Part shown: positions 1 through 64,000 of the stretch, piece after piece
How positions within the stretch are numbered: the first letter of the stretch is position 1
Layout of the letters: each line of letters starts with the position of its first letter
Source: Porphyridium purpureum
Lineage: Eukaryota
Reading direction: 5' to 3'
Length of the DNA: 64,000 nucleotides
Assembly: GCA_008690995.1 (NCBI GenBank)
Contig: VRMN01000003.1
Coordinates: forward strand, 62,001-126,000
Translations under genes and position numbers: made by a program
Notes under the pieces: generated by a model
Databases searched by the model: none
The model's input: the letters and a program-made list of their open reading frames with translations, nothing else
Told to the model about the DNA's origin: nothing

Positions 1-82
1 TCACAACCAAAGGAAAAAAGAATGTACTGTGTTCTCTCTGCTAAGCCAAGGGCGCGCACATGGAGATTTTAAAGCAGACGAG

Positions 83-1006
83 CTAGCGCAGCTGCATTTT
101 CTTCTCTTCTCGAGCCGATACAAGTGCAAAATTGCCGCCAGCATTGTGGCGCCGAATACAGACGAAACGACGCGTGTTGTTCGGGCTCCAGCCACATCCA
201 AACGAGACGACCTCCTGCAAGGATAGAAGCGGCTTGGACACGACGGTAATGAGCAGCGGCAGACGAAGCAAAGACGGGTTCGACGAATTCGTCCCATCAT
301 AATTTCGCTGAATGGTCTCCTGCGTCCAGGAGTTCGACTCCAGCACATAGCGCATGTTGTCAGCCATCCACCGCCCTTCAATATCTTTGGCATCCAGTGG
401 GGCCGAGTTCAAAAACGGATGTACCTCGATTCCATCTCGAGCTTCATGAGCGACGACGACCGACTTGCGCACGAGATTTTCGTACACAATCGTGATCCGC
501 GCGCGCTCACTCTGCTCGTACACGAATCCCGTGTGAATAAGCAACCGCGAGATTGACTCGGTCCCTCGCTGAGACAGATCAGACGCACCAGATGACCAGG
601 TGCCATTTCCAAAGACCACTGATCCCTCATGCTTTTCGGCCGCGCTTGGCGTGCACCCGGGAGCCCAGTCTACATCGGTGCTCAGCACGATAGATTCCTC
701 TGCCCCTGACACCAAGCGTGTCAGCGTTTCAATCCGCGACTCGCGTAGTGGTCGGCCCGAAACGCCGTCAAATTCGCATACAAAGCCACGCCATGGCGAT
801 GCGTCTGCCCCTGTGGCGCGCACACTTTCTTGCCATGACGGTGCAAGTGCGACAACCGCTGTCCGCGTCCTTTCACAATCACGACACGTGCGCCTGGGCG
901 GCAGAGGGCGAAAGCGCACGCTCGACGTCGTCGCGCTGCCGCTCACAAAAGCGACCGGGACATTCGAGTCGCCATGCCGCCAACTGAGAGAAGCGAGGAG
1001 CCTCAT
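83..1006 (-). CDS. DUF3598-like (calycin/lipocalin-like) protein, probably plastid-targeted; start uncertain (ATG 1006 or 1048)
   Basis: Motifs resembling DUF3598: VVFGNGTWSSG, TGFVYEQSERARITIVY, DIEGRW, LRLP..., GCGWSP...RFVCIRRHNAGG. The N-terminus is rich in Ser/Thr/Arg (VAFVSG). Confidence 0.5.
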   Translation of the reverse strand: MRLLASLSWRHGDSNVPVAFVSGSATTSSVRFRPLPPRRTCRDCERTRTAVVALAPSWQESVRATGADASPWRGFVCEFDGVSGRPLRESRIETLTRLVSGAEESIVLSTDVDWAPGCTPSAAEKHEGSVVFGNGTWSSGASDLSQRGTESISRLLIHTGFVYEQSERARITIVYENLVRKSVVVAHEARDGIEVHPFLNSAPLDAKDIEGRWMADNMRYVLESNSWTQETIQRNYDGTNSSNPSLLRLPLLITVVSKPLLSLQEVVSFGCGWSPNNTRRFVCIRRHNAGGNFALVSAREEKKMQLR

Positions 1007-1684
1007 GTTGACAGTCGCGTGGGCGACGTTGGCGACAGAAGCGCACATGGCGGCCCCAATGAAGCAGAAGCCAGTGAATCGCCGGGTTTGCCTTCTACCA
1101 CGCGGGCAGCAATCGGAGTGGCGATTGTCTTCCTTGCAGCGATGGGGAATATGGTCGGGCTCTTCTACAAAAATCTCGGAAAGTCCCACGGGTTAGATCA
1201 TGAGTTCAACCGGGCATTTCAACATCATTCACGCGTGAAGTCTCGGTATCAAGGGCAAGGTTCGCAGTCTGCGCCCGGCAGTGGAAATGCATGGAACCAG
1301 CACCATGAGCAGCCAGGCCAGCAGGCCAAGCAGGAGGGTCGCCAGGCTGAACAGCATCAGGCCAAGCAGCGGCAGGGGCGGCGGCAGGAGCAAGACCAAA
1401 AGGCAAGCAATTCAACCTCCGAGGATGAGCACACGCGCTGGCAGGCGCACTTTGAGGGAGTAATACGGATGCCTGCAGATCCTTACGCCGTTCTGGGACT
1501 GGACAGAAACGCGACGAACGAACAAATCAAATGGCGCTACCGGCAGCTGGCAAAGATGACACATCCTGACACTGTGCAGTCGCCAGTCGAGAAAGCGGTC
1601 GCTGAAGGTAACTTTAAGCTCGTGTCGCGGGCGTACGAGCAATTGCGCGCGTCGCGTGGAATCGGCGACGCAAGCATGAAGTGA
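974..1684 (+). CDS. DnaJ (J-domain) co-chaperone with an N-terminal hydrophobic segment
   Basis: C-terminal J domain DPYAVLGL...YRQLAKMTHPD...FKLVSRAYEQL with the HPD motif intact. The start could be ATG 974 or 1142. Confidence 0.85.
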   Translation: MPPTERSEEPHVDSRVGDVGDRSAHGGPNEAEASESPGLPSTTRAAIGVAIVFLAAMGNMVGLFYKNLGKSHGLDHEFNRAFQHHSRVKSRYQGQGSQSAPGSGNAWNQHHEQPGQQAKQEGRQAEQHQAKQRQGRRQEQDQKASNSTSEDEHTRWQAHFEGVIRMPADPYAVLGLDRNATNEQIKWRYRQLAKMTHPDTVQSPVEKAVAEGNFKLVSRAYEQLRASRGIGDASMK

Positions 1685-1717
1685 GCTACAATTTTTTTCC
1701 TAATCTATTTCGTCAAA

Positions 1718-2920
1718 CTATTTGCTTGAAGTGTCTTCCCGCTCCAGCAACTCGATCGTGTCGATTTGGACGAAAAAGCTCGAGTAGTGCTCAGGCCGCA
1801 AAAGCACAAGACCTTCGGCGGGTGAGAGTGGAGATGGGAATGCCAGGCGCGCGTGAATAAGCGTTTGTGAGCTGACCACAGCGATCAGTCCCAGGAAGTA
1901 ACAAGTTAGTGAGAAGCGGTCTGACGCACGGTACTCACCGCAAAATATGCCTCCGCAGATCGATACATACGCTATCCACGAGCCCTGCGAACGGCTTACC
2001 ACTAGCCGCGCGTCGTACTTCTCAAGCGCGTTCGCAATGGACATGAGCCTGTAAGCGAAAGACGCCACAATGCCAATCAAAATGGACCCAATCAGAATCA
2101 ACTCATTCAAGCTGACGGCGTAATTGCGCGACTGCGGATCCAGCGAAAATAGATACAGCATGTCCGTGATAGAAACCTTGATGAGAATGTCAGACTGACA
2201 CGTCCAGTACGCGGTGCTGACAAAATAGAGTAGCACCAAGAGTTCCTGGGACGCTGGACCCAAGTCCGAGCTCGCCTTGTAATTTTGATACGCAATGTAG
2301 CACAGCACGCTGAACGAGCTCAAAAATAGCTGTGTGCACACAAAGACAGGTTCGCCAACGATGGCCGGCATTTGCGCAGACCGGATGAATGTCACTTGTC
2401 GAGGACCAAAAACCAAAACCACGACCATCCCCAGGAAGTACACGGCAATGTAGTTGGAAAGCGAGCCGATGGAAAGCCGGAAACCTGTGACCCTGGAAAA
2501 GAGCCTGTTTGTAAACACTTGAAGAATTGTCTGAAGGCTCATGAGCGAGCCACAGACGCCGAGCGGCAGTAAGAAGAGCAGCACCGTGCGGAGCAAAACG
2601 GCAATGATAAACAAAACAGCGCCCCAATTCCCGAGTGACAAAACTGGCTCGTCATTGTAGATGTTTGCGGTGACTGCAGATTCCATGCTTGTTTGCGTGC
2701 GTTGTTGTTGTTGCGGTTGTGGTGGTTGTTGTTGCTGCTGCTGCTGCAGATGATGATCGCTGCGCTCAGCGCGCGCCCCATGTTCCCTCATCGCTTGGTA
2801 CTGCAATGCCGTGCATGCGCCAGCTCCGCACAGTGATGCCAGCAGCCCCAGCGGTACACCCACGAGCCATGCCGTACCGTGGGGCTCTGCTTGCCCGGCA
2901 ACGACGTCGGCAAGCCACAT
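1718..2920 (-). CDS. NIPA-like (DMT superfamily) multi-pass membrane protein, putative Mg2+ transporter
   Basis: About 9 hydrophobic segments; VLVFGP and ALEKYDARLVV...ICGGIFCGEY resemble NIPA motifs; polyQ in the N-terminal loop. First ATG is at 2920. Confidence 0.6.
   Translation of the reverse strand: MWLADVVAGQAEPHGTAWLVGVPLGLLASLCGAGACTALQYQAMREHGARAERSDHHLQQQQQQQPPQPQQQQRTQTSMESAVTANIYNDEPVLSLGNWGAVLFIIAVLLRTVLLFLLPLGVCGSLMSLQTILQVFTNRLFSRVTGFRLSIGSLSNYIAVYFLGMVVVLVFGPRQVTFIRSAQMPAIVGEPVFVCTQLFLSSFSVLCYIAYQNYKASSDLGPASQELLVLLYFVSTAYWTCQSDILIKVSITDMLYLFSLDPQSRNYAVSLNELILIGSILIGIVASFAYRLMSIANALEKYDARLVVSRSQGSWIAYVSICGGIFCGEYRASDRFSLTCYFLGLIAVVSSQTLIHARLAFPSPLSPAEGLVLLRPEHYSSFFVQIDTIELLEREDTSSK
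2701..2748. repeat. (CAG)n/(CAA)n trinucleotide microsatellite encoding polyQ
   Basis: gttgttgttgttg...gttgttgttgctgctgctgctg on the + strand. Confidence 0.85.
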
Positions 2921-3092
2921 GGTCCCGACTGCACGCACCACGCACCATCTCCGCGCAAACGCCGAGGCCAGCCGCACGGTTGACTGAGTACAGCGATGTA
3001 CCCCTTTCGTGCGGATGGGTACAGTTTTCCGTGCGCCTCTCAAACGGGCAGGGGTACAGTTTGCAAATCTCTAGTAGAATCGACTGGATTTC

Positions 3093-3889
3093 CGTGGAAT
3101 TTTAGGGTTCCGCCCCGAGAGACGCCGTAGGGTTTTGAGTACAAAACCCTAGAAAGTTCTATGATGAAAGATTGTTCGAGAAGCGTGATGATCTCGGACC
3201 TGCGAAATGTTTGTCATTGTCGTTTTGTGTGGCCTTGTGCAAAGGTCAAAGGCCGGCCGAAGCTTCTGGATTCGTTCTTGACGCGCCCTCCCGGCCATTT
3301 TCCGGATACGTGGCCGGCTGTGGTTGCGAGTTGTGGAACGAATCAAAACCTGTGGTGGAAATTCGTCCTGTTGGAGAAATTTGTTCTCCCGTCCTTGCTG
3401 GAAAGAGCAAGGACGAAGGGTATAAAAGGACGAAGGGGCAAGCTGGTTCCCAGGAATTTCCAGGTCAAGGTAGAAGAAGAGGTAAGGGCAAATAGAATAA
3501 AAAGAGAATTGGTTAGTTGGATTGAGGCAGTCGTTGGAAGACTTGGGTTGGATTTGCGGGAGAGGCACGCTAGCGTGTTGTGCGAGCGGATATCGGTCTG
3601 GAGTGTTTTTAAAAAGGCAGCTGGGGTTTAAACGTACCTTCCATCACCCTTCACTTGTCAAGACCGGTCCACTCCCTCTCGTAGTCCCCTATAAGTTGAA
3701 TTTTCTGTCCTCTCTTCCTTTCTAGCCACTTTTCTCTGATTGTCCTGCTTGTCCTTCCGTTCGTTTCGGTGTGTCGGTTCGTCGTCGGTTTGTCAGTTTC
3801 CGGGGTGTGGCGGTTTCCAGTTCCTGTTATCGGTGAAGCGGTCCGGTTTTGTTGATTCGGTTACAAAGCAGAAAGGGAGAAATTCCAAG
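3093..3889 (+). repeat. 5' LTR (CGTGGAATTT...AAATTCCAAG)
   Basis: Matches 8057-8853 at offset 4964; by eye I see one mismatch (T3150 vs C8114). Confidence 0.97.
3421..3427 (+). promoter_or_regulatory. Putative LTR TATA box TATAAAA (copy at 8385-8391); AATAAA at 3496-3501
   Basis: GGG-TATAAAA-GG in the middle of the LTR, the usual U3 position. Confidence 0.55.
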
Positions 3890-3907
3890 TGGTATCATCG
3901 CCCGGTT
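3890..3907 (+). other. Primer binding site complementary to the 3' end of initiator tRNA-Met
   Basis: TGGTATCATCGCCCGGTT directly abuts the 5' LTR. Its reverse complement AACCGGG-CGATGAT-A-CCA has the layout of a tRNA T-arm/acceptor 3' end and parallels the plant iMet PBS TGGTATCAGAGC. Confidence 0.85.
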
Positions 3908-3918
3908 GTTTGGAGAAA

Positions 3919-4866
3919 ATGGAAAGCCATGAAATGGAAATGAATGTCCCGCAGGAGAATGCGGCATGGATTGAGGCAGCTAATCAGCTGCATGCGCGCA
4001 TTGCGGGACAGGAGATGATGATGGCACAAGTGCAGGAAGCGAATCGTAACCTCCATGAAATGATGCATGTTTTGTTGCGCCAGCAGACCGTGGCGTCTGG
4101 GTCTGGTGACAACGATCGTGCCATGGCCGCGTTAATTGGGCGCAGTTTGAGAAAGTTTGATGGTCAGCGTGACAAGCTCGTTGTCAATGAATGGCTGATG
4201 CGAATGAAGAGCGACCTGGATATCTGCATGCCCGCAGATGCTTTGGACTCGCAGAAAGTGATTGTTGCAAGTCGCTTTTTCGAGAGGGACGCAGCGCTGC
4301 TTTGGGCAGCTCGTCCGGAGGAGCAGAGAAAGGGCCTTGCAGAGGCCGGATGGGATGCGTTCGCAAACTTCGTGCGCACAGCGTTTGAGCCGCCGCAGGC
4401 GCATTTGACAGCGCGCACCAATCTGTATCAGTTGAAGCAAGGGAAAATGACGGTCGCAGAATTTGAGCAGAATCTCAGGATGACAGCGTTATCAGTTGAA
4501 GATGTGACAGATGCAGAACTGAACACCATCTTCACGCTGGGCTTGAAGGAGAAACTGCGTATTGAGGTGGCCCGTCAGGACACAAGGACCTTGGAAGAAT
4601 CACTGAAAGTTGCGTTGGCAGCTGAGCAGGTTGCAAAGTTCGGAGGAGATATGAGTCAAGTGATCAAGAACTCGTCATCGACTCATAGCAGGGCGTTCTC
4701 GTCGCATTCTGGTAGCGCACCAATGGATTTGGGAGCCATGGACAAGCGGAAGTCTGGCAAGACCAAAGTGAAGTGTTACCATTGTGGAGAACGTGGACAC
4801 ATTAAGCCCAAATGCCCTAAATTGAAGGAGCGCTTGGCAGGTGGTCCGCCAGAGCCGGAAAACTAA
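3919..4866 (+). CDS. gag: Retrotransposon Gag (capsid-like domain plus CCHC zinc knuckle)
   Basis: KFDG...WL...A..W...W..F...F; LYQLKQGKMTVAEF; FTLGLKEKLR; APMDLG; CYHCGERGHIKPKC. Confidence 0.93.
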   Translation: MESHEMEMNVPQENAAWIEAANQLHARIAGQEMMMAQVQEANRNLHEMMHVLLRQQTVASGSGDNDRAMAALIGRSLRKFDGQRDKLVVNEWLMRMKSDLDICMPADALDSQKVIVASRFFERDAALLWAARPEEQRKGLAEAGWDAFANFVRTAFEPPQAHLTARTNLYQLKQGKMTVAEFEQNLRMTALSVEDVTDAELNTIFTLGLKEKLRIEVARQDTRTLEESLKVALAAEQVAKFGGDMSQVIKNSSSTHSRAFSSHSGSAPMDLGAMDKRKSGKTKVKCYHCGERGHIKPKCPKLKERLAGGPPEPEN

Positions 4867-4918
4867 GACCTCGAGAGCCAAGACAGGAGGAGATCTCGAG
4901 GGGAATGGAGCCTCCTGT
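4857..4918 (+). promoter_or_regulatory. -1 programmed ribosomal frameshift signal: slippery G_GAA_AAC plus H-type pseudoknot
   Basis: Heptamer at 4857-4863 just before the gag TAA; 5-nt spacer; stem 1 CCTCGAGA (4869-76)/TCTCGAGG (4894-4901); stem 2 ACAGGAGG (4883-90)/CCTCCTGT (4911-18). The -1 frame is open into pol. Confidence 0.8.
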
Positions 4919-7900
4919 AATGGGTGTTGTGGAAGGTGTTGCGCACGAGGGTGCGAGGTCAAGGCTCTTCTACAAACATGGGAAAGTGAGTGGTTCAAAA
5001 ATCGACTTCTTGATTGACAGTGGAGCGTCGCATAATTTCCTGGGGTCCCGATTCTTGGACGCAAGCGTAAAGTCCAGTTGCGATGAATGCATGGTCGAGC
5101 TTGCGGGAGGACAGAGAATGAAGGTGCACGGCCCCATTGTGCTTGCGGTGGACCTCGGTTTCTGGATAGGGAACGTCGAGTTTTATATCGGTCCCATTCG
5201 TATGGATGCCATCTTAGGGTGGAAATGGCTCAAGATGGTGAATCCTAAGATTGATTGGCAGAAGGGACTGATGGAAACGAGGCCCGAGGGGAAGGAAATA
5301 TGCACGTTGGAAAATGTTGAAGAAGTGGTTCCCGAGCTTGACGGGAAAAATCAGAGCGTGGCTGCTTCGGAACACGAGTTGACTCACATGCCTATGCAAA
5401 GAGACTGTGAGACGTGTGTCGTGGCGAAGATAAAGCGACGCCCGGCCCGAAGGCTGGAGAAAGATGTCAGTGCATTGTCATTCAATGATGAAGTCGGAAT
5501 TGACTTGGTGGAGCCTGGGCGAAATGTGAAGTCGGTAGATGGTTCAAAGTTTATTTTGACGCATATCGACAGAGCCACAGGATGGGTGACATTGGCGGGG
5601 CTACGTGCGAAAACCCACACGGCGGTTGCGGACGCTTGGAAAAGTGTGCAAGCCGGGAGAGGATGGCCGAAGGTTTTGCGAACGGATGATGGGAATGAGT
5701 TCAAGGGAGATGTGGGGAGACTGGTGCGTGAACACCTCATAAAGCACGAGGTGGGGATTCCGTACAGGCCAAACAGTCATGCTGAACAGGAGCGGTTTCA
5801 CCACACGCTGAATCAGGGAATCCGTGCGAATCTTGTGCAGGCCGGACTCGGGAAGCGTTGGTTCATGCACGCCGCGCAGCATTTTGCGTTCATGACGAAT
5901 AGACTTCACGTGGGCAGGAAGTCTGGAAAGACGCCGTTTGAATTACGACATGGTGAAAAATGGTCGCCGAGAAATCTTAGTTTGCCATTCGGGTGCAAGG
6001 TGGTCTACAAAGATGATCAGCCTGACAATAAGTATGCACCGCGAGGAAAAGTTGGCATTCTCGTCGGCGTTGGAGAGCATCCGATGGCAATTTTGGTGCT
6101 TCCTCGGGATGACTGGACGAGTGAGACCCCAAAAGTAATTCGCACTCAGGATTTTAAGGCATTTACCCATGAGTTCCCTTTAAAGGGAATTGAACGAGAG
6201 ATGGTGAGCCTGAGCCAGCAGGAAGAGTTGCCAGAAGTGGACGAACCATCCGCGGTTGAAGCGGTGCAGGACTTGGATCGTCGTATCGATGCTCTCAGAG
6301 CTAGAGAAGCGGAGCTTGAGAAAGAGATCGAGGCATTGAAAGTGAGAGTGGTTGACGAAGAACGGGCAGCAGGCACGGGTGGTCCAGTGACGATCCCACA
6401 GTTGAACTTAACGACTTTGCTGAAAACTGGAGCGGCGTTGGCGTCTGAGCAAGGACGAGCCGCGATGGAAAAAGAAGTCAAATCCATGCTGAAATTTGGG
6501 GTATGGGATGAGAGTCCCTTGACGCTGGAGGAGGCCCGGAGGCAACCTGGTGCTCGTTTCGTACGCACACATTTCATTTTCGGTCTGAAATTTGCTGAGA
6601 TGCCGGAAGAATTTCGCAAGGTGAAGTGCCGCTTGGTGGCCGGGGGAAACAGGATATGGGGGTCCGATGGAGCTGCGACGAATGACATTTTTGATTATGA
6701 GACGCCTGCTGGTTTGTCAGCTATCCGAATGATAATAGCTGTGGCTGCAATTCTGGGCCTTCAGATTGTTAGTTTCGACATCAGCTCGGCATACCTCCAT
6801 GCGGACCTGTCTGGGCCACCTACGTTTGCATATTTACCGCGTGAAATTTGTGATTCAAAAGACACAGTAGTCAGGCTGAGAAAGGCGCTGTATGGCTTGC
6901 CCAGGAGCGGCTCGGATTTCTCACAAGATGCTCGGAGGAGATTGCAAAAGTTCCAGTGGAAGCTCGTGCATGGTGAAAAGAATGTGTACGTCCGGAGAAA
7001 TGCTGCAAGTTCGTCAGTTGCGTTGTTGGCTCTGTACGTGGATGATGGTCTATTAGCCTGTCGAGAGGAGGAACGCCCAGGAATCATCGAAGAATTGAAA
7101 CAAGAGTTTCTCATAGAAAAAGCACCAGAACTATTGACGGAAGGAGGATCCTTGAGATTCCTGGGGACGAGCATTTCCCTCAAAAATGGGAGCGTGAGTT
7201 TGGCGAATCAAGAGTATCAAGATGTGGTCATTCGGGAATTTGAGCAGGATATTAGACGCGTATTGCGTGCCGTGAAGTCACCATCTGAGAAGCTAGATGG
7301 CGAGGAAGTTCTGAATTATCAAGTCATCTGGAAGACTTTGAAAGTAAGAGAACACGTCGGGAGGCTGATGTGGCTCGCCAGAACGGTTCGACCTGATATT
7401 GCGTATGCAGTCGGTATGATTGCCCGGTACGTTGACAAGTGGAATGTGGCAGCAGAAAGGCTGCTCGTACGAGTCGTGCAGTATTTGAAAACACCTCGGG
7501 AAGCATTGGAGTATCACGTGTTGGGGAATCTCAAGGAAGGCATCAGAATGGTGAACATTCTTGGATACACGGATGCTGACTTTGCTGGTTGTCCAGAGAG
7601 TCGTGTGTCGACTTCTGGAAGAGCAACGTACTTAGTTGCTGGAGATTACAAGTACCTAGTGGATTGGTCTTCAAGAAAGCAGCGTTTCGTGAGCTCGTCG
7701 ACTTCAGAGTCGGAGCTGGCCGCCCTAGAGGAAACTGTGCAACTCTCGTTGTTTCCTGCATTGTCTTTCTTGCGAAGTATACGTGACGGAGAGTTCTCGG
7801 TGATTTTGATGTGTGACAATCAAGCTGTGATGCGAGCAATAGAGATGGGGTACTCGCCAAAGTTGCATCATATGGCGATAACCCGAGCAACAGATTTGGC

Positions 7901-8069
7901 CTGGTTGCATCAGGTGTGCGAAAAGCAGAAACTTGTGAAACTGGCATTTGTGAAGACGGACGAAAATGTGGCGGACTTAATGACCAAGGCCTTATTTCCG
8001 GAGGGCCACATTAAGTGCTGGGAGAAGTTACGCGTCCCTCAGACCGGAAGGAGGAGCGTGGAATTTTAG
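4905..8069 (+). CDS. pol: Retrotransposon Pol: protease - integrase - reverse transcriptase - RNase H (copia order); frame open from the slip site at about 4857
   Basis: PR FLIDSGASHNF...ILGWKWL..VNPKIDW; IN HELTH..CETC, IDLVE, RTDDGNEF, QERFHHTL, PFGC...RGKVGILVG; RT KCRLVAGG, FDISSAYLHADL, LRKALYGL, LYVDD; RH YTDADFAG, STSESEL, CDNQA, ENVADLMTKAL. Confidence 0.96.
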   Translation: MEPPVMGVVEGVAHEGARSRLFYKHGKVSGSKIDFLIDSGASHNFLGSRFLDASVKSSCDECMVELAGGQRMKVHGPIVLAVDLGFWIGNVEFYIGPIRMDAILGWKWLKMVNPKIDWQKGLMETRPEGKEICTLENVEEVVPELDGKNQSVAASEHELTHMPMQRDCETCVVAKIKRRPARRLEKDVSALSFNDEVGIDLVEPGRNVKSVDGSKFILTHIDRATGWVTLAGLRAKTHTAVADAWKSVQAGRGWPKVLRTDDGNEFKGDVGRLVREHLIKHEVGIPYRPNSHAEQERFHHTLNQGIRANLVQAGLGKRWFMHAAQHFAFMTNRLHVGRKSGKTPFELRHGEKWSPRNLSLPFGCKVVYKDDQPDNKYAPRGKVGILVGVGEHPMAILVLPRDDWTSETPKVIRTQDFKAFTHEFPLKGIEREMVSLSQQEELPEVDEPSAVEAVQDLDRRIDALRAREAELEKEIEALKVRVVDEERAAGTGGPVTIPQLNLTTLLKTGAALASEQGRAAMEKEVKSMLKFGVWDESPLTLEEARRQPGARFVRTHFIFGLKFAEMPEEFRKVKCRLVAGGNRIWGSDGAATNDIFDYETPAGLSAIRMIIAVAAILGLQIVSFDISSAYLHADLSGPPTFAYLPREICDSKDTVVRLRKALYGLPRSGSDFSQDARRRLQKFQWKLVHGEKNVYVRRNAASSSVALLALYVDDGLLACREEERPGIIEELKQEFLIEKAPELLTEGGSLRFLGTSISLKNGSVSLANQEYQDVVIREFEQDIRRVLRAVKSPSEKLDGEEVLNYQVIWKTLKVREHVGRLMWLARTVRPDIAYAVGMIARYVDKWNVAAERLLVRVVQYLKTPREALEYHVLGNLKEGIRMVNILGYTDADFAGCPESRVSTSGRATYLVAGDYKYLVDWSSRKQRFVSSSTSESELAALEETVQLSLFPALSFLRSIRDGEFSVILMCDNQAVMRAIEMGYSPKLHHMAITRATDLAWLHQVCEKQKLVKLAFVKTDENVADLMTKALFPEGHIKCWEKLRVPQTGRRSVEF
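8046..8056 (+). other. Polypurine tract
   Basis: GGAAGGAGGAG directly abuts the 3' LTR start (C8057) and lies inside the pol coding frame. Confidence 0.85.
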
Positions 8070-8853
8070 GGTTCCGCCCCGAGAGACGCCGTAGGGTTTT
8101 GAGTACAAAACCCCAGAAAGTTCTATGATGAAAGATTGTTCGAGAAGCGTGATGATCTCGGACCTGCGAAATGTTTGTCATTGTCGTTTTGTGTGGCCTT
8201 GTGCAAAGGTCAAAGGCCGGCCGAAGCTTCTGGATTCGTTCTTGACGCGCCCTCCCGGCCATTTTCCGGATACGTGGCCGGCTGTGGTTGCGAGTTGTGG
8301 AACGAATCAAAACCTGTGGTGGAAATTCGTCCTGTTGGAGAAATTTGTTCTCCCGTCCTTGCTGGAAAGAGCAAGGACGAAGGGTATAAAAGGACGAAGG
8401 GGCAAGCTGGTTCCCAGGAATTTCCAGGTCAAGGTAGAAGAAGAGGTAAGGGCAAATAGAATAAAAAGAGAATTGGTTAGTTGGATTGAGGCAGTCGTTG
8501 GAAGACTTGGGTTGGATTTGCGGGAGAGGCACGCTAGCGTGTTGTGCGAGCGGATATCGGTCTGGAGTGTTTTTAAAAAGGCAGCTGGGGTTTAAACGTA
8601 CCTTCCATCACCCTTCACTTGTCAAGACCGGTCCACTCCCTCTCGTAGTCCCCTATAAGTTGAATTTTCTGTCCTCTCTTCCTTTCTAGCCACTTTTCTC
8701 TGATTGTCCTGCTTGTCCTTCCGTTCGTTTCGGTGTGTCGGTTCGTCGTCGGTTTGTCAGTTTCCGGGGTGTGGCGGTTTCCAGTTCCTGTTATCGGTGA
8801 AGCGGTCCGGTTTTGTTGATTCGGTTACAAAGCAGAAAGGGAGAAATTCCAAG
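8057..8853 (+). repeat. 3' LTR
   Basis: Near-identical copy of 3093-3889, followed by the TSD ATTTC. Confidence 0.97.
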
Positions 8854-9032
8854 ATTTCGTAGGAGGCGCGCGGGGTTTGCGGTTCCGTCATGGAATGAGA
8901 ATTTGGCGGGCGTGCTGAGCTCGAGCAGGCTAAAGAGAGCCACGAGACAACCCACGCCACTGCCGTTGATGCTTGCCGCGCGCGGAACAAGCTAGGAAAC
9001 AGACCGGCATGATCGCGGCCGGACATCGGAGA

Positions 9033-9827
9033 ATGGGATTTGTGGGCGCCTGCGGTCCGCGCATGGGCGCGCGCCATGGCACACGGAAGAACGCTCTGGA
9101 TCGCAGCCCGCCGTGGCGACTGATGTCTGCTGGCGGCTCTAGGACAAGGCGACCGGAATGGCAATCTCTGCGCATGCGCGCTAGGGACGGTGGCGTTGAT
9201 GAGAAGGAATTGGGCAAGATGAGCCTGGGGCTGGGAATTCTCACTCTCGCGGTCGATTTTGCGAACCGGCTTGGCGTGCTCAATTCTGTTGAAGGCGTAC
9301 AAAGCCGGAGCGATCTCGTCGGGGTGATATGCGGCGTCACCATGATTCTGTACGGCCTGGCAACTCGTGATGTGAATGTCAGGGCAGAGCAGCAAGTTGA
9401 GCTGGATGGCCAATTTGTTGACGAAAAAGGTGCGGACGTTGTCAGTGAAAGCGCTCTCCAAAAGCTGCGCGGCGCCGCGCGCTCTGTGTGCGATGCCACG
9501 ACGGTGCGAAGCGTGATTGTCCTGAAAGCGGGGCAGGTGCTGTATCGATATGGTGTCATGGGTCAGGCTGCCACAGTCGACACCGACGCAGAAATCATCA
9601 AGCAAGCGCTGAGTAAGCCATCGCGCACGTACTTTGCCCGCGTGGAGATCTTGCCCGCGAAAGAGCAGCTCAACTTTTTGCCAAACAATGTCCAGGCAGT
9701 TCTTTTCGAGCCCCTTCCAGAAAATGGGCTCCTTATCCTGGGCGCGAGCAAGGTCCGTCCATTTACCCCTGAAGACTTTGGATGGATTCGAGCCTTGTCA
9801 AACCTGATTGCATCTCTTGAGCTTTGA
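9033..9827 (+). CDS. CCB4: Cytochrome b6f heme ci assembly factor of the CCB2/CCB4 family (CCB4-like), plastid-targeted
   Basis: ANRL...QSRSDLVGV...ILYGL and FLPNNVQAVLFEPL..NGLLILG...RPFT.EDFGWI; start MGFVGA resembles a transit peptide. Confidence 0.8.
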   Translation: MGFVGACGPRMGARHGTRKNALDRSPPWRLMSAGGSRTRRPEWQSLRMRARDGGVDEKELGKMSLGLGILTLAVDFANRLGVLNSVEGVQSRSDLVGVICGVTMILYGLATRDVNVRAEQQVELDGQFVDEKGADVVSESALQKLRGAARSVCDATTVRSVIVLKAGQVLYRYGVMGQAATVDTDAEIIKQALSKPSRTYFARVEILPAKEQLNFLPNNVQAVLFEPLPENGLLILGASKVRPFTPEDFGWIRALSNLIASLEL

Positions 9828-11100
9828 CTGGAGCCTTGAACACCATCTGAGGGAGCACCTACTTTTCGCGCAGACCCGTGCTGCAGTGAGGACAGAGGAC
9901 ACAGGGCCGAAGTTCGGAAACCTGGCGCCGCATGGATGGCTTCCTTTCAGCGCGGTGGTTGCGAGGCACTGCCAATCATAAAAAGGCCGCGGCTTTTGAC
10001 GGTCAGTCAGCAGTATGAGACGCCCTTATAATTTACTTTCTAGCCCTAGGGTCGGACCCTTTTCGAAAATGTACAAAAGGGAAATTTGCCGCCGCGCCCC
10101 ACGACTACCGCGGAGGGATGCCATTAGCACTACGAAGAGCCAATGCAGTTTCTGCATCGTTGGATGGCGCACCGTGTTTCTTCAAAACGCTGCGCCATCG
10201 TGCATGCCGTTCTGCCGCCTCTACCACGTCGTTCCTGGCCAGTCGGTAGACCTAGCAAGACACGAAGACGATTAAGCAGCATTCACTTTGTGTTTCACGT
10301 TCCTGGCTGAGGTTGCGCTGCCGCCGCAGCTGCCACAGCAGGCGCAGCAGCGCCCACTGATTCCACAAGCCTCGCGTGCAATGCCCGCGCGAGGATTTTC
10401 CGTTCGCAAGTCGTTGCGCGCCAAGCCTCGGCGTGAATTTGGAGCAAGCCGCGCACCGCGGCGCTGACTAGATGCTGACGGCACCGTCATTCCGCGCCAG
10501 CCACCTGTGTCACCATGCGTGCCGTGTAAAAACGGTCATCCCCCAATCCCCTCTTAAACCACTGGACGCTACATGCCACAAGCGTGTTTTTACTAGCGAG
10601 CTGCTCGCAAACGCAGACCCGGAATCTGCAGCTGACAGTTTGACTCCCGCACCCAGAGCGCTTGCAGGCGGAAACGGAAATCTATGAAAAATCGATTGAG
10701 AATGACGATCGCGTACGCGGTCATAAAGAAACAAGGTCACGCACGCACACATGCTTACTTGACAAGACGCGAAAACATGAATCCGGCATGTGTCGCCTCG
10801 GCCTGTCTGTCGGTTCTTGTGCACGTTGTGCATATTGTGCACGTGCGCGCTGGTGTGGGAATATAAGCTGGCTCAACGTGACGCGCGGAAAGGACTTTAG
10901 GGAAAGGGCTGCCGCAAGACGAAGGAAGCGCGACGTGCAGTGTTTGCAGAGATAAAGATTGCCATTGATCGTATACACCGCGCACGCGCTAGCGTGAGTG
11001 TCAAGAGTGATTGCCTCACCGGTTTGGCTGGACAATAGCAAGGTGTGGTTTCGACCGTGTGCAAGGCACAGAGGAAACGGCGCACGCAGAACGCGACAGG

Positions 11101-12039
11101 ATGGCTGGGATAGACTTGGGGAACGGGCACCGCCTCGCGCTCGAGGAGTACGGCTCGTGCTGGAGTATCGACCCGTTTGTGCTGCTGCACAATGCCGTGC
11201 GGCGTGATATGGTGGACTTGCTCATCATTGTCGAGTCGGTAGAAATGCGCAGAGGCCACCTGACCCTGGACGACCGGTCGGACCTGATTGAGTGGTGGCA
11301 TTTCTTCCAAAAGATCGTCACCGAGATGTTTGCGCTCGAGAACCGCGTGTTCTTTCCATGGGTATTCAAGGGTACCATGGCCAACGGAAAGGTAGACTCG
11401 GAGATGCAGACCGCCAAGGGCGAAATCATGTTCCAGCAACAGCAGGTCTCGCGCAAGTTTGTCGAGATTTCGCTCGAACTGAACCAGATCAAAGTCCTGG
11501 AATCTGGCATGGCCTCGCTTTGCCAAAAGGTCCGCAATGTTGTGATTGGTTTTTCGTACTACTTGCTGGATATGGAGAAGCGCCTGCGCCTTCTCATTGA
11601 AGTGCGATTCAAGCGCGAAGATCTCAGCGCGGTGGAGAAGAAGATGATGACCACGGTTCTTACCGAGCCAGACGGCGAGACGATTTATGCTGCGATTCTG
11701 CGCGGCGTGGCGAACTCAAAGCAGCTGCACCATGTCAAGGCCTACTTGTCGAGGAAGCAGCGCCACGACTACCCGCAGTGGGTGAAGAATCTGGAGACGA
11801 AGCACACGCACATTCCGCGCAAGTTCCTTGACAAGAACCCGCACCCGACACGCTCGCCTGCTTCGCATGCCACAGGTGCGGCCTCGCCCGTTCCCATGTC
11901 GCCTCGCGGCCACCACCCGGGCAGCGGCCGGCTGTCTCCGCAGCCGTCGAGCCTCGCGTCGCCCAGGAAGCAGAAGAGCAGCAGCATGTTTGGCGGACTC
12001 TCGCCGCGCAAGACCACTAGCCAGTCGCTTGCGGACTAG
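11101..12039 (+). CDS. Hypothetical protein with a hemerythrin-like helical domain and a Ser/Pro-rich tail
   Basis: Long ORF with strong GC3 codon bias; FVLLHNAVRRD and LENRVFFPW resemble hemerythrin HHE helices. Confidence 0.6.
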   Translation: MAGIDLGNGHRLALEEYGSCWSIDPFVLLHNAVRRDMVDLLIIVESVEMRRGHLTLDDRSDLIEWWHFFQKIVTEMFALENRVFFPWVFKGTMANGKVDSEMQTAKGEIMFQQQQVSRKFVEISLELNQIKVLESGMASLCQKVRNVVIGFSYYLLDMEKRLRLLIEVRFKREDLSAVEKKMMTTVLTEPDGETIYAAILRGVANSKQLHHVKAYLSRKQRHDYPQWVKNLETKHTHIPRKFLDKNPHPTRSPASHATGAASPVPMSPRGHHPGSGRLSPQPSSLASPRKQKSSSMFGGLSPRKTTSQSLAD

Positions 12040-12465
12040 CGCCATCGCGGCACGCACGAGCCGAGTCTTGATGCCGCGCCTCTTCTACTGACAAACTGAC
12101 TGTTCGAGGCATGCTAAAAAGCGGGGGCCAATCGCATGCTGTCGAAGGAACATGCGCTATGTCGACCTTCACACGGGGGGGTAGCTGGATAGACCAACAC
12201 CATGGCACAAATAAAGGAGTTCACCCAACTGTACCTTAGACGAAGCATTGCGACTGTTTCCGCCTCCGCCGACGCGCCGTGTAACTTGGCAGCTGCCCGA
12301 CGCGCATGGAAGGACGGCCCGTGCGACGTGGAAGGAGAAAGTCCATAAACTCGCGACGTTTTTGGCTGACTGCAGCGGGATAAAAGCGTTGCGCGCACGT
12401 CGACAGCGCAAACAGTGCAGGTGGACGGCGCGCGGAAGGAGGCACACAGGAAGGGGTGAAGTGAG

Positions 12466-12912
12466 ATGGAGACCAAGGCGATGGCAAGCGCGTACCGTGA
12501 CAACACCGGAATGACAGTGGACGTGTCCGAGCGCCACATGGCGCGCCAGATCAAGTACATGGATCACGCCGCGCACGACGTGGAGACGCACCTCAAGGCG
12601 CTGGCGCTGGAGCAGCGCCGCGAGCAGAACGCGTACGTGGGAGGCGACGTCGAGCGCCACAACAGGAGGATGGCAGAGCTGTGCACGCAGCATGGCAGCG
12701 CAATGCCGCGCGAAATGGCCGCGCACGAGTTCGAGGCTCGACTGGACGTCGTGTCGCGGTACAACCTCCGCATGCAGCGGCTGTGTGGCGCACACGCCAA
12801 CGCAAATCGGGGCACCCCGCTTCCCGCCGGCCAGCAAGCCCCCGTTGCTTATTTCGGTGCCGACAACGAAATTTACCAGCGCCGTCAGGAACGTCTGCTT
12901 GAAAGCTTCTGA
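12466..12912 (+). CDS. Hypothetical protein (148 aa)
   Basis: ATG-initiated ORF with high GC3 bias and a purine-rich leader; no family recognised. Confidence 0.6.
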   Translation: METKAMASAYRDNTGMTVDVSERHMARQIKYMDHAAHDVETHLKALALEQRREQNAYVGGDVERHNRRMAELCTQHGSAMPREMAAHEFEARLDVVSRYNLRMQRLCGAHANANRGTPLPAGQQAPVAYFGADNEIYQRRQERLLESF

Positions 12913-13368
12913 ACAGTCCTGGCGTGAAGCTGAAAGTCCCGTCGGCCGCCGGGTTTGTCAGCTCTTTAGGAAGCCAAATTGCCCATATTGTGAAAACCGT
13001 GTGAAACTATAAAATTAAGGGAGGGTTTAAGCCTCTCCTGATGTTTTCTGAATGATTGTCACGAGTCGGTTGATTTGGCGACGGAATTTCGAACATTCTT
13101 TCGCAATAGCCCGGCGCCGAAGCAGACGACTGCAGAAGAGTTGCCGCGGTCAACATCCAATGCTCTGGTGAATGCACCAGTGCCGTATCTATCTCGTCAT
13201 GTGTAGTGCAACGGCAAAGACTCGCGATCTGCATTGCGCGTCCAAGTACAACTCCTTACCCCTTCAAGAAAATCATAGTGTGCCACGAGCACTCGGGCCT
13301 GAGGGAAAACTCTGCGATGCACACCAATCTTTCTTTCTCTTCGGCTACGCAGATGACCATACCCCTCG

Positions 13369-15312
13369 TCACCAGGGAAAGTGCTTCATAGCGACGTACT
13401 GGTTCAGCACATAGTCCAGAACTTTGGCCTCTTCATGTTCAGTAAGCTTTCGGGATCCGTACTGCCACCCTGAAACAATCTCAACGACTTTGTAGAGATT
13501 CTTCATGTCTTTCTTCTTCTCCGTGTCCGTGCCGCTGGGGTTCACAAATTGCACAACCCTTTCTAGTTCGGAACTGAGGACCTGGTAGAGCGTCCGGTGC
13601 TTTTGGGAGCCCACCACGCGCGTGACCGTCACAGCACGTGCGCTGCCGGCCACAGCCCCAGAACGGACATGCGGGCCGGAAGTCCCGCGATCTCCGTTGT
13701 TGTCAGTTCTTGCTGTGGACGACCGTGCGAGGTGTTTTCCGAGTCCAGCAGATGCGCCCGCTTTCAGGCGAAGAACGTCCAAGTCCCCTGCATACAATGT
13801 GTTCAAATCACATGGCGAAGCTGCACACGTGTGCAATCTCGAGACCGGTTCGGAAAGATAGTGAACATCGGGCACGAGTTCCAATGCTCGATAGTGTTCC
13901 ACATTGGCATTTGCGCTGCTCAGAAGAATGCATTCTGACGCCGACTTTGGTCCCCGCGTGTCGGGTGACAGTGAGCTCAACCTCAGCAAGCCGTCTGTTT
14001 TGGCCTTCTGTCTCCATTTTTCCACATCCCTGAGCTCAGTGCCGGCAATGCCAGCACCAAACGCCTTGGATGGTGCCATGGCCACTATCTCGGCTATTGC
14101 ACGAAGATCTGATTCAAGCGGACTGCGCGTATTCTGTATTTCCCCACTCTGAGCCAAGTCATCGTCGCTCAGCTTTGACCAAACCGCTGCAGCAACCTGA
14201 AACGGTAACAGTGGTCCATCATGCGCCGGAAACGTTTCCAGGAACTCATCCATGACTGACTGTACTTCATGATCCTTGTCGACGGGGCTGCTCAAAAGAG
14301 TCATATCCTGATCTTCCGGGGACTTTGCGAACGAAGACGCGCGCGTTTCCTTTCCTCGCTTTGACCAGCTTTCCGGGGCCTCACGTGAGGCATGCAGAGC
14401 CGCGGAACGCGGGCGCTTTGCTGGGTATTCAGGACGGGCAGATGGGTGACTTTGCGAAGATGTTGGCTCTGGAGCTGGCTTGACCATTTCATCCGCGCCC
14501 GCGAACACATTGTGGGCTTGATCATGAGCGTTGTGATCACTTATTACGGGAATACCCTCTGCAATTGTTCGAATAAAACTCGACTTCGCCATTCGGCAAG
14601 CCCCGGCAAGAGTTACATCATAATTGTCTTGCAACCCGTTCCTCTCACTGTGCTCAAATGCTTCAAACGACATTTCCGGCAGGTGCAGCAAGGCGCGATG
14701 TATGCCGTGAGATATTCGCACTTTGGAGTCTTTGTTCCCCTGCTTCTGGAGAGTTTTCGGACGGAGGACCGCAAGTGCCGGTATTTGCAGGTCCGTCAGT
14801 GAACTAGAGTATGAGTCGTCGCGACGGGTACCCGCTCTCAAATCTGAGCAATCAAGGACAAGATCCCAGTGCGTTCCGAGTTGCGCATGCAGGTCCATAC
14901 CGCGCTCCGCAGCATGGTTCAAGATTTTCTGCAGGGTGGCATCAGAGCTTACCTTTGCACTCTTCGTAAGAACCAACTGTGCGCTGAGCACAACATCCGC
15001 ATCTGATGTGAGTTCGAACCCACGGGCTCGTGTCATGAACTTCAGGACATGGAGGATGTCTTGCTCAGACAGGTCACGCATCGCCTTCTCATGTTCATCC
15101 TGAGCCTGGCCAGTGTGATTGATGTTGCACTTAAGACGCAGCAACAACACCTCATCCAGATGCAGGCGTTCTGCGGCGGCGGTGCCATGGTCTCCCTCTT
15201 TCGCGTTCGGCGCATACACCGCCGCTGCACTTTCGGCAACACATCTCCAGAGGGCAGGTGACACAAGCAGACTCTTGATCAAACACGGGCGTGACTCGAT
15301 GAGCGCGTCCAT
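13369..15312 (-). CDS. Hypothetical protein (about 647 aa)
   Basis: Long uninterrupted ORF; first ATG at 15312, divergent from the 2OG oxygenase gene; no family recognised. Confidence 0.7.
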   Translation of the reverse strand: MDALIESRPCLIKSLLVSPALWRCVAESAAAVYAPNAKEGDHGTAAAERLHLDEVLLLRLKCNINHTGQAQDEHEKAMRDLSEQDILHVLKFMTRARGFELTSDADVVLSAQLVLTKSAKVSSDATLQKILNHAAERGMDLHAQLGTHWDLVLDCSDLRAGTRRDDSYSSSLTDLQIPALAVLRPKTLQKQGNKDSKVRISHGIHRALLHLPEMSFEAFEHSERNGLQDNYDVTLAGACRMAKSSFIRTIAEGIPVISDHNAHDQAHNVFAGADEMVKPAPEPTSSQSHPSARPEYPAKRPRSAALHASREAPESWSKRGKETRASSFAKSPEDQDMTLLSSPVDKDHEVQSVMDEFLETFPAHDGPLLPFQVAAAVWSKLSDDDLAQSGEIQNTRSPLESDLRAIAEIVAMAPSKAFGAGIAGTELRDVEKWRQKAKTDGLLRLSSLSPDTRGPKSASECILLSSANANVEHYRALELVPDVHYLSEPVSRLHTCAASPCDLNTLYAGDLDVLRLKAGASAGLGKHLARSSTARTDNNGDRGTSGPHVRSGAVAGSARAVTVTRVVGSQKHRTLYQVLSSELERVVQFVNPSGTDTEKKKDMKNLYKVVEIVSGWQYGSRKLTEHEEAKVLDYVLNQYVAMKHFPW

Positions 15313-15487
15313 GGCCGAATGCGGGATGAGCCCTTTCGTCCGTCCTCGAACCGAGCGCACGACGTCGTTGCCGCAAGGACGTCTCACACCAGTTCAAGCT
15401 GGTGACTCCCAACAAACAATTAAGATTTCATTGGAGTGCGGGGGAAGAACGACGCGAGGAAACGAGTCACGCGCATTAGCCAGCCGC

Positions 15488-16483
15488 ATGACGTTTGTGG
15501 CGTTGGGTGCTCCCTTCATTCGCTTGGTGGGGCAGGGTGCAGCTTACTTGTGCGGGTCAAAGTTGAACCCCGGCCTGCGTGTCAATTTGTTGCGAGCACG
15601 CACGATCCCACGAAAGCCAGTGCTGTGCCGTCATTCAGTAGGCGTAGTTCTGCCGGGCACCTCGTCGAATTCAGCACGCCTCGTGAAGCACTGGCTCCCG
15701 AAAGAGCTTTGTGCGCAGCTGGTTTACCTGGCGGAGACAGCCGGCGCGTACTCGCGCGACGAGGAATTGTTGGATGGCGCTGAACTGTATCAGCACGACG
15801 TTTACGCAGACAACGGTCAGCTGCAACTTGAAGGTGGTGGAACCGAGATCAATCGCCTTCTCGGTACTGCGTCGACCGAGCTGCGCGCGCTGCTTTTCCC
15901 GCAAATGCACGACCGCGTGCGAGCGCTGGTGAACCAGGCGTGGATAAGCAAGAGCGGCGATCGTCTTTCGTGTTCGGAAGACGAACTAGCACATCTGGCT
16001 CGACTCCGAATCTCATTTTGCTTTTTAAGAAAATACTCCCCCGACACGCGTCCGGGGCTCGTTTTGCACAGCGACGAGAGTTACATGTCTGTGATCGTCG
16101 CACTGAACGCGCCGGACGAATACGCGGGTGGCGAATTTGGAATCGCTGACTCAACAGTGAGCGCGCTGCTGGGCATCGAGGAACCGTACGGCGGCTACCA
16201 GAGCCACGCAATAGGCCAGAGCACTCTAGAAACTTGTGTCCGGAACGCGAACAGAGTCGGCGACATTGAATATCGTGCACGTGTGGAACGCGTGAAACTG
16301 GACGTAGGCAGCGCGCTGCTGCATCCGGGCTCCCTGTTCCACTTTGTCGACCCCGTCACAAGTGGTACGCGCTATTCACTCATCTTGTTTTTGGATACGG
16401 ACGAAAAAGTAGAGCAGACAGGCGAGCATTATGCAAGTGACGACGGCTCCTCTCGAACCCTTCCAGACAGACTCGGCGCGTAG
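15488..16483 (+). CDS. 2-oxoglutarate/Fe(II)-dependent dioxygenase (prolyl-hydroxylase-like), probably plastid-targeted
   Basis: FLRKY...LHSD (HxD), VALN..EYAGGEF, FHFVDPVTSGTRYSLILF (distal His plus RxS); start MTFVA. Confidence 0.85.
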   Translation: MTFVALGAPFIRLVGQGAAYLCGSKLNPGLRVNLLRARTIPRKPVLCRHSVGVVLPGTSSNSARLVKHWLPKELCAQLVYLAETAGAYSRDEELLDGAELYQHDVYADNGQLQLEGGGTEINRLLGTASTELRALLFPQMHDRVRALVNQAWISKSGDRLSCSEDELAHLARLRISFCFLRKYSPDTRPGLVLHSDESYMSVIVALNAPDEYAGGEFGIADSTVSALLGIEEPYGGYQSHAIGQSTLETCVRNANRVGDIEYRARVERVKLDVGSALLHPGSLFHFVDPVTSGTRYSLILFLDTDEKVEQTGEHYASDDGSSRTLPDRLGA

Positions 16484-17480
16484 CTCCACATCTCCCAGCG
16501 AGGTGGCAGGCCCGCTGCTGGACTGCTCAGTACAACTAGAGGGCGGAGCGACATTTCGCGTTGCGCAGGTAGGGGATACAGTATCGCGGACTCGGATTCC
16601 AGTACTCTTGATTCTCGGCTTAGGAAGCCATCGATATATGTCGGCCTACTATCATGATCTTTGCGCGCAGAATTCAGTATGGCTTCTGTGCATAGACCGT
16701 GAGGATAGAGCCTTGGAAGGAGAAGGGGAGTCCAAGTTGCAGCTCGTTGCGCGCCAAATGCTTGAAGTGCTCACGATGATGAAGGTAGACTGCCACTTTG
16801 GCGTGGTCGCGCAGTCGTGCGGCACATTATACGCGACTGCACTGGTAGAGCTGGTCGCAAGCAGGAAAGATCTGAGCTGCGTTTTTGTAGGACTGATATC
16901 GCCCTTTCTCCCACTCGACTTCCGTGGAGGGAACATGGTGCTGCGAGCGGCGCGCAGAGCGCCCGAATTTATTGCCAAGCCTTTGGTTCTCCGTGTGGGA
17001 AAGCTTATTTCGGATGAGAAAATTGCTGAGGTTGCTCCGGAGGCCATTGCGAAAAGCCTTATAAAGGAAGGCGGTGGTGAGCTTACGCAAAAAGATCTCG
17101 ACTTGCTCGCTGCTTGCTTTGCCAAAAACGCCGTGGAAATGCGGACTGCATGCCATGTGGATGACATTCTGGTGTGTCTGGAAAAGCAGGCGAGGAAGCG
17201 TGATGTGAGCCAATTGGACCTTCAAGTTCTGGACCACAGTCGCACGCACATTTGGCATGGGACGCACGATCGGATGATTCCTCACAGGGCGGTAAGCCGT
17301 TTCCATCGCCAAATGAGCAATCAAGTTGGCCTGACCACGGTGCCACGGGCAACACACAATCTCATGATGCATAAGCGCGTCTTTGCCGACGTGCTCGCGA
17401 GGCTTAAGATAGCCCACTCCGAAGCAAAGGCAGAGCAAGGAAGGAAGTCGACCATCGATATCAACGGATGCAGTGTTTAG
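16431..17480 (+). CDS. Alpha/beta-fold hydrolase
   Basis: Nucleophile elbow AQSCG, HIWHGTHDRMIP (acid), ATHNL (His). Confidence 0.8.
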   Translation: MQVTTAPLEPFQTDSARSSTSPSEVAGPLLDCSVQLEGGATFRVAQVGDTVSRTRIPVLLILGLGSHRYMSAYYHDLCAQNSVWLLCIDREDRALEGEGESKLQLVARQMLEVLTMMKVDCHFGVVAQSCGTLYATALVELVASRKDLSCVFVGLISPFLPLDFRGGNMVLRAARRAPEFIAKPLVLRVGKLISDEKIAEVAPEAIAKSLIKEGGGELTQKDLDLLAACFAKNAVEMRTACHVDDILVCLEKQARKRDVSQLDLQVLDHSRTHIWHGTHDRMIPHRAVSRFHRQMSNQVGLTTVPRATHNLMMHKRVFADVLARLKIAHSEAKAEQGRKSTIDINGCSV

Positions 17481-17877
17481 AGGCTTTACTGTAAAGAAGG
17501 AGCACGCAAACTCAAGAGGCAGAACCCAAGGGGAAGTCTTCGCGAGCGTGAGCGTACGAGTATCGCGGCTCTAAGCCTGACGAACACGCCGCACCGTTAT
17601 GGGCGAACAACTTGCCCAGAAGACCAGCCGATTACACAAAAATTTGTGTAGAATGCGCGCCTTGTCTTCGGATTCATAAATAGGGCCGAAATCCAAGCCT
17701 CTAAAGCTCGACAGCCTCATGTCTGGTTGCGGCCAGAGCCCACGAAAGGGCCGAGCTCGCCATCTCACACCCGACCGCGCGATTGTCTATATGTCGTGCC
17801 CCCAAACCGCCAGCCCTTCACAAGTCGGCCACTCAACTCTGCAGCACCGCCGTCAAGCTCCTCATGCCGAAGCCGTC

Positions 17878-18048
17878 TTACCTGAGCTTTGACCAGCCCA
17901 TGTCCTTCGCGCGCTCGCGGAAGCAGCGACGGCATGTATCGAGGCCGTACTTTCGGATCAGGCCATGTCGGTTCGCGCAGATGCGGCACTGACGGCCGCC
18001 CTTGCTGTGCGCCTTGGGATGACTGTTCCACACCAAATCGTGACCCAT
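17878..18048 (-). CDS. RPS29: 40S ribosomal protein S29 (uS14), 56 aa
   Basis: Translated by hand: [56 protein letters not shown], with the C-x2-C...C-x2-C zinc finger and GLIRKYGL. Below the ORF-track length cutoff. Confidence 0.97.
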
Positions 18049-18122
18049 GCTGCCTATCTACCTGTCCAATCCCAACGCCCGTCCCTTTCCCCTTTCCGCT
18101 CTTCCACCTTTTCTCTACTCGC

Positions 18123-18168
18123 CTCTGTCTCTCCCTCTCCCTCTCCTCTCTCTCTCTCTCTCTCCCTC
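18123..18168. repeat. (CT)n/(AG)n simple repeat in the RPS29 upstream region
   Basis: ctctgtctctccctctccctctcctctctctctctctctctccctc. Confidence 0.7.
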
Positions 18169-18318
18169 ATCAAGCCTTCGCACCAACCTACTACCCAGTA
18201 TCAACGCACGATGAAGTTCGTATGTTTTCATATGAAATCACATCGTTTACATAGAAAAACGTCGCCGGCGCCTCCTCTTCCCCCGCCTTCTTACGCTTCG
18301 TCTTTGTTCATACACACA

Positions 18319-18327
18319 AAACCCTAG
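18319..18327 (+). promoter_or_regulatory. Telo-box-like motif AAACCCTAG in the RPS29/MetRS divergent promoter
   Basis: Exact AAACCCTA between two translation-machinery genes, the context typical of plant telo-boxes. Confidence 0.5.
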
Positions 18328-18473
18328 ATATAATTGACCGGTGGTAGTTATTATGAGGGTCAAAAGCCTGGTGGTGATGGAGTGGCGAATAAAGGTTAAG
18401 GGGGTTGGGGAAAGGTTTGGGTGTGGACTGACGTCGTTGGTCCGCAGTTGTTGGTGAGTGGGAGGAAGTGGAG

Positions 18474-20798
18474 ATGGCTGGGGATACCGCGGCGCCGCGC
18501 GTGAAGGCCGGCGAGCGGAATGTTCTTGTCACGTCGGCGTTGCCGTACGTGAATAATGTACCGCACCTGGGGAACCTTATTGGCGCCGTGTTGTCCGCCG
18601 ACGTGTATGCGCGGTACCTGCGGCAGCGCGGCGTGAATTGCGTGTACGTGTGTGGTACAGACGAGTACGGCACGGCCACGGAGACAAAGGCGCAGCAGGA
18701 GGGTGTCATGCCGAGCGAGATCTGTGATCATTACTTCAAAATCCATTCGGAGATTTACGAATGGTTCGATATCTCGTTTGATCACTTTGGGAGGACGTCC
18801 AAGCCGTACCAAACACAAATCGTGCAGGATATCTTTCGACAGGTGAACGAGAAGGGTATGATCCAGAAGGGTGAACTCGAGCAGTTGTTTTGCGAAAGGG
18901 ACAAGCGCTTTCTGGCGGATCGGTTCGTGCGAGGGACGTGCCCACAATGCACCTACGAGGATGCGCGAGGCGACCAGTGCGAGCATTGCGGACGCATGCT
19001 GAACCCAAGTGAACTTATCCGGCCAAAATGTTCTACGTGCGGGTCTGAGCCTGTCTCGCGCACCTCCAAGCACCTCTTTCTTGATCTGACGACTATTCAA
19101 AGCAGGCTCGAACGGTGGGTGGAGGAGACGTCCAAACGCGGCGACTGGAACTCGAATTGTATTGCGATGACGCAGTCGTGGCTACGTGACGGTCTGAAGC
19201 CGCGCTGCATCACGCGCGACCTGAAGTGGGGTGTGCCGGTGCCACTCGAAGGATACACGGACAAAGTGTTTTACGTCTGGTTCGACGCACCCATCGGATA
19301 CATTTCAATAACTGCCGAGCTTATGCCAGAGCACTGGAAGGAGTGGTGGCAGAACCCGCGAAATGTCGAGCTCGTTCAGTTTATGGGCAAGGATAATGTG
19401 CCATTCCACACCATCGTTTTTCCTTCCGCGCTTCTTGCCACAGAACAGGAATGGACCATGGTACATCATTTGTCCACCACTGAGTACCTGAATTATGAGA
19501 GCGGTAAATTTAGTAAGAGCAAAGGCGTGGGTGTGTTTGGGAACGACGCGAAAAACACGGGTATCGGCGTGGAGGTGTGGCGATACTACCTGATGTCCAA
19601 CCGACCCGAGGGCGCTGACTCTGTTTTCCTGTGGAGCGATTTTCAGGCTAAGAACAATACGGAGCTTCTCAACAACGTGGGCAACTTTTGTAATCGCGCG
19701 ATTACCTTTGTGAGCAAGTTTTTTGACGGCGAGATAAGTGCCGTGAGCTTGAGTTCAGAGGACGAGCGCTTTCTTGAGCAGGTGAACGAGGCATTGAACG
19801 CGTACATCAAGGCATTCGACAAAGTTCAGCTGAAGAGCGCGCTAAGGCACGCAATGACGTTGTCGAGCCACGCGAATACCTACATGCAGCACAACGAGCC
19901 TTGGAAGCATGTCAAGGTGGACAAACCTCGAGCAGCGTCTGTGGTGTCTCTGTCTTGCAATGTGGTGCTGCTTTTGAATGCCTTGCTAGAGCCCTTCCTT
20001 GGCACGCGTTTCTCGAACAAGGTACTCGGGATGTTGGGGCTCAGTCGTGACGCGCGGTATACGCGTATCCCAGACACCTTCAGCCTCATGCTGGAGACCG
20101 GCCACAAGATTGGCAGTCCGGAACTTTTATTCAGCACCATTGACGACAAGACTGTCGCTGCACTGAAACTCAAATTTGCCGGTGCGCAGGATGACTCGAC
20201 GCGCATCGGTCATCTCAATATTACCGACGCCGGCAGTGTCGGTGCAGCAGCAGCTGCTGCCGCCGCGAACGCCGAAGGTGCATTTCAATTGGATTTGCGC
20301 GTAGGTCGCATTGTGGAGGTTCGCGAAAGCGCGGACTCCGACAAACTGTACGTCGGTAAAGTGGACGTGGGTGAAGGCGAGAGTGGCGGGGCCAATGCCG
20401 CGCGAAATTTTGTGGCGGGACTTCGTGATTTGTACAAGTTAGAAGAATTGCAAGGTCGGACTGTCGTGGTCGTGTGTAACTTGCAACCGGTGCAGCTTGG
20501 CGGTATTGAGAGCCAAGCGATGCTTTTGACCGCGGAGAAGAAAAAATCGTGCGTTCTTCTCGAAGTGGCTCCAGAATGCAAACCGGGCGATCAGGTCGCA
20601 ACAATGGCGGTCCCGTATGTGCGGAGCGCTCTGCTCTTGGATCGAAAGGGATTTCAGAATGCGAGCAAGCCCTTTAGGGTCGGCGCGAGCGGAAAGGTTT
20701 TCTTTCAGAAGGAGTTCGAGCTCGGTGTGCTCGGTGCGGACGGTGCGTTCTATCCGATATCAGCGGGCGACGTCGGCGAAGGCGGCAAACTCAAGTAG
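18474..20798 (+). CDS. MARS1: Cytosolic methionyl-tRNA synthetase with a C-terminal EMAP II-like tRNA-binding domain
   Basis: TSALPYVNNVPHLGN, CGTDEYGT, zinc knuckles, YVWFDA, FMGKDN, KFSKS; C-terminal LDLRVGRI...SQAMLL. Confidence 0.97.
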   Translation: MAGDTAAPRVKAGERNVLVTSALPYVNNVPHLGNLIGAVLSADVYARYLRQRGVNCVYVCGTDEYGTATETKAQQEGVMPSEICDHYFKIHSEIYEWFDISFDHFGRTSKPYQTQIVQDIFRQVNEKGMIQKGELEQLFCERDKRFLADRFVRGTCPQCTYEDARGDQCEHCGRMLNPSELIRPKCSTCGSEPVSRTSKHLFLDLTTIQSRLERWVEETSKRGDWNSNCIAMTQSWLRDGLKPRCITRDLKWGVPVPLEGYTDKVFYVWFDAPIGYISITAELMPEHWKEWWQNPRNVELVQFMGKDNVPFHTIVFPSALLATEQEWTMVHHLSTTEYLNYESGKFSKSKGVGVFGNDAKNTGIGVEVWRYYLMSNRPEGADSVFLWSDFQAKNNTELLNNVGNFCNRAITFVSKFFDGEISAVSLSSEDERFLEQVNEALNAYIKAFDKVQLKSALRHAMTLSSHANTYMQHNEPWKHVKVDKPRAASVVSLSCNVVLLLNALLEPFLGTRFSNKVLGMLGLSRDARYTRIPDTFSLMLETGHKIGSPELLFSTIDDKTVAALKLKFAGAQDDSTRIGHLNITDAGSVGAAAAAAAANAEGAFQLDLRVGRIVEVRESADSDKLYVGKVDVGEGESGGANAARNFVAGLRDLYKLEELQGRTVVVVCNLQPVQLGGIESQAMLLTAEKKKSCVLLEVAPECKPGDQVATMAVPYVRSALLLDRKGFQNASKPFRVGASGKVFFQKEFELGVLGADGAFYPISAGDVGEGGKLK

Positions 20799-20900
20799 AA
20801 GAAGAATGAATAAAATAAAAAATTCCGCCCAGCGGGTTTCTTTTCTTCTTCTTAAACACGTAATACCCACTGGATTTCCGTTGTTGTGCAGCACGCGGCG

Positions 20901-21839
20901 CTATGCGTCGAGGTTCGGTGCGGACGGCCCACTCGGTTCCTCGAAAAGCGTAGTTTTACCCTGGGGGCCCACGCACGTATGACGACCGTTTTGCGGGCCG
21001 TACGGCAGCGGCTTACCTTCCTGGAACGACTTCAAGACTTTCACTGTCGATTCAGGCGTCAGGTCTTCGTAAAAATCATCGTTGATCTGGACCATGGGTG
21101 CGTTGACGCAAGCCCCAAGGCACTCCACCTCCATAAGATGGAAAAGGCCGTCTGGCGTATCGCCTCCCACTTTGATTCCCAGGTACTCTTCACAAGCTTT
21201 GAGCACTTCGTAGCCGCCGCGAATCATACATGGCGTCGTAGTGCACACTTGGATGTTGTATTTCCCGATTTTCTCGCGATTATACATGGTGTAGAATGTA
21301 GCCACCTCGTAGACACGCATCGGCGCCATCTCAAGAACGTTTGCAACCTTATTCATGGCAGCCAGGGGAAGCCATCCTCCGCACTGTCTCTGCGCAAGAT
21401 CGAGCGCGGGAATCACGGCTGATGACTTGTAATTGCTTGGATACTTTTTCAGAAGCTCTGCAATCTTTGTGTAATTCTCGTCCGTGAAGTCGAACGGCGT
21501 TTCTTCGGTATTATGCGGCACATCGCGATGCTGATTCATTGCTTCAGCGTACCGCCACGCGGGTGAAGCATGCAAGCCCCGCCTCAAGTGCGTCGGTGCG
21601 CATCCGTTCAGGGCCGACATCGCGCTCGCGGGCTTGTCATCGAGTGCGCGCGCCAGCAAGCACGACACGCCCCGACCCCGTGAAGCGGGTGCGGACATGG
21701 CCGGCGAGACAGACGCTGCTGCAGTCATCACGGCGCGCCACAAGCCCATCCCGGCGCACGACGTCGCCACGCGCGACCACGCTTTAGCCCCTGCGCCCAT
21801 GGCGGCCGACCTCGCGGCCGCGCTGAGCGCACTCTGCAT
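20901..21839 (-). CDS. NDUFV2: NADH:ubiquinone oxidoreductase 24-kDa subunit, mitochondrial
   Basis: [40 protein letters not shown]; long Ala/Arg/Ser-rich presequence; exact ATG uncertain. Confidence 0.96.
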
Positions 21840-22364
21840 TTTGCCGCACGTGTTCCCGCCGCGGTGTACGAAGAGACCGAACGCGCTTGCGTGTATGCCC
21901 GGTCGTGTCCGTGTGTACGTATATGGCGATGCGTCGAGCTGTTCCAGTTCTAGCAAAGTCTGTTCCGTGCGTCCAGCTTGCGCTTCGACACGAGTATTGT
22001 TCGGCGTGCGTGTCTTGCCTTGCACTCTGCGCACTTGGCCACAAGTTTTATGGGACGAGGCCGTTCACAGCGCCTGAAACAATTTCGGCAGTGTACAGTG
22101 TGGCGTGCGCATTTTGCGTGTAACCTGGGTAGATGCGGAGAGGGGGCGATGAGCGAAGGGCAGGGCAGACAGTATCGACAATCTGCATTTTCACAGAATA
22201 CCATGCCACCGCGACATGGGCTCTTCGCCACAGGCACGCAAACAAGGAGACCGAAGGATACGCCATGCACATGAAGGTCAACACGCTACAACACACACAA
22301 CGCCTTTCGCCAATTTAATTGCTCAGATACGAACCCACACAAAATGCCTCGGTCGCTCAGTCCG

Positions 22365-23978
22365 TCACATGTCTACGGGCACCTCTCCAAGCCGCTCATA
22401 CCATTGTCTAACAGCGTCCCTCCAATTCTCCTTCGTCAAGCGCAAAGAGCGGGCGCGATCTTTCAGATCCACGGCCGTCCGCGTGGAGCGGAACTGATTC
22501 CGGTACTGGTTCAGCATCTGCGCCCACTTTCCATACGCAAGGTTAGGGTCCTCCAGCCCCCGATACAGAGCCTTGTATATGGCATCATCTTCCTCTGGTT
22601 GCCATGGCGTGCGCTTTCGACGCACCGTCGTTGGAGTCCGGCTCGCTGGATCTGCTTCGCCTTCTCCGCTCTCGACTCCGTCAACATCCGCGGGATGAGA
22701 TACAGCCGCCTTCTTCTTTCTCGGAGGCTTTTTCGCAGACGCTTCGGCGTCACCGTCCACACCAGACTCCGCGGCTATGCGTGCTGCTAGCTGAGCTGCA
22801 GCACGCTTTCCGCGCGCGCGAGGCTTTTCGGACTGAATCATGGTCTTCTGCTGCTGCATGGCAACTAAACTGTGATGCAGTTTGTTCGCATTCTCGACCG
22901 CGGCCTCAGCCGTACTCTGCACAACATTCACAGCATGTACGGCCTGCGGGCCGACCGGGTCCAGCGTCTCGACCGGCGGGTCTTCCGGAAACGTCACGCT
23001 GACTCGAACAAGCGCCATAAACACCCGCGACAATGCGCGAAGCTTGCCAATCGCCTCGTAGCACTGCGACAGCAGCGCGGGACTTGACGTGTCACGCACA
23101 TCACCATCTTCGGAGACCGCTGCGCGCAGCGGATTCTTGCTTTTCCATTGAAGCACGTGCCTGCGCAGCTCTTCGTCCTGCTTTGCAGCAGCGAGGACCG
23201 CGTCATGGATGAAGTTAAGCGTCGGTAATTCAAGAAACTCTTGCGGCTGATACATTGAGTCAATGGCGTCGCGCAACACCTTTGCTGGTGCTATGGACTT
23301 TCGAAGTTTCTTGTTATCTTCCACCTTGGCCTCGGTCTGTGCAAGCAGGTACCAGATGCACAGCTTGTTTAGCAGAAGCGGCACGTTTGCCCGCACCTCG
23401 GACTGCATAATGTCCAGGGAATGGAGCTGCTTGCGTGGCAGGGCGTCCAGCAGCGCTCGGAGGTTGTACAGTGTGCCCTGCATGTCGAGCATGAGGCCAG
23501 ACAGCAGCTCCACGAGGGACACATCCTGTCCCTCCAGGAGCACCGGCCCCGCAGCCGGCGGGTCCCGCGGCGCATTCAACAGCTTGGCACGCGTCATATT
23601 CAGGGTCATGTGCGCCGAGCAGGCGCATGCCATCATGAGAATGGCGTCCATGACCGCTCCGAGCGCGGCCTGCTTGACGTCGCCCACGTGCTGCTCTCCG
23701 TCCGGAAACAAGCGCTCCACTGCTTGTGCGACAGCCACCTTCATCGCGCCGACCGCCGCGACGTCGCGCTTTGCGGCGTCCGCCACGGCTACCGGCGCGG
23801 CCTTTGCGCCGCCGCGCGCCGCGCCCGCCTTGGGCATGGCGTTGCTGATCATCTCGCGCTCCTCATCGTAAATTGCCCAGTCGCCGCTCACGCTCTTCGC
23901 CACCCATTCCTTCACCGCGTCATCCTGGAACAACTTCAGCACCTTTACCCACACCTCGTCTGCATGCTCCTTGACCAT
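22365..23978 (-). CDS. Telomere-repeat-binding-like protein with a C-terminal telobox-type Myb domain (TRF/Tbf1-like)
   Basis: RRKRTPWQPEED...YGKWAQML...F..RTAVDLKDRARSL, with an upstream basic NLS-like stretch KKPPRKKK. Confidence 0.7.
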   Translation of the reverse strand: MVKEHADEVWVKVLKLFQDDAVKEWVAKSVSGDWAIYDEEREMISNAMPKAGAARGGAKAAPVAVADAAKRDVAAVGAMKVAVAQAVERLFPDGEQHVGDVKQAALGAVMDAILMMACACSAHMTLNMTRAKLLNAPRDPPAAGPVLLEGQDVSLVELLSGLMLDMQGTLYNLRALLDALPRKQLHSLDIMQSEVRANVPLLLNKLCIWYLLAQTEAKVEDNKKLRKSIAPAKVLRDAIDSMYQPQEFLELPTLNFIHDAVLAAAKQDEELRRHVLQWKSKNPLRAAVSEDGDVRDTSSPALLSQCYEAIGKLRALSRVFMALVRVSVTFPEDPPVETLDPVGPQAVHAVNVVQSTAEAAVENANKLHHSLVAMQQQKTMIQSEKPRARGKRAAAQLAARIAAESGVDGDAEASAKKPPRKKKAAVSHPADVDGVESGEGEADPASRTPTTVRRKRTPWQPEEDDAIYKALYRGLEDPNLAYGKWAQMLNQYRNQFRSTRTAVDLKDRARSLRLTKENWRDAVRQWYERLGEVPVDM

Positions 23979-24763
23979 GCCGGTGGGGCGTCACAAACCC
24001 TTCTTTGTACCTGCCCTTCTTCCCCTGGTTGGACTTCGTGCTATCGTTACCCTTGTTCTACCGCACTCAGACCGCTTGCGACACCGCAAACGCGCGCGTT
24101 CCCCTACCCTGATCGATTCTCGCTCCACCCTCTCTCTCACTTTCACTTTCACACACACACACACCCAAATCCCACTGACTGACCGCATCACCATCGTTGA
24201 ACGGTTTATACTAAAACACACTCATTTTACTAGCACGCTACCACCAAGCCTTCCAAAACCGCGCGCCGCAACACACCGAGACACACACACAAAAAAGCGC
24301 GCGCCCCGCAAGTGTACTTCCCGGTACATGTGAATGAGCACAACACAAGAAACCCTGCAAATAACCCTACGTGGCGGCGCTTGCATTCCCGGCGCAGTTA
24401 GGATTAGGGTTGGGTGGCGCGCCTGGCGTGCTGAACACGATTTGAAAATTTGAACGCTTGGTGATTGGGACGCCATGCACGATGGATGTGAAAGCGCGGC
24501 AGACGGAGCATTCGTGGCACAGATGAGTTTGCCACGCACGGCCTGCAAGTCGAGTCGTCCGCGCGAGGAGTTGTAGCTCGGAAAGGACGGTCGTGGCCAG
24601 GTGCAATCTGGATTCGCCGACAGTCAGGTCGTGTCGACCGCGCGCGCGGGTCCACTTGCTCACTACGCAACACAGGTGACTCGGTCGGCTGGCGAGCGTT
24701 TTGTGACAAGCCTTTCGCGCGTCGGCACAAAGGGATGCATTGTACCCAAATACCTTGTGGGTT

Positions 24764-27700
24764 ATGATGGGGTTCTTCCAAAATTGGGTGCGCGGGCGAG
24801 CTTTGTCTGGACAGGCAAGCTCAAAGGGCAGTGACCTTCACGAACATGTGGGTCCGGTGACGTCAACCGCAGGAGCCACGGGTGCTCCACAGTCGGCACG
24901 TCGACGAGACCCCAATGCGTCGGGTTCGACCACGCACTCTACGACACAGGATCAATCCAGGAAGCAAGAGCCGCCGGTAAAGTCAGAGCAGCAGGCGCAG
25001 CAAGTGCAGCAGCTACTGCCATACACACGCGCGGTGCAATCGCGACGCTCGATCAAAATCGATCATCGCAAGTCGGCGCGTGATACTATACAGACACAAG
25101 ATGCACGGTCCCAGGCGGCTGCGCACGCAGCGGCCTCCCGTGCTAAAAACAACGTCTCTCGGTCAACCGATGCATGTACGCAGGTCGCGAACGAAGCAAC
25201 GCGGCGTCGGATGGGGCCAAAGATTTTAGACACATCAAAAACAGCGGGCGACATGCCGACTCGAGCGCATTCACCAGAGCAACGGGGGGCGCAGCAGAGA
25301 ACTGGAATACAGAGAACCACCCGAAAAGTACGGACGCAGCCCGCACTTACTGAAGACAGCAGTGAGTCTGTGGGAGAAACGGCATGCATTAGCGGGTCTG
25401 CAGAGGTGACCCCCGTCCGCACAGCTCGTAGCACACAGGAACAGGTCGATCAGCTGCTTCACAACATTGCAAACGCTGTCTGTGAGGACGCTCGACAGCG
25501 CAGCAAAGTATGCAAAGAAAATGAACTACGCGTCGTGCTTGCGTATGCGGCTGGAAGCCCGACTGCCGAGGGAGCCGCATCAACTGCAACAACCAAGCAT
25601 GGACATTCAATATCTCCCGCACACGAAGGAACTCACGTCCGTAGCCCAGCATACAGCCAAACCTACAGTAGCTCGAGCAGCAGCGCGGCGACCGAGCACA
25701 GCAGTGGGACGGCCAGCAGTACCACAAGCACCGCGAGCCCTGCCGGGCTCCATCAGCAGCGAGGAACCTGCAGCAGAACAGGAAGCCGCGTGCGTGTTTC
25801 CAAACAGGCACAACGCGATGCGCTTATCATTCTGTCCGAGGTTGCCGCGGTCGAAAGCGGCGAAATTATCGAGCGCCTGCTTCGACTGGGAGCATTGGAC
25901 GTCGCGCTTGATGTAGTCCTTTCATACACAGCAGCGCCGCGTGCAACCACCATTGCACCTGATGAGCTTCGACCTGTCACGATTTGCAGCTCCAAGCCAA
26001 AGGTAGGAGCGACTGCAGGTCTGGACACAGAACCCATTGCTTCATCAGCGCTACCTGCTTGCGGGCCGGATCATGTCGCCATCTGTTGGGCCACTCGTGC
26101 ACTGCGAAATATTACAGCCGGCGCGCGGGCGTGGAGCATTGACCATGCGAGTCGCCCGCTGCACCACCTGGTGAAGCATGGGTGTGTGCCCGTCCTTTGC
26201 CAGCTCATGTGTGGCTCAATGAGTTTTCTGGACGCCGCGTGTGACGCTGCCGCGCTCATCTCGATGATCAGCGCCGACTCCGAGCTCCGTCCTGAGCTTG
26301 CGCGCAGCCATGCGATTGAGGCTCTGTGTCAGCTCGCGCGCAACGCGCCAGACTTTCGTGAAGCACAGCTGCACGTAATCTGCGCCCTCGCAGAAATGTC
26401 CCAGGGCAACACAAGCGGGCCCGGCGTGGCCGAGAGCGAGTGTGCGTACGTGGAGCTGCTCTGCGACCAAGGTGCGCTGGACGCCGCTCTCGGTGCAATT
26501 GGGTGTGCGAGGGATACTCGCACTATCGCAGAAGCGGCACGCATGCTCGGAAATCTGGCCTGTTCAAAGGTCGGAATGGCAACCCTGCAAAGTGCTGGCT
26601 GTGTCATTGGTTTGGCGCAGCGTTTGCCTCGTTGGATGCAATGCGCAGCCCACGCGTTCACAGGAAAGCGCGGGAAGTCAAGGGCTGCAGTGACGCCAGC
26701 GCGAGCGAAAGAACAGCATCCAGCACAATATGCCGACATGTACAGCTGTGCGTGCTCCAACGCGACATACGATCAGGTGGTACCGGCCATGGAGCTAATT
26801 CGCGCCCTTTGCAATGTCTGCATGGAGCCCAACGCAGCCAGCGCTGCAATTCATGCAGGCGCGCCGGCATGTCTGGCACGTCACTTCGAGGACGCCTTGT
26901 TCGCGAACGATCAAGCGCATGCAGAGCAATGCCCCAAAGTGAGCCTGTTCGACGAGGCGCACCGTCTGCTTGTTATCATGGCACGTGCGGGCGCTGCCTC
27001 GCGGGCACATGTCCTAAACGCCGTGAATAGTGCGATCTCAAGCGCACACACCACGGGCCGTGCAACTCGGCTGCTGTACGGCCTACGCGACAGCATCGTG
27101 CAGTACACGGCGCAGGAGTCCCTTCCGCAGCTCAGCGGCGTTAGTTCAATTGAGGCACTCACATACGTGCAGCTTGATTCCGATCCCGCGCTATCGCCGG
27201 ACGAGGCACTGCGACGATCTCTATCAATGGCACAGCGCTCATTCCGACCATCAGGCAGTATGCTTCTGGTAGAAAGACCCTGCGCACTAGATACCGCTGA
27301 CGTACTCGAGGATGAAGCACGCAGACTGCCACGTGCACAAGCTCTGTCGCATGGCATCCACGTGCCAGCGGATCGACTCCTAGCGCACATTCCTGACAAG
27401 GAGAATGTGCGAGGGCGCGTAAATAAGGAAACCACGGCGCGCGAAAAGCAGCCCACTTCGAAAGACCGTCTGGACCGAGACCAATTTGAGCTGGGTCAGA
27501 CGCTCGGGCGGGGCGCCTACGGCACCGTGGTGCTTGCGAAGAATTCGCGCTCGGGCGAGCTCGTGGCGATCAAGCAGTTTCATGACGTCGTGGATCGATC
27601 TGCGCTAAAAGAGCAGCGCATCTGGCGCGAGCTGGATCACTTGAATGTGGTACGGTACCACGGCTTCTTTCTTGGAGACGACAACCGGCTCAGCTTGGTG

Positions 27701-28264
27701 GCCGAGTACGTGGACGGCTGGTCCCTGGCGGAGCACCTCGCGTCTTTCCAGGAATTCAGCGAGCCGCTGGTTGCCGAGATTGTGAAGCAAGTGCTTGATG
27801 GGCTAGCTTACCTGCACGAGCGCGGCATTGTGCATCGCGACCTGAAGCCGGCGAACATTCTGGTCTCCCGAGCTGGCGTGGTGAAAATCACGGATTTCGG
27901 AGTGTCCACATCGCCCTGGCTGGGTTCTCTTGCGACGGGCAACACGATGGTGGGGACTCCGTGGTACCTCGACCCACAAGTGATCCAGGGCAAGCCGTAC
28001 AACAGCTCGGTGGACGTCTTCAGCCTGGGCTGCACGGCGCTGGAACTAGCAACGGGGAGGCGTCCGTTCCACGAGTTCACGTCGATGCAGGTTCTGTTCC
28101 GGATGGTCGAGCACGGGCGCCCGGACATTCCGCAGCATCTATCTGCCGCGTTCCAGTCCTTCCTGCGCGACTGCTGGCACCCCGACATCTCGCAGCGCCC
28201 CAGCGCGACCCATTTACTCGCGCACGCCTTCCTGACGAACTGTACTCAAACCGTTAACAAGTAA
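24764..28264 (+). CDS. Ser/Thr protein kinase (STE group, MAP3K/Cdc15-like) with upstream ARM-like repeats
   Basis: LGRGAYGTV, VAIK, HRDLKPANIL, TDFG, GTPWY, DVFSLGCT; central helical repeats (ALRNIT, MLGNLA, ALCNVC). Confidence 0.9.
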   Translation: MMGFFQNWVRGRALSGQASSKGSDLHEHVGPVTSTAGATGAPQSARRRDPNASGSTTHSTTQDQSRKQEPPVKSEQQAQQVQQLLPYTRAVQSRRSIKIDHRKSARDTIQTQDARSQAAAHAAASRAKNNVSRSTDACTQVANEATRRRMGPKILDTSKTAGDMPTRAHSPEQRGAQQRTGIQRTTRKVRTQPALTEDSSESVGETACISGSAEVTPVRTARSTQEQVDQLLHNIANAVCEDARQRSKVCKENELRVVLAYAAGSPTAEGAASTATTKHGHSISPAHEGTHVRSPAYSQTYSSSSSSAATEHSSGTASSTTSTASPAGLHQQRGTCSRTGSRVRVSKQAQRDALIILSEVAAVESGEIIERLLRLGALDVALDVVLSYTAAPRATTIAPDELRPVTICSSKPKVGATAGLDTEPIASSALPACGPDHVAICWATRALRNITAGARAWSIDHASRPLHHLVKHGCVPVLCQLMCGSMSFLDAACDAAALISMISADSELRPELARSHAIEALCQLARNAPDFREAQLHVICALAEMSQGNTSGPGVAESECAYVELLCDQGALDAALGAIGCARDTRTIAEAARMLGNLACSKVGMATLQSAGCVIGLAQRLPRWMQCAAHAFTGKRGKSRAAVTPARAKEQHPAQYADMYSCACSNATYDQVVPAMELIRALCNVCMEPNAASAAIHAGAPACLARHFEDALFANDQAHAEQCPKVSLFDEAHRLLVIMARAGAASRAHVLNAVNSAISSAHTTGRATRLLYGLRDSIVQYTAQESLPQLSGVSSIEALTYVQLDSDPALSPDEALRRSLSMAQRSFRPSGSMLLVERPCALDTADVLEDEARRLPRAQALSHGIHVPADRLLAHIPDKENVRGRVNKETTAREKQPTSKDRLDRDQFELGQTLGRGAYGTVVLAKNSRSGELVAIKQFHDVVDRSALKEQRIWRELDHLNVVRYHGFFLGDDNRLSLVAEYVDGWSLAEHLASFQEFSEPLVAEIVKQVLDGLAYLHERGIVHRDLKPANILVSRAGVVKITDFGVSTSPWLGSLATGNTMVGTPWYLDPQVIQGKPYNSSVDVFSLGCTALELATGRRPFHEFTSMQVLFRMVEHGRPDIPQHLSAAFQSFLRDCWHPDISQRPSATHLLAHAFLTNCTQTVNK

Positions 28265-28588
28265 CGCCTAGGGTTATCTCGCTCACCAGACAAAAGACAC
28301 CAAATAACGGTTAAAATGTTCAGACGCACACACAAACGGTTAGGGTTTTCTAGGAATTCGGTCACGGAGTCGTTGGGCGTGTGGCGAGGAGGGAAAGGAG
28401 AAGGGAAGAGAGGACGCACGGTGGTGGTGGACGTGCGTGGTGGAAAAGGGGTGCGGTTGTGTTGAGATCAGGAAGTGGTTGCGTTTCGCTTAGAGCGGCG
28501 GGGAGCAGCCGGTATTGCACGGGTGCGTGCGTGATTCTTGTAGATTGGGTGTCTGCGTCGGCATTTGAGCTTGTGTGTTTTTTGCACG

Positions 28589-29143
28589 ATGGCACACGAA
28601 GAGGCGTTGTTTATGAACTGCTGGTTCTTTTGGTTCATGCCGCAGTGCTACGAGTACTGGTGGCAATTGTTCGAGTCAATTTCGCCGTACATGTTTGCGA
28701 CGCTCGGGTGCGCGCTCGCGATTGGCGTCTCGGTGCTGGGCGCCGCGTGGGGGATTTTCATCACCGGCAGCTCGCTGGTCGGCGCCGCAATCAAGGCGCC
28801 CAGGATCCAGTCCAAGAACTTGATCAGCGTCATTTTCTGCGAGGCCGTCGCCATCTACGGAGTCATCATGGCGATCATCATGCAGACCAAGATTGCCGAG
28901 GCCGACGCGACGCCGTCCGCGTTCGCCGGATACGGCCTGTTCGCAACGGGGCTCACCGTTGGATTTGCGAATCTCTTTTGCGGCCTGTGCGTCGGAATCA
29001 CAGGCAGCTCTTGCGCGCTTGCAGACGCGCAAAACCCGGCGCTCTTCGTCAAAATCCTGATTGTTGAAATTTTCGGCTCCGCGCTCGGCCTGTTCGGGGT
29101 GATCGTCGGAATCATCATGGCGGGCAAGTGTAACTTTGCTTAG
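28589..29143 (+). CDS. VMA16: V-type ATPase proteolipid subunit c''
   Basis: [53 protein letters not shown]. Confidence 0.96.
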
Positions 29144-29212
29144 CTCAACCAAACAAGCACGGGCATAGAACAGGGTCCTGAGGTTGGCTCGAACGTTTTA
29201 TGTAAACGAATC

Positions 29213-30076
29213 TTACTGCACGTTGTGAAAATCTTGCATGCCAGGAATCGAGTAGGAGACACGCGTGACGCCCTTCTTCGCACGCACGCCTGTGATCTTC
29301 AACGCCTCGATTTCTCCGGTGTTCTTGACGTGTGTACCACCGCACGGGCACCCGGGAGTTCCAGGAACGAGCGTAACGACTCTCGGTGTGGTGTCAGGTT
29401 CGATATAGTCAGGCAAACGACCCCCGCATGCCTTTTGCGCGTCCACGTATGGCAGCATGGCAGACTGGGTTTGCTGCCTTTGAGCAATGAGCCTTTCTAT
29501 CTCCCGTTCCAACGCAGCACCCAGCGCTTGCTTGTCCGAGAATGGGTGCTGGTCGGCAAGTTTGCCTGAATATTCTACAAAGGCAAGCTCTTTCGTGTGA
29601 CTCCCTTTCGTCGGAACCAGTAATCCAGGGCCCAGCCCAATATTTGACATCGCGACGTCCAGCAGATGCCCGGCCGAGTGGATTCGAGCGTTCAGTCTTC
29701 GAGCTTGCTCATCAATCTGTACGTTGACCACATCGCCAGTCGCAAACGGAGTGACTTCAATTGAATTCTCGTCTCCGCGAAGGTCATACCCAGTACTATC
29801 ACCGGGTAAACACACATATGTTCCGTAATGAAACACTATGCCTTCCACGGCTTTCGCACGTGTCACTTTAAACTCGACGAAGCGGTCTCCGGCACTGGCC
29901 AGCGTCATGGTTGCCACGTCGCTAGTCTGCCCTCCTCCCGCGGGATGAACGATAGTAGTGTCCAGCACCACGACATGATCCCGTGCGTTCGTGGATGTCG
30001 CGTCCGGAGTCGACGAAACTACCCTGCTGGTGCTCGCGAACTTGTACGTGTCCTCGAAATATTCAAGCTTCGTCAT
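29213..30076 (-). CDS. Free-standing alanyl-tRNA editing protein (AlaX)
   Basis: MTKLEYFED, LDTTIVHPAGGGQTSD, HSAGH (HxxxH), CPCGGTHV (CxxxH). Confidence 0.9.
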   Translation of the reverse strand: MTKLEYFEDTYKFASTSRVVSSTPDATSTNARDHVVVLDTTIVHPAGGGQTSDVATMTLASAGDRFVEFKVTRAKAVEGIVFHYGTYVCLPGDSTGYDLRGDENSIEVTPFATGDVVNVQIDEQARRLNARIHSAGHLLDVAMSNIGLGPGLLVPTKGSHTKELAFVEYSGKLADQHPFSDKQALGAALEREIERLIAQRQQTQSAMLPYVDAQKACGGRLPDYIEPDTTPRVVTLVPGTPGCPCGGTHVKNTGEIEALKITGVRAKKGVTRVSYSIPGMQDFHNVQ

Positions 30077-30158
30077 GCCGACACTCCATCCTGACAGCCG
30101 GGGTGCTTGGCTGTTGAACCACATTTTGTGCCGGTGGAAAGTGAGGGAAGGAATCAAG

Positions 30159-31016
30159 ATGTTTCGGAGTGGTTTTGGAGCCGCGACGGCCATGGCGGCG
30201 CGAAGTACGCGCGCGGCTGCGTATCGCTCAGGCGCACAGAAGGTCATCCAATATCCCTGTCTGACTGCGGCGTCGGAGCGAAATCTAGCGACTGAATTCG
30301 GGCGTCGGCATGAATTTGTCGTGAATCCCTCTGTGAGGTGCTGCGTGACGCCCCATTCTTCCATCGACGGCGAAATGAGCGCATTGCAAACGCCATTCTT
30401 GAGGCATAGGCATGCGCCTGGGCGCGGCCGCGTGAACGCGGTGAGGAACATGGGCGCCGTCGCGGCGCAGGGTCCAAATGGCATGCCAAATTTGAATACA
30501 AGCCAGACTCAGTACGAGAATGCGGAGTCAGAGGCAGTTGAAGCTGCAGGCCACAACCAGAACGAGACCAATGACTTCTCACTGGTTCTTACCGAGCGGT
30601 GTATTGCGAGGCTACGAGAAATACAAGCGCTGCGCGAGAAGCAGCAGACTAGCACGACGCAACCAGCGGACGCGAGCACAGCAGACGGTGGCGGCACGGA
30701 GCAGGGTACAGGGCAGATACAGGGACAAGGAGCGCTGCTTGTTGCGCTGCGTGTGAGTGTAGATTCAGGTGGATGTTCAGGTTTTCAGTACAACTTCAAG
30801 TTGGAGAGCTCCGAAACGCTTGTTCCGCTCCCAGACGACCAAGTTGTGGAGAAGAACGGCGTGCGTGTGTTGGTCGACTCTGTTTCTGCGCCGCTTCTGA
30901 ACGGCGCGATCATTGACTACGAGCAGGAACTCATGCGTTCCGCCTTCATTGTTGGCACCAACCCGAATTCCGACACCGGTTGTAGCTGTGGCGTGTCCTT
31001 CGCGCCCAAACTCTGA
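30159..31016 (+). CDS. ISCA2: Mitochondrial A-type Fe-S assembly protein (ISCA2/HesB-like)
   Basis: LRVSVDSGGCSGFQY, IDYEQELMRSAF, CSCGVSF; long Arg/Ser/Ala-rich N-terminal extension. Confidence 0.9.
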   Translation: MFRSGFGAATAMAARSTRAAAYRSGAQKVIQYPCLTAASERNLATEFGRRHEFVVNPSVRCCVTPHSSIDGEMSALQTPFLRHRHAPGRGRVNAVRNMGAVAAQGPNGMPNLNTSQTQYENAESEAVEAAGHNQNETNDFSLVLTERCIARLREIQALREKQQTSTTQPADASTADGGGTEQGTGQIQGQGALLVALRVSVDSGGCSGFQYNFKLESSETLVPLPDDQVVEKNGVRVLVDSVSAPLLNGAIIDYEQELMRSAFIVGTNPNSDTGCSCGVSFAPKL

Positions 31017-31350
31017 GTGGTCACGCATGCCACTCCTCTTGTACGCAAGAATGCACGGCAGTCTGCGGTCCAGAATGTCAAAAGATGTGTGAAGCAACGA
31101 CTAATCTCCATTCGTACCCCGACCCAATGTCATTACAGCCAGCGCCATTTTCTTTCTTCACCGTGCTCTCTTTTCACATCGGTTCGTGCCACACGTCTTG
31201 TTTCTGCCGAAAGCGGAAAGTCCCGAATTGCCGCGACACAAGCGTTGCAGGTGCTACAGTGCGTTTGGAGGTTGGGATCGCAGCATGAGTGGCGAGGTCA
31301 GGCAGGAAACAAGGGCAGCAGGTACCGAGGTTAGCGGCTGAAAAAGCAGG

Positions 31351-34206
31351 ATGAGTACGGCCCTGCTGCTTTCATGGCTTGCGTTGTGTGTGACTTCTTG
31401 GATGGCGTCCGCACAGGGCGCGGTGGAGGTCGGCCGATTATCGGAGCTGGCGCACGGGCTATCTGGCCAAGTGACAGTGCTGGACACAAAGCGTGTGCAA
31501 ATTGACGGGCTAACGTACGACGGCCGCGGCCCGCAGGCGTTTTTCTGGGTTGGAAAGGGCCAGCCCGGCACAGACGGCGTCAAGGCACTCGAGCAGGGCA
31601 CGTGCGGAGCAAATCCGCTCGGACGCTATGATGGAGATACGGTGATTGTGGAACTGCCGCAGGGCTTGACCATGGCCGATATTGACTATGTGTCCATGTG
31701 GTGCATCGCCGCTCGACAGAACTTTGGGGACGTGCGCCTGTCCGGCGTCCGCGAGCAACTCGGAGCGTTGCCCAACCCGCAGGCTGAAGACCTGGACTGT
31801 ACAACGCCAGAAGAAGGCGAGGCGCCGGCTACCATGAGCTGCATGGAACTGGACCAGAATGCGCTGAATTTGCGGTATGCGCGTGATCCGTCCGATGAAA
31901 GTACGATGATGATTGAGCTGGAGGCCCGGGTAGGCGTGACAGAGTACGTGGCGTTTGGACTCTCTGGCAGCAGTCAATTCACGCTTATGGACAACGCGGA
32001 TATTATTGTGCTAACCGTGGACGCCGGCGGCTTTGCACGCGCGCGCGACTTCTTTGTATCGGGTCGCAATCAATGTGTTAATGGCGTTGGGGTGTGCCCG
32101 GACACCGAATCCGGGCCGCTCGCTGGATCGAATGATGTGCAAGTGGTGTCGTCGAGTCGCTCTGGTGATGTGGTGCTTGTTAAAATGCGCCGTCCGGTTG
32201 GGGCTTCGGATCCGGAACTTGATCTTGCGATTCCTGACGGAAAGGGGTTTGTAGTATGGGCAGTAGGCCCAATGAACGAAGCTCTAGACCTCCCGCTGTT
32301 CCACTCTCGTCACGCAGAAGGCGACGTCCAGGTTGACTGGGCTCCGGAAGTGATTGGAGATCGCTGTGTGTCTTTGATTGCGCAAGCAGAGAATGAGAAA
32401 GTGCCTGGGTGGCGACGCGAGCCGCTGCTCTTGGAAGAAGGCGTTCCAGTTTCGGTTCTCTTGGGACCCAGTGGGGGAGAGTATGGTATAGGTTCCATAA
32501 CGCAGCGGCCTCCGTGGGGGATCGGTTTCTACCTCAATGGCATATTGATTCCAGCCGTCGGTGTTGAACGAGGGAAAACGTACGAGTTTGTTATTCAAAC
32601 GGGAGATGATGCTTCAAACAGTGCAAAGTACCATCCATTTTACATCTCGTCGGATCCGTTTGGAGGCTACGTGGCTGACTCGGAGCTTGAGCAACGCGAG
32701 CAGTTTGAAAATGGTGAAATTTTCGCGGGCATCACTGGGTTGAATGAGTCAGACGGTTCTTTTCGATGGTACACCACTGGGAATGGAACGCTGTGCCAGA
32801 TAGAGGAAATAGAAGCGTCCTCGGCGCAAACTTTTGACACTTTTGAAGAGTACAATGCGACTCTGAATTACTCATGCACCGAAGATTCGGCGATAGCCGC
32901 CGGAGCCGGCCGCCTTGTTTGGTCAGTTGCTCCGGATACTCCGGATTTGGTATACTACCAATGCGTGACGCACAACAATCTGGGCTGGAAAATTCGGGTC
33001 TTTGATGAAGGCTCCGTTGATCTGGATGAGCTACGCGCCCTCTCGAACGTGGACCCGCAAACCGAAGAGAACCAAGAGGGTGCACCACAATGTTTGCTTG
33101 AGTTCAATGGCGAGACGTACCGGTACGCGAAGTGCTCGCCTATTTCGGAGCGCGGCATTGAGGCCGTAATCTACTCGACCGTTTTGTCTGAGACAGGAGA
33201 GCTAGATATGGCGTTCAGCATGGCACCCTCGAGCGGAGAGACAGGTTGGGTCGCCCTTGGCTTTGCAGAAACCTCTGGCGTGATGGTTGGAGCTGATGCA
33301 ATCATCGCGCTGCGCATGGCGGATGGAAGCATCTCGACAGAAGACTATGCCATGAATTCGAGGTCTTCTAGTGGTGTTCAGCCTGCGGGACGGCAAGCGT
33401 TATCCTTGGCGGAGTCGATATTTAATGAAAGCACGGGCAACATTGTTACTCGATTTCGGCGCTCCATTGGCTCGGTGACTCCGACTGCCGCTGCGCTGTT
33501 GCTCGCAAAAGGCCCGGCATCTGTTTCGAGCACAACCTTACGACAGCACAATTTCAGGACCGGGCTGGTGCTGGATTTGGAAAGTTCTGCTTCAGAGCCC
33601 ATCCTTCCGAATCGGCGTTCAAACTACTCTGCTTTTGTGGCGCACGCGGTGCTTATGGGTCTTGCTTGGATAATCTTGGTTCCATGGGCTATATTTATGC
33701 CTCGCGTGCTGCACTTCAAGGACCCGCTGTGGTTCAACTTGCACCGCGCTCTGAACCTCTTCGTCACCTGTATGGTTCTTTCCGCGTTTGTGGTGGCTCT
33801 CGTTTACGGGACCCGGACAGAAACTGCGCATTTGGTGATCGGGTGCATTGTCTTTGGCTTGCTCGTTCTTCAAATTGCCGGTGGGCTGCTTCGGGCGGAC
33901 AAAGGATCGGCAAGGCGAACTGCTTGGCGTATGGCCCACGTTTTGAGCGGCCGAGTCTTGGAACTGCTCGCGGTCGCCAACGTTTTCATTGGCATGTCAA
34001 TCTTTGGTGGAGTCGGATGGGGCTGGTACCTGGCCGTTGGTCTGGTCATTGGCTTGCTGATCTTCGTGTACGTATACTTTTTGAGCCGCGACTTTGTTAA
34101 GCAGTCGCGCGGCTCGGACCACGGAGCAGACGGGGGGCCTGTGGATTCTGGAAAAGATGCCGAAAGCGGCAGAGTGCCTAGCGAGCACAGCAACAGTGCT
34201 GCGTGA
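31351..34206 (+). CDS. Secreted/membrane DM13 + DOMON + Skeletor-like + DOMON + cytochrome b561 protein
   Basis: Signal peptide; DM13 (HGLSG...YDGRGPQAFFWVG...SMWC...NFG); DOMON (YVAFGLSG..M..AD); WGI.FYLNGILIP...YHPFYI...YYQC.TH..LGWKI; second DOMON (GWVALG..MVGAD); b561 His ligands (AHAVLM, WFNLHR, AHLVIG, AHVLSGR). Confidence 0.9.
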   Translation: MSTALLLSWLALCVTSWMASAQGAVEVGRLSELAHGLSGQVTVLDTKRVQIDGLTYDGRGPQAFFWVGKGQPGTDGVKALEQGTCGANPLGRYDGDTVIVELPQGLTMADIDYVSMWCIAARQNFGDVRLSGVREQLGALPNPQAEDLDCTTPEEGEAPATMSCMELDQNALNLRYARDPSDESTMMIELEARVGVTEYVAFGLSGSSQFTLMDNADIIVLTVDAGGFARARDFFVSGRNQCVNGVGVCPDTESGPLAGSNDVQVVSSSRSGDVVLVKMRRPVGASDPELDLAIPDGKGFVVWAVGPMNEALDLPLFHSRHAEGDVQVDWAPEVIGDRCVSLIAQAENEKVPGWRREPLLLEEGVPVSVLLGPSGGEYGIGSITQRPPWGIGFYLNGILIPAVGVERGKTYEFVIQTGDDASNSAKYHPFYISSDPFGGYVADSELEQREQFENGEIFAGITGLNESDGSFRWYTTGNGTLCQIEEIEASSAQTFDTFEEYNATLNYSCTEDSAIAAGAGRLVWSVAPDTPDLVYYQCVTHNNLGWKIRVFDEGSVDLDELRALSNVDPQTEENQEGAPQCLLEFNGETYRYAKCSPISERGIEAVIYSTVLSETGELDMAFSMAPSSGETGWVALGFAETSGVMVGADAIIALRMADGSISTEDYAMNSRSSSGVQPAGRQALSLAESIFNESTGNIVTRFRRSIGSVTPTAAALLLAKGPASVSSTTLRQHNFRTGLVLDLESSASEPILPNRRSNYSAFVAHAVLMGLAWIILVPWAIFMPRVLHFKDPLWFNLHRALNLFVTCMVLSAFVVALVYGTRTETAHLVIGCIVFGLLVLQIAGGLLRADKGSARRTAWRMAHVLSGRVLELLAVANVFIGMSIFGGVGWGWYLAVGLVIGLLIFVYVYFLSRDFVKQSRGSDHGADGGPVDSGKDAESGRVPSEHSNSAA

Positions 34207-36144
34207 GTGTGAAGCGAGAAAATAAATTTTTCGGCGCTCAAGTTGGAAGTGGTGGAGCTCTGTGTCTCTTTCTCACCTTTACCTAGTGTGTGTCTTCCTC
34301 GGGCTGATTCGTCCAAACAAAGAAAGGAGAGATAGAGCCGAATCCTCAGACTCAGGCTCTTGGCTACAAAGTATTACATGGCTTGTGAAACCTGTAATCT
34401 TTGTGTTTCTATACATTGTTTTCGATACACAGCCGCGACGTCCTGTGTCTTATGGCAGGTCAAAAATATTCTCTTCCGGTCTCACGCTTTGTCATATGAT
34501 GAGCCCTTGACGAGTCGTTCCATGACCATTTCGCAATCGTTCAGCAGGCCGCGAAAATGTGCCGTAGAAGCATGTCCTTTCTTCATTTCCATGTCCTTTT
34601 GGACAACGTGAAAGCGTCCGCCAGGGCAGGTGTCCAGTGGAAAAGAAGACACAATCAAGCCCAGCTCCAATCTGCCATGAGCTTGAAGAGAGGATTCGAT
34701 TCCTCCCAGTGCAGACTGATAGCACTCCCTCCAACTGCTTGCATTTCACAACTCCGTGCCGAGTTCCAGCATTAGAAGAATCCACAGCACAGGGTCCTTC
34801 AGATTGGATGAAAGATCTGCAGATTCGCGCTCGGGCCTGACGGGATGCAGACTGGCGAGAGTCCGAATCAGAATGACCACTGCACTGGACAAAAGCTCAA
34901 GGGTGTCGAGTTTCTTATCAGTTTGCTTGAAATCGCGTCAAAGCATCCATGCACCCACGCAGGACGGGAGAGCAGTGATGCATTGTGCTATCCACAAAAG
35001 CAGACTTTGATAATCAAGGGTCGCTTTGTTCTACTGTGATCGAACGTCCTTTCCCAAGTGGACAGAACTGTGCCTTCCATTATTTTCGACAGCCTTTCCT
35101 CTGCGTGCGATGCACCAAGCTTCTCACTTTCGATCCATTTAACATGCGTGCATCCCAGCCCTTTGACAAAGGACGCCATGAAATGGTGCCACTCCCTCCT
35201 CAAAGTTGACGTGTACTTTGCACAAGACGGACGGAAATTTGCACTCTCGAACATGTCAGCTGACCCTGCAAGGCAGTATTCAGTCGAGCAGGACGCCCGT
35301 CTGCGTCAACAGACTCACTGACGCCCACATAAGTCAAATGCACGAGACGATGGATACGGAACTGAAGTAGCATCAAGTAAATACCCACCATCGGAGAGAA
35401 GATTAAATGCTGCACGAACAATGCACAGCATGAGATCGCATGCAAACTTTTAAATTGTGCAAGTCACAAGCCAGTCGCTGGAATACCCCGCTTTTGCCTG
35501 TCGCTCGCACAATCGTGGAAGAGGACGAGGAAGAAACAGCGCAAGCCGAGGGATCCATGTTAAATAAGAAATAGTATCTCACTGAGAAGCCGCAGAAAGA
35601 GTAGGAAAATGTTTCTCAATGGGCCAACAGTCAAAGCCATCCTTCATTACCGGCACCATCGTCCTCGTATTCATCATCTCACGTGCTGTGAAATACATTC
35701 TCATAAACTTTGCGACAGCTCGATTCACGTCTCCTGTGTAAAGCAGGCACAATAATTCTTTGAAGGGTAAGACGACGGCTGCGTAAAATCCACGTGAAAG
35801 TGACATCCACCTCGTTCTAGCACCCCTGCAGGATCAAAGAGCTATAATACATTGGAAAACCATAGAGGTCTCGTCCTTGTGGTCTCTTCATGGACACAGC
35901 AAAAACGCTACCTCAGCAGGAAACCCGGAAATCACAGGTCTCGCTTCATAGCCCTGCCCCTGCACGGTAAGCCCACTAGTTTCAAGGCTCTGGTAGCAAG
36001 CAGCTCACACTCATAAACTTCTTCAAAATACGAATTACACCCGTGGCACGCTGCGTGTTGTCAGCACATGCACCTTCGTCCGTCGCATGAGCATCTCAAA
36101 GATTTCAGAAGTGTAGCTGTATTCTTGCATCCGCTGCTCCCGCG

Positions 36145-36149
36145 AAAAA

Positions 36150-36180
<31 letters not shown>
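36145..36180 (+). repeat. Interrupted poly(A) tract A16-C-A16-C-A2
   Basis: Read directly from the sequence. Confidence 0.95.
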
Positions 36181-36252
36181 CCTTTTCGTGCGAGCATGCA
36201 GAGCACATTAATTTGCCGCGCAGTGGTGGTTCAACTACGAGTTCATAGGCTC

Positions 36253-37305
36253 TCAGTTGCGTTGAAATGGAAGCACCTGATGCGTTTGACGGACTCGATT
36301 CACTGCGGCCCGGAAGCGCAGGATTTTCTCGCCCAGCACAGTGTCACTGTCAGCCATGTAGAGCTTGAATTGCTCGTGACTTGCGAAAAATTCCAACACC
36401 TTGAATACCGATGGCTGCGTGGCAGCCTTCCACACGGAAAAGCCTTGCATGGAGCCTTCTCCTGTGCACTTTCTGTAATGGTTCAGAAGCACACTATCCA
36501 TTGCACCCACCTTGGACGCACGGGTCCAGTCTGCGGTAATTACGTGCGAGACGACAAGCTCGGCAGAGCCAAGTGCAGATTCGCATTCGGCGTGCGTCTC
36601 CACGTATTCAGCCGGCACATACTTAACCACCTCGCGTAGTGGTGCAGGTAGCTTTTCGAGACTGAGCCGCAACCACTCCGACGCCCCTCGAGAAGGCACT
36701 AACATCATGTGAAGCGGCGGCGTCTCGCCTTTAGTTTCACCAAAGTACGGATCCGCGCATCTCACAAGCACAAGACACTCGCGGGAGGCCGAGTCAGGCG
36801 GGATGCGAACTTTCATCAAGCTCAAATGCTCCAGAACCTGCTCTACTTGCTCACTTGTCTTGGTTAGTACCGTGACGTGGACTTCAGGGTCAACGAGCGA
36901 AGCAAACTCGTTCATCAGTTCAGGATCGACGCCCATCGCAAGCTGCTCGTACTGTGAGATCACCTGCTGCTCTCCTATATCCATGTTTGTCTCTGCAATC
37001 TGACGAAGTATTTCATCAGTGTCCGGAAACGGCTTCTTTGCGTTACTTTCTCTTGCATTTCCCAAATCCTGATCATCCTCATCGTGAGCATGAACTACGG
37101 TCTGTGCGCTAACACTCTTTCCTTCTCTCAAGGGCCCGGCGTGAAACGCACACGTAGGCAAGTTTATAGCCCGGCTGGTGCATGTGCGATAAGTCTGCAC
37201 TGGATGTGGTAAGTTGAGCGAAGAACAAGCTCGCGCGTGCCAAATTCCTCCGTCCCCGAAGCGAGGCCCGCCACCCGAAGCAATGATCCAGCACGCGCAA
37301 TTCAT
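36253..37305 (-). CDS. Hypothetical protein, probably plastid-targeted, with a C-terminal ABM/dimeric alpha-beta barrel-like domain
   Basis: Long ORF; C-terminal EG...FSVW....PSVFKVLEFFASHE.F..Y resembles the ABM pattern. Confidence 0.55.
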   Translation of the reverse strand: MNCACWIIASGGGPRFGDGGIWHARACSSLNLPHPVQTYRTCTSRAINLPTCAFHAGPLREGKSVSAQTVVHAHDEDDQDLGNARESNAKKPFPDTDEILRQIAETNMDIGEQQVISQYEQLAMGVDPELMNEFASLVDPEVHVTVLTKTSEQVEQVLEHLSLMKVRIPPDSASRECLVLVRCADPYFGETKGETPPLHMMLVPSRGASEWLRLSLEKLPAPLREVVKYVPAEYVETHAECESALGSAELVVSHVITADWTRASKVGAMDSVLLNHYRKCTGEGSMQGFSVWKAATQPSVFKVLEFFASHEQFKLYMADSDTVLGEKILRFRAAVNRVRQTHQVLPFQRN

Positions 37306-38052
37306 CGTCGTTTGCTGCAAGCAAGTCACGGCCGTCGTCAGCTGGACAGCTAAGCCCCGCCGGTCTGGCTCTTCACTGCCTGTCGTGCGGCACAATGGAA
37401 TTAAGGAGCCCACGAAATCCGTGACGAATTTTTGAAAATGACTTTGCCAACGATGCCATACATCGCCTGAATCCTCGCGGGGCCGCCACGGAAGCAGCTG
37501 GACGTTGCGCCTCGTCGTTTATTAAAGACAATTCATGAAGTCAGGCCGCACGCAGCACATAGTTCTCGATCATCGACCTGGTCCGACTTGTCCACTGTCC
37601 TCGTGGTTTTCTCAGCGTGCTTGGTTTTCGTGGACGGGCACGTTGAAAACGGTACGTACGGATGCACTGCCGTCCTTTGTGTTCTATTCTGTGCCATATC
37701 GGACGGGACATGTTCGCCAGCGAGAACGCTTCATGCTTTGATGGTCGGCTTGGAATGGCCTGGTACCGCTTTGGCCAAAAGTCTGAGGCAGAGTCCAGTC
37801 TCAGAAAGCAGTCCCCAAAGATACCGAAAACGTCCATCCGCTGGGCCGCATGCTCCTCGGGGCCAGCTTTCCGTTCCCCGCGTCGTGCGTCAGGTTGCTG
37901 CTTCCCACTGTGTCACGCAGAATTTTCCTACGGAGCGCGTGCGTGCCCACACAGATTGGACGAGGGATCCTCAAACCATTTTTTACACGGAGAAAATGCA
38001 AACTTCCTCCCTGAAAACCAGCTGGATAAACACGAACCGAGCTCTCGTTTAC

Positions 38053-38496
38053 TTACGCCGTTAAGACGCAGACGCCGCCCACTTCCTTGATCTTCTTCTC
38101 GGCGATCTTGCTAAAGAACTTTGCCTTGACAATAACTGGCTGCTTTGGGAGCTGGCCGCGACCCAGAACCTTGAAATACCCCGCCTTGTACGCGTCGATG
38201 ACCGGCGCGACGTCCGTCTTATCCGCGTGCTCCTTGCGCACATCCTCGCCCACCAGCGTCCAAATACGATCCAGGTTGATCGAGGGGCAGTGGAACTTGT
38301 TCTGCGTCTTGTGGAAATACCTCATTCCCACCTTCCCAAAGTAACCCGGATGGTACTTGTCAAACAGGATTCTCTTGTGGTGCTGGCCACCGGCGTTACC
38401 GCGGCCTGAGGGATGCTTCCTGTGCTTCCCAATACGGCCGTGTCCGGCGGACACATGACCGCGCTTTTTCCTATTCTTGTGCAGTCTCGTCGGCAT
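38053..38496 (-). CDS. RPL27A: 60S ribosomal protein L27a (uL15)
   Basis: [40 protein letters not shown]...[15 protein letters not shown]. Confidence 0.98.
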
Positions 38497-39244
38497 CCTT
38501 CCTCTTTCCCACAAAGACTTTCGCTCCCCCGCTCCTTCTCCCTCAACACAGCTTCCCACTCTCTTCTCCTCACCCTGCCCTTCAATCCACTAATCCTGGC
38601 TCCTTATGATCCAGAACGCCAAATCGTCCAAGCGCGGTTGGTCGCCACGGGTCTATCAAAACGCTCTCGTTTACTTATCCTCCCACGCGCTCCCCCGCGG
38701 CGGCGGCGGGCGCAGTCGAAAAAGGTGGAATGGCGCATGGAATTGTAATGCTACATTTCGCACACAAACTGTACCTCTGTCGGTCTGAGCTTCAGGAGCT
38801 TGTGGTCGGTGGAGTCGCTACTGCAGGTGCCGGTGGCATGTTTGTTTCTTGGACATATGCTGTGATGCACGAGTTCGTGGACATACAGCGCGGTGTGGCG
38901 CATCTCTGCGCTGCGCTCGTGCTGCGTCCACTGCCTCCGCGCATTGGCTCGCGCCGCGCACACGACGCTACCCACCTCCTCACCAAGCAGGCACTCACAT
39001 GATGCACTCGAGCTGGCGCACACCCGACACTGCCGCCGTGGCGCTCTGACGAAACGCGGCGGCTCATGCACGGCGGCCGCGCATCACGTGAGCGGTCAAT
39101 GCTCCACCAGCCTTTACACTCACAGCCAAGCCCATGCTGAACCCTTTCCGAGAATCCTGCCGAACATGTAGGTTGACGGCCAGGGGCGGTCGTGAGCAAG
39201 ATCGGCGCGAGGTGGACCCGAATGACAAGGCATGAGGAAGTGGG

Positions 39245-42200
39245 ATGGATGGAGTCGAGCGTGTGCGAAGGTGTAGAGACGCGGATGAATACGTGGGATG
39301 GATGCAAGGGCTTCTGGAGGTCGAGCGCGATGAAGAGGTAGCGGTGATGGTCCAAGCGGGCGTCAGCCGGGCTCAGATGGCGCAGATGCAAGCGGCTGGA
39401 GATGCGATTATGCGACTGGAGTTGCGACACGAGAGGACGGGGTTTGGCGGTAAGACCGTGTGGGAGCTGGCCGGCGCGCCGGCGCGCAGGTTGTTGGATG
39501 GCGCTGCGTGCCGCATGCGCACGGGGGATATTGTGACCGTGCGCTGCAAGCATGCCGACGGTGGTGGCACGGGAAGCTCGCTTCGGTTTCATGAGGGCGT
39601 GCTCACAGAGTTGAAGGACGAATCGGTCTCAGTCATGCTCAATCACGATCCGTTCAGTCATCCCACGAAGGATTACACCGAGCAAGCATCCGCGGACTCG
39701 GAAACCTCATCATCTTTCCATTATGCCGTGCTTCGTATCGGTTCGGAGACGACCTTTCTGAAAATGAACGCGGCGCTAAAGCAATTAAGAGCGCTTTCGC
39801 ATAGCCATCCGGCAAGTCGTGTGCGCAGCATTCTCTTTCACAGCGAAATCAAGCCGCAGAACGGGTTGCTGGGTAGCCTGCCCGAAGACGCAAGGCACAA
39901 AATGGAAGCTATCCTGGCTTCCTTGGCACTGAATGATCCGCAAGTGGATGCAATACTTGCGGCGGTGGACGCAAAGGATTTGGCAGTGATACATGGACCT
40001 CCGGGCACGGGGAAGACCACATGCTTGGTTGCGCTGATCTGCATCCTCGTCGTCGTGCTCAAGCAGCGCGTCCTCGTGGTTGCGCCGTCCAATATTGCAG
40101 TAGACAACGTGACTGAGCGCTTAGGCGCCGTCTTACCTCTTGTGGCTGCAGCCGTGGAGGATAAAACATCAAAGCCCAAAAAGATCATTCGAATTGGACA
40201 CCCTGCAAGGATTCTTGCGAATGCGCAGCGCTTCTCTCTCGAGCACGCCTTGGCAGCTTGCGATGAGAGCGCGCTGGTGCGTGATATTCGGACGGAAATC
40301 GATCAGATTGATCAATCGCTCAGCGCTTCTTCCCAAAGGCGTCATCCTGGTGTCGCGGGAAAGAGCACTGACAAGCACAAGCTGTACGGCGAAAGAAGGA
40401 CGCTGAGACGCGAGCTTGCCAAGACGGAGCGATTGGCTTTGAGTCGTACGATCCAGTCCGCGGATGTCGTTCTGAGCACTGCCGTGGGCGCTGGTTCTCG
40501 TTCGGTTTCTTTTGCCACGCGAGGGATGCACGATGGTGACGCTTCTCATGGGCCTGGAAAACCCTTTGACGTAGTCATCGTGGATGAAGCCGGTCAGGGA
40601 CTTGAGCCTTCGCTTTGGATTGCTTTGCTCCAAGCCAGAAAGGCGGTCATGGCGGGTGATCCTTTTCAGCTCCCTCCGACCGTGAAAAGCGCCAAGGCAG
40701 AGCAGGGCGGGCTCGCGGTGTCTGTGCTTGATCGCATATTTGAAAACAAGTCACTGTGTGACCAGGTGGTTCGAATGCTGACGATCCAGTTTCGCATGCA
40801 CAAAACCATTGCCGCATGGTCCAGCGCGAAATTTTACCGGGGTGAGCTGGTCCCACATGAATCAGTAGAGTCACACTTGCTTGCAGATGTTCTGCCGTCA
40901 TCGCCCGCCAGAACGGAGGACGAAAACGTGTCTGAACCTCTCGTTTACATTGATACAGCGGGCTGCAGCTGTGACGAAATGTCGTCTTCTGGACGGACCG
41001 CTGAAGATTCGTCCTCTTCAGGCAGAATTGTGTCGGGGGCGTCAACGGAGTCGCGATTCAATGAAGGGGAAGCACTAGTCATTTTCCGCCATCTCAACTC
41101 TCTTTTGGATGCGGGCGTTGCTGGCGATCTCATTGGCATCATCTCGCCTTACGCGGCTCAAGTGTCTCTGGTGCGTAAGAAACTAGAGTCCGATCCGCGC
41201 GCGAGGGCAGTGGAGGTGAGTACGGTAGACGGATTCCAAGGCCGCGAGAAGGAAGCCATTCTGATTTCGCTCGTCCGCAGTAATGAGAACAAAGAAACCG
41301 GTTTCGTGAAGGACTTGCGGCGAATGAATGTGGCCGTGACCAGGGCAAAGCGCCACCTTGTAGTCGTCGGAGATAGTGACACAATAGGCAACGATTTGCC
41401 CGATTTTATCGAGTTTCTGGAAAGCCATTCGGACTATCGCACGGCGGCATTGACGTTAGACGATCAGTCGGTGGCGGCGATGTCCATGGCGGCTACAAAG
41501 CACGTGAAAACAGGAAATGTGAGTCATGACAAGCAGCCACATGGAGCGAAATCGCAGAAGTCGTCCAAATTGTCCAAATCCTCGCGAGCTAAGCAATCAC
41601 CCTCTGCTTGTGAAAAGGACGCACTCAAGCCAAATGCGGAACGAGCTGCAGAGCATACTGCGGATCATCCAGACGATGCTGCCTTACGCTCGTTCGAAGA
41701 CGAGTGGACGCAGAAGATTGGAGCGTATGCTTCTGATGCGAAGGCCTCGCGACCAATTGAACTTGCTTGCTCGCTAAACGCGAGGCAACGTCTAATCATA
41801 CATCGTGTCGCAGAAGGTTTCTCAAACCTCACACATGAATCGGTGGGCGAGGGGCCTGAGCGGCGGTTGATAGTCGGAAAGAAGAAGCAGGACTGCTCGT
41901 CCGAGACTGCACCACAGCATGCGTCCCCTCTGTCAACACCGGTCTCCGCACCCGAGAAGAAATTGACGGTGGGACCTGCGGAAGTGAGCGAGAAAGCCGA
42001 AGAAGCCCTTTCTGCGCGGAGACCCCGTGCGATGGATGAGGCCATGAAATCGCCACGGTCGACAGCGAAACCGAAGCCTCGGGCTGCAAAGAACAAGCAT
42101 ACTGCTTCAAAGTCTGAAGCCAAGGATGTCGAAAATGATGATGAAGACATCGACATGATTCTTGCCTCCTTGAATGTCAAGGAAACTGGAAAGTCAAATG

Positions 42201-42382
42201 TGCAGCCATCAAGATTTGCACCGCACGTTCAGGCGGCGATCGACAATCAAAAGACCCAGCTTGCAGACCGCGCCGGGAAAGAGAAGGCATCGCATCGGGC
42301 GAGTCTAAAGAAAGTTCTTGATCAGAAGCTCGCCGAAGATTCTGCGAATCGCTCCCGCAAAAGTACAGGAAAGAAGAAATAA
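39245..42382 (+). CDS. IGHMBP2: SF1 Upf1-like helicase SMUBP-2/IGHMBP2 with an R3H domain
   Basis: HGPPGTGKT, APSNIAVDN, DEAGQ, GDPFQLPPT, DGFQGREKE, RMNVAVTRAKR; R3H LNARQRLIIH...HESVGEG..R. Confidence 0.93.
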   Translation: MDGVERVRRCRDADEYVGWMQGLLEVERDEEVAVMVQAGVSRAQMAQMQAAGDAIMRLELRHERTGFGGKTVWELAGAPARRLLDGAACRMRTGDIVTVRCKHADGGGTGSSLRFHEGVLTELKDESVSVMLNHDPFSHPTKDYTEQASADSETSSSFHYAVLRIGSETTFLKMNAALKQLRALSHSHPASRVRSILFHSEIKPQNGLLGSLPEDARHKMEAILASLALNDPQVDAILAAVDAKDLAVIHGPPGTGKTTCLVALICILVVVLKQRVLVVAPSNIAVDNVTERLGAVLPLVAAAVEDKTSKPKKIIRIGHPARILANAQRFSLEHALAACDESALVRDIRTEIDQIDQSLSASSQRRHPGVAGKSTDKHKLYGERRTLRRELAKTERLALSRTIQSADVVLSTAVGAGSRSVSFATRGMHDGDASHGPGKPFDVVIVDEAGQGLEPSLWIALLQARKAVMAGDPFQLPPTVKSAKAEQGGLAVSVLDRIFENKSLCDQVVRMLTIQFRMHKTIAAWSSAKFYRGELVPHESVESHLLADVLPSSPARTEDENVSEPLVYIDTAGCSCDEMSSSGRTAEDSSSSGRIVSGASTESRFNEGEALVIFRHLNSLLDAGVAGDLIGIISPYAAQVSLVRKKLESDPRARAVEVSTVDGFQGREKEAILISLVRSNENKETGFVKDLRRMNVAVTRAKRHLVVVGDSDTIGNDLPDFIEFLESHSDYRTAALTLDDQSVAAMSMAATKHVKTGNVSHDKQPHGAKSQKSSKLSKSSRAKQSPSACEKDALKPNAERAAEHTADHPDDAALRSFEDEWTQKIGAYASDAKASRPIELACSLNARQRLIIHRVAEGFSNLTHESVGEGPERRLIVGKKKQDCSSETAPQHASPLSTPVSAPEKKLTVGPAEVSEKAEEALSARRPRAMDEAMKSPRSTAKPKPRAAKNKHTASKSEAKDVENDDEDIDMILASLNVKETGKSNVQPSRFAPHVQAAIDNQKTQLADRAGKEKASHRASLKKVLDQKLAEDSANRSRKSTGKKK

Positions 42383-42474
42383 AGGTTTACTATTAGCACG
42401 GGCTTGTATGTTGCCTTTTTGAAGCTTTGCGGTGATGGGTTATATCACCACAAATGACTGGCTCTCCAAGCCGA

Positions 42475-43500
42475 TCAGCTGCCCTTGGGCCCGTCAAGTT
42501 CAGATCGCAGACGGAACAAGGCTTCCCGTGATGAGCCCTTCAGGTTGTCGATCAGCTTGCGACCCTTTTGGCTCACGTTCCGTTCTTGTTCTTCCTGGAT
42601 GGCCTCATTCTGATGCTTTTTCGCGAGCTTGATTTCTTGCGTGAACATGCCTGAACTGAGCACGTGAGCGCCATTATTCTGTGACACTCTTTGCTGCACC
42701 AAGTCCGAAGTAACTGCCCATACCTGTGACTCACCGAGATCGCAAAATGTCTTGCTCTGTTGTTCAATGTAATCGTCCGCGGTGCCTTTCCCCGTATAAA
42801 TAATCTTGACGCCGTTCTGCGACTCTTCGGTCTGCGCCTTTGCATTGCCGTATGCATCGTACACGATGACGCACTGCCAGCCGCGATACACAGCAAACTG
42901 GCTGACTTCCACTAGCAGGAGCTCACGAGCGCCTTCCATGTCGCCAGCGTCGCGTCTTTTCTTTAGCTTCTTCCAATAGCCAATGACATTGTAGCCATCA
43001 ATGAGACAAACCGGTTGCGCAACCTTGCTATACTTTCCCGCCGGCATGGGTTCCGCGGCTTTCCGTCGCGCTCGGCGTCGCAAGTACGCGCTATCGTCGT
43101 CATCTGACTCGAGAAGCGCGTCTTCCTTTTTCCGCCGAAACGACGTGCGTATCTTTGGCTTTTGCGGCCTGGACATCTCCTCCACTTTTCTGAGCAGCCG
43201 GATCTGCTGCTTCACGGACATGGGCCCGTCCACCGCAATACGCCTGGGCTGGAAAGCATTCGCCGCCGACTCCTCTTTCTCCTCATCGCGGCCTTTATTC
43301 TTCTTCCCCGCATTCTCGCCAGCCACCATATAAAGCGAGAACGCGCGGCCGCCACGCAGACCTGCACGCGCCGTCGTGTGCAGATCGACGCCGCATCCGA
43401 ACGCACGCCTGACGCGGACTCGGCGCCACCCATCACCTGCGCGACCAGTGCGCTTTGCATCCGCTACAAACCCTGCGTGGCCATGCAGGAAACATGCCAT
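42475..43500 (-). CDS. YacP/Rae1-like NYN-domain RNase, probably plastid-targeted
   Basis: LIDGYNVIG, IVYDA, TADDYIE, VTSD; start MACF resembles a transit peptide. Confidence 0.88.
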   Translation of the reverse strand: MACFLHGHAGFVADAKRTGRAGDGWRRVRVRRAFGCGVDLHTTARAGLRGGRAFSLYMVAGENAGKKNKGRDEEKEESAANAFQPRRIAVDGPMSVKQQIRLLRKVEEMSRPQKPKIRTSFRRKKEDALLESDDDDSAYLRRRARRKAAEPMPAGKYSKVAQPVCLIDGYNVIGYWKKLKKRRDAGDMEGARELLLVEVSQFAVYRGWQCVIVYDAYGNAKAQTEESQNGVKIIYTGKGTADDYIEQQSKTFCDLGESQVWAVTSDLVQQRVSQNNGAHVLSSGMFTQEIKLAKKHQNEAIQEEQERNVSQKGRKLIDNLKGSSREALFRLRSELDGPKGS

Positions 43501-44026
43501 GTCGTTCTTGAAAGAGACTCCGGCGAGGAGCCTGCTCGTCACCGCGAGCACATGCCACTTTCCCCACCTCCCACAACGCCACTCTCCATCTCCCGGTTAT
43601 TCAATTTTGTTCAGCTTCCACTGCGAGGTTGTCCCACTGTGTGTCCAGTGTACCTTCATACTGTACACAAACACGTGTTTCACTGACCAAAAAATCAGAA
43701 AGAAGGCGCGACAACATTGACTGAAAGTGAGCGTTTTTGATAGCAAAGAGAGCGAGCGCTAACGCGCCGTGGGATTTGTTTTTTTTTCGTTAGGGTTGAG
43801 ATGAGGAAACGGTACAGTGGCGGGTGGGATAGAGTACAGTTGAGCTGCGAGGTTGGAAGTGCCGTGGTTTGGGTGTGAGGAGGTTGGGGAAGGAAGGAAA
43901 GAAAGAGAGAGAGAAGGTAATGTGAATGTGTTGGATGTTTAGAGGTACAGAGAGAAAGAGAAGGGAGTCTGTGGTGCTCGCTGGAAGAAGAATATACAGA
44001 GATAGAGGCACAGGTTCTACGTGGTC

Positions 44027-44878
44027 ATGGTGATGGCGCGAGCGCTGACCATTGCCGGGTCAGATAGTGGCGGAGGCGCCGGCATTCAGGCGGATCTCAA
44101 GACATTTCTCGCGCGCGGGGTGTATGGCGCGAGTGTCATCACGGCGCTCACCGCGCAGAACACCCAAGGCGTGCAAGGCATTCTGCAGGTCGATCCTTCG
44201 TTTGTCGCTGCGCAGCTGGATAGCGTGCTCAGCGATATTCGATTTGACGCCCTGAAGACGGGCATGCTCGCAAACGAACCCATCATCAACGCAGTCAGCG
44301 CTCGATTAGAAAAGTACAGGCAGTCGCTTCCGCCAGTTGTCGTGGACCCGGTGCTCGTCTCGACCAGCGGGCAGCAGCTACTGGATGGCGCCGCGCTTAC
44401 GGCGCTGAAAACAAAAATACTCAGCCTCAGCACAATCTGTACACCCAACGTGCCCGAAGTCGAGGCGCTGCTCGATTCGCAGATTGACACCGAGTCGGAT
44501 GTGCGCATGGCCGCCCTGCAACTCGCGCAGCTCGGTCCAAAGTACGTGCTCATCAAAGGTGGTCACATGATTTCATCTCCCAACTCGCCAGAGTCATGCA
44601 CAGACGTGCTCTATGATCGCGAAAGAGACGTCTTCGAAGCTTTCTCCAAGCCGCGCGTGGAGTCGCTTTGTACGCACGGCACGGGCTGTACCTTGTCGGC
44701 GGCAATAGCAGCCGAGCTCGCCAAAGGAACAAACATGGTACAAGCCGTGCGCTTTGCCAAAGACTATGTATACGCTGCCATTGTAGATGGAATTCAGGAC
44801 CTTGGCTCTAGCGGGCGCGGTGCTTTACATCACGGCGTCGGTTTGAAGCCTCTGTCCAGAAGCTGGCTTCCCTTCTGA
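44027..44878 (+). CDS. thiD: Hydroxymethylpyrimidine/phosphomethylpyrimidine kinase (monofunctional)
   Basis: ALTIAGSDSGGGAGIQADLKTF, TALTAQNT, VDPV, TPNVPE, KGGH, THGTGCTLS. Confidence 0.95.
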   Translation: MVMARALTIAGSDSGGGAGIQADLKTFLARGVYGASVITALTAQNTQGVQGILQVDPSFVAAQLDSVLSDIRFDALKTGMLANEPIINAVSARLEKYRQSLPPVVVDPVLVSTSGQQLLDGAALTALKTKILSLSTICTPNVPEVEALLDSQIDTESDVRMAALQLAQLGPKYVLIKGGHMISSPNSPESCTDVLYDRERDVFEAFSKPRVESLCTHGTGCTLSAAIAAELAKGTNMVQAVRFAKDYVYAAIVDGIQDLGSSGRGALHHGVGLKPLSRSWLPF

Positions 44879-44941
44879 GGGTAAAAGAGGGCGCGATGCC
44901 CTCGATAGAAAAAAAGACATTCACAGGTCGCATCCGTCGAT

Positions 44942-46543
44942 TCATGAGGACCTGATTTCGCAGGCTTCGGCGGCGTATCTGGCGCTTTGCATCTCCTTCA
45001 GACGCGATACGGCGCGATGAAAAATGAACTGCTCATCCGCGCCTGAATACAGCGAGCCCATCCCGAACGCGCGGTTACCACGGGAGACGCCGCGCTTGCC
45101 ACTTTCTGTCTCGAATTGTGTGCTTTCAGCGACAGCCGCGTTGTCAATGCCGTGCCCTGTGCCGTCAAAGAGGCGCTCCACCGGCACGGCAGAGGCCAAG
45201 ATGAGCCGGGATCCGGCATCATAGAAGGAGTCGATAAGCAGAATAAAACGGCGAGCCCAGTCTCGAGTCTGGATTGACATCTGAGGCACATTGGCGAGGT
45301 AGAGTCTCTTTACCACTTGCGCCAGCGCAACGTAATCGGCACTCGACCGTGGGCCATCGCACAGCTCGAGAAAATCAAACCACGCTGCCTGCTCGGCGCG
45401 GCATGGAATGTGGAGCGTACGGCCGAACATGACGCGAATCGTGATAGGTTGCTTTCCATGTGGACGGGCGTTCGTGCATTCTCGCCGCCACGCACTGCGC
45501 AGTAGGTTCAAATTTGAAGCGGAACAAGGCCACAGATGCATGAGTTCGCTCTCCGTGCATACAGAGCCAAGGGAAAGGCGGTAGTCGATGGCACCATCCA
45601 AGGAAAGTGAGGTGCAGCTGCTCCTCAAAAGGGCGCTGAATGCCTGAAGATCCTCCCCGGTAAATGTCTGGAGTTCTATCATTTCAGCTGCAAATCTGTT
45701 GCTTGTCGTTACTAGACAAGTTCCGCGGGCCAGCAATTCTTTGAGAAACAAACTGAGCAAACGACTGTCGGCGATGTCAGGCATGCTGAACTCGTCCAGA
45801 CACAGCACGCCAAAGCCCGTATTACTATGGATATGGTCAAGAAACTTATCCACAAGGGCCTGAATCGGGTGTGTCCAGCCCTTCTGCGCTCTGGCGCTTG
45901 GAGAGCAAATGTCGTACTCATGTAACCACTGATGCAAAGTCATGACGAAGAAATGAAAGTGCACTCTCATGCCGGGAATACCTCGCGAACGAGCACGACT
46001 CCAGAAGAGATCCATACACATGGTTTTCCCACGTCCGACAGCGCCATGTAGAAAAACTCCACGCGGCTTTTCTGAGTGTGGAAATTGTGGTTCAGCCGGC
46101 GCATTCAGCTGCGCTGGCGTTAATGCGTGCACTTCCGGCACCTTTTCGAGCTTCAAGTCCATCCAGAAACGTACCTTTTTCCAACCGGAAAGCCCCTTCC
46201 TCCGTTCCTCCTCATCGCGGCGCAGCTTCTGCACCAGAGTATGCCATTCCCGTACGGCCTCGCGATAACGTGCGAGCACCGGCCCAAAGCGTTCAAGCTG
46301 GTCGCCGAGCTCGTGCAATCTCTGCATGACCCATTGTTGAGCCGGATCTAAGCTGACCTTACCAGCATGATGCAATCGTCCAAGTCGTCCAAGCTGCTCC
46401 TCGGCGACCACACGCTCGCGCTCTGAACCTGCATTCACGGTGACACTGGTCCTGCCCTGCGAGACGCCTGCCCAAACCAGCAACCTTTCACCGAATCTCG
46501 TCGGTCTTAAACCAGGAGACCGGTACCGGCACAGGGCGTACAT
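44942..46543 (-). CDS. AFG1: AFG1/LACE1 (ZapE-family) mitochondrial ATPase
   Basis: GVFLHGAVGRGKT..MDLF, RVHFH.F, LCLDEF, TTSNR, FDF.ELC..P....DY, RRFI.LID..YD, F.RAVSRL.EM. Confidence 0.92.
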   Translation of the reverse strand: MYALCRYRSPGLRPTRFGERLLVWAGVSQGRTSVTVNAGSERERVVAEEQLGRLGRLHHAGKVSLDPAQQWVMQRLHELGDQLERFGPVLARYREAVREWHTLVQKLRRDEEERRKGLSGWKKVRFWMDLKLEKVPEVHALTPAQLNAPAEPQFPHSEKPRGVFLHGAVGRGKTMCMDLFWSRARSRGIPGMRVHFHFFVMTLHQWLHEYDICSPSARAQKGWTHPIQALVDKFLDHIHSNTGFGVLCLDEFSMPDIADSRLLSLFLKELLARGTCLVTTSNRFAAEMIELQTFTGEDLQAFSALLRSSCTSLSLDGAIDYRLSLGSVCTESELMHLWPCSASNLNLLRSAWRRECTNARPHGKQPITIRVMFGRTLHIPCRAEQAAWFDFLELCDGPRSSADYVALAQVVKRLYLANVPQMSIQTRDWARRFILLIDSFYDAGSRLILASAVPVERLFDGTGHGIDNAAVAESTQFETESGKRGVSRGNRAFGMGSLYSGADEQFIFHRAVSRLKEMQSARYAAEACEIRSS

Positions 46544-46759
46544 CGTGTCAAGCTATCGAGCGCTTCAGACCAGCGCCGTCCGGTCATCATTTCCGTACGC
46601 GCTAATGCTCAAGAGTCACTGGTCTAGTCGCCTTTGCACGCATACGCTCCACGGTCCAGTCCACTCAAGAAATCTGGCAGGCACGCATGTGCTTTGTTCG
46701 TTTGCGGTGAACCGGATTTTCAGGGAAGGCAAGAAGGAGGGAAATAGAGAGTGGGAATC

Positions 46760-49258
46760 ATGTCGAGCAGCGCAAGTTCCACGAGTGGGAATGTCTTGGT
46801 GACAACGACCATCACAGGCGTGATTCTGGTCGTCGCGTTTCTCATCGTGCACGATGTGTTCCGCCGGATTTTCAAGCGAAACTACGAGTATCGGAGCTTG
46901 CTGAACAGTTACCTGGACTTTGTTGACTACAATGGGCGCCGCGTGTGGGTGCCTGATCGCACGCCGAATAAGTGGCCCCTGTCATGGATTCCGGCCACCT
47001 ACTCTGTCGAGATTTCAGACATTGCGACACACGTCTCGCTGGACGCTGCAGTGTATCTGCAGTTCTACAAATCGAGCGCGAGGCTCTACCTCATGATTGC
47101 CATTCTAACCTGCACCACGCTTATACCGGCGTATATGACAGGTGGGTACAAGGATCTTGACCCGGACGACCCGGCATACGTGGACGGCATTCTGATCACT
47201 ACCATGACCAACGTCGATCCGGGCAGTCGGTCGGTGCTGTGGCTCACCTTTCTGATGGAAGTTTTTGTCATGGCCACGGTGTACGCGTGGTACTACTATG
47301 ACTATGTCAAGTTCGCATGGCTCGCGCGCCGCAAATTTGCTCGCCGCACGCCTGAAAATTTTGCTGTGCTTGTGTCCGATATCCCTGATGAAATGCGCTC
47401 GGAAGAAGCTCTTTACGCGTTGTTTGACCGGCTCTATCCCGGTGAAGTGGCCAAGGTTTACTATTACACGGAGCGCTCGTACATTGATCGCATGAAAATA
47501 TTTTATCGCAAAGCGCTGGAGAAGAAAGAAAGGGCAATGTATGTTTGTGTACACAGCGCCAAGAAGCTCAAGGGGCAGCATCCAACGCAAAAGATTGGTG
47601 GAAATAAGTGCAAGTGCGGCTGCAAACGCAAAGTTCCTAAGGACGTCGTAGATCGTATCGAGTACTGGGGGGAAGAGCAGGAGCGGCTGTGGACATACAT
47701 ACACGAGGCGCAGCGTAATCCAGCGCCAGAAAAGTCGAAAGACACGGGCGGCGCTATTGTGATCTTCAACTCCATTCACACCGCTTCAATGGCTGCGCAG
47801 ACGCAATTATGGTACCGCAAAAGCGAGCTTGGCGTCATGCGCGCGCCGCAGCCGGCTGCAGTACGTTGGTGGAAGTTCAAAATGCCCTATCGGGCCAAGA
47901 TTCCGTGGTCGATCACCACTTTTTTCCTCAACGTTTTGATCATAATTGCGTACAGCCCGATTTCGTTATTTGTTTCAGCATTGTCGAGCATTCCGTCGCT
48001 GGTTCAGATTCCAGGTCTCGAGTGGCTCAGCTTCCTGCTCAGCTGGCCGCAATGGATCCTGAATTTGATCCAAGGTCTGGTTCCGCCTTTGCTTTTGGCG
48101 CTTTTTTCCGTGCTAATCTCGTTGCTCCAGCGTCTGATCATTACGCGCGGCCGACACTTCGGGCAGCAGGAGGTAGAGGACCGCCTGCGCAATTACTACA
48201 CAGCGTTTCTGTTTGTAGCGCACTTCTTCTACGTCCTCATCGGCGGTTCGGTCTTTGACCAGCTGTCGCTATTCTTTCAAACGGGCGAATTTGATTGGGA
48301 ACAGCTCGCCTCGGTTATTCCGGCGCAATCCATCTTTTTTATGAACTACGTACTTTACAATGCGTGTTTCAGTTTCCCGTACCTCTTTTCTGGCTTGGTA
48401 CGCCTGATGCAGCGCTGGTGGATCATCTACGGGCTCGTAGTGCTTCCCAAAACGGAGCGTGAATGGCGTCGCGTGGATGGAGGCATGAGTTCATTCTTTC
48501 TGTACTTCAAGTTCTATGGACTGGGAATGGTGGTGAACCTCATTTGCATTGTCTACTCAACAGTGGCACCTGTCATCAATCTGTTCGCGGTGCTCTACTT
48601 CACGCTGGCGTTCTGGGTGTGTAAGTATCAAATGTGCTTCACCCAGTACAATGCTTGGTCTGCGGAAGGCTACTATTTTCACGGTGTGTTCGCATTTAAT
48701 GTCGTGTCGCTGTTCATCAAGCAATTTTTCATGATCTTCTTGTTTACGCTGAACGGTGCGGCAGTACAGGCCACGCTCGAGGCCATCTTTTTCGTGTCCT
48801 CAATTGCTATATTTACCGTGATTCGTTCGCGCTTTGGAAGGATTAGTCGTTACGGTTCCATTGCGTCAATTTTTGACAGCTACGGAAAGACAATTGGGGC
48901 TGAAGATTATTTGCCGAAGCGGTATCTGAAGGCGTACATTCCTCCATCACTGCAGAGGCTGCCCGACCCATACGACTTGAGCGGCTTAACCGCCGAAGAG
49001 GCCGAAGCACACGGTCTTGATCTCGAGTTCAAGAACAACGTGCACGATCCGCAGTATGGCACTCGGCTAACTCGCGACGAGCATGGCTGCCCCTTGGAGA
49101 AACTAGAACGAAAACTGGATGATCCGGAGGAGGATGCAGGCGTGCTTATCACTGACTATACCTTGGATCCTGCGAGTGCACCGAGGAGTCAGCCATCATC
49201 CAAGACGCAATCCGCTGTCATGGCCAAGATACCATCCAAGATTGAAGACGAGAAATGA
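46760..49258 (+). CDS. OSCA/CSC1/TMEM63-family calcium-permeable mechanosensitive channel
   Basis: WIP...SLDAAVYL.F, TMTNV, PENFAVLVSDIP, RAPQP..V.W, FFMNYV, YSTVAPVI; about 11 TM segments. Confidence 0.92.
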   Translation: MSSSASSTSGNVLVTTTITGVILVVAFLIVHDVFRRIFKRNYEYRSLLNSYLDFVDYNGRRVWVPDRTPNKWPLSWIPATYSVEISDIATHVSLDAAVYLQFYKSSARLYLMIAILTCTTLIPAYMTGGYKDLDPDDPAYVDGILITTMTNVDPGSRSVLWLTFLMEVFVMATVYAWYYYDYVKFAWLARRKFARRTPENFAVLVSDIPDEMRSEEALYALFDRLYPGEVAKVYYYTERSYIDRMKIFYRKALEKKERAMYVCVHSAKKLKGQHPTQKIGGNKCKCGCKRKVPKDVVDRIEYWGEEQERLWTYIHEAQRNPAPEKSKDTGGAIVIFNSIHTASMAAQTQLWYRKSELGVMRAPQPAAVRWWKFKMPYRAKIPWSITTFFLNVLIIIAYSPISLFVSALSSIPSLVQIPGLEWLSFLLSWPQWILNLIQGLVPPLLLALFSVLISLLQRLIITRGRHFGQQEVEDRLRNYYTAFLFVAHFFYVLIGGSVFDQLSLFFQTGEFDWEQLASVIPAQSIFFMNYVLYNACFSFPYLFSGLVRLMQRWWIIYGLVVLPKTEREWRRVDGGMSSFFLYFKFYGLGMVVNLICIVYSTVAPVINLFAVLYFTLAFWVCKYQMCFTQYNAWSAEGYYFHGVFAFNVVSLFIKQFFMIFLFTLNGAAVQATLEAIFFVSSIAIFTVIRSRFGRISRYGSIASIFDSYGKTIGAEDYLPKRYLKAYIPPSLQRLPDPYDLSGLTAEEAEAHGLDLEFKNNVHDPQYGTRLTRDEHGCPLEKLERKLDDPEEDAGVLITDYTLDPASAPRSQPSSKTQSAVMAKIPSKIEDEK

Positions 49259-50601
49259 GATGCCAGTGCCTGACGCCTTGTGTCCGTATGGCTCCGGATG
49301 CTAGACAAGTGGATGGTTTGAAAGCCTCATGGGATTGCTCAATTTCAGACGGACGGCCTCATCCTTTTACCATGCTGGACAAGACTTGGAAGAATGACAC
49401 GGTCGCCGCCGTGTCACGGTTGCATGCGAAACTGGGGCCGCAGCGCTCTGACTTGCACCACTTGGTACGGAACTCTCCACAACGAGATGGTTGGGAGGGC
49501 CTATGCGCATCCTAGTTGACCACAGTCTCGATCCAGCAAAACGGGCAACGCTTGATGATCATGTGTTCCGGCATACGCACAGCAAACCTCAAGTCCTTGA
49601 AGAAAAGTGAGAAACTCCTTGGTCGCTGGCTTGTGCGGCCCGTGTCCAGTGTCCAGTGTCCACGTCTCCATTGCCCACCATGAAAATAAAATCGCTCTCT
49701 GAATCAGATGCCTACGCTATGGTGCGCACATCACACACAGTTTCCCAATATAAGCGCGTCTTGCCACATTAGCGCCCAGCGCAGCATGACGCCCAGCTCG
49801 CGCGTCACGTCTCGCCGGGCAAGGCGCAAGCTGGCCGTCCGCTTTCGTTTACGTATCGTCCTTGGACCGTGCGACGCGCCACCGCCTATCAATGCGCATT
49901 TCCGGGCGCCCATCAACCGAAACTGGCGCCCCATGGACGAACCAAGCGCAGCAGAAACACGAGGCTCGACGGCCATATCGCCTGGCGCGATTTTCACGTC
50001 TCTCTGTCAGCCTCACGTCGCGCCATGGCGGCTGATTGAAGCCGTAATGGACCTTCGACAAACATGAGCGCAAAGTGCGCAGCGACTGAAAGCGCCTCGC
50101 TTTCCGTGAACGCATCACTGTCTTCGATCTTGGGCCCCTTGCGAGCCAACATGTCGCAGAAGAATTCGCGCGCATCGTCCTGCAGCTCTGCATTATGTGC
50201 AGCTTCGTCACGCACGCCCATCTTTGTATACGTATGCATGACGGGTCAACTACTCGACACACCTCTTCCCAAGCTGTATCGGAGACATGATCCGAGGCGT
50301 GGACGCCCAGCTTGACGCCCAACTCTTGCTGGAGCACATTGACGCTGGGCGCGGAAAGGAGACACGCATAGTCGGCTGAGTTATATCAGCATGAGCTGCT
50401 CGTTTCCGTTTGCGCCGTCATTATTGAATATTCGTGCATCCTGTTCCATGTGCTGTTCTATACCACGGGCGCCCATCGCACCCATGCCAAACTTGAACGT
50501 CAGTCGATCTTCCACTGCCCGACCTTGTCCAGTGCGGCAAGCGATAACTGTGAGTGTCGGAAGGATTGGACGGTTGATGAGGTCTTGTGCGACCTGGGAG
50601 C

Positions 50602-52041
50602 ATGGATGCGCCCGGAATGGAAGAGCACGCGTCAGGGCGCGTGCGGGTCGACCCGCCAAGCGTCCGCGACGCAGTGCGGCTGGCGATGACACAGAATAAG
50701 CTCTTGGTGGTGTATGCGGACATGCAGTCCGAGCTCTGTTCTGATTTTCGCGAGCAAGTGTGGGACCGCGTGAGCGACCGAGACGGATTTGTGTTCGTGC
50801 GAGTAGTTGATGGTGCGCAGGATGCGCTGTTTCTGAGGCAAACATTTCCGCCTGCTGGTGAGATGAGCGAGGCAGATGCCTCCCGAGTGCTCGTGATCGG
50901 ACCCTCCGGTCGGGTGTTGAGCGAATACAAACTATCTACCGAGAATGCGAGAGACGAATCTTTATTTCAGCGTGAGTTGAGCAACGCGCAAGCTTCCTAC
51001 ATGGCCATGCTTTTGGTGGCTGCCTCGGCGTCAGCAGCAGCTGTGGCGCCAGCGCCAACGTCAACGTCAACGTCAGGATCAGCATCCGGACAGGACAGGA
51101 GCCAAGCGCAGTCCGCAACATCAGAAGCAAGGTATATGGAAAGTGTGATTTCTGCGCCAGCACCGTCGCCAACTGATTTTTCAGGGATGCCGCTTGAACC
51201 TGCGGTCCTCCCGGCCGAATGTGGCAACGCCCCTCCTGCCGAACAGACCGTTTTAGAGTCACAGAGCGCGTCGCGTCGGGATCAAGCCCGGCAGCGCGTG
51301 GGTGCACTTCAAGCCGCCAAGCAGGCGGAGAGAGAACGATTGCAACGGCAAATTGAAGCCGACCGACGCGAGCGCTTGTCCCGATCTTCCGTCGGGCGAA
51401 AGGTGCCAGCAAGTATTGATGCTGAGCCTGCATCAAATTCCGGCAGAGAATCACGCGAGCAAGACACGCGTATTGCTCTTCGCCTTCCGAGCGGGCAAAC
51501 AATCACAGCAGTATTGCCCGACAGCAGCAGAGTGCAGTCGCTACAGAGCCTCGTCAAGCGGGAAAATGGCCTTTCTCGATTCCGGCTTGTAAAGATGGGT
51601 ATTGATCGCCAGGTGCTAGGCGATCCATTCAAAACCCTTCGAGAAGTAGGCCTTACACCAAGCGCTGTGGTGCTCGTTGTACAGGACCAAGCAGAGACCT
51701 CCGCTCTGCGAAATCTGGTGTCAAAATTGAGTGACTGGTTCTATACGTTTGTTAATTTCATGCGCACCCGTATGGGTGCAAATGTACCCAGTGCAGCACG
51801 CGACACTGGCCCAGGCTCCAGCTCTGCTCCACCCAAACGACCGGCGCAGTCCGCCAAGCCCGGTTCGAGCCGGCGTTTTATGACTGTTGCGGACCTGCAG
51901 GCGAGCGAAAGCAACGCACAAGCCAGACCAGCGAAGCCGCCTCGCGCCGATGGCAAGGACCCAGCACCATTTTACAACGGAAATTCCACTGTGGGGATGA
52001 ATCGCGGCGACGAGGATGATGAAACGAAAGAGAACAAGTAA
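50602..52041 (+). CDS. UBX-domain p97/Cdc48 adaptor (UBXN4-like)
   Basis: N-terminal thioredoxin-like part (AVRLAM..NKLLVVY), coiled coil ERERLQRQIEADRRER, UBX RIALRLPSG...TLREVGLTPSAVV, C-terminal YNGNST. Confidence 0.85.
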   Translation: MDAPGMEEHASGRVRVDPPSVRDAVRLAMTQNKLLVVYADMQSELCSDFREQVWDRVSDRDGFVFVRVVDGAQDALFLRQTFPPAGEMSEADASRVLVIGPSGRVLSEYKLSTENARDESLFQRELSNAQASYMAMLLVAASASAAAVAPAPTSTSTSGSASGQDRSQAQSATSEARYMESVISAPAPSPTDFSGMPLEPAVLPAECGNAPPAEQTVLESQSASRRDQARQRVGALQAAKQAERERLQRQIEADRRERLSRSSVGRKVPASIDAEPASNSGRESREQDTRIALRLPSGQTITAVLPDSSRVQSLQSLVKRENGLSRFRLVKMGIDRQVLGDPFKTLREVGLTPSAVVLVVQDQAETSALRNLVSKLSDWFYTFVNFMRTRMGANVPSAARDTGPGSSSAPPKRPAQSAKPGSSRRFMTVADLQASESNAQARPAKPPRADGKDPAPFYNGNSTVGMNRGDEDDETKENK

Positions 52042-52152
52042 CCCAACAAACAAGATAAATTTCTTTGTGACTGCGACACGTTCAAAATATAACCCAGCGT
52101 AGGCACGGTCGTCAATCAGAAAAGGTGCGTGTGTCTGTTCTTGAGGCTTGAA

Positions 52153-52530
52153 ATGGGCCAGCCGCTTTCGCTGATCATGAGCGGCGACTGCCGCTTGCGC
52201 TTCAACGTGCCGGAGAAGGGCGCCAAGAAGGTAAGTAGACCCAAAAACGTCGAAGCAGAGGCGTGTATCATGGCGAAGGACATCTTCGGGAAACCCAGGT
52301 TTTGCGCGACTGCGGTGAAACCGACAAGGCAAGCAGCGTGCGCAAGCGCGTGTGAGGATGCGTGCGATACAATCGCGGGAGAACTCAAACAGTTTGCCGA
52401 CATTGGTGCCAAACTGGCGTTCTCGAAACGCACATTTTCGAAAACTTGCTCGCGCGAGTGCTCGCAATCATGCAATCAGCCGGATCCGCGCGTCTCAAGC
52501 ACTTCTTTCCAGAGACGATTCCCGCGCTAA
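52153..52530 (+). CDS. Small Cys-rich hypothetical protein (5' structure uncertain)
   Basis: Regular Cys pattern ACASACEDAC...TCSRECSQSC; squeezed between two genes; true start not clear. Confidence 0.4.
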   Translation: MGQPLSLIMSGDCRLRFNVPEKGAKKVSRPKNVEAEACIMAKDIFGKPRFCATAVKPTRQAACASACEDACDTIAGELKQFADIGAKLAFSKRTFSKTCSRECSQSCNQPDPRVSSTSFQRRFPR

Positions 52531-52603
52531 TTGCTGCGTGGCTCCATGCAGTCAGTACGTCAAGTATTTACATTAAAATGGCTGATCAACTTGGCGGCGA
52601 TGT

Positions 52604-55600
52604 CTATGCGATCTCCATGTATGCCGCACCTCCAAGGGGTCTAATCACGGCCATTTCTGGAATGACATGGAATGGCCGAGCATCGCCAGCAGTTAGACTG
52701 GGCTCGTTCTCAAACCACCTGCAAATGCACTCTTGCACGGTAGCGCAGTCCGCAGACGACACGGCGGTTAGCAATCCAGCACTTGTCATTTCAGCATTGA
52801 ACGTGAGCGTTGAGCATGGGACACGGACATTGCAAAACTCGCTCTGAATGTGGGATCGGAGCTCGTTAATGACAGTCATAGTTCCGCGCGCGGCCTCGTT
52901 CGCGCCAAATTGCTCGAAAATCGCGTATTCCGTGTTCATGAGATCAAAGAACGCTGGAAGACGACCCTGTTCATCGGTGCACCACTTGTCCAGGGCACTA
53001 AAAAAACGGCACGAGTGAACCAAAAATTTGCCGAGCGGTAGTGGCGCGGCTTCGGTTGTCGCATGATCCACACCAGCCAATCCAAAATAAGTTATAAGCT
53101 CGGCAGCTGACATTCCTAAATTCCATTCATCTGCAATCTGTCGCGGACTCAACTGCGCGTGTGCAGGAATCACCGCCAACACCTTACTTAAAAGAGACTC
53201 ATACACTTTCGCACCAGAGCAGCCGTCGTCAGAAGTAGTAGCCTTCTTTCCTTTGTATAACAAGGTCTTCAGAACCTCACCAAGCATGACATTCTGATTC
53301 CGCCAGACGCCTAGATTCAAATGCTCCATCAGTATGCATGCAATAAGACAACCCATCGGTTTCAGGGTGCTAATCAGCATGCTCTGTACCAGATCCGCAA
53401 GTGAATTCTTTCCAGGCACGGGGGCGATACATCCTTCCAAGTTGGTCAACAAGAAACAGTATTTGGAGTCCCATCTCTTGCCGGAGAGCAATGACAGCGG
53501 CGAACCAACTGCTGAAGTCCCGTAGCGAGAAAACATTGCACCCTGGCCAAACGCTCCTTCGAGACAAAAGGTGGTGAGGCCGTGATGCGCAAGGTCGTTA
53601 CGTGGCATCAAAATGCGCGCTGCGTCGAGCCGCGGAAGGAACCAATCATTCATGACCGCGTACGCGAGTCCTATCAGAAGTTGAAACGAAAAGTCCATTC
53701 CAAGGATTTTAGCGATGGGACAGCTTCCTAGGTGGCTCACATTGCATTCACATACATTGCTTTCAACAACCATACGCCCCTGACGAACGTCTGCAACACG
53801 CATGCCGTGCAAAAGATTAAACTTTCGCCACGCGAGCCACGCGAGCTCACTGATCGCGCCGCTCGCCGGCGCGCCATTCTCGCGCACAAGCGTCGCGCTC
53901 CCTCGAAAAAGATCTAAATCCATCGCGATCTCTGCGGGTCCATGTTTCGTACGACCAGGCGAGCCATCGTGCACAGAATCACCGGTAGCCACGCGAACGT
54001 CTGTGGATGTCACAGCCTCCACGGCTCGCGACAATGCAGCGAGCACATGCTGGCCCGTGGCAAATCCGACGGAATCGAAGCCGAGTGTACTGTGCATGAG
54101 GCTGCCAAGCGCACAAACAGAGCCAGGAACGCGAAGGACGTATTTGGGTGGTGCATCAAATTCCAACTGAAAGCGCAATTGAACAACAGCGACGTGGTTC
54201 AACAAGTTCTCGCCCCAAACGGAAAAGTCAGGGTCGTTCGTGAAAATACGTTTGCTCTCTAGAGCGCCATCTCCGCCAAAGCACAACGCATGCGGACTTT
54301 GAACGGATGGCGTATACGACATGACGCGCGCCTTTCTTCTTATTTCCTTCCTGTTGGAAGCTGCGTCTGGATTCATCACAATTGTCTCAAACTGCCACAA
54401 GATGTGATCCCTGTCGTATTTTAACTTGCCTGATACCCCCTTGAGCCACTGGAACATATTCTTAGTAGCCTTTTCGTTCCAGTACATGTACGGGTATATT
54501 TTCCCTCTCTTAAAATGCTCCTTGTCATGATGAAAGTCGGCAAAGTCAATGGCAGGCAACACGTTGGGCCTCTTCTTGTTGTAAAGCTCAAAGAAAGGCT
54601 CGTCGAGTAGCAAGCCGAGCGCAGGAGCCTTCGGTACCGTAATATTTGTTTCCGTCCGCAGTGCCACGCGAATGGCCTCGATGGGCGCCTCGTCTCTTGC
54701 AACCAGAACGGCCAAGCCAACCATGTTGCGAATCTGATGCAAGATGAAGCTCTGACCAATCAAGCGAATTCGTAGAAGGCTGTCGGCAGATGGCCTGAAG
54801 CCGGAATCATGGAAGCAAATGGGTTCTGGATCACAGGCTACCGAAATGATGTAACGCACACCACTGCTATCCTCTACGGACATACGCTCGGTGAACTTGT
54901 GAAATGGATGGCTGCCTTCGTACAACGCAAGTATCTTGTTCAAATATTCTATTCGCGCCGGTAGATGCTCGGCAATCTGGCCCATGCTCATATCCGCAGC
55001 AGAAGGCAAGAGCACATGCACCGGAAGTAAGTACTCATATTTCCTCTTTGTGCACGACACGCGAGCACAGAACAAATGGGTCACCTCGCGGCATCCATAA
55101 ACGTGAATGTCGTCTGGCAGTACTCTGTTCAAATGATTCACCAAAAAGTCTGCATACGAATCGCTGAACTTGAATGGTGTCCGGAAGGCGACGACTTGCG
55201 CTGCTGCCGACACGCCTCGATCGGTTCGTGCAGCGCGAGACCACTCCAGTGCGAAATCCATCATTCCCGATCCGCGTACTTCCGGTAGCTCACCTAGCTG
55301 TCTCAGCGCATCGACGAGCACCTTTTCCACAGTGATGAGCTCAGCAGCTTGAATTTGAAAGCCATGATATTTTTCACCCAAGTAGCCGAGCATCAGGGCG
55401 ACTTTAGCTCGGCCCTTCTTGCGTCTTTTGGCAACACTTGTGATGCTTATTGCTTGATCATCATCTCCCTTTGCGGGCGCCCGCGCATCTCCAACCTCTT
55501 CTTTTGTCACAGAATCGACGCGTGCCCGTTTTGCGCGAACACTGTCGTCGATTTCTTGCTCGTACGCGCGCGTTGACAGCGCGAGCAGATCCTCTCCTGA

Positions 55601-55657
55601 GCTCGGCGCGGACGCCGCGTGGTGGCGCTTACCCAACAGCGACTGAATAAGCCCCAT
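52604..55657 (-). CDS. PUS1: tRNA pseudouridine synthase (TruA/PUS1 family) fused to a degenerate galactokinase-like domain
   Basis: KVALMLGYLG..YHGFQ, ARTDRGVSA (catalytic Asp), R.YEYLLP, YEGSHPFHKFT, GQSFILHQIRNMVG, PKAPALGLLL; C-terminal half begins RVPGSV..LG and ends IRPLGGA. Confidence 0.88.
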   Translation of the reverse strand: MGLIQSLLGKRHHAASAPSSGEDLLALSTRAYEQEIDDSVRAKRARVDSVTKEEVGDARAPAKGDDDQAISITSVAKRRKKGRAKVALMLGYLGEKYHGFQIQAAELITVEKVLVDALRQLGELPEVRGSGMMDFALEWSRAARTDRGVSAAAQVVAFRTPFKFSDSYADFLVNHLNRVLPDDIHVYGCREVTHLFCARVSCTKRKYEYLLPVHVLLPSAADMSMGQIAEHLPARIEYLNKILALYEGSHPFHKFTERMSVEDSSGVRYIISVACDPEPICFHDSGFRPSADSLLRIRLIGQSFILHQIRNMVGLAVLVARDEAPIEAIRVALRTETNITVPKAPALGLLLDEPFFELYNKKRPNVLPAIDFADFHHDKEHFKRGKIYPYMYWNEKATKNMFQWLKGVSGKLKYDRDHILWQFETIVMNPDAASNRKEIRRKARVMSYTPSVQSPHALCFGGDGALESKRIFTNDPDFSVWGENLLNHVAVVQLRFQLEFDAPPKYVLRVPGSVCALGSLMHSTLGFDSVGFATGQHVLAALSRAVEAVTSTDVRVATGDSVHDGSPGRTKHGPAEIAMDLDLFRGSATLVRENGAPASGAISELAWLAWRKFNLLHGMRVADVRQGRMVVESNVCECNVSHLGSCPIAKILGMDFSFQLLIGLAYAVMNDWFLPRLDAARILMPRNDLAHHGLTTFCLEGAFGQGAMFSRYGTSAVGSPLSLLSGKRWDSKYCFLLTNLEGCIAPVPGKNSLADLVQSMLISTLKPMGCLIACILMEHLNLGVWRNQNVMLGEVLKTLLYKGKKATTSDDGCSGAKVYESLLSKVLAVIPAHAQLSPRQIADEWNLGMSAAELITYFGLAGVDHATTEAAPLPLGKFLVHSCRFFSALDKWCTDEQGRLPAFFDLMNTEYAIFEQFGANEAARGTMTVINELRSHIQSEFCNVRVPCSTLTFNAEMTSAGLLTAVSSADCATVQECICRWFENEPSLTAGDARPFHVIPEMAVIRPLGGAAYMEIA

Positions 55658-57216
55658 TCCGGTGCTCTCTCGATCTCCTTCGGATGTCGTCCTCGCCGTC
55701 AGCCTTGGCTTCGAGGCTTCGGCGACAAAAGGAAATTGTCCGCACAGCTTGAGATTCGTTAGGCGAGCACGTCGGCGGTTGGAGCTTGGACGGGTGCGGG
55801 ATGGTGAATGTAAAACTCGAGGCCAGATACTTCTATTGTCGAACTGCTTGCGCCGAGTCAAAGGGAAGGATGTGCGAATGGAGGTGGCGGACGATTGCAA
55901 CTGGAGTGCTTGATGCTGGCCGCGAGCAGTTCGGCTTAGCGCCGTGTTTGCGGCTGCATCGGCGGGGCTAAATGCGATAGGTCGTTTAGTGGAACGGCGA
56001 GGCTCCTGCGTGCTGTTGCGAGGTGAAACCACGCGCGAGTTCTTGTTTGTTATCCGAACTGCGCACGGAGAAGATTGCGAGACGACACAGCGCTTACATT
56101 GTGAATATCACTTCAATAACACGTGGCATGCGATCCTCTGCCGTGAACGAGGGGGCCACCGAAGGGACTTATTCAGGTAATCAGGAAGTAGCACCTTGAA
56201 TGCGTGTTTCGTGTTGACAACATGGCGTATCTTTGATGTTTTCGAATCGGGAAGCCGCATGCAGACGCGGTATAGCATCAGAATTTGCGTGCTGCTGTTG
56301 ACTTCGTCATTTGGTGGCAATCAGCAATATCTTTGCTGGTACCATGCAGCAGATGCGAATGAGAGCGGTGCAAAGGGAAGATGATTGAGTGCTCCGGTTT
56401 CAGGAGCCTGCGGTAAACTTGACGCGTGTTTCCGTGTGCTGAGTGGAGATCGCATACACATGCATGTATAAAGCGAGGACGGACTGTTGCTTTGTACAGG
56501 CACTAAACTCAGACACCCTTCTTTTTCTCAAATAGAAATGCCCTCTTGACGGTGCCGCTGCGAATAGAACGACCGAGGCTGGCCGTGCCATATACTCCCA
56601 CTTTCAGTGACGGACACACACCCTATCCGTTCATTGAAACAACGCGTGTGGATCCTATTTTGTTCGGTATTTGAGGGCACGTGGACATGGGCTTGAACTG
56701 GTCTGATACGAACAACTTTCAGAATTAATGGGACAAAATTCATCATCACTCCGTGAAGATGCGCATAAATCTCGAAGTGCTCCAATATGAAGATTGCAAC
56801 CATCGAACATAGAAACAACAAACTGCCGGGTGCGGGTGCATGTCAACCGTGTGTTGCCCTTTAACCTGCCTCTCTGTCGAAATCTTCAGACCATTGTGCA
56901 AACTCAAGAACACACTTTAATTTTGACGGGCTAGTGTTCTTCAGAGCAGTGCCATTTGGTAAACATCTCCGACAGACAAGCTTGGATGACAGATACGAAA
57001 GATGACTTTGCAGAGCAGACAAAAGTTCAGAAGAGTTTGGTGGGAATAAGCGCTGGGTATTTCATGGACATGCGCAGCGCATATCGTTTTCTGGAAAAAC
57101 CAAGGGCTGTGAACTTGCCGTCCTCTAGGGAAGGGACTTCTCTGACACACAAATAATGCTCAGTTTTTACTTGGATCGTCTCTCTCTCTCTCTCGCTCGC
57201 TCGCGCTCTCTTGTGA

Positions 57217-59982
57217 TCATTCCAAGTCATTTACAAGGGAGTCAAGCGAACGGGTGGCGTGTTCGAAGCGCAAACCACGCCAAAAGATTTGATCACAACC
57301 TCCGCATGTCCAAAATTGGTCATAGATCTCGTACGTACGCGCTGGAACGCGCCCGTACACCGAGGTCTTGGGAATTTCCTGAAAACAGCTCGCATTGCAC
57401 TTGACACAGCGTGACAGAAGCTGCGACTCGGCGACCTTCAGGTCAAATACCTCGAGCACTTCGCGAATTTGCTGCATGGTGGACTGAGAGCGGATGTACC
57501 ATGCAACCACAGTGGCGTTGCCCCGATGTACTTGCCCAATCAAGTCGCAGTCACGGCTCAGCAACACCCTGGATGAAAGAGTGGCCTGTTCAATAATCCA
57601 TGCCGAATTTTTCGACTCGCAGTAAATCGCGTCAATGCCCACGGCGCGCAACCGCCGCGCAAGACCAATGCAAGTTCCGTCCAGTACGAATGCAGGTTGA
57701 CTGCCACTGAAAACACGGGCCGCCTCATTGATCTTCAGCGTACAGTCGAGTCGACGTGCGTGTTTAGTCGGCATGGGATATGCATCAGGTTCCGTGGATT
57801 CATACCACAGCCCCACGGCAACCTCGTCTGACGGTAGTGGCCGCTCTTTCGGGGTGACTTGCTTGCAGACGCTTGCTGTAAACCACATCCCGAGGCCCTC
57901 CCAGGCACCCGGTGTACAAAGCAGAGCGTCATCGGGTGTGCTGCCAGAAAAAATGACTTCACGGCCAACCTCATGCTTGAGTGTCGCGTCCATGAAAACA
58001 CGGACATCGGGGCGTCGAAACCCACACACAGATATGCGACCTGGCACGGCTCCAAATTCAGTGATGCATTCGGATATTGATGCCATTCGTATTGACCATT
58101 CGTCTGATAAATCTAATGCTTGACGCAGTGCATCCATATCGCAAACGAATCCTGGTCGCGTCACGACCACAATGAACAGTGGACTTTCACCGTCAAGAGA
58201 AGTCATCTCGCAAGACTTGGAGAGCACAAAAGCCACACATTTGCACTCGCGCTGTCTTTGCGAATCAGTGAGAGATTCACGGGAAACCAGGTGTGCCTTA
58301 TCACGACAATGGAGCTGTAAATCACGCAGCATTCGTTCTCGCGACAGCTCGTACAATTCCCTGTACACAAGTACAAGAACGTACGCATCTAGAGCTGCGT
58401 ATGAGATTTGCGTGTCTCGCAACGGTCGTTCGCTCTCCCATCTCGAACACTGCTCGCGCTTGTCAAGCATGAAGCCCGGAAAAACCGTCGTGACAAGGCT
58501 CGAGAAAGACTTGCAATTTTTCAAGAATAATTGAGCTTCAAGATATTTGTTCGAATGTGACTCAAAAGCTCGTGGGAAGTTGTACTCACCCCATGCAGAC
58601 TTCAGATAACGAACATCTGTCTCTAAAAAGCCAAAGCCAATGATCCATGACACTGAAAAGAGAAGAGAGCAAATGAGTTGGTCCACGCGCTCGAGAAGAT
58701 CAGCGGCCTCGAGCTCCTTAAAATCAGCAATAAGAACATGCGATCTCCCGAGCGCCATCTGCAGAATGACAGGCCGTGGTTGGATCTTGGTCTCGCGGCT
58801 CCCTCTGACAGGCTCCCATTCGGCATCGACGCCTAGGCTCCATGCAGGCTGGGAGGATTTTTTCTGACAAATGTCGCCAACAATCTGCTCCGCGGCTGAA
58901 AGAGACTCTTCACAGCGAAGAAGCAGAACAACCACATCAGCTGGCACGCACATATACTCATCGACTCGCTCCGATGCAAGCATTGAGAGAGCACTGCCAG
59001 ATTGCATATTTACACTTCTTATTCGCCACTGCTTCGCAAAGTCCTGTGCTAGAATGTGCTGTCCATCTGCAATCAATTCTGCGAGCACCGCCTTGCGTGA
59101 AGCGGAAAAGGACTCTGCATACTCCGTAAGTCCCTCATAGCACAAGAGAGATGCACAAACAGAAAATATGCCTTGACTCCAACATTCCAACAAATGCTTC
59201 TGCAGGGCAACGACAGCATTCTGCTTCAGCGCACGTTGGTGCTCAGGAGCTACCGAAACATACTTCAGAAGCGAACCGATGAATATAAAATCTGGATCGT
59301 CAGCCAATCCTTCTCTGCGCACGCGCATCCTCCACAGGCAAAAGCGCACGATTGCATCAACTTTGTCATCGGAACTCTTTGGTTGCGAACGCCGCAGCGT
59401 CTTTTCAGACGCGTGAAGAAGTGTCTTACCCGTGGGTTGCTCCGTGCGACACCACGTCTTCACCATTTCAATGCTTGCAGCGTACTCGCGCTTCAGCTTC
59501 GAGCGACGACGACGCGATGCATCGAGCCCCGAGAAGCAGTACTTTACAGCCTGGTCAATGCGTGCGAGATCACTGTGTGAGTGATGATTCACAGAATGTT
59601 GCTGCATTTCGGCTAGCAGCTCGGCAAACAGGTCATATGCAACGTCTTCCACAAGCGCGATCACAGCCACGGTTACCTTGCCCCATTCGGCACGGAACAC
59701 TTGTTGCTCGAACTCCGATGCGTCACCTTCAAAGCTGCCGTCAGTTCCATGCCTGCTTCCAACCATGAGCGACGAGAGCGTTCTTGCAATTTGGAAGATT
59801 CCTGACTCATTCAGCGACGTGACATCACACGCCTGCTTGCAATCTTGGCAAAGTCTCAGCGCACACATCAGCGACGCCTGAAATTCAGGGAGCTGCGCGC
59901 CCAGCTCACGCACACGCTTCCGCACAGGAGCGCTGCATGGTGCGCACACCGAGCGATAGTGCACGACACAGCGCACTGTCAT
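57217..59982 (-). CDS. EXD3: EXD3/Mut-7-like 3'-5' exonuclease with a YbaK-like insert and a Mut7-C domain
   Basis: DEDDy motifs LGVDAEW, GFGF..D, KREQCSRW..RPL...QISYAALDA; Mut7-C FVLD....LARRLRAVGID, RVLLSRD, SRCVKCN, FWTCGGCDQIFWRG. Confidence 0.88.
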   Translation of the reverse strand: MTVRCVVHYRSVCAPCSAPVRKRVRELGAQLPEFQASLMCALRLCQDCKQACDVTSLNESGIFQIARTLSSLMVGSRHGTDGSFEGDASEFEQQVFRAEWGKVTVAVIALVEDVAYDLFAELLAEMQQHSVNHHSHSDLARIDQAVKYCFSGLDASRRRRSKLKREYAASIEMVKTWCRTEQPTGKTLLHASEKTLRRSQPKSSDDKVDAIVRFCLWRMRVRREGLADDPDFIFIGSLLKYVSVAPEHQRALKQNAVVALQKHLLECWSQGIFSVCASLLCYEGLTEYAESFSASRKAVLAELIADGQHILAQDFAKQWRIRSVNMQSGSALSMLASERVDEYMCVPADVVVLLLRCEESLSAAEQIVGDICQKKSSQPAWSLGVDAEWEPVRGSRETKIQPRPVILQMALGRSHVLIADFKELEAADLLERVDQLICSLLFSVSWIIGFGFLETDVRYLKSAWGEYNFPRAFESHSNKYLEAQLFLKNCKSFSSLVTTVFPGFMLDKREQCSRWESERPLRDTQISYAALDAYVLVLVYRELYELSRERMLRDLQLHCRDKAHLVSRESLTDSQRQRECKCVAFVLSKSCEMTSLDGESPLFIVVVTRPGFVCDMDALRQALDLSDEWSIRMASISECITEFGAVPGRISVCGFRRPDVRVFMDATLKHEVGREVIFSGSTPDDALLCTPGAWEGLGMWFTASVCKQVTPKERPLPSDEVAVGLWYESTEPDAYPMPTKHARRLDCTLKINEAARVFSGSQPAFVLDGTCIGLARRLRAVGIDAIYCESKNSAWIIEQATLSSRVLLSRDCDLIGQVHRGNATVVAWYIRSQSTMQQIREVLEVFDLKVAESQLLSRCVKCNASCFQEIPKTSVYGRVPARTYEIYDQFWTCGGCDQIFWRGLRFEHATRSLDSLVNDLE

Positions 59983-60369
59983 GGCTGTTGTTTGCAGCCC
60001 CGGACAGAATGAGAGCCCGAAGAACCCCCAAGGCTCACCACACGCGCTTAGCGGCGCGAGGGATGGTTGCGTGGGGCTAGCGATGGTATTGCCGGTGCGT
60101 CCGCACCAGGCGATTATACCAACTTATTATCTTGGGCTTGTGGCACCAAACTTATTTTAGTCTTCTTCTGTCCGTGCCGTATTCGTCTTTCCTTGTGGTC
60201 CTATCACCTTTCGCTCACATTGCGAAGCGTCGATTTACGCTATTCGGCAGTACACGTCGCGTCACTTGTGACGATGCCCGACACAATTCAGCGCCAGCGT
60301 GGCTCTGTGCGTGCAAAACAAGAAAAACAACGGTGACAAGGAGGGACCAAAATCGCTTTGCTCTATTCC

Positions 60370-61236
60370 TTATTCTGCGCGAATGTCTTGTTGGCGAGCG
60401 ACGCCGCTAGAACTTGCTGCCGCGCGTGTATCATGCGCGACGTTCTTATCTGTCAGCTGGAAGTAGTCGGTTTCGGTGTGAAATGAAAGGCCGCAAGCTT
60501 TTGCGAACGAAGCGTCTGCGTCTGAATGATCACGCGGGCGGCCAGCCGCATCACCGACAAAGCTCGATGAGCGCACGTCCGCCTTGAATGAGATACTGAC
60601 GAGACCGAGTTCCGCGGTCCTCCTAGCCATGAGCGATTCGAGGTAGGTCCACATACCAGTACCCTCTCCCTTGCGGAAGCTGTCTTTCTGAGTGGCGGCA
60701 AGTAGCACGAGAGCACCTAAGCCTAATTCGCTGACGACATCCGCAACCATAGCTTTGAACACACTTGCCCGTTTCCCGTCATGCGCGCCGCGAATCTGCA
60801 TCTGGTTAGTGAATACGACCACCAGAGATCCGCTGCGTTCCTGTTCAACCAACTTGCTCTTCACATTGTCTGCGATGAAGACCCAGTCGCTCGGATTCTG
60901 CCTCTCGTAGGACTTGCCCCCATTTCTTCGTCGAATCAACGTATCATCGAGATCAAAACCAGCCACCGACACGCGAACTGTGCGCGGACTCTTTTCGTCC
61001 GCGGCCGCCTCACAACTTCTTTTCAGGAATGCGTCCAAACCTTTCTCGAACACCAACAGCGCTGCCTTGCCATCTTTACTCCCTGTCACGGACTGCCACA
61101 AATTGGACAGACCGCGCTCGGGCGCGCGCGTCTTTAGAGCAGGCGGTGTTCTCGGTTTTGATTCAGAATCAGGCTGTGCCGCACGCGGACCGAAAGAGAG
61201 CTGAGCTTGCGTCAACTTGCGTTTCTGGGGATGCAT
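60370..61236 (-). CDS. DNA 3'-phosphatase (PNKP-type HAD domain, no kinase domain; Tpp1/ZDP-like)
   Basis: GFDLDDTLI, VFTNQ, FRKG..GMW, SFVGDAAGR..DHS..D..FA...GL.F.T; alternative upstream ATG at 61377. Confidence 0.9.
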   Translation of the reverse strand: MHPQKRKLTQAQLSFGPRAAQPDSESKPRTPPALKTRAPERGLSNLWQSVTGSKDGKAALLVFEKGLDAFLKRSCEAAADEKSPRTVRVSVAGFDLDDTLIRRRNGGKSYERQNPSDWVFIADNVKSKLVEQERSGSLVVVFTNQMQIRGAHDGKRASVFKAMVADVVSELGLGALVLLAATQKDSFRKGEGTGMWTYLESLMARRTAELGLVSISFKADVRSSSFVGDAAGRPRDHSDADASFAKACGLSFHTETDYFQLTDKNVAHDTRAAASSSGVARQQDIRAE

Positions 61237-61401
61237 CCTTGCGCCTCCCAGTCTCGCGTTGCGCAGCCGCTCCTGCCGGCTAATCGTGGTTGCGCAGACG
61301 CTTACCGTAGTTTGGGACGGTGTCTTGTGGAACGGAACGCCCAAACCACAGAAAGATAAACACACACCCTTGCACATCTTCCCGCTCACCAAGCTGCATC
61401 G

Positions 61402-62691
61402 ATGTCTTCAGATGGTGACAATCCGTTGATCGATGCGAGCGGAGGACTGGGGAAATTGATTACGAGCATGGATGACATTCCCAGGGACCTGGAGGAGGAA
61501 CATCCCGAAGATGTGCAACCCCTTGTGCATCGTGTGGATGCGGCTGTCGGCGCAGCGAATATCCTCGTACTTCTCAATGGGCGTGGCGAAGAGAGTCTGC
61601 AGCACCCGAGTGTGCTCGGAAAGAGACCGCGCGACGTGCTTCACGATCAGACGCGAGGCGACGCTCCGTCGGACGCACCAGACGCCGAAGCAGTGAACGA
61701 GTCGGATGTGGTATGCATAAATCGCTTATTCTGTTCATTTGAAGCGCGGCGCGACCGCGCCCAGGACAAGATGCTGGCCTTGCACGGAATTTTGTGTTGA
61801 CCGATTTCCTCAATCGTTTCTCCAACGTTTGAACGCCCGCAGGAGGTATTGATACTGAAAAGGGAACTCGTAGCACTGCGATGGCAGCTTTTCCGGGCGC
61901 AGTCAGGTATTGCACTGCAGACGCCGCCGCAGGAACCGGGAAGCTTCGAAAGCCAACGTTCGGGATCTGTTTCGCTGAGCGCCGCCGCACAGGCATGTCT
62001 GTGGAGTATCGGGCCGCGGTTGACACTTCCAGTACACGTTGACCATGAGCAGGCTCTCAGCTCTTCGATAGAGGCGGAGCGTGTAGTCCATAGTATCGTC
62101 AACTCGCAGGGAGACCCCTGGACATCTGTGCGCGAATCCGAAAGGGCTTGCATCTTGGAACTGTGCGTAGTCTTCAAATCACTCGCAGCGAGGGCTCAGC
62201 CACGCGCAAGAAACAGCCCCTGCAAAGTCCGTGGCATCGGCAATGGCGGAGCATTAGATCTAGTCCAGCACTTCATCCAATACGTGTACAAGAACCCAAA
62301 TCTAAGCCATTCGCGCGTGGAGCTCCTGGCCGATGGACTCAAGCGCGCTGCGCTGGATGACTCTGATTTAGACCTTGTCGCAGACCATATCCGTGCCTGC
62401 CTTGATGAGCAGCTTGAGCGGATTGTCTCGGCACGCGCTGGCGAGGCGCCGCCGGAATGGGTATGCTTTGCACTGATTTCGTTGTACGAACCTTTTCTGA
62501 GGCTACCGCACGGCACCCTGGCACTTTGGAGCCTCGTGGATCGTGCCAAGAAACTAGCGCTCCGAGCTAATTTGCTTTCATTCCGCTTGTTCGAACTCTG
62601 TGCCACCAGGAGCAGGCGGGAACATGTCAGCGCGGACGATCGACGGCTTCCTGAGACGGGAGGCGGCTGCTCTTTGAACGGTTCCAAATGA
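61402..62691 (+). CDS. Spliced hypothetical protein (exons 61402-61710 and 61843 onward; 3' end uncertain, may extend into 62720-63232)
   Basis: A phase-0 intron at 61711-61842 (GTATGC...TTGAC...CAG) removes the stop at 61798-61800 and joins two same-frame ORFs. Confidence 0.55.
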
Positions 62692-63728
62692 AGGATGGTA
62701 ATGAACCGGCCTTTTTTAGATGCCGAATGTCTGGCTATCAATGCATCGCTTTACGAACATGGCCGACCGTGAAAACAATGACTGTATAGAACATGCGAAA
62801 TCACTGATGGCGCTTCGTATCGCAAGCAGGTACTATGCGTTGGGCCAATTGATCAGCAAATATTACCGGCCGAATTGTCAATCATGCTATCCCTTCTCAC
62901 GGAAAGCACCACGCTTCGTTTTCGACATGCTCGCACGAGCAGGCGTCGAGGAAACCAACTCAAACGGTCAAAGTAAGCTTCGCTTTTGTGTGTACTTCGA
63001 ATGCTTTGGGGCAGGGCTTGCAGCGCGAGCATCACGTCACACATCGCGAGCTTGTGGCGGCAGCTACCGCGACGATAGAGACTGTGCGCGGCGGTTCAGG
63101 CATGTCCCTTTTCCGAGGCACTTGGATTTCCCATGTGACGATGTACGTGCCGCACATGCGTGCAGTGAGTATGTGACTATGGTACAGGTCTTCGAAATCG
63201 GTTGGCCACCAGCGCGTATGGGCTTGATGTAGCGGTTTGGCTGCCTCCCGCGATATCGTGCCATGATGGTGCGCACTGACAGGCGAGCGAAAACTTGGTG
63301 ACGCGCGCAGATTCATGGCTAGGCCGGTTCCATCCGCTGCTGCTAGCTGGCCAGATGCACACTATTGCGGCCGTGCTAAAGCTGGATGACTCGCATGATG
63401 TTGAAGAGCACCACCTGTACGAAGCTACGTCGATGTCTTGGCATGCTATTACGCATCATTAAAAACCTGTTGATCTCGCGTGAGTGAATGAATAGAGGCG
63501 GCCATGGTCGAACACACGATATGGATGCACAGCTGTTTTCCGACCAGAATCAACCCGAATCGTAAATCCTCCGCTCGGCCAACATAGTTCCCAAGGACAC
63601 ACATGAGACTTTACTGCATTTTTGGTTTTGCCAAGCCAATCGAACTACTGCATCTGACACTATATGGTTTCAAAAGAAAAGAGGAGGAGCAAGAGGAGGA
63701 CTACAGTGGAGCCGTTCCGTTTCGCAGC

Positions 63729-64000
63729 TTACATTACAAGCTGCATCTGGCCGCGAATCAAACCTGCGGGAGCGCACGACGTGTGAATATTGACGTAATA
63801 GTTGGACGGGTTCTCCACCAGGTCCATCAAACTTGCGTCCTCACTGCTTGGGGGAGCTTCCGCGATCCCCATGCTCCACGGACCCATGTTCATCGTCGGG
63901 CACGGAACGCCGGGGCCACCGCAGAGGAACCACCTGGCCGGTCCCGTCGTGGATCCCTCTGACTGAATATGAATGTGCGCCACGGTGATCGGGTTCTCCT
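63729..64000 (-). CDS. CHRD-domain protein (3' part; runs off the window)
   Basis: ITVAHIH.....TGP and NPSNYYVNIHT...PAGLIRGQM are typical CHRD motifs. Confidence 0.85.
   Translation of the reverse strand, partial: ENPITVAHIHIQSEGSTTGPARWFLCGGPGVPCPTMNMGPWSMGIAEAPPSSEDASLMDLVENPSNYYVNIHTSCAPAGLIRGQMQLVM

Follow-up and report, generated by a model that had tools for sequence, protein, structure and literature searches.

Structure of the element

The window (the whole 64-kb stretch of DNA analysed) contains an intact copia-type LTR retrotransposon of 5761 nt at positions 3093-8853, on the plus strand, as are all of its features given below. Protein records of Porphyridium purpureum match its Pol at 99-100% identity. 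The element lies between two divergent host ORFs, one on the minus strand (1718-2920) and one of the CCB2/CCB4 family on the plus strand (9009-9827), which are 322 nt apart in the empty allele. The LTRs are 797 nt each (5' LTR, 3093-3889; 3' LTR, 8057-8853) and have the form CG-TGGAATTT...AAATTCCA-AG. A TATAAA at 3421 and an AATAAA at 3496 lie inside the 5' LTR. Because the two LTRs differ at only one base (3150/8114), the insertion is very young. Neither a solo LTR nor a second copy of the element is present in the window.

An 18-nt primer binding site (PBS) at 3890-3907 follows the 5' LTR, and the polypurine tract (PPT), an 11-nt purine run at 8046-8056, precedes the 3' LTR. The PBS is presumably that for initiator tRNA-Met; its acceptor-stem part is unlike that of the usual plant and animal initiator-Met PBS and would imply an unusual host tRNA. 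No tRNA gene was found in the 64-kb window. The paired LTRs, PBS, PPT and short target-site duplication (TSD) are all as in Ty1/copia elements.

The gag ORF (3919-4866) encodes capsid families of the Ty3/gypsy type and a zinc knuckle, and the pol frame (4821-8069) encodes protease (residues 54-138), integrase (core plus SH3, to residue 451), RVT_2 reverse transcriptase (RT; residues 581-808) and RNase H. This PR-IN-RT-RH order is that of Ty1/copia; neither the Ty3/gypsy order PR-RT-RH-IN nor RVT_1 was found in the element. The RT is of the copia type, the best protein matches are copia proteins, and PF07727 is matched with an E value of 1.7e-18. Gag matches Retrotrans_gag and Ty3_capsid and the protease matches gag-asp_proteas; the copia-type Gag and protease families Retrotran_gag_2 and Pol_BBD are absent, unlike in P0066. 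On these matches the element is copia-type by pol order and RT, with a Gag and protease of the Ty3 type. A Gag-protease module swap is suggested. A search for longer Gag relatives returned only Porphyridium proteins, and no gypsy donor was identified among them. PyRE10G is a red-algal copia element with gypsy-like parts.

The gag and pol frames differ. The gag stop is immediately preceded by the motif G_GAA_AAC, which together with a downstream hairpin (z -2.6, 4864-4930) forms a candidate -1 frameshift signal at 4857-4901. A -1 frameshift between gag and pol is predicted and is likely, and would be unusual for copia. The Gag of the sister family also ends in PEN.

Related families in Porphyridium

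At least 16 protein records belong to the cluster of the 3093-8853 family, and 17 form a sister cluster of about 70% identity. The other P. purpureum copia families (P0003/P0052, which is the sister, P0073 and P0075) were compared by their proteins only. In an RT-RH tree (FastTree, 73 usable of 133 sequences, midpoint root, unnamed outgroups) the element groups with the sister P0052 with a support of 1.0, and both lie within a Porphyridium-rich group supported at 0.965. This group includes members with Asn-Gly in the integrase loop discussed below, one of which, P0066, has a copia-type Gag. P0052, P0073 and P0075 resemble the element in combining a Ty3-type Gag and protease with copia-type IN-RT-RH, and in their His-Ala loop.

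Contigs of the sister family agree with the element in the PPT and in TGGA but have two different letters between them (rows at 8062; run X2). Pol of the sister ends in GRRSMD, and that of the 3093-8853 family in GRRSVEF, from which it is inferred that CA replaces CG in the sister. The sister family would support an end design in which the core is fixed and the second base can vary.

The viral contigs, metagenome contigs and prokaryote genomes searched contained no DNA of related elements. A set of 45 pattern-match loci considered as relatives contained no retroelement by tblastn or blastn, and these are chance matches. Two metagenome relatives, P0007 and P0069, have a permuted order in which the C-terminal part of RT and RNase H precede integrase and the N-terminal part of RT.

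Element ends and target-site duplication

Identity between the LTRs ends exactly at CG (3093-3094) on the left and AG (8852-8853) on the right, and thus extends two nucleotides past TG...CA on each side, as the original prediction had it. The same pairs occur at the inner edges, where CG occupies 8057-8058 and AG (3888-3889) separates CA from the PBS. Aligning the LTR start to the reverse complement of the LTR end gives a match at position 1, a mismatch at position 2 and matches at positions 3-10; a run of 8 consecutive matches has a chance probability of 1.5e-5. Positions 3-10 are the inner 8-bp inverted repeat, whose left arm (3095-3102) starts with TG and whose right arm (3880-3887) ends with CA.

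The two copies of the TSD, ATTTC, lie directly outside CG and AG at 3088-3092 and 8854-8858, which confirms their predicted position. When pairs of possible boundaries were scanned (left 3089-3099, right 8847-8857), 3093/8853 gave a 5-nt duplication and 3093/8852 a 6-nt one. TG...CA limits (3095/8851) gave no duplication of 4 nt or more, again as expected from the earlier reading, so the canonical layout is not that of this element. The coordinates also bear out that there is no gap between the PBS and AG, nor between the purine run and CG. Because both primer sites directly touch these dinucleotides, the integrated ends would be the same as the predicted raw cDNA ends.

The pol frame crosses the PPT, the terminal CG and the left arm of the inverted repeat and has its stop inside the 3' LTR, so that the sequence of this end is also coding.

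Other copies and the empty site

Further copies were read from contigs of 8 of 19 runs holding the stretch, from 5 studies, over the region 2700-9300. Among 33 listed loose-end rows (6 further exist, and 6 more were dropped at repeats), 22 lie at LTR ends of the 3093-8853 family, 7 at the left end and 15 at the right. The rows come in two sets, with 7 of 13 and 15 of 20 at the family's LTR ends. All 7 left-end rows break outside CG and all 15 right-end rows break outside AG; none of the 22 breaks at TG or CA. The remaining 11 listed rows are internal, adapter-like, or belong to the sister family.

The sequences beyond these ends differ from copy to copy. Besides that of the window there are 4 distinct left flanks, with AAAAG, ACACC, GACCC and TGGAG as their last five letters. 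There are 10 distinct right flanks, each from a single contig (two rows pooling 2 and 3 contigs are excluded from the flank counts), and their first five letters are AAAAG, TGGAT (twice), AGAAT, GAACG, ATTTA, GACCC, AAGAC, TAAGT and ATTTC. Left and right flanks were paired by identity of these 5-mers, not by a shared contig, and exact matches were found in 2 of the 40 combinations (0.04 expected, P 7e-4), leaving 2 of the 4 left flanks without an exact partner. The matched pairs are AAAAG in run X1 and GACCC in run X6, each inside one run. Left TGGAG and right TGGAT, which agree at 4 of 5 letters, were considered as a sign of ragged ends; 2 such pairs among 40, with 0.59 expected, are not significant, and the reference context introduces a bias into each of them.

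The same flanks bear on the length of the duplication. CCAA is followed by G in all 10 of the other single-contig right flanks (chance 2e-6), and neither of the two paired copies has G before its left 5-mer, the bases there being T and A. Because G is constant on the right and absent before these left 5-mers, the terminal G is part of the element and the duplication is 5 bp.

An empty site is present in run X6, where a joint from 3086 to 8853 skips 5766 nt, which is 5761 + 5; its short side has 43 letters. This allele has a single ATTTC and no CG, and by itself fits both a 5-bp and a 6-bp duplication (both = 6). In run X3 the LTR is found as one contig of exactly 3093-3889, unbroken at TG or CA, making it unlikely that copies with TG or CA as their ends are common in X3. 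The junctions of the window copy itself are present in runs X1 and X7; the window may derive from these runs, which therefore give no independent confirmation of the window copy; the other flanks in X1 and X7 are separate insertions. For runs X2, X3, X8, X14 and X19 neither the junctions of the 3093-8853 site nor the empty-site joint is listed.

The CG and AG ends are therefore real and family-wide, and the insertion is polymorphic between runs. Two results that could have overturned the original prediction, TSDs directly beside TG...CA in other copies and CG already present in the empty site, were not found.

Runs X1 and X7 also contain a joint that skips 1668 nt (4016-5685) with 8 shared letters, representing an internally deleted derivative. 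P0001 resembles the gene model of an internally deleted copy.

Probable joining of untrimmed ends

We consider it probable that the ends used by the integrase have not been processed, and that each is joined through its G-3'OH while CA lies two bases further in. The primer sites touch the two outer bases, so the most economical account is that the blunt cDNA enters the target just as it was synthesized. Starting from the PBS and PPT, reverse transcription would give a linear cDNA with the 3' ends CCA-AG and CCA-CG. Integrase would bind the inner 8-bp inverted repeat and use the terminal G-3'OH for concerted strand transfer with a 5-bp stagger, after which the gaps would be filled by host repair. 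As a working rule, ends would read CCA-N-G-3', where the final base is fixed and the penultimate one can vary. The geometry is in keeping with this proposal, in that the spacing from CA over two bases to the primer site is as in elements that trim two bases, and the perfect repeat begins at TG, with position 2 mismatched. The joined base is G at both ends, and a terminal CA-3'OH like that of Ty1 is found at neither. The original prediction that unprocessed ends are joined agrees with the retention of CG and AG in other copies and with the empty site. The joining step itself is something we infer; if the cDNA were trimmed at a shifted site, the integrated copies would look identical, and genomic data cannot distinguish the two.

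Such shifted trimming is the main rival, and we regard it as rather unlikely. The cDNA would be one or two bases longer than the element, with a tRNA base on the right and PPT purines on the left, and would be cut after CCA-N-G, not after CA. This requires a moved cleavage site together with matching primer remnants at both ends, and since the PBS adjoins AG no extension of 2 nt is genomically encoded on the right. Yet all 22 listed rows have precise ends, as trimming would enforce, and the terminal G-3' is identical at both ends of the element. The RNase H cut is not fixed by the purine run beside CG, and could fall inside that run and leave ends needing trimming. In HIV-1, RNase H may leave one tRNA base, and a base retained in this way would likewise make an end that needs trimming.

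It is improbable that the terminal letters have simply drifted, which would make this another non-TG..CA copia family (compare TG..GA, TA..TA, TG..TT and AA..CA) with an inner TG..CA that has no special history or role. TG and CA stand exactly two bases in at both ends, where they edge a perfect 8-bp repeat, and the sister family appears to retain TGGA while its outer pair has changed. Non-TGCA ends do occur mostly in copia (10.1101/137141; PMC5659011), 3 of 26 diatom CoDi families lack TG/CA (PMC2806351), and the pol frame that overlaps the left end may hold its letters for coding reasons; however, the plant non-TG..CA ends described in the accessible text of 10.1101/137141 comprise seven motif types, those of LTR_retriever, and all of them begin with T.

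Insertion of unprocessed cDNA by host repair, and not by integrase, would account for untrimmed ends, but is very improbable given the 5-bp duplications in 3 of 3 paired copies, the exact ends at all listed junctions, the clean empty site and the intact catalytic triad. Capture of cDNA at breaks, of the Ty1 type, counts in its favour. The alternative in the original prediction, an element that ends at 8852 with the 6-bp duplication GATTTC, does fit both sides of this site, but both it and a one-off aberrant insertion are refuted by the flanks of the other copies, in two of which, when paired, the sixth bases differ, and they can be put aside with near certainty.

Integrase

The integrase (5349-6200) has an intact HHCC motif and D,D(35)E triad. 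D52, D113 and E148 are invariant across 44 sequences, and the HHCC residues are at least 90% conserved. The predicted structure (pLDDT 93) has an integrase fold, and its best matches are chains of retroviral intasomes. His-Ala precedes the catalytic Glu, where most relatives have Asn-Gly. In a survey of 151 proteins, 128 of which have a core longer than 110 aa, the residue pair in 127 cores is Asn-Gly in 73, Asn-Ser in 14, Asn-Ala in 12, His-Ala in 9 and others in 19. His-Ala is common to the 3093-8853 family, the sister and other Porphyridium families. The residue aligned to HIV-1 Q148, which is named as a viral-end contact (PMC2615046), is His. Intasomes that carry His at the corresponding position are named in PDB titles (6rwo, 8fnp). 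Because the loop varies in the wider group and intasomes with His exist, it is not specific, and as a cause of lost processing it is a lead, not an explanation.

In the zinc finger (5370-5420) only 6 residues separate the second His from the first Cys (H9, H13, C20, C23). This spacing is longer in typical copia zinc fingers.

Comparison with known elements

Ty1 of Saccharomyces cerevisiae resembles the element in its PR-IN-RT-RH order, in the tRNA-type PBS and PPT at the LTR edges, and in its 5-bp duplication. Its copia-type integrase is functional and joins ends without 3' processing (PMC8487063), which is what we propose for element 3093-8853. Ty1 ends in TG...CA, however, and its integrase requires a terminal CA, or at least A, in vitro (PMC8487063), whereas element 3093-8853 would join via G with CA two bases inside. 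A further counterpoint is that HIV-1 complexes are described as active only with recessed ends (PMC11054761). Retroviruses and Ty3 share the CA-NN spacing of the cDNA ends (PMC2615046, PMC8487063), but in these the two bases past the conserved CA are removed by integrase (PMC2615046, PMC11054761, PMC8487063), whereas element 3093-8853 keeps them at both ends. Lack of processing is known from Ty1, and what is unusual here is the joined G with CA two bases inside.

Several plant elements with non-TGCA ends are also copia-type and are missed by motif-bound finders, among them Tos17 (TG..GA), AtRE1 (TA..TA), TARE1 (TA..CA; PMC3701649) and the TG..TT and AA..CA families (PMC5659011). In the accessible parts of their descriptions these ends are treated as mutated motifs and start with T or A; element 3093-8853 starts with C, differs at both ends, and has TG..CA intact inside. 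The diatom elements CoDi3.2, CoDi4.2 and CoDi4.3 are algal copia without TG/CA ends (PMC2806351) and are likened to it here by description. The Drosophila errantiviruses gypsy, ZAM and Idefix, of the Ty3/gypsy group, have family-wide non-TG/CA ends (AGT...AnT), whose processing is given as unresolved in the available text (PMC5408687); primers for ZAM begin AGTTA.. at both ends and include no inner TG..CA (PMC2527525), unlike element 3093-8853. The red-algal PyRE10G and CoPorcru, also compared by description, are called GalEa-like, and metazoan GalEa has the PBS TGGTAGCAGAGC (PMC3587641, PMC5445492); element 3093-8853 has neither TGGTAGCAGAGC nor the TG...CA LTRs of GalEa.

Neither the ends of the 3093-8853 family nor two-sided retention outside an intact TG..CA was found in the full-text literature within reach, beyond which lie most subscription papers and Repbase. 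The accessible sections of PMC10959353, PMC13148404, 10.1101/2022.12.06.519325 and PMC2774666 contain nothing on retained dinucleotides.

The terminal CA-3'OH is treated as near-obligatory for integrases of the retroviral type. A family that is active and multi-copy, has its CA two bases in from the end and joins via G would provide a natural experiment on the coupling of end recognition, processing and strand transfer, and on the reason for the conservation of CA. Tentatively, a red-algal copia lineage with gypsy-type Gag and protease may have lost 3' processing, kept the ancestral CA-NN design and come to insert via G-3'OH (CCA-N-G); in that case several LTR termini published as 'mutated', and those of algal copia elements that end in C...G, may also be retained, unprocessed dinucleotides. 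Finders that require TG..CA beside the TSD would reject or mis-trim such elements in a small model red-algal genome. The family may in addition contribute to promoter variation, given that its insertion here, polymorphic between runs, is located between divergent genes.

Insertion site

The target region (2921-3092), between the divergent host ORFs, contains three GTACAG motifs, all within 105 nt to the left of the insertion (2988-3059). A count by eye found GTACAG, on either strand, in 4 of the 14 flanks of 30 nt that come from single contigs; the corresponding share among host 30-mers of the window is 1.5-1.9% (binomial P ~1e-4, for a motif picked after seeing the data). A sigma-70 promoter scan is not applicable, the host being a eukaryote. 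By analogy with Tf1, for which promoter targeting is described (PMC7175516), targeting to promoters bound by a host factor is possible.

The domains in the spacer between integrase and RT are possible targeting modules. A Myb-like domain occupies this place in the sister (P0052, 797-846) and in P0066 (722-748), and the 3093-8853 family has a different, coiled-coil-like stretch in the same position, at about 6200-6400. Elsewhere in the window, a cluster of GTACAG motifs lies between divergent ORFs at 43661-43945.

Follow-up and report, generated by a model that had tools for sequence, protein, structure and literature searches.

A Porphyridium purpureum LTR retrotransposon with Ty3/gypsy-type Gag and protease ahead of a Ty1/copia-type integrase, reverse transcriptase and RNase H

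The split between copia and gypsy is the main axis along which LTR retroelements are classified, and the classification assumes that the modules of an element travel together. The stretch of Porphyridium purpureum DNA analysed here (the window: the 64,000 nucleotides of VRMN01000003.1:62001-126000) holds, at 3093-8853, an element whose Gag and protease (PR) resemble those of one superfamily and whose integrase (IN), reverse transcriptase (RT) and RNase H (RH) resemble those of the other, raising the question of whether such a build is real and, if so, how and when it arose.

Structure of an intact, recently inserted element

The element is an intact, recently inserted LTR retrotransposon of P. 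purpureum, as a preliminary description of this DNA had proposed. Its two 797-nt LTRs (5', 3093..3889; 3', 8057..8853; all element features lie on the + strand) differ at one position, its frames are intact, and it is flanked by the target-site duplication ATTTC (3088..3092 and 8854..8858), of which run X10 shows one copy only, at the empty site, in a contig that joins 3086 to 8853. The 5' LTR starts CG-TGGAATTT and finishes AAATTCCA-AG, and other insertions have their flank breakpoints at these bases too. Directly adjoining it is an 18-nt primer-binding site (PBS; TGGTATCA..., 3890..3907), which we take, by its resemblance to the plant iMet PBS, to be that for initiator tRNA-Met; a polypurine tract (PPT; 8046..8056) directly adjoins the 3' LTR. 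LTRs, PBS, PPT and a 5-bp target duplication are thus all present, as in Ty1/copia elements. The proteins of the element are 99-100% identical to P. purpureum gene models named at NCBI.

The gag frame (3919..4866) encodes 315 aa, with an N-terminal helix, a Ty3/Arc-type capsid (~4144-4641), APMDLG and one CCHC knuckle (4774-4815). It is overlapped by the pol frame (4821..8069), which is -1 relative to gag and runs for 1082 codons, stop to stop, with its stop codon inside the 3' LTR. This single frame has the order PR-IN-RT-RH that the preliminary description had read, and the catalytic residues of all four enzymes are intact. The aspartic protease (4953..5300), of gypsy type, has DSGA at 5016 and an ILG motif, and is followed by a linker (5301..5372) that holds the inferred module boundary. 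The integrase (5373..6188), of a divergent copia clade, has a short HX3HX6CX2C finger beginning at 5373, the residues D228-D289-E324 and an SH3-like tail; a predicted coiled-coil linker (6186..6353) separates it from a copia-type RT (6462..7535; YVDD at 7035) and an RH (7563..8012) with the copia-type motifs YTDAD (7566), SESE, CDNQ and ADLMTK. The motifs listed in the preliminary description were all found in place: KFDG, LKQGKMTVAEF, FTLGLKEKLR, APMDLG and the CCHC knuckle in Gag; FLIDSGASHNF (D66, window 5016) and DAILGWKWL in PR; PFGC...GILVG in the IN tail; and FDISS (6774), YVDD and the RH motifs YTDAD, CDNQ and ADLMTK.

The element is inserted between a divergent pair of host genes, one (1718-3070, - strand) encoding a membrane protein with no Pfam match and the other (8970-9827, + strand) a CCB2/CCB4 gene. 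Elsewhere in the window, a Myb-like stretch (22419-22622, - strand) resembles the Myb insert of a related retrotransposon family (family B, below) at 37% identity, and no other retroelement match was seen beside it.

Affinities of the two halves

By sequence comparison, the element consists of a Ty3/gypsy-type Gag and PR ahead of a Ty1/copia-type IN, RT and RH. At least five P. purpureum families carry a gypsy Gag-PR on this backbone: A (the window element), B, D, E and F, hereafter the hybrids, with RT-RH identities to A of 71% for B and 33-35% for D, E and F.

In Pfam, Gag matched Retrotrans_gag (4.6e-9), Ty3_capsid (1.3e-8) and zf-CCHC, and no copia gag model of the Retrotran_gag_2 / UBN2 kind that marks Ty1/copia Gags. 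Its best PDB sequence match is dArc1 (E 7e-4), and its nearest Atlas clusters are Retrotrans_gag/Ty3_capsid. It scored 77.8 bits on a profile of seven gypsy Gags versus 4.7 on one of 21 canonical copia Gags, and in profile-profile comparison six hybrid Gags matched the seven gypsy Gags at Prob 99.5 (E 3.5e-23), versus Prob 16 for the 21 canonical copia Gags and 0.4 for ten Gags from environmental members of the element's RT-RH clade, used as outgroups. Those ten matched canonical copia at Prob 94 and gypsy at 4. The Pfam and profile results bear out the proposed gypsy-like Gag, with a best capsid identity to any gypsy reference of only 18-26%. The AlphaFold model of Gag is poor (pLDDT 53), and its top fold match, the Ty3 capsid, is not significant (E 0.13).

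The PR motif is ILG and not LLS; in the available text of PMC2774666, LLS is the motif of copia proteases and ILG is non-copia. Pfam returned Asp_protease_2 (1.8e-5), gag-asp_proteas (2.7e-5) and RVP_2 (0.05) for PR, with no match to Pol_BBD, and the best PDB match is ASPRV1. The score of PR was 53 bits on a profile of four gypsy PRs and 15 on one of 24 copia PRs; the hybrid PRs together matched gypsy at Prob 99.3 with a score of 114, versus 40 for canonical copia and 30 for the outgroups. In a 54-row tree, five hybrid and three true gypsy PRs were joined at 100/97, and a fourth gypsy PR, P0037, fell outside that group on a long branch. The PRs of 15 environmental clade members are of the LLS type and matched canonical copia at Prob 98 and gypsy at 51. 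Among 243 proteins, the hybrid PR profile matched only the Porphyridium families and four gypsy polyproteins, the next best match scoring 10 bits, and a search with the Gag-PR region of family B found, besides itself, only four RVT_1 gypsy polyproteins outside Porphyridium. The best PR identity to gypsy references is only 23-32%. As to the chromovirus-like affinity suggested in the preliminary description, the nearest PR, in a placement without tree support, is that of the chromodomain-bearing element P0081; the Pfam scan found no chromodomain in the window element. All these comparisons used at most 11 gypsy references, mostly found by similarity to these same Gag and PR sequences and so biased toward a gypsy match, and for two of them (P0041, P0042) Pfam is the sole ground for the gypsy label. 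The motif, the profiles and the tree together agree with the gypsy-like PR of the preliminary description, and the profile tests and PR tree do not group Gag and PR with the copia clade of RT and RH.

RT matched RVT_2 (2e-19) and not RVT_1 in the Pfam scan; RH matched no RNase H model in that scan and is assigned to the copia type by its motifs; IN gave only a weak SH3_retrovirus match (0.0024). IN falls in a 35-row clade on the copia side of four gypsy INs (SH-aLRT 99, in a short alignment of 192 columns), and its PDB matches, to retroviral, foamy and Ty3 integrases, are weak and uninformative. RT-RH has no significant PDB sequence match. When 1.84 billion representatives were searched, the best 150 matches all covered IN/RT/RH, and those scanned with Pfam are RVT_2 elements; no element of the mixed build from another genome was among the 150. 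In trees built without a gypsy outgroup and without named or curated GyDB/REXdb references, the RT-RH clade stands apart from canonical copia with a support of 98 in one tree and 100/100 in another; the hybrids are nested among environmental relatives within the 100/100 clade, and support for the Porphyridium clade within the RT-RH tree is only 85/95. The RVT_2 match and the IN and RT-RH clades sustain the copia-type reading of the second half.

The divergent copia clade matched no named lineage among those that could be tested. Some of its environmental members (P0100, P0113, P0115, P0116) carry extra domains: C-terminal AAA_28, CCCH fingers and zf-CW. Two metagenome proteins, P0076 and P0009, have a permuted pol in one frame, with protease, the C-terminal part of RT with RNase H, integrase and the N-terminal part of RT in that order, which is either a real rearrangement or an assembly artefact.

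Expression, LTR ends and integration

The gag frame ends G GAA AAC TAA, the heptamer G GAA AAC (4857-4863) being followed, 5 nt downstream, by a hairpin (4869-4901; -14.1 kcal/mol, z -2.1, with 7 of 200 shuffles as good). The Gags of families A and B and of P0040 all end in EN, and family D has a single frame in its gene model. A -1 frameshift at this predicted signal (4857..4901) is the likely route to Gag-Pol; initiation of pol at ATG 4908, or splicing, are alternatives. In the life cycle that we propose, Gag would assemble a Ty3/Arc-type particle, the frameshift would yield Gag-Pol, the gypsy-type protease would cut it, and initiator tRNA-Met and the polypurine tract would serve as primers for RT. 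Contigs of the RNA run X19 cover the element, although contigs cannot show transcription.

The LTRs end in CG...AG, not in the 5'-TG...CA-3' of Ty1/copia elements; TG and CA lie 2 nt inside, and the inverted repeat is C-N-TGGAATTT. Neither these ends nor the frame offset of gag and pol had been recorded in the preliminary description. In the window, the ATTTC duplication lies outside CG...AG. Among the junctions listed, a count that left out rows at internal positions, some of them from family B, all 14 right-junction rows (nine of them single-contig, the window included) keep AG and all six left junctions keep CG. Two further matched 5-bp duplications, GACCC (X10) and AAAAG (X1), make three with ATTTC; the left and right flanks from X11/X17 do not pair, and may belong to different insertions. 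On the window alone, a duplication of 6 bp (GATTTC) together with an LTR that ends in CCAA would fit; it was rejected since other insertions keep the final G.

The cDNA ends are set by the PBS and the PPT, and since each of these adjoins its inserted LTR, the integrase likely joins unprocessed ends, with no dinucleotide removed. The integrases of gypsy elements and retroviruses trim two bases. According to the available part of PMC2939329, that of Ty1 joins blunt cDNA, and TG...CA termini are generally assumed to be necessary; other ends are known as such, CT...AA being given for GyRex2 in the excerpts available. Like that of Ty1, the integrase of the element would join blunt cDNA, but the base joined would be a 3'-G lying two bases past CA.

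The word GTAC starts 15-20 nt past the 3' LTR in four of nine single-contig flanks (6/14 rows when mixed ones are included) and in none of six left flanks, against a background of 2.1%; it was counted by eye, over a span chosen after seeing the data, in flanks from X1, X2, X5, X10, X11, X17 and X19.

Probable history of the proposed exchange and relation to known elements

Three further P. purpureum families, C, G and H (P0071, P0239, P0242), belong to the RT-RH clade of the hybrids (33-38% identity) and have instead a canonical copia front end, with a Retrotran_gag_2 Gag, a Pol_BBD protease and a canonical integrase. Their integrases form one group (96) amid canonical copia and their RT-RH sits with the hybrids, a discordance in the sequences that we read as a second module swap on the same backbone. 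At the place between IN and RT where family A has its coiled coil, families B, C and D have a Myb-like domain, which occurs in P0005, P0071, P0082, P0085 and P0102, from families with different front ends; F, E, P0007 and P0083 have a Cys-rich finger there.

Most probably, a member of the divergent Ty1/copia clade captured a Gag-PR module from a Ty3/gypsy element long ago; the most plausible route for the swap would be a template switch between RNAs that were co-packaged or chimeric. Since the hybrids are nested among relatives with copia-type Gag and PR, it is probably the gypsy module that is derived. The contrasting affinities of Gag/PR and IN/RT/RH support the inter-superfamily recombinant that the preliminary description had proposed, with the correction that the cross is not fresh: the element is recently mobile, but its build is common to families only 33-35% identical in RT-RH, from which we infer that the recombination is old. 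For the same reason the break, which had been put at ~5270-5370, cannot be located more closely than to the interval from the C-terminus of PR (~5300) to the zinc finger of IN (5373). Neither GC3 nor GC skew changes abruptly at the junction (gag 0.59, PR 0.63, IN 0.55, RT 0.52, RH 0.54), as expected for an old event. No donor gypsy family was identified among the at most 11 references, at the identities given above. A metagenome scan with the hybrid alignment gave nine loci, all distant copia (23-31% identity) and none with gypsy Gag/PR by profiles, and four scans of viral contigs gave no matches.

Could the element instead be an isolated recombinant of recent date, or could the 5' half of a gypsy element and the 3' half of a copia element have been wrongly joined in assembly? 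Mis-joins or nested copies do occur in family A, whose scrambled gene model P0003 is a double copy with two tandem IN-RT-RH halves after a Gag start. However, run X5 has a 4991-nt contig that spans 3863-8853 at four differences, contigs of X1 (4719-5714) and X10 (4719-5378) also cross PR-IN, a 4960-nt record from run X2 has its end in the 3' LTR, and the peptide from PR to IN, linker included, is identical in all 14 family-A Pol gene models tested, on six scaffolds (the models come from a 16-member cluster of which 15 are listed, one a short fragment). With five diverged families having the same build as well, a one-off or artefactual origin is extremely improbable, and the possibility of a misassembly raised beforehand falls away. 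A reading without any swap is also unlikely, if less so; on it, the divergent copia clade would have had the gypsy-like Gag and PR as an old state, through retention or convergence, and the change would have taken place in the environmental relatives. It has in its favour that the Gag and PR of the five hybrid families are as distant from one another (19-28% identity) as from true gypsy, so that the module must be very old, and that, in the available text of PMC5718144, the capsids of both superfamilies are thought to be homologous; but the hybrid RT-RH is nested in relatives whose Gags (10) and PRs (15) match canonical copia, retention would require many parallel losses, and families C, G and H independently show module swapping on this backbone.

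Whether gypsy Gag-PR was captured once in the lineage of this alga or at least twice (A/B versus D/E/F) is a matter of variants of the capture that we favour and not a denial of it, and within it the odds are about even; taken over all readings, two or more captures are a real possibility, short of an even chance. The PRs of A and B group with true gypsy PRs (91/84), apart from those of D, E and F (96/76), and the hybrids form one group in none of 200 bootstrap trees, either for PR or for capsid plus PR. Yet the AU test does not reject a single clade (capsid plus PR, p 0.20; RT-RH, p 0.15), and the gypsy references were chosen by likeness to family B.

How does this element compare with those already described? 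With canonical Ty1/copia elements (Pseudoviridae; for example the Tnt1/copia-like P0121 and P0125) it shares the PR-IN-RT-RH order, an RVT_2 RT with copia RNase H motifs, an IN of copia descent with an SH3-like tail, the 5-bp duplication, the tRNA PBS and the PPT; it differs in its gypsy-type Gag and PR, an RT-RH of only 24-28% identity that falls in a separate clade, the short IN zinc finger, the CG...AG ends and the predicted -1 frameshift. With Ty3/gypsy elements (Metaviridae; compared were the oomycete P0078/P0079, Logan P0080, the chromodomain-bearing P0081 and the Ty3 and dArc capsids) it shares the capsid family, the PMD motif before a single CCHC and the ILG-type protease, but it lacks RVT_1, RT_RNaseH, Integrase_H2C2 and a chromodomain, and its IN lies upstream of RT instead of after RH. 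PyRE10G, from the red-algal copia group, reportedly has a 'gypsy-like integrase'. The GalEa, PyRE10G and CoPorcru elements of red algae, Porphyridium included, have a Met-tRNA PBS and a 5-bp duplication in common with ours, whereas GalEa has the PBS TGGTAGCAGAGC, a DTG(C/A) protease, an HX4HX30CX2C finger, TG...CA ends and usually one ORF, none of which our element has; it is set apart from GalEa and PyRE10G by the available parts of their descriptions (PMC3587641, PMC5445492, PMC2806351), the trees holding no GalEa sequence. Gmr1-like gypsy elements likewise have a gypsy Gag and PR with IN upstream of RT, but in the accessible text (PMC2774666, PMC3587641) Gmr1 keeps a gypsy RT and IN in rearranged order, whereas the IN, RT and RH of our element are copia by descent and its RT is RVT_2. 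Families C, G and H, in the same host and RT-RH clade, differ in their canonical copia Gag, PR and IN.

In the full-text literature, with subscription papers and GyDB/Repbase/REXdb outside its scope, we found no report of a copia element with gypsy Gag-PR or of this Porphyridium lineage, and thus no paper that catalogues the build as an ordinary lineage; the available text on the P. purpureum Nanopore hybrid assembly (PMC6811547) goes no further than an LTR expansion of recent date and automatically derived totals for Copia and Gypsy. By its RT the element files under Ty1/copia, yet its Gag, protease and termini are not of that kind, and judged on these sequence characters it is a new hybrid variant. 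More speculatively, the divergent Porphyridium copia clade may be a hub of module exchange across superfamilies, in which a single RT-RH backbone works with three Gag-PR(-IN) front ends, the gypsy one included. The CG...AG ends might then be a scar of the cross, left when a copia integrase that does not trim encountered cDNA ends of gypsy style, longer by two bases; integration would take place at a 3'-G where CA is near-universal, perhaps with a fixed spacing to GTAC as a promoter word. We hold this extension only tentatively.

An active lineage of several families that combines a gypsy particle with copia enzymes would mean that the structural and enzymatic halves of LTR retroelements can be exchanged across the split, and that the product can be long-lasting. 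Annotation based on RT only, or on TG...CA ends, misses or mislabels such elements. Since the host is small and culturable and has strain-level insertion polymorphism, particle assembly, protease specificity, frameshifting and non-CA integration are directly testable in it.

Follow-up and report, generated by a model that had tools for sequence, protein, structure and literature searches.

The window, a stretch of 64,000 nt from a contig of the red alga Porphyridium purpureum, contains an intact LTR retrotransposon at positions 3093-8853, with its features on the forward strand. A 5-bp target-site duplication (TSD) flanks it, the left copy (3088..3092) being identical in all 5 letters to the right copy (8854..8858). 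The 5' LTR (797 bp, 3093..3889) carries a TATA-like box (3421-3427) and an AATAAA (3496-3501), and it differs from the 3' LTR (8057..8853) at 1 of 797 bases (position 3150). A primer-binding site, recognised from its sequence, abuts the 5' LTR directly (3890..3897); it is probably of the initiator-Met type, and no tRNA gene for comparison was found in the 64-kb window. A polypurine tract, also read from the sequence (8046..8056), lies immediately 5' of the 3' LTR. The neighbours of this copy are host genes; the one on its right, about 150 bases past the 3' end, is a CCB2/CCB4 cytochrome b6 assembly gene (8970-9827).

The LTR termini are CG...AG (3093-3094, 3888-3889, 8057-8058 and 8852-8853), and a 7-bp inverted repeat with TG/CA begins two bases inside them. 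These termini are set by the TSD, and the flanks of other insertions also join at 3092-3093 and 8853-8857. Ty1-like integrases do not trim the two terminal bases, and we hypothesize that the CG...AG ends come from an integrase that leaves two terminal bases untrimmed on gypsy-style ends. A sister family, referred to below as family B, seems to start two bases ahead of its TGG as well, judging from a loose end at 8062 and the C-terminus of P0004. With its CG...AG ends, the family would escape LTR finders that depend on TG...CA.

The element encodes a 315-aa gag (3919..4866; ATG at 3919, stop at 4864-66), with a gypsy-type capsid and one CCHC knuckle, and a pol frame (4821..8069) that lies at -1 relative to gag and has the order protease, integrase, reverse transcriptase and RNase H (PR-IN-RT-RH). 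The pol frame passes through the polypurine tract and reaches its stop 10 bases into the 3' LTR (window 8057-8069). It contains in-frame ATGs at 4905 and 4920. The sequence-only reading of this DNA had described pol as open from the slippery heptamer at the end of gag; the -1 frame stands, but the opening point does not, as the last stop in the pol frame is at 4818 and the frame is already open from 4821, 12 codons upstream of the heptamer.

The proteins of the element match P. purpureum protein records at 99-100% identity, and further copies were examined through annotated proteins and sequence contigs. Of the 16 members of the pol cluster, 15 are listed, and 14 of these begin at Met4905, are identical over the first 47 residues and are annotated apart from gag. 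All four members of the gag cluster end in PEPEN. The element is a young, multi-copy LTR retrotransposon of P. purpureum. Because its LTRs are nearly identical, the listed pol proteins are separate with the same N-terminus in 14 of 15 cases and the gags share one end, the gag/pol split is the normal state of this family (family A).

At the gag-pol junction, the heptamer G_GAA_AAC (4857..4863) takes in the last two gag codons plus one base, and the gag stop follows directly. This gag end, as well as the position of pol in the -1 frame, had been noted previously and was confirmed from the sequence. A 5-nt spacer that includes the gag UAA (4864..4868) leads to the 5' arm of stem 1 (4869..4876), which pairs with its 3' arm at 4894..4901 (8/8 Watson-Crick, approximately -16.6 kcal/mol), and the 5' arm of stem 2 (4883..4890) pairs with 4911..4918 (8/8 Watson-Crick, approximately -17.0 kcal/mol). 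The description of two 8-bp stems in H-type order, 5 nt past the heptamer, was likewise borne out, with 16 of 16 pairs Watson-Crick and loops L1, L2 and L3 of 6, 3 and 9 nt. Each of the junction motifs occurs once within 3000-9000; the element has 13 heptamer-like words under a relaxed XXX set, four of them in gag, and only that at 4857 is in the gag frame. The P-site deviation from strict X_XXY_YYZ that had been remarked on is real, the XXX being a GGA variant in the upstream frame; G_GA is nonetheless listed as a natural P-site variant among -1 frameshift heptamers, and the 5-nt spacer falls within the 5-9 nt range of such signals (both in the available text of PMC5009743). A further hairpin is predicted downstream (4924..4979; -24.9 kcal/mol for 4919-5000), which is compatible with the knot and competes with a nested alternative to it.

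The pairing at the junction was evaluated with a custom H-type knot finder. When 4864-4933 was shuffled 5000 times with dinucleotides preserved, no shuffle yielded an H-type knot in which each stem had at least 7 bp, the best shuffles reaching 5 bp (125/5000) or 6 bp (3/5000). When 70-nt segments from both strands of the 64-kb window were searched, 3 of 12,786 reached at least 7 bp, all of which were this site or its reverse complement. No Rfam match was found at the cassette. The nested energy minimum for 4850-4940 is a hairpin in which stem 2 is extended (z -2.1), with -28.5 kcal/mol for 4869-4940. The pseudoknot energy, calculated with assumed loop penalties, is -22 to -27 kcal/mol, which is only level with the nested folds; with the free downstream hairpin added, the knot comes to -47 to -52 kcal/mol, compared with -47.3 kcal/mol for the best nested fold over 4869-5000, which itself contains stem 1. 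The pseudoknot-aware folding proposed as a check on the sequence-only reading was thus favorable for stem complementarity beyond chance, and it gave no energy edge over nested folds, the two being level under assumed penalties. The 3' structure is stable beyond chance, and an H-type topology is predicted for it.

Family B is 72% identical to family A in gag and 63-66% in pol. Its gag ends in GGPEN-stop, and its pol frame reads SRGTEPPGMG in 14 of 15 listed proteins. Between positions 4606 and 5369 the family B contig has 807 letters, compared with 762 in the window, in 4 of 4 runs, and amino-acid indels of 9 and 36 nt account for exactly this difference of 45 nt; in family B, therefore, gag and pol stand in the -1 relation seen in family A, and the stop lies equally far from the stems. 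Family B keeps the residues that fall on the two 3' arms (Ser-Arg for stem 1 and Pro-Pro for stem 2). Met4905 is replaced by Thr in all 14 proteins covering the position, and the ATG at 4920 is kept. Pairing in family B was inferred from protein only and covers stem 2 and the 3' arm of stem 1. Despite four residue changes across both arms, the family B residues permit 8 of 8 stem-2 pairs and force four of them (one G-U); random residue replacements permitted 8/8 in 9% of 100,000 trials. In stem 1, seven of the eight 3' bases are permitted and the innermost is excluded, since the residue at 4894 rules out the base found in the window, and stem 1 of family B is probably 7 bp long.

Other relatives add to the comparison. 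A diverged copy on a 190-nt contig (depth 2.4), which matches the annotated P0041/P0045, has no listed change in the heptamer or stem 1, two changes in loop 1 and one C-to-U change that retains a G-U pair. A 3-nt loss in its stem-2/L2 region leaves, by count, a stem 2 of 7 bp and a loop 2 of 1 nt. It differs at 3 of 59 positions in the cassette and 20 of 104 outside (p 0.018), on the assumption that 14 of the 23 differences, which are unplaced, lie near the contig ends. It also carries a C-G to U-A double change at 4879/4922. The Logan gag P0042 (61% identity) ends in PEQEN-stop. All three of the other gag families or copies in the alignment have EN-stop. This conservation is suggestive, not decisive, because the GGP just upstream is also kept. 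A gag-alignment scan of metagenome and viral contigs yielded no relative (0/121 and 0/86 pattern matches, respectively), and no pol partner for P0042 was present among 22 protease-search matches.

The domain content of the element was assigned by profile searches. Gag matches Retrotrans_gag (2.4e-9), Ty3_capsid (1.5e-8) and zf-CCHC in Pfam, and its best PDB profile is dArc1 (E 0.0022). AlphaFold models of Gag from four sequences were poor (mean pLDDT 51), and a fold search with them gave no match at E <=0.001 (dArc1 at rank 7, E 1.4). The protease (4980..5225) is of the gypsy/retrovirus type with a DSGA motif; its Pfam match to Asp_protease_2 (E 2.8e-4) is below the cut-off, its best PDB match is ASPRV1 (E 0.004), and it scores 74.8 bits with a gypsy-PR profile compared with 4.7 bits with a copia-PR profile. 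The integrase zinc knuckle read from the translation, H-x3-H-x6-C-x2-C (5373..5417), has a very short spacing; metagenome, MMETSP and Porphyridium proteins that form a clade away from canonical copia have it too. The reverse transcriptase (6561..7244) is of the copia type (RVT_2, 1.7e-18), and RNase H was recognised by motifs, with no Pfam match. Retrotran_gag_2/3 and Pol_BBD are absent from the element, whereas Retrotran_gag_2 and Pol_BBD are present in the canonical copia control P0006, where the match to the gag profile is confined to the knuckle. The element therefore has the Ty3-type capsid and retropepsin-type protease of Ty3/gypsy but not RVT_1 or the RT-RH-IN order; it has the PR-IN-RT-RH order and RVT_2 of Ty1/copia but not the copia gag and protease or the TG...CA termini.

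A HMMER search with pol recovered further P. purpureum families at 34-38% identity. An RT-RH tree of 491 columns was built from 61 of 151 proteins, chosen for a long RT-RH match from the first 50 and then from every fifth protein, and in this midpoint-rooted tree, which has no named references, the element falls in the short-knuckle clade, apart from the canonical copia proteins. A gypsy-type protease was detected in 5 of the 151 proteins, and the four of these in the tree form one subclade (support 0.94). Short-knuckle proteins outside that subclade have a different protease with an LLSLG-type motif and weak scores with both profiles; the protease type of most short-knuckle relatives was read by eye from the motif because the copia-protease profile gave <20 bits. 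A gypsy gag-protease module grafted onto a copia-order integrase-RT-RNase H is moderately supported by these sequence comparisons.

It had also been suggested that the frameshift independently supports a gypsy origin for the 5' half. The gypsy-type 5' half is upheld by the protein evidence, but its independent support from the frameshift is lost, because in two related hybrid families of this alga, P0070 and P0072, the annotation puts gypsy-type Gag and protease into a single ORF with pol: three gene models of P0070, all 1530 aa, have the knuckle running into the protease, and the P0072 model is likewise a single ORF. P0070, P0072 and P0078 are further gypsy-protease/copia-pol hybrids, with 2-5 bits in the protease against that of the window and >100 in IN, RT and RH where complete. 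These low protease scores may mean that a gypsy module was captured repeatedly or that the protease drifted faster. Some relatives have a Myb-like insert between integrase and RT, detected as Pfam Myb_DNA-binding in the related family P0073; a W-spaced stretch resembling it was seen by eye in P0003/P0004 and P0222, and P0072 is also named as a carrier. The family of the window has a coiled-coil at this place instead.

A -1 shift of some kind at the junction is highly probable, and the best reading of the sequence, which we consider probable, is that the shift is stimulated by the pseudoknot. The predicted H-type knot would fold on the mRNA and stall the ribosome while GAA AAC is occupied by Glu and Asn tRNAs, and the gag stop right behind the heptamer may add a pause. 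The tRNAs would re-pair on GGA AAA, with one G-U in the P site, so that a minority of ribosomes would move one base in the 5' direction immediately ahead of the gag stop and read through the transframe junction PEPE-N/K-LRPREPR. Most ribosomes would terminate at once, giving an excess of the 315-aa Gag beside a 1383-aa Gag-Pol; an excess of Gag is described as required for particle assembly (available text of PMC3735527). The frameshift cassette proposed from the sequence alone is thus supported by the anatomy, the null tests and the sister family, while the accompanying phrase "recoding in an algal nucleus" is overstated, as a -1 shift on retroelement RNA would take place in the cytoplasm in the ordinary way. 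A predicted pseudoknot at the Tca2 junction gave no recoding in reporters, according to the part of PMC7175516 available, which calls for caution. Stop-codon readthrough and +1 shifting were rejected because pol lies in the -1 frame and not in the gag frame.

Other explanations of the junction were weighed against pseudoknot-stimulated shifting. The -1 shift could be real and stimulated by the long nested hairpin, in which stem 2 is extended by pairing 4865-4880 with 4921-4940. This hairpin is the minimum fold given above, and the double change at 4879/4922 in the diverged copy is compensatory within its extension; family B residues, however, force G opposite G at the same positions, and the diverged copy breaks 4880/4921 and 4872/4929. 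The extension also competes with the downstream hairpin, the best fold of 4869-5000 uses stem 1, and a perfect 8-bp stem 1 would be left unexplained, so we regard a nested stimulator as unlikely. Pol could also be translated on its own, starting at ATG 4905 or 4920 after reinitiation or on a shorter transcript, with the structure serving packaging, dimerisation or a transcript end; we judge this distinctly improbable. Pol packaging normally depends on fusion to Gag, 38 nt separate the gag stop from the first ATG, and Met4905 is lost in family B; such expression would also leave unexplained why three families keep EN-stop, why the -1 frame is open and why the spacing is fixed at 5 nt. What speaks for it is that the two ATGs, which share the pol frame and precede the protease, have a purine at -3 or G at +4, that the one at 4920 persists in family B, that RNA contigs of one study end inside the knot, and that separate Pol expression is known in foamy virus and proposed for Tca2 (available text of PMC5014426). 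In the RNA runs X19 and X20, contigs break within the knot (4873 and 4900) and resume at 5018 or 4962, with a higher contig depth over gag, whereas DNA contigs are continuous. The breaks could be reverse-transcriptase stops or decay, and neither they nor the depth were taken as evidence, because they come from one study, the stop points differ and contig depth cannot rank.

Public gene models of family B assume a small intron whose excision would take out the gag stop and bring the two frames together, with 14 of the 15 listed joining gag to pol through an inferred splice, and splicing is used by copia elements (PMC5580714 and PMC3735527, each as available in part). Yet these models are divided 7 and 7 between two junctions, both of which delete the zinc knuckle, and they would excise approximately 113 or 83 nt, whereas the unspliced 807 letters are found in 4 of 4 runs including the RNA run X19. 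Family-A contigs in two runs guessed to be RNA cross the junction without a joint, and no splice across it was seen in the contigs, which drop rare forms and for which X19 and X20 are the only RNA on record. An intron is accordingly very improbable. The idea that an inactivating lesion broke the frame and that the stems arose by chance is largely refuted, and we give it hardly any credence: the annotation of the related hybrids P0070 and P0072 as one ORF would agree with a lesion, but the split is common to all young copies and to family B, and the shuffles gave no comparable knot.

With pseudoknot-stimulated -1 shifting as the preferred reading, we regard the cassette as a genuine, well-formed -1 frameshift signal of known type in an unusual host element. 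The available portions of reviews assign single ORFs, splicing, +1 shifting or a stop codon to copia-order elements and leave the -1 pseudoknot to retroviruses and gypsy. If confirmed, the cassette would break the rule of thumb that reserves -1 pseudoknot shifting for the latter, and it would mean that a gag-protease module can pass from one superfamily to another together with its recoding signal. It would offer a compact, natural, predicted pseudoknot cassette of the G_GA type in an alga with a small genome, and it would account for about 30 public gene models that are split or given false introns at the junction. Only tentatively, and as something possible rather than probable, we propose an undescribed lineage in which a gypsy gag-protease with its cis signals (the -1 pseudoknot and LTR ends two bases beyond TG/CA) was grafted onto a short-knuckle copia-order IN-RT-RNase H, with the ends inserted untrimmed and with families switching between single-ORF and frameshift expression; copia-type enzymes expressed through a pseudoknot-driven -1 shift would be a first.

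In comparison with Ty1/copia elements (Pseudoviridae), the element is alike in its PR-IN-RT-RH order, RVT_2 and 5-bp TSD, and unlike in its -1 frame with a predicted pseudoknot, gypsy-type gag and protease, short integrase knuckle and CG...AG ends. The shift of the 1731 element is in the +1 direction. For Ty1/copia elements generally, the available texts describe a single ORF or splicing (copia, BARE1, EVD), a +1 shift (Ty1) or a stop codon (Tca2), and for 1731 "frameshifting" (PMC5009743, PMC5443660). Neither a -1 pseudoknot in a copia-order element nor a gypsy-gag/copia-pol family in Porphyridium was described in the literature searched, which was available in part and mostly excluded subscription papers and Repbase; it also included PMC2774666, PMC6317226, PMC6875170 and PMC11889832. 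In the available text of PMC2806351, from whose description the diatom CoDi elements are known here, no recoding signal is described for them.

The GalEa-like CoPorcru1/2 of Porphyridium cruentum and PyRE10G of Porphyra are, like the present element, red-algal copia-order elements. A copia-like element of Porphyra is said, in a title, to have a gypsy-like integrase. GalEa elements are characterised, in the accessible parts of PMC5445492 and PMC3587641, by a DTG(C/A) protease, an HX4HX30CX2C knuckle, a conserved primer-binding site and TGT..CA ends; the element has DSGA, HX3HX6CX2C and another primer-binding site and ends, and so departs from the GalEa description. The CoPorcru sequences are EST accessions (PMC3587641, in part) and may or may not belong to the family of the element. 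Troyka resembles the element in an LTR that begins with 5'-CG, but Troyka ends in CG and has a 3-bp TSD and the gypsy domain order, whereas the element ends in AG and has a 5-bp TSD and the copia order (available text of PMC12440569).

The closest resemblance in the recoding signal is to PEG10/Edr, PNMA3 (Ma3) and retroviral gag-pol signals, with which the cassette shares an AAAC-ending heptamer, a short spacer, an H-type pseudoknot, here predicted, and a gypsy-type gag end (PMC5009743, as available); the family B gag carries the NCBI name "Retrotransposon-derived protein PEG10". Unlike PEG10 and PNMA3, the cassette has G_GA and not G_GG in the P site, a stop directly after the heptamer and no counterpart in Rfam, and the pol that it serves has the copia order and belongs to an active element of an alga.
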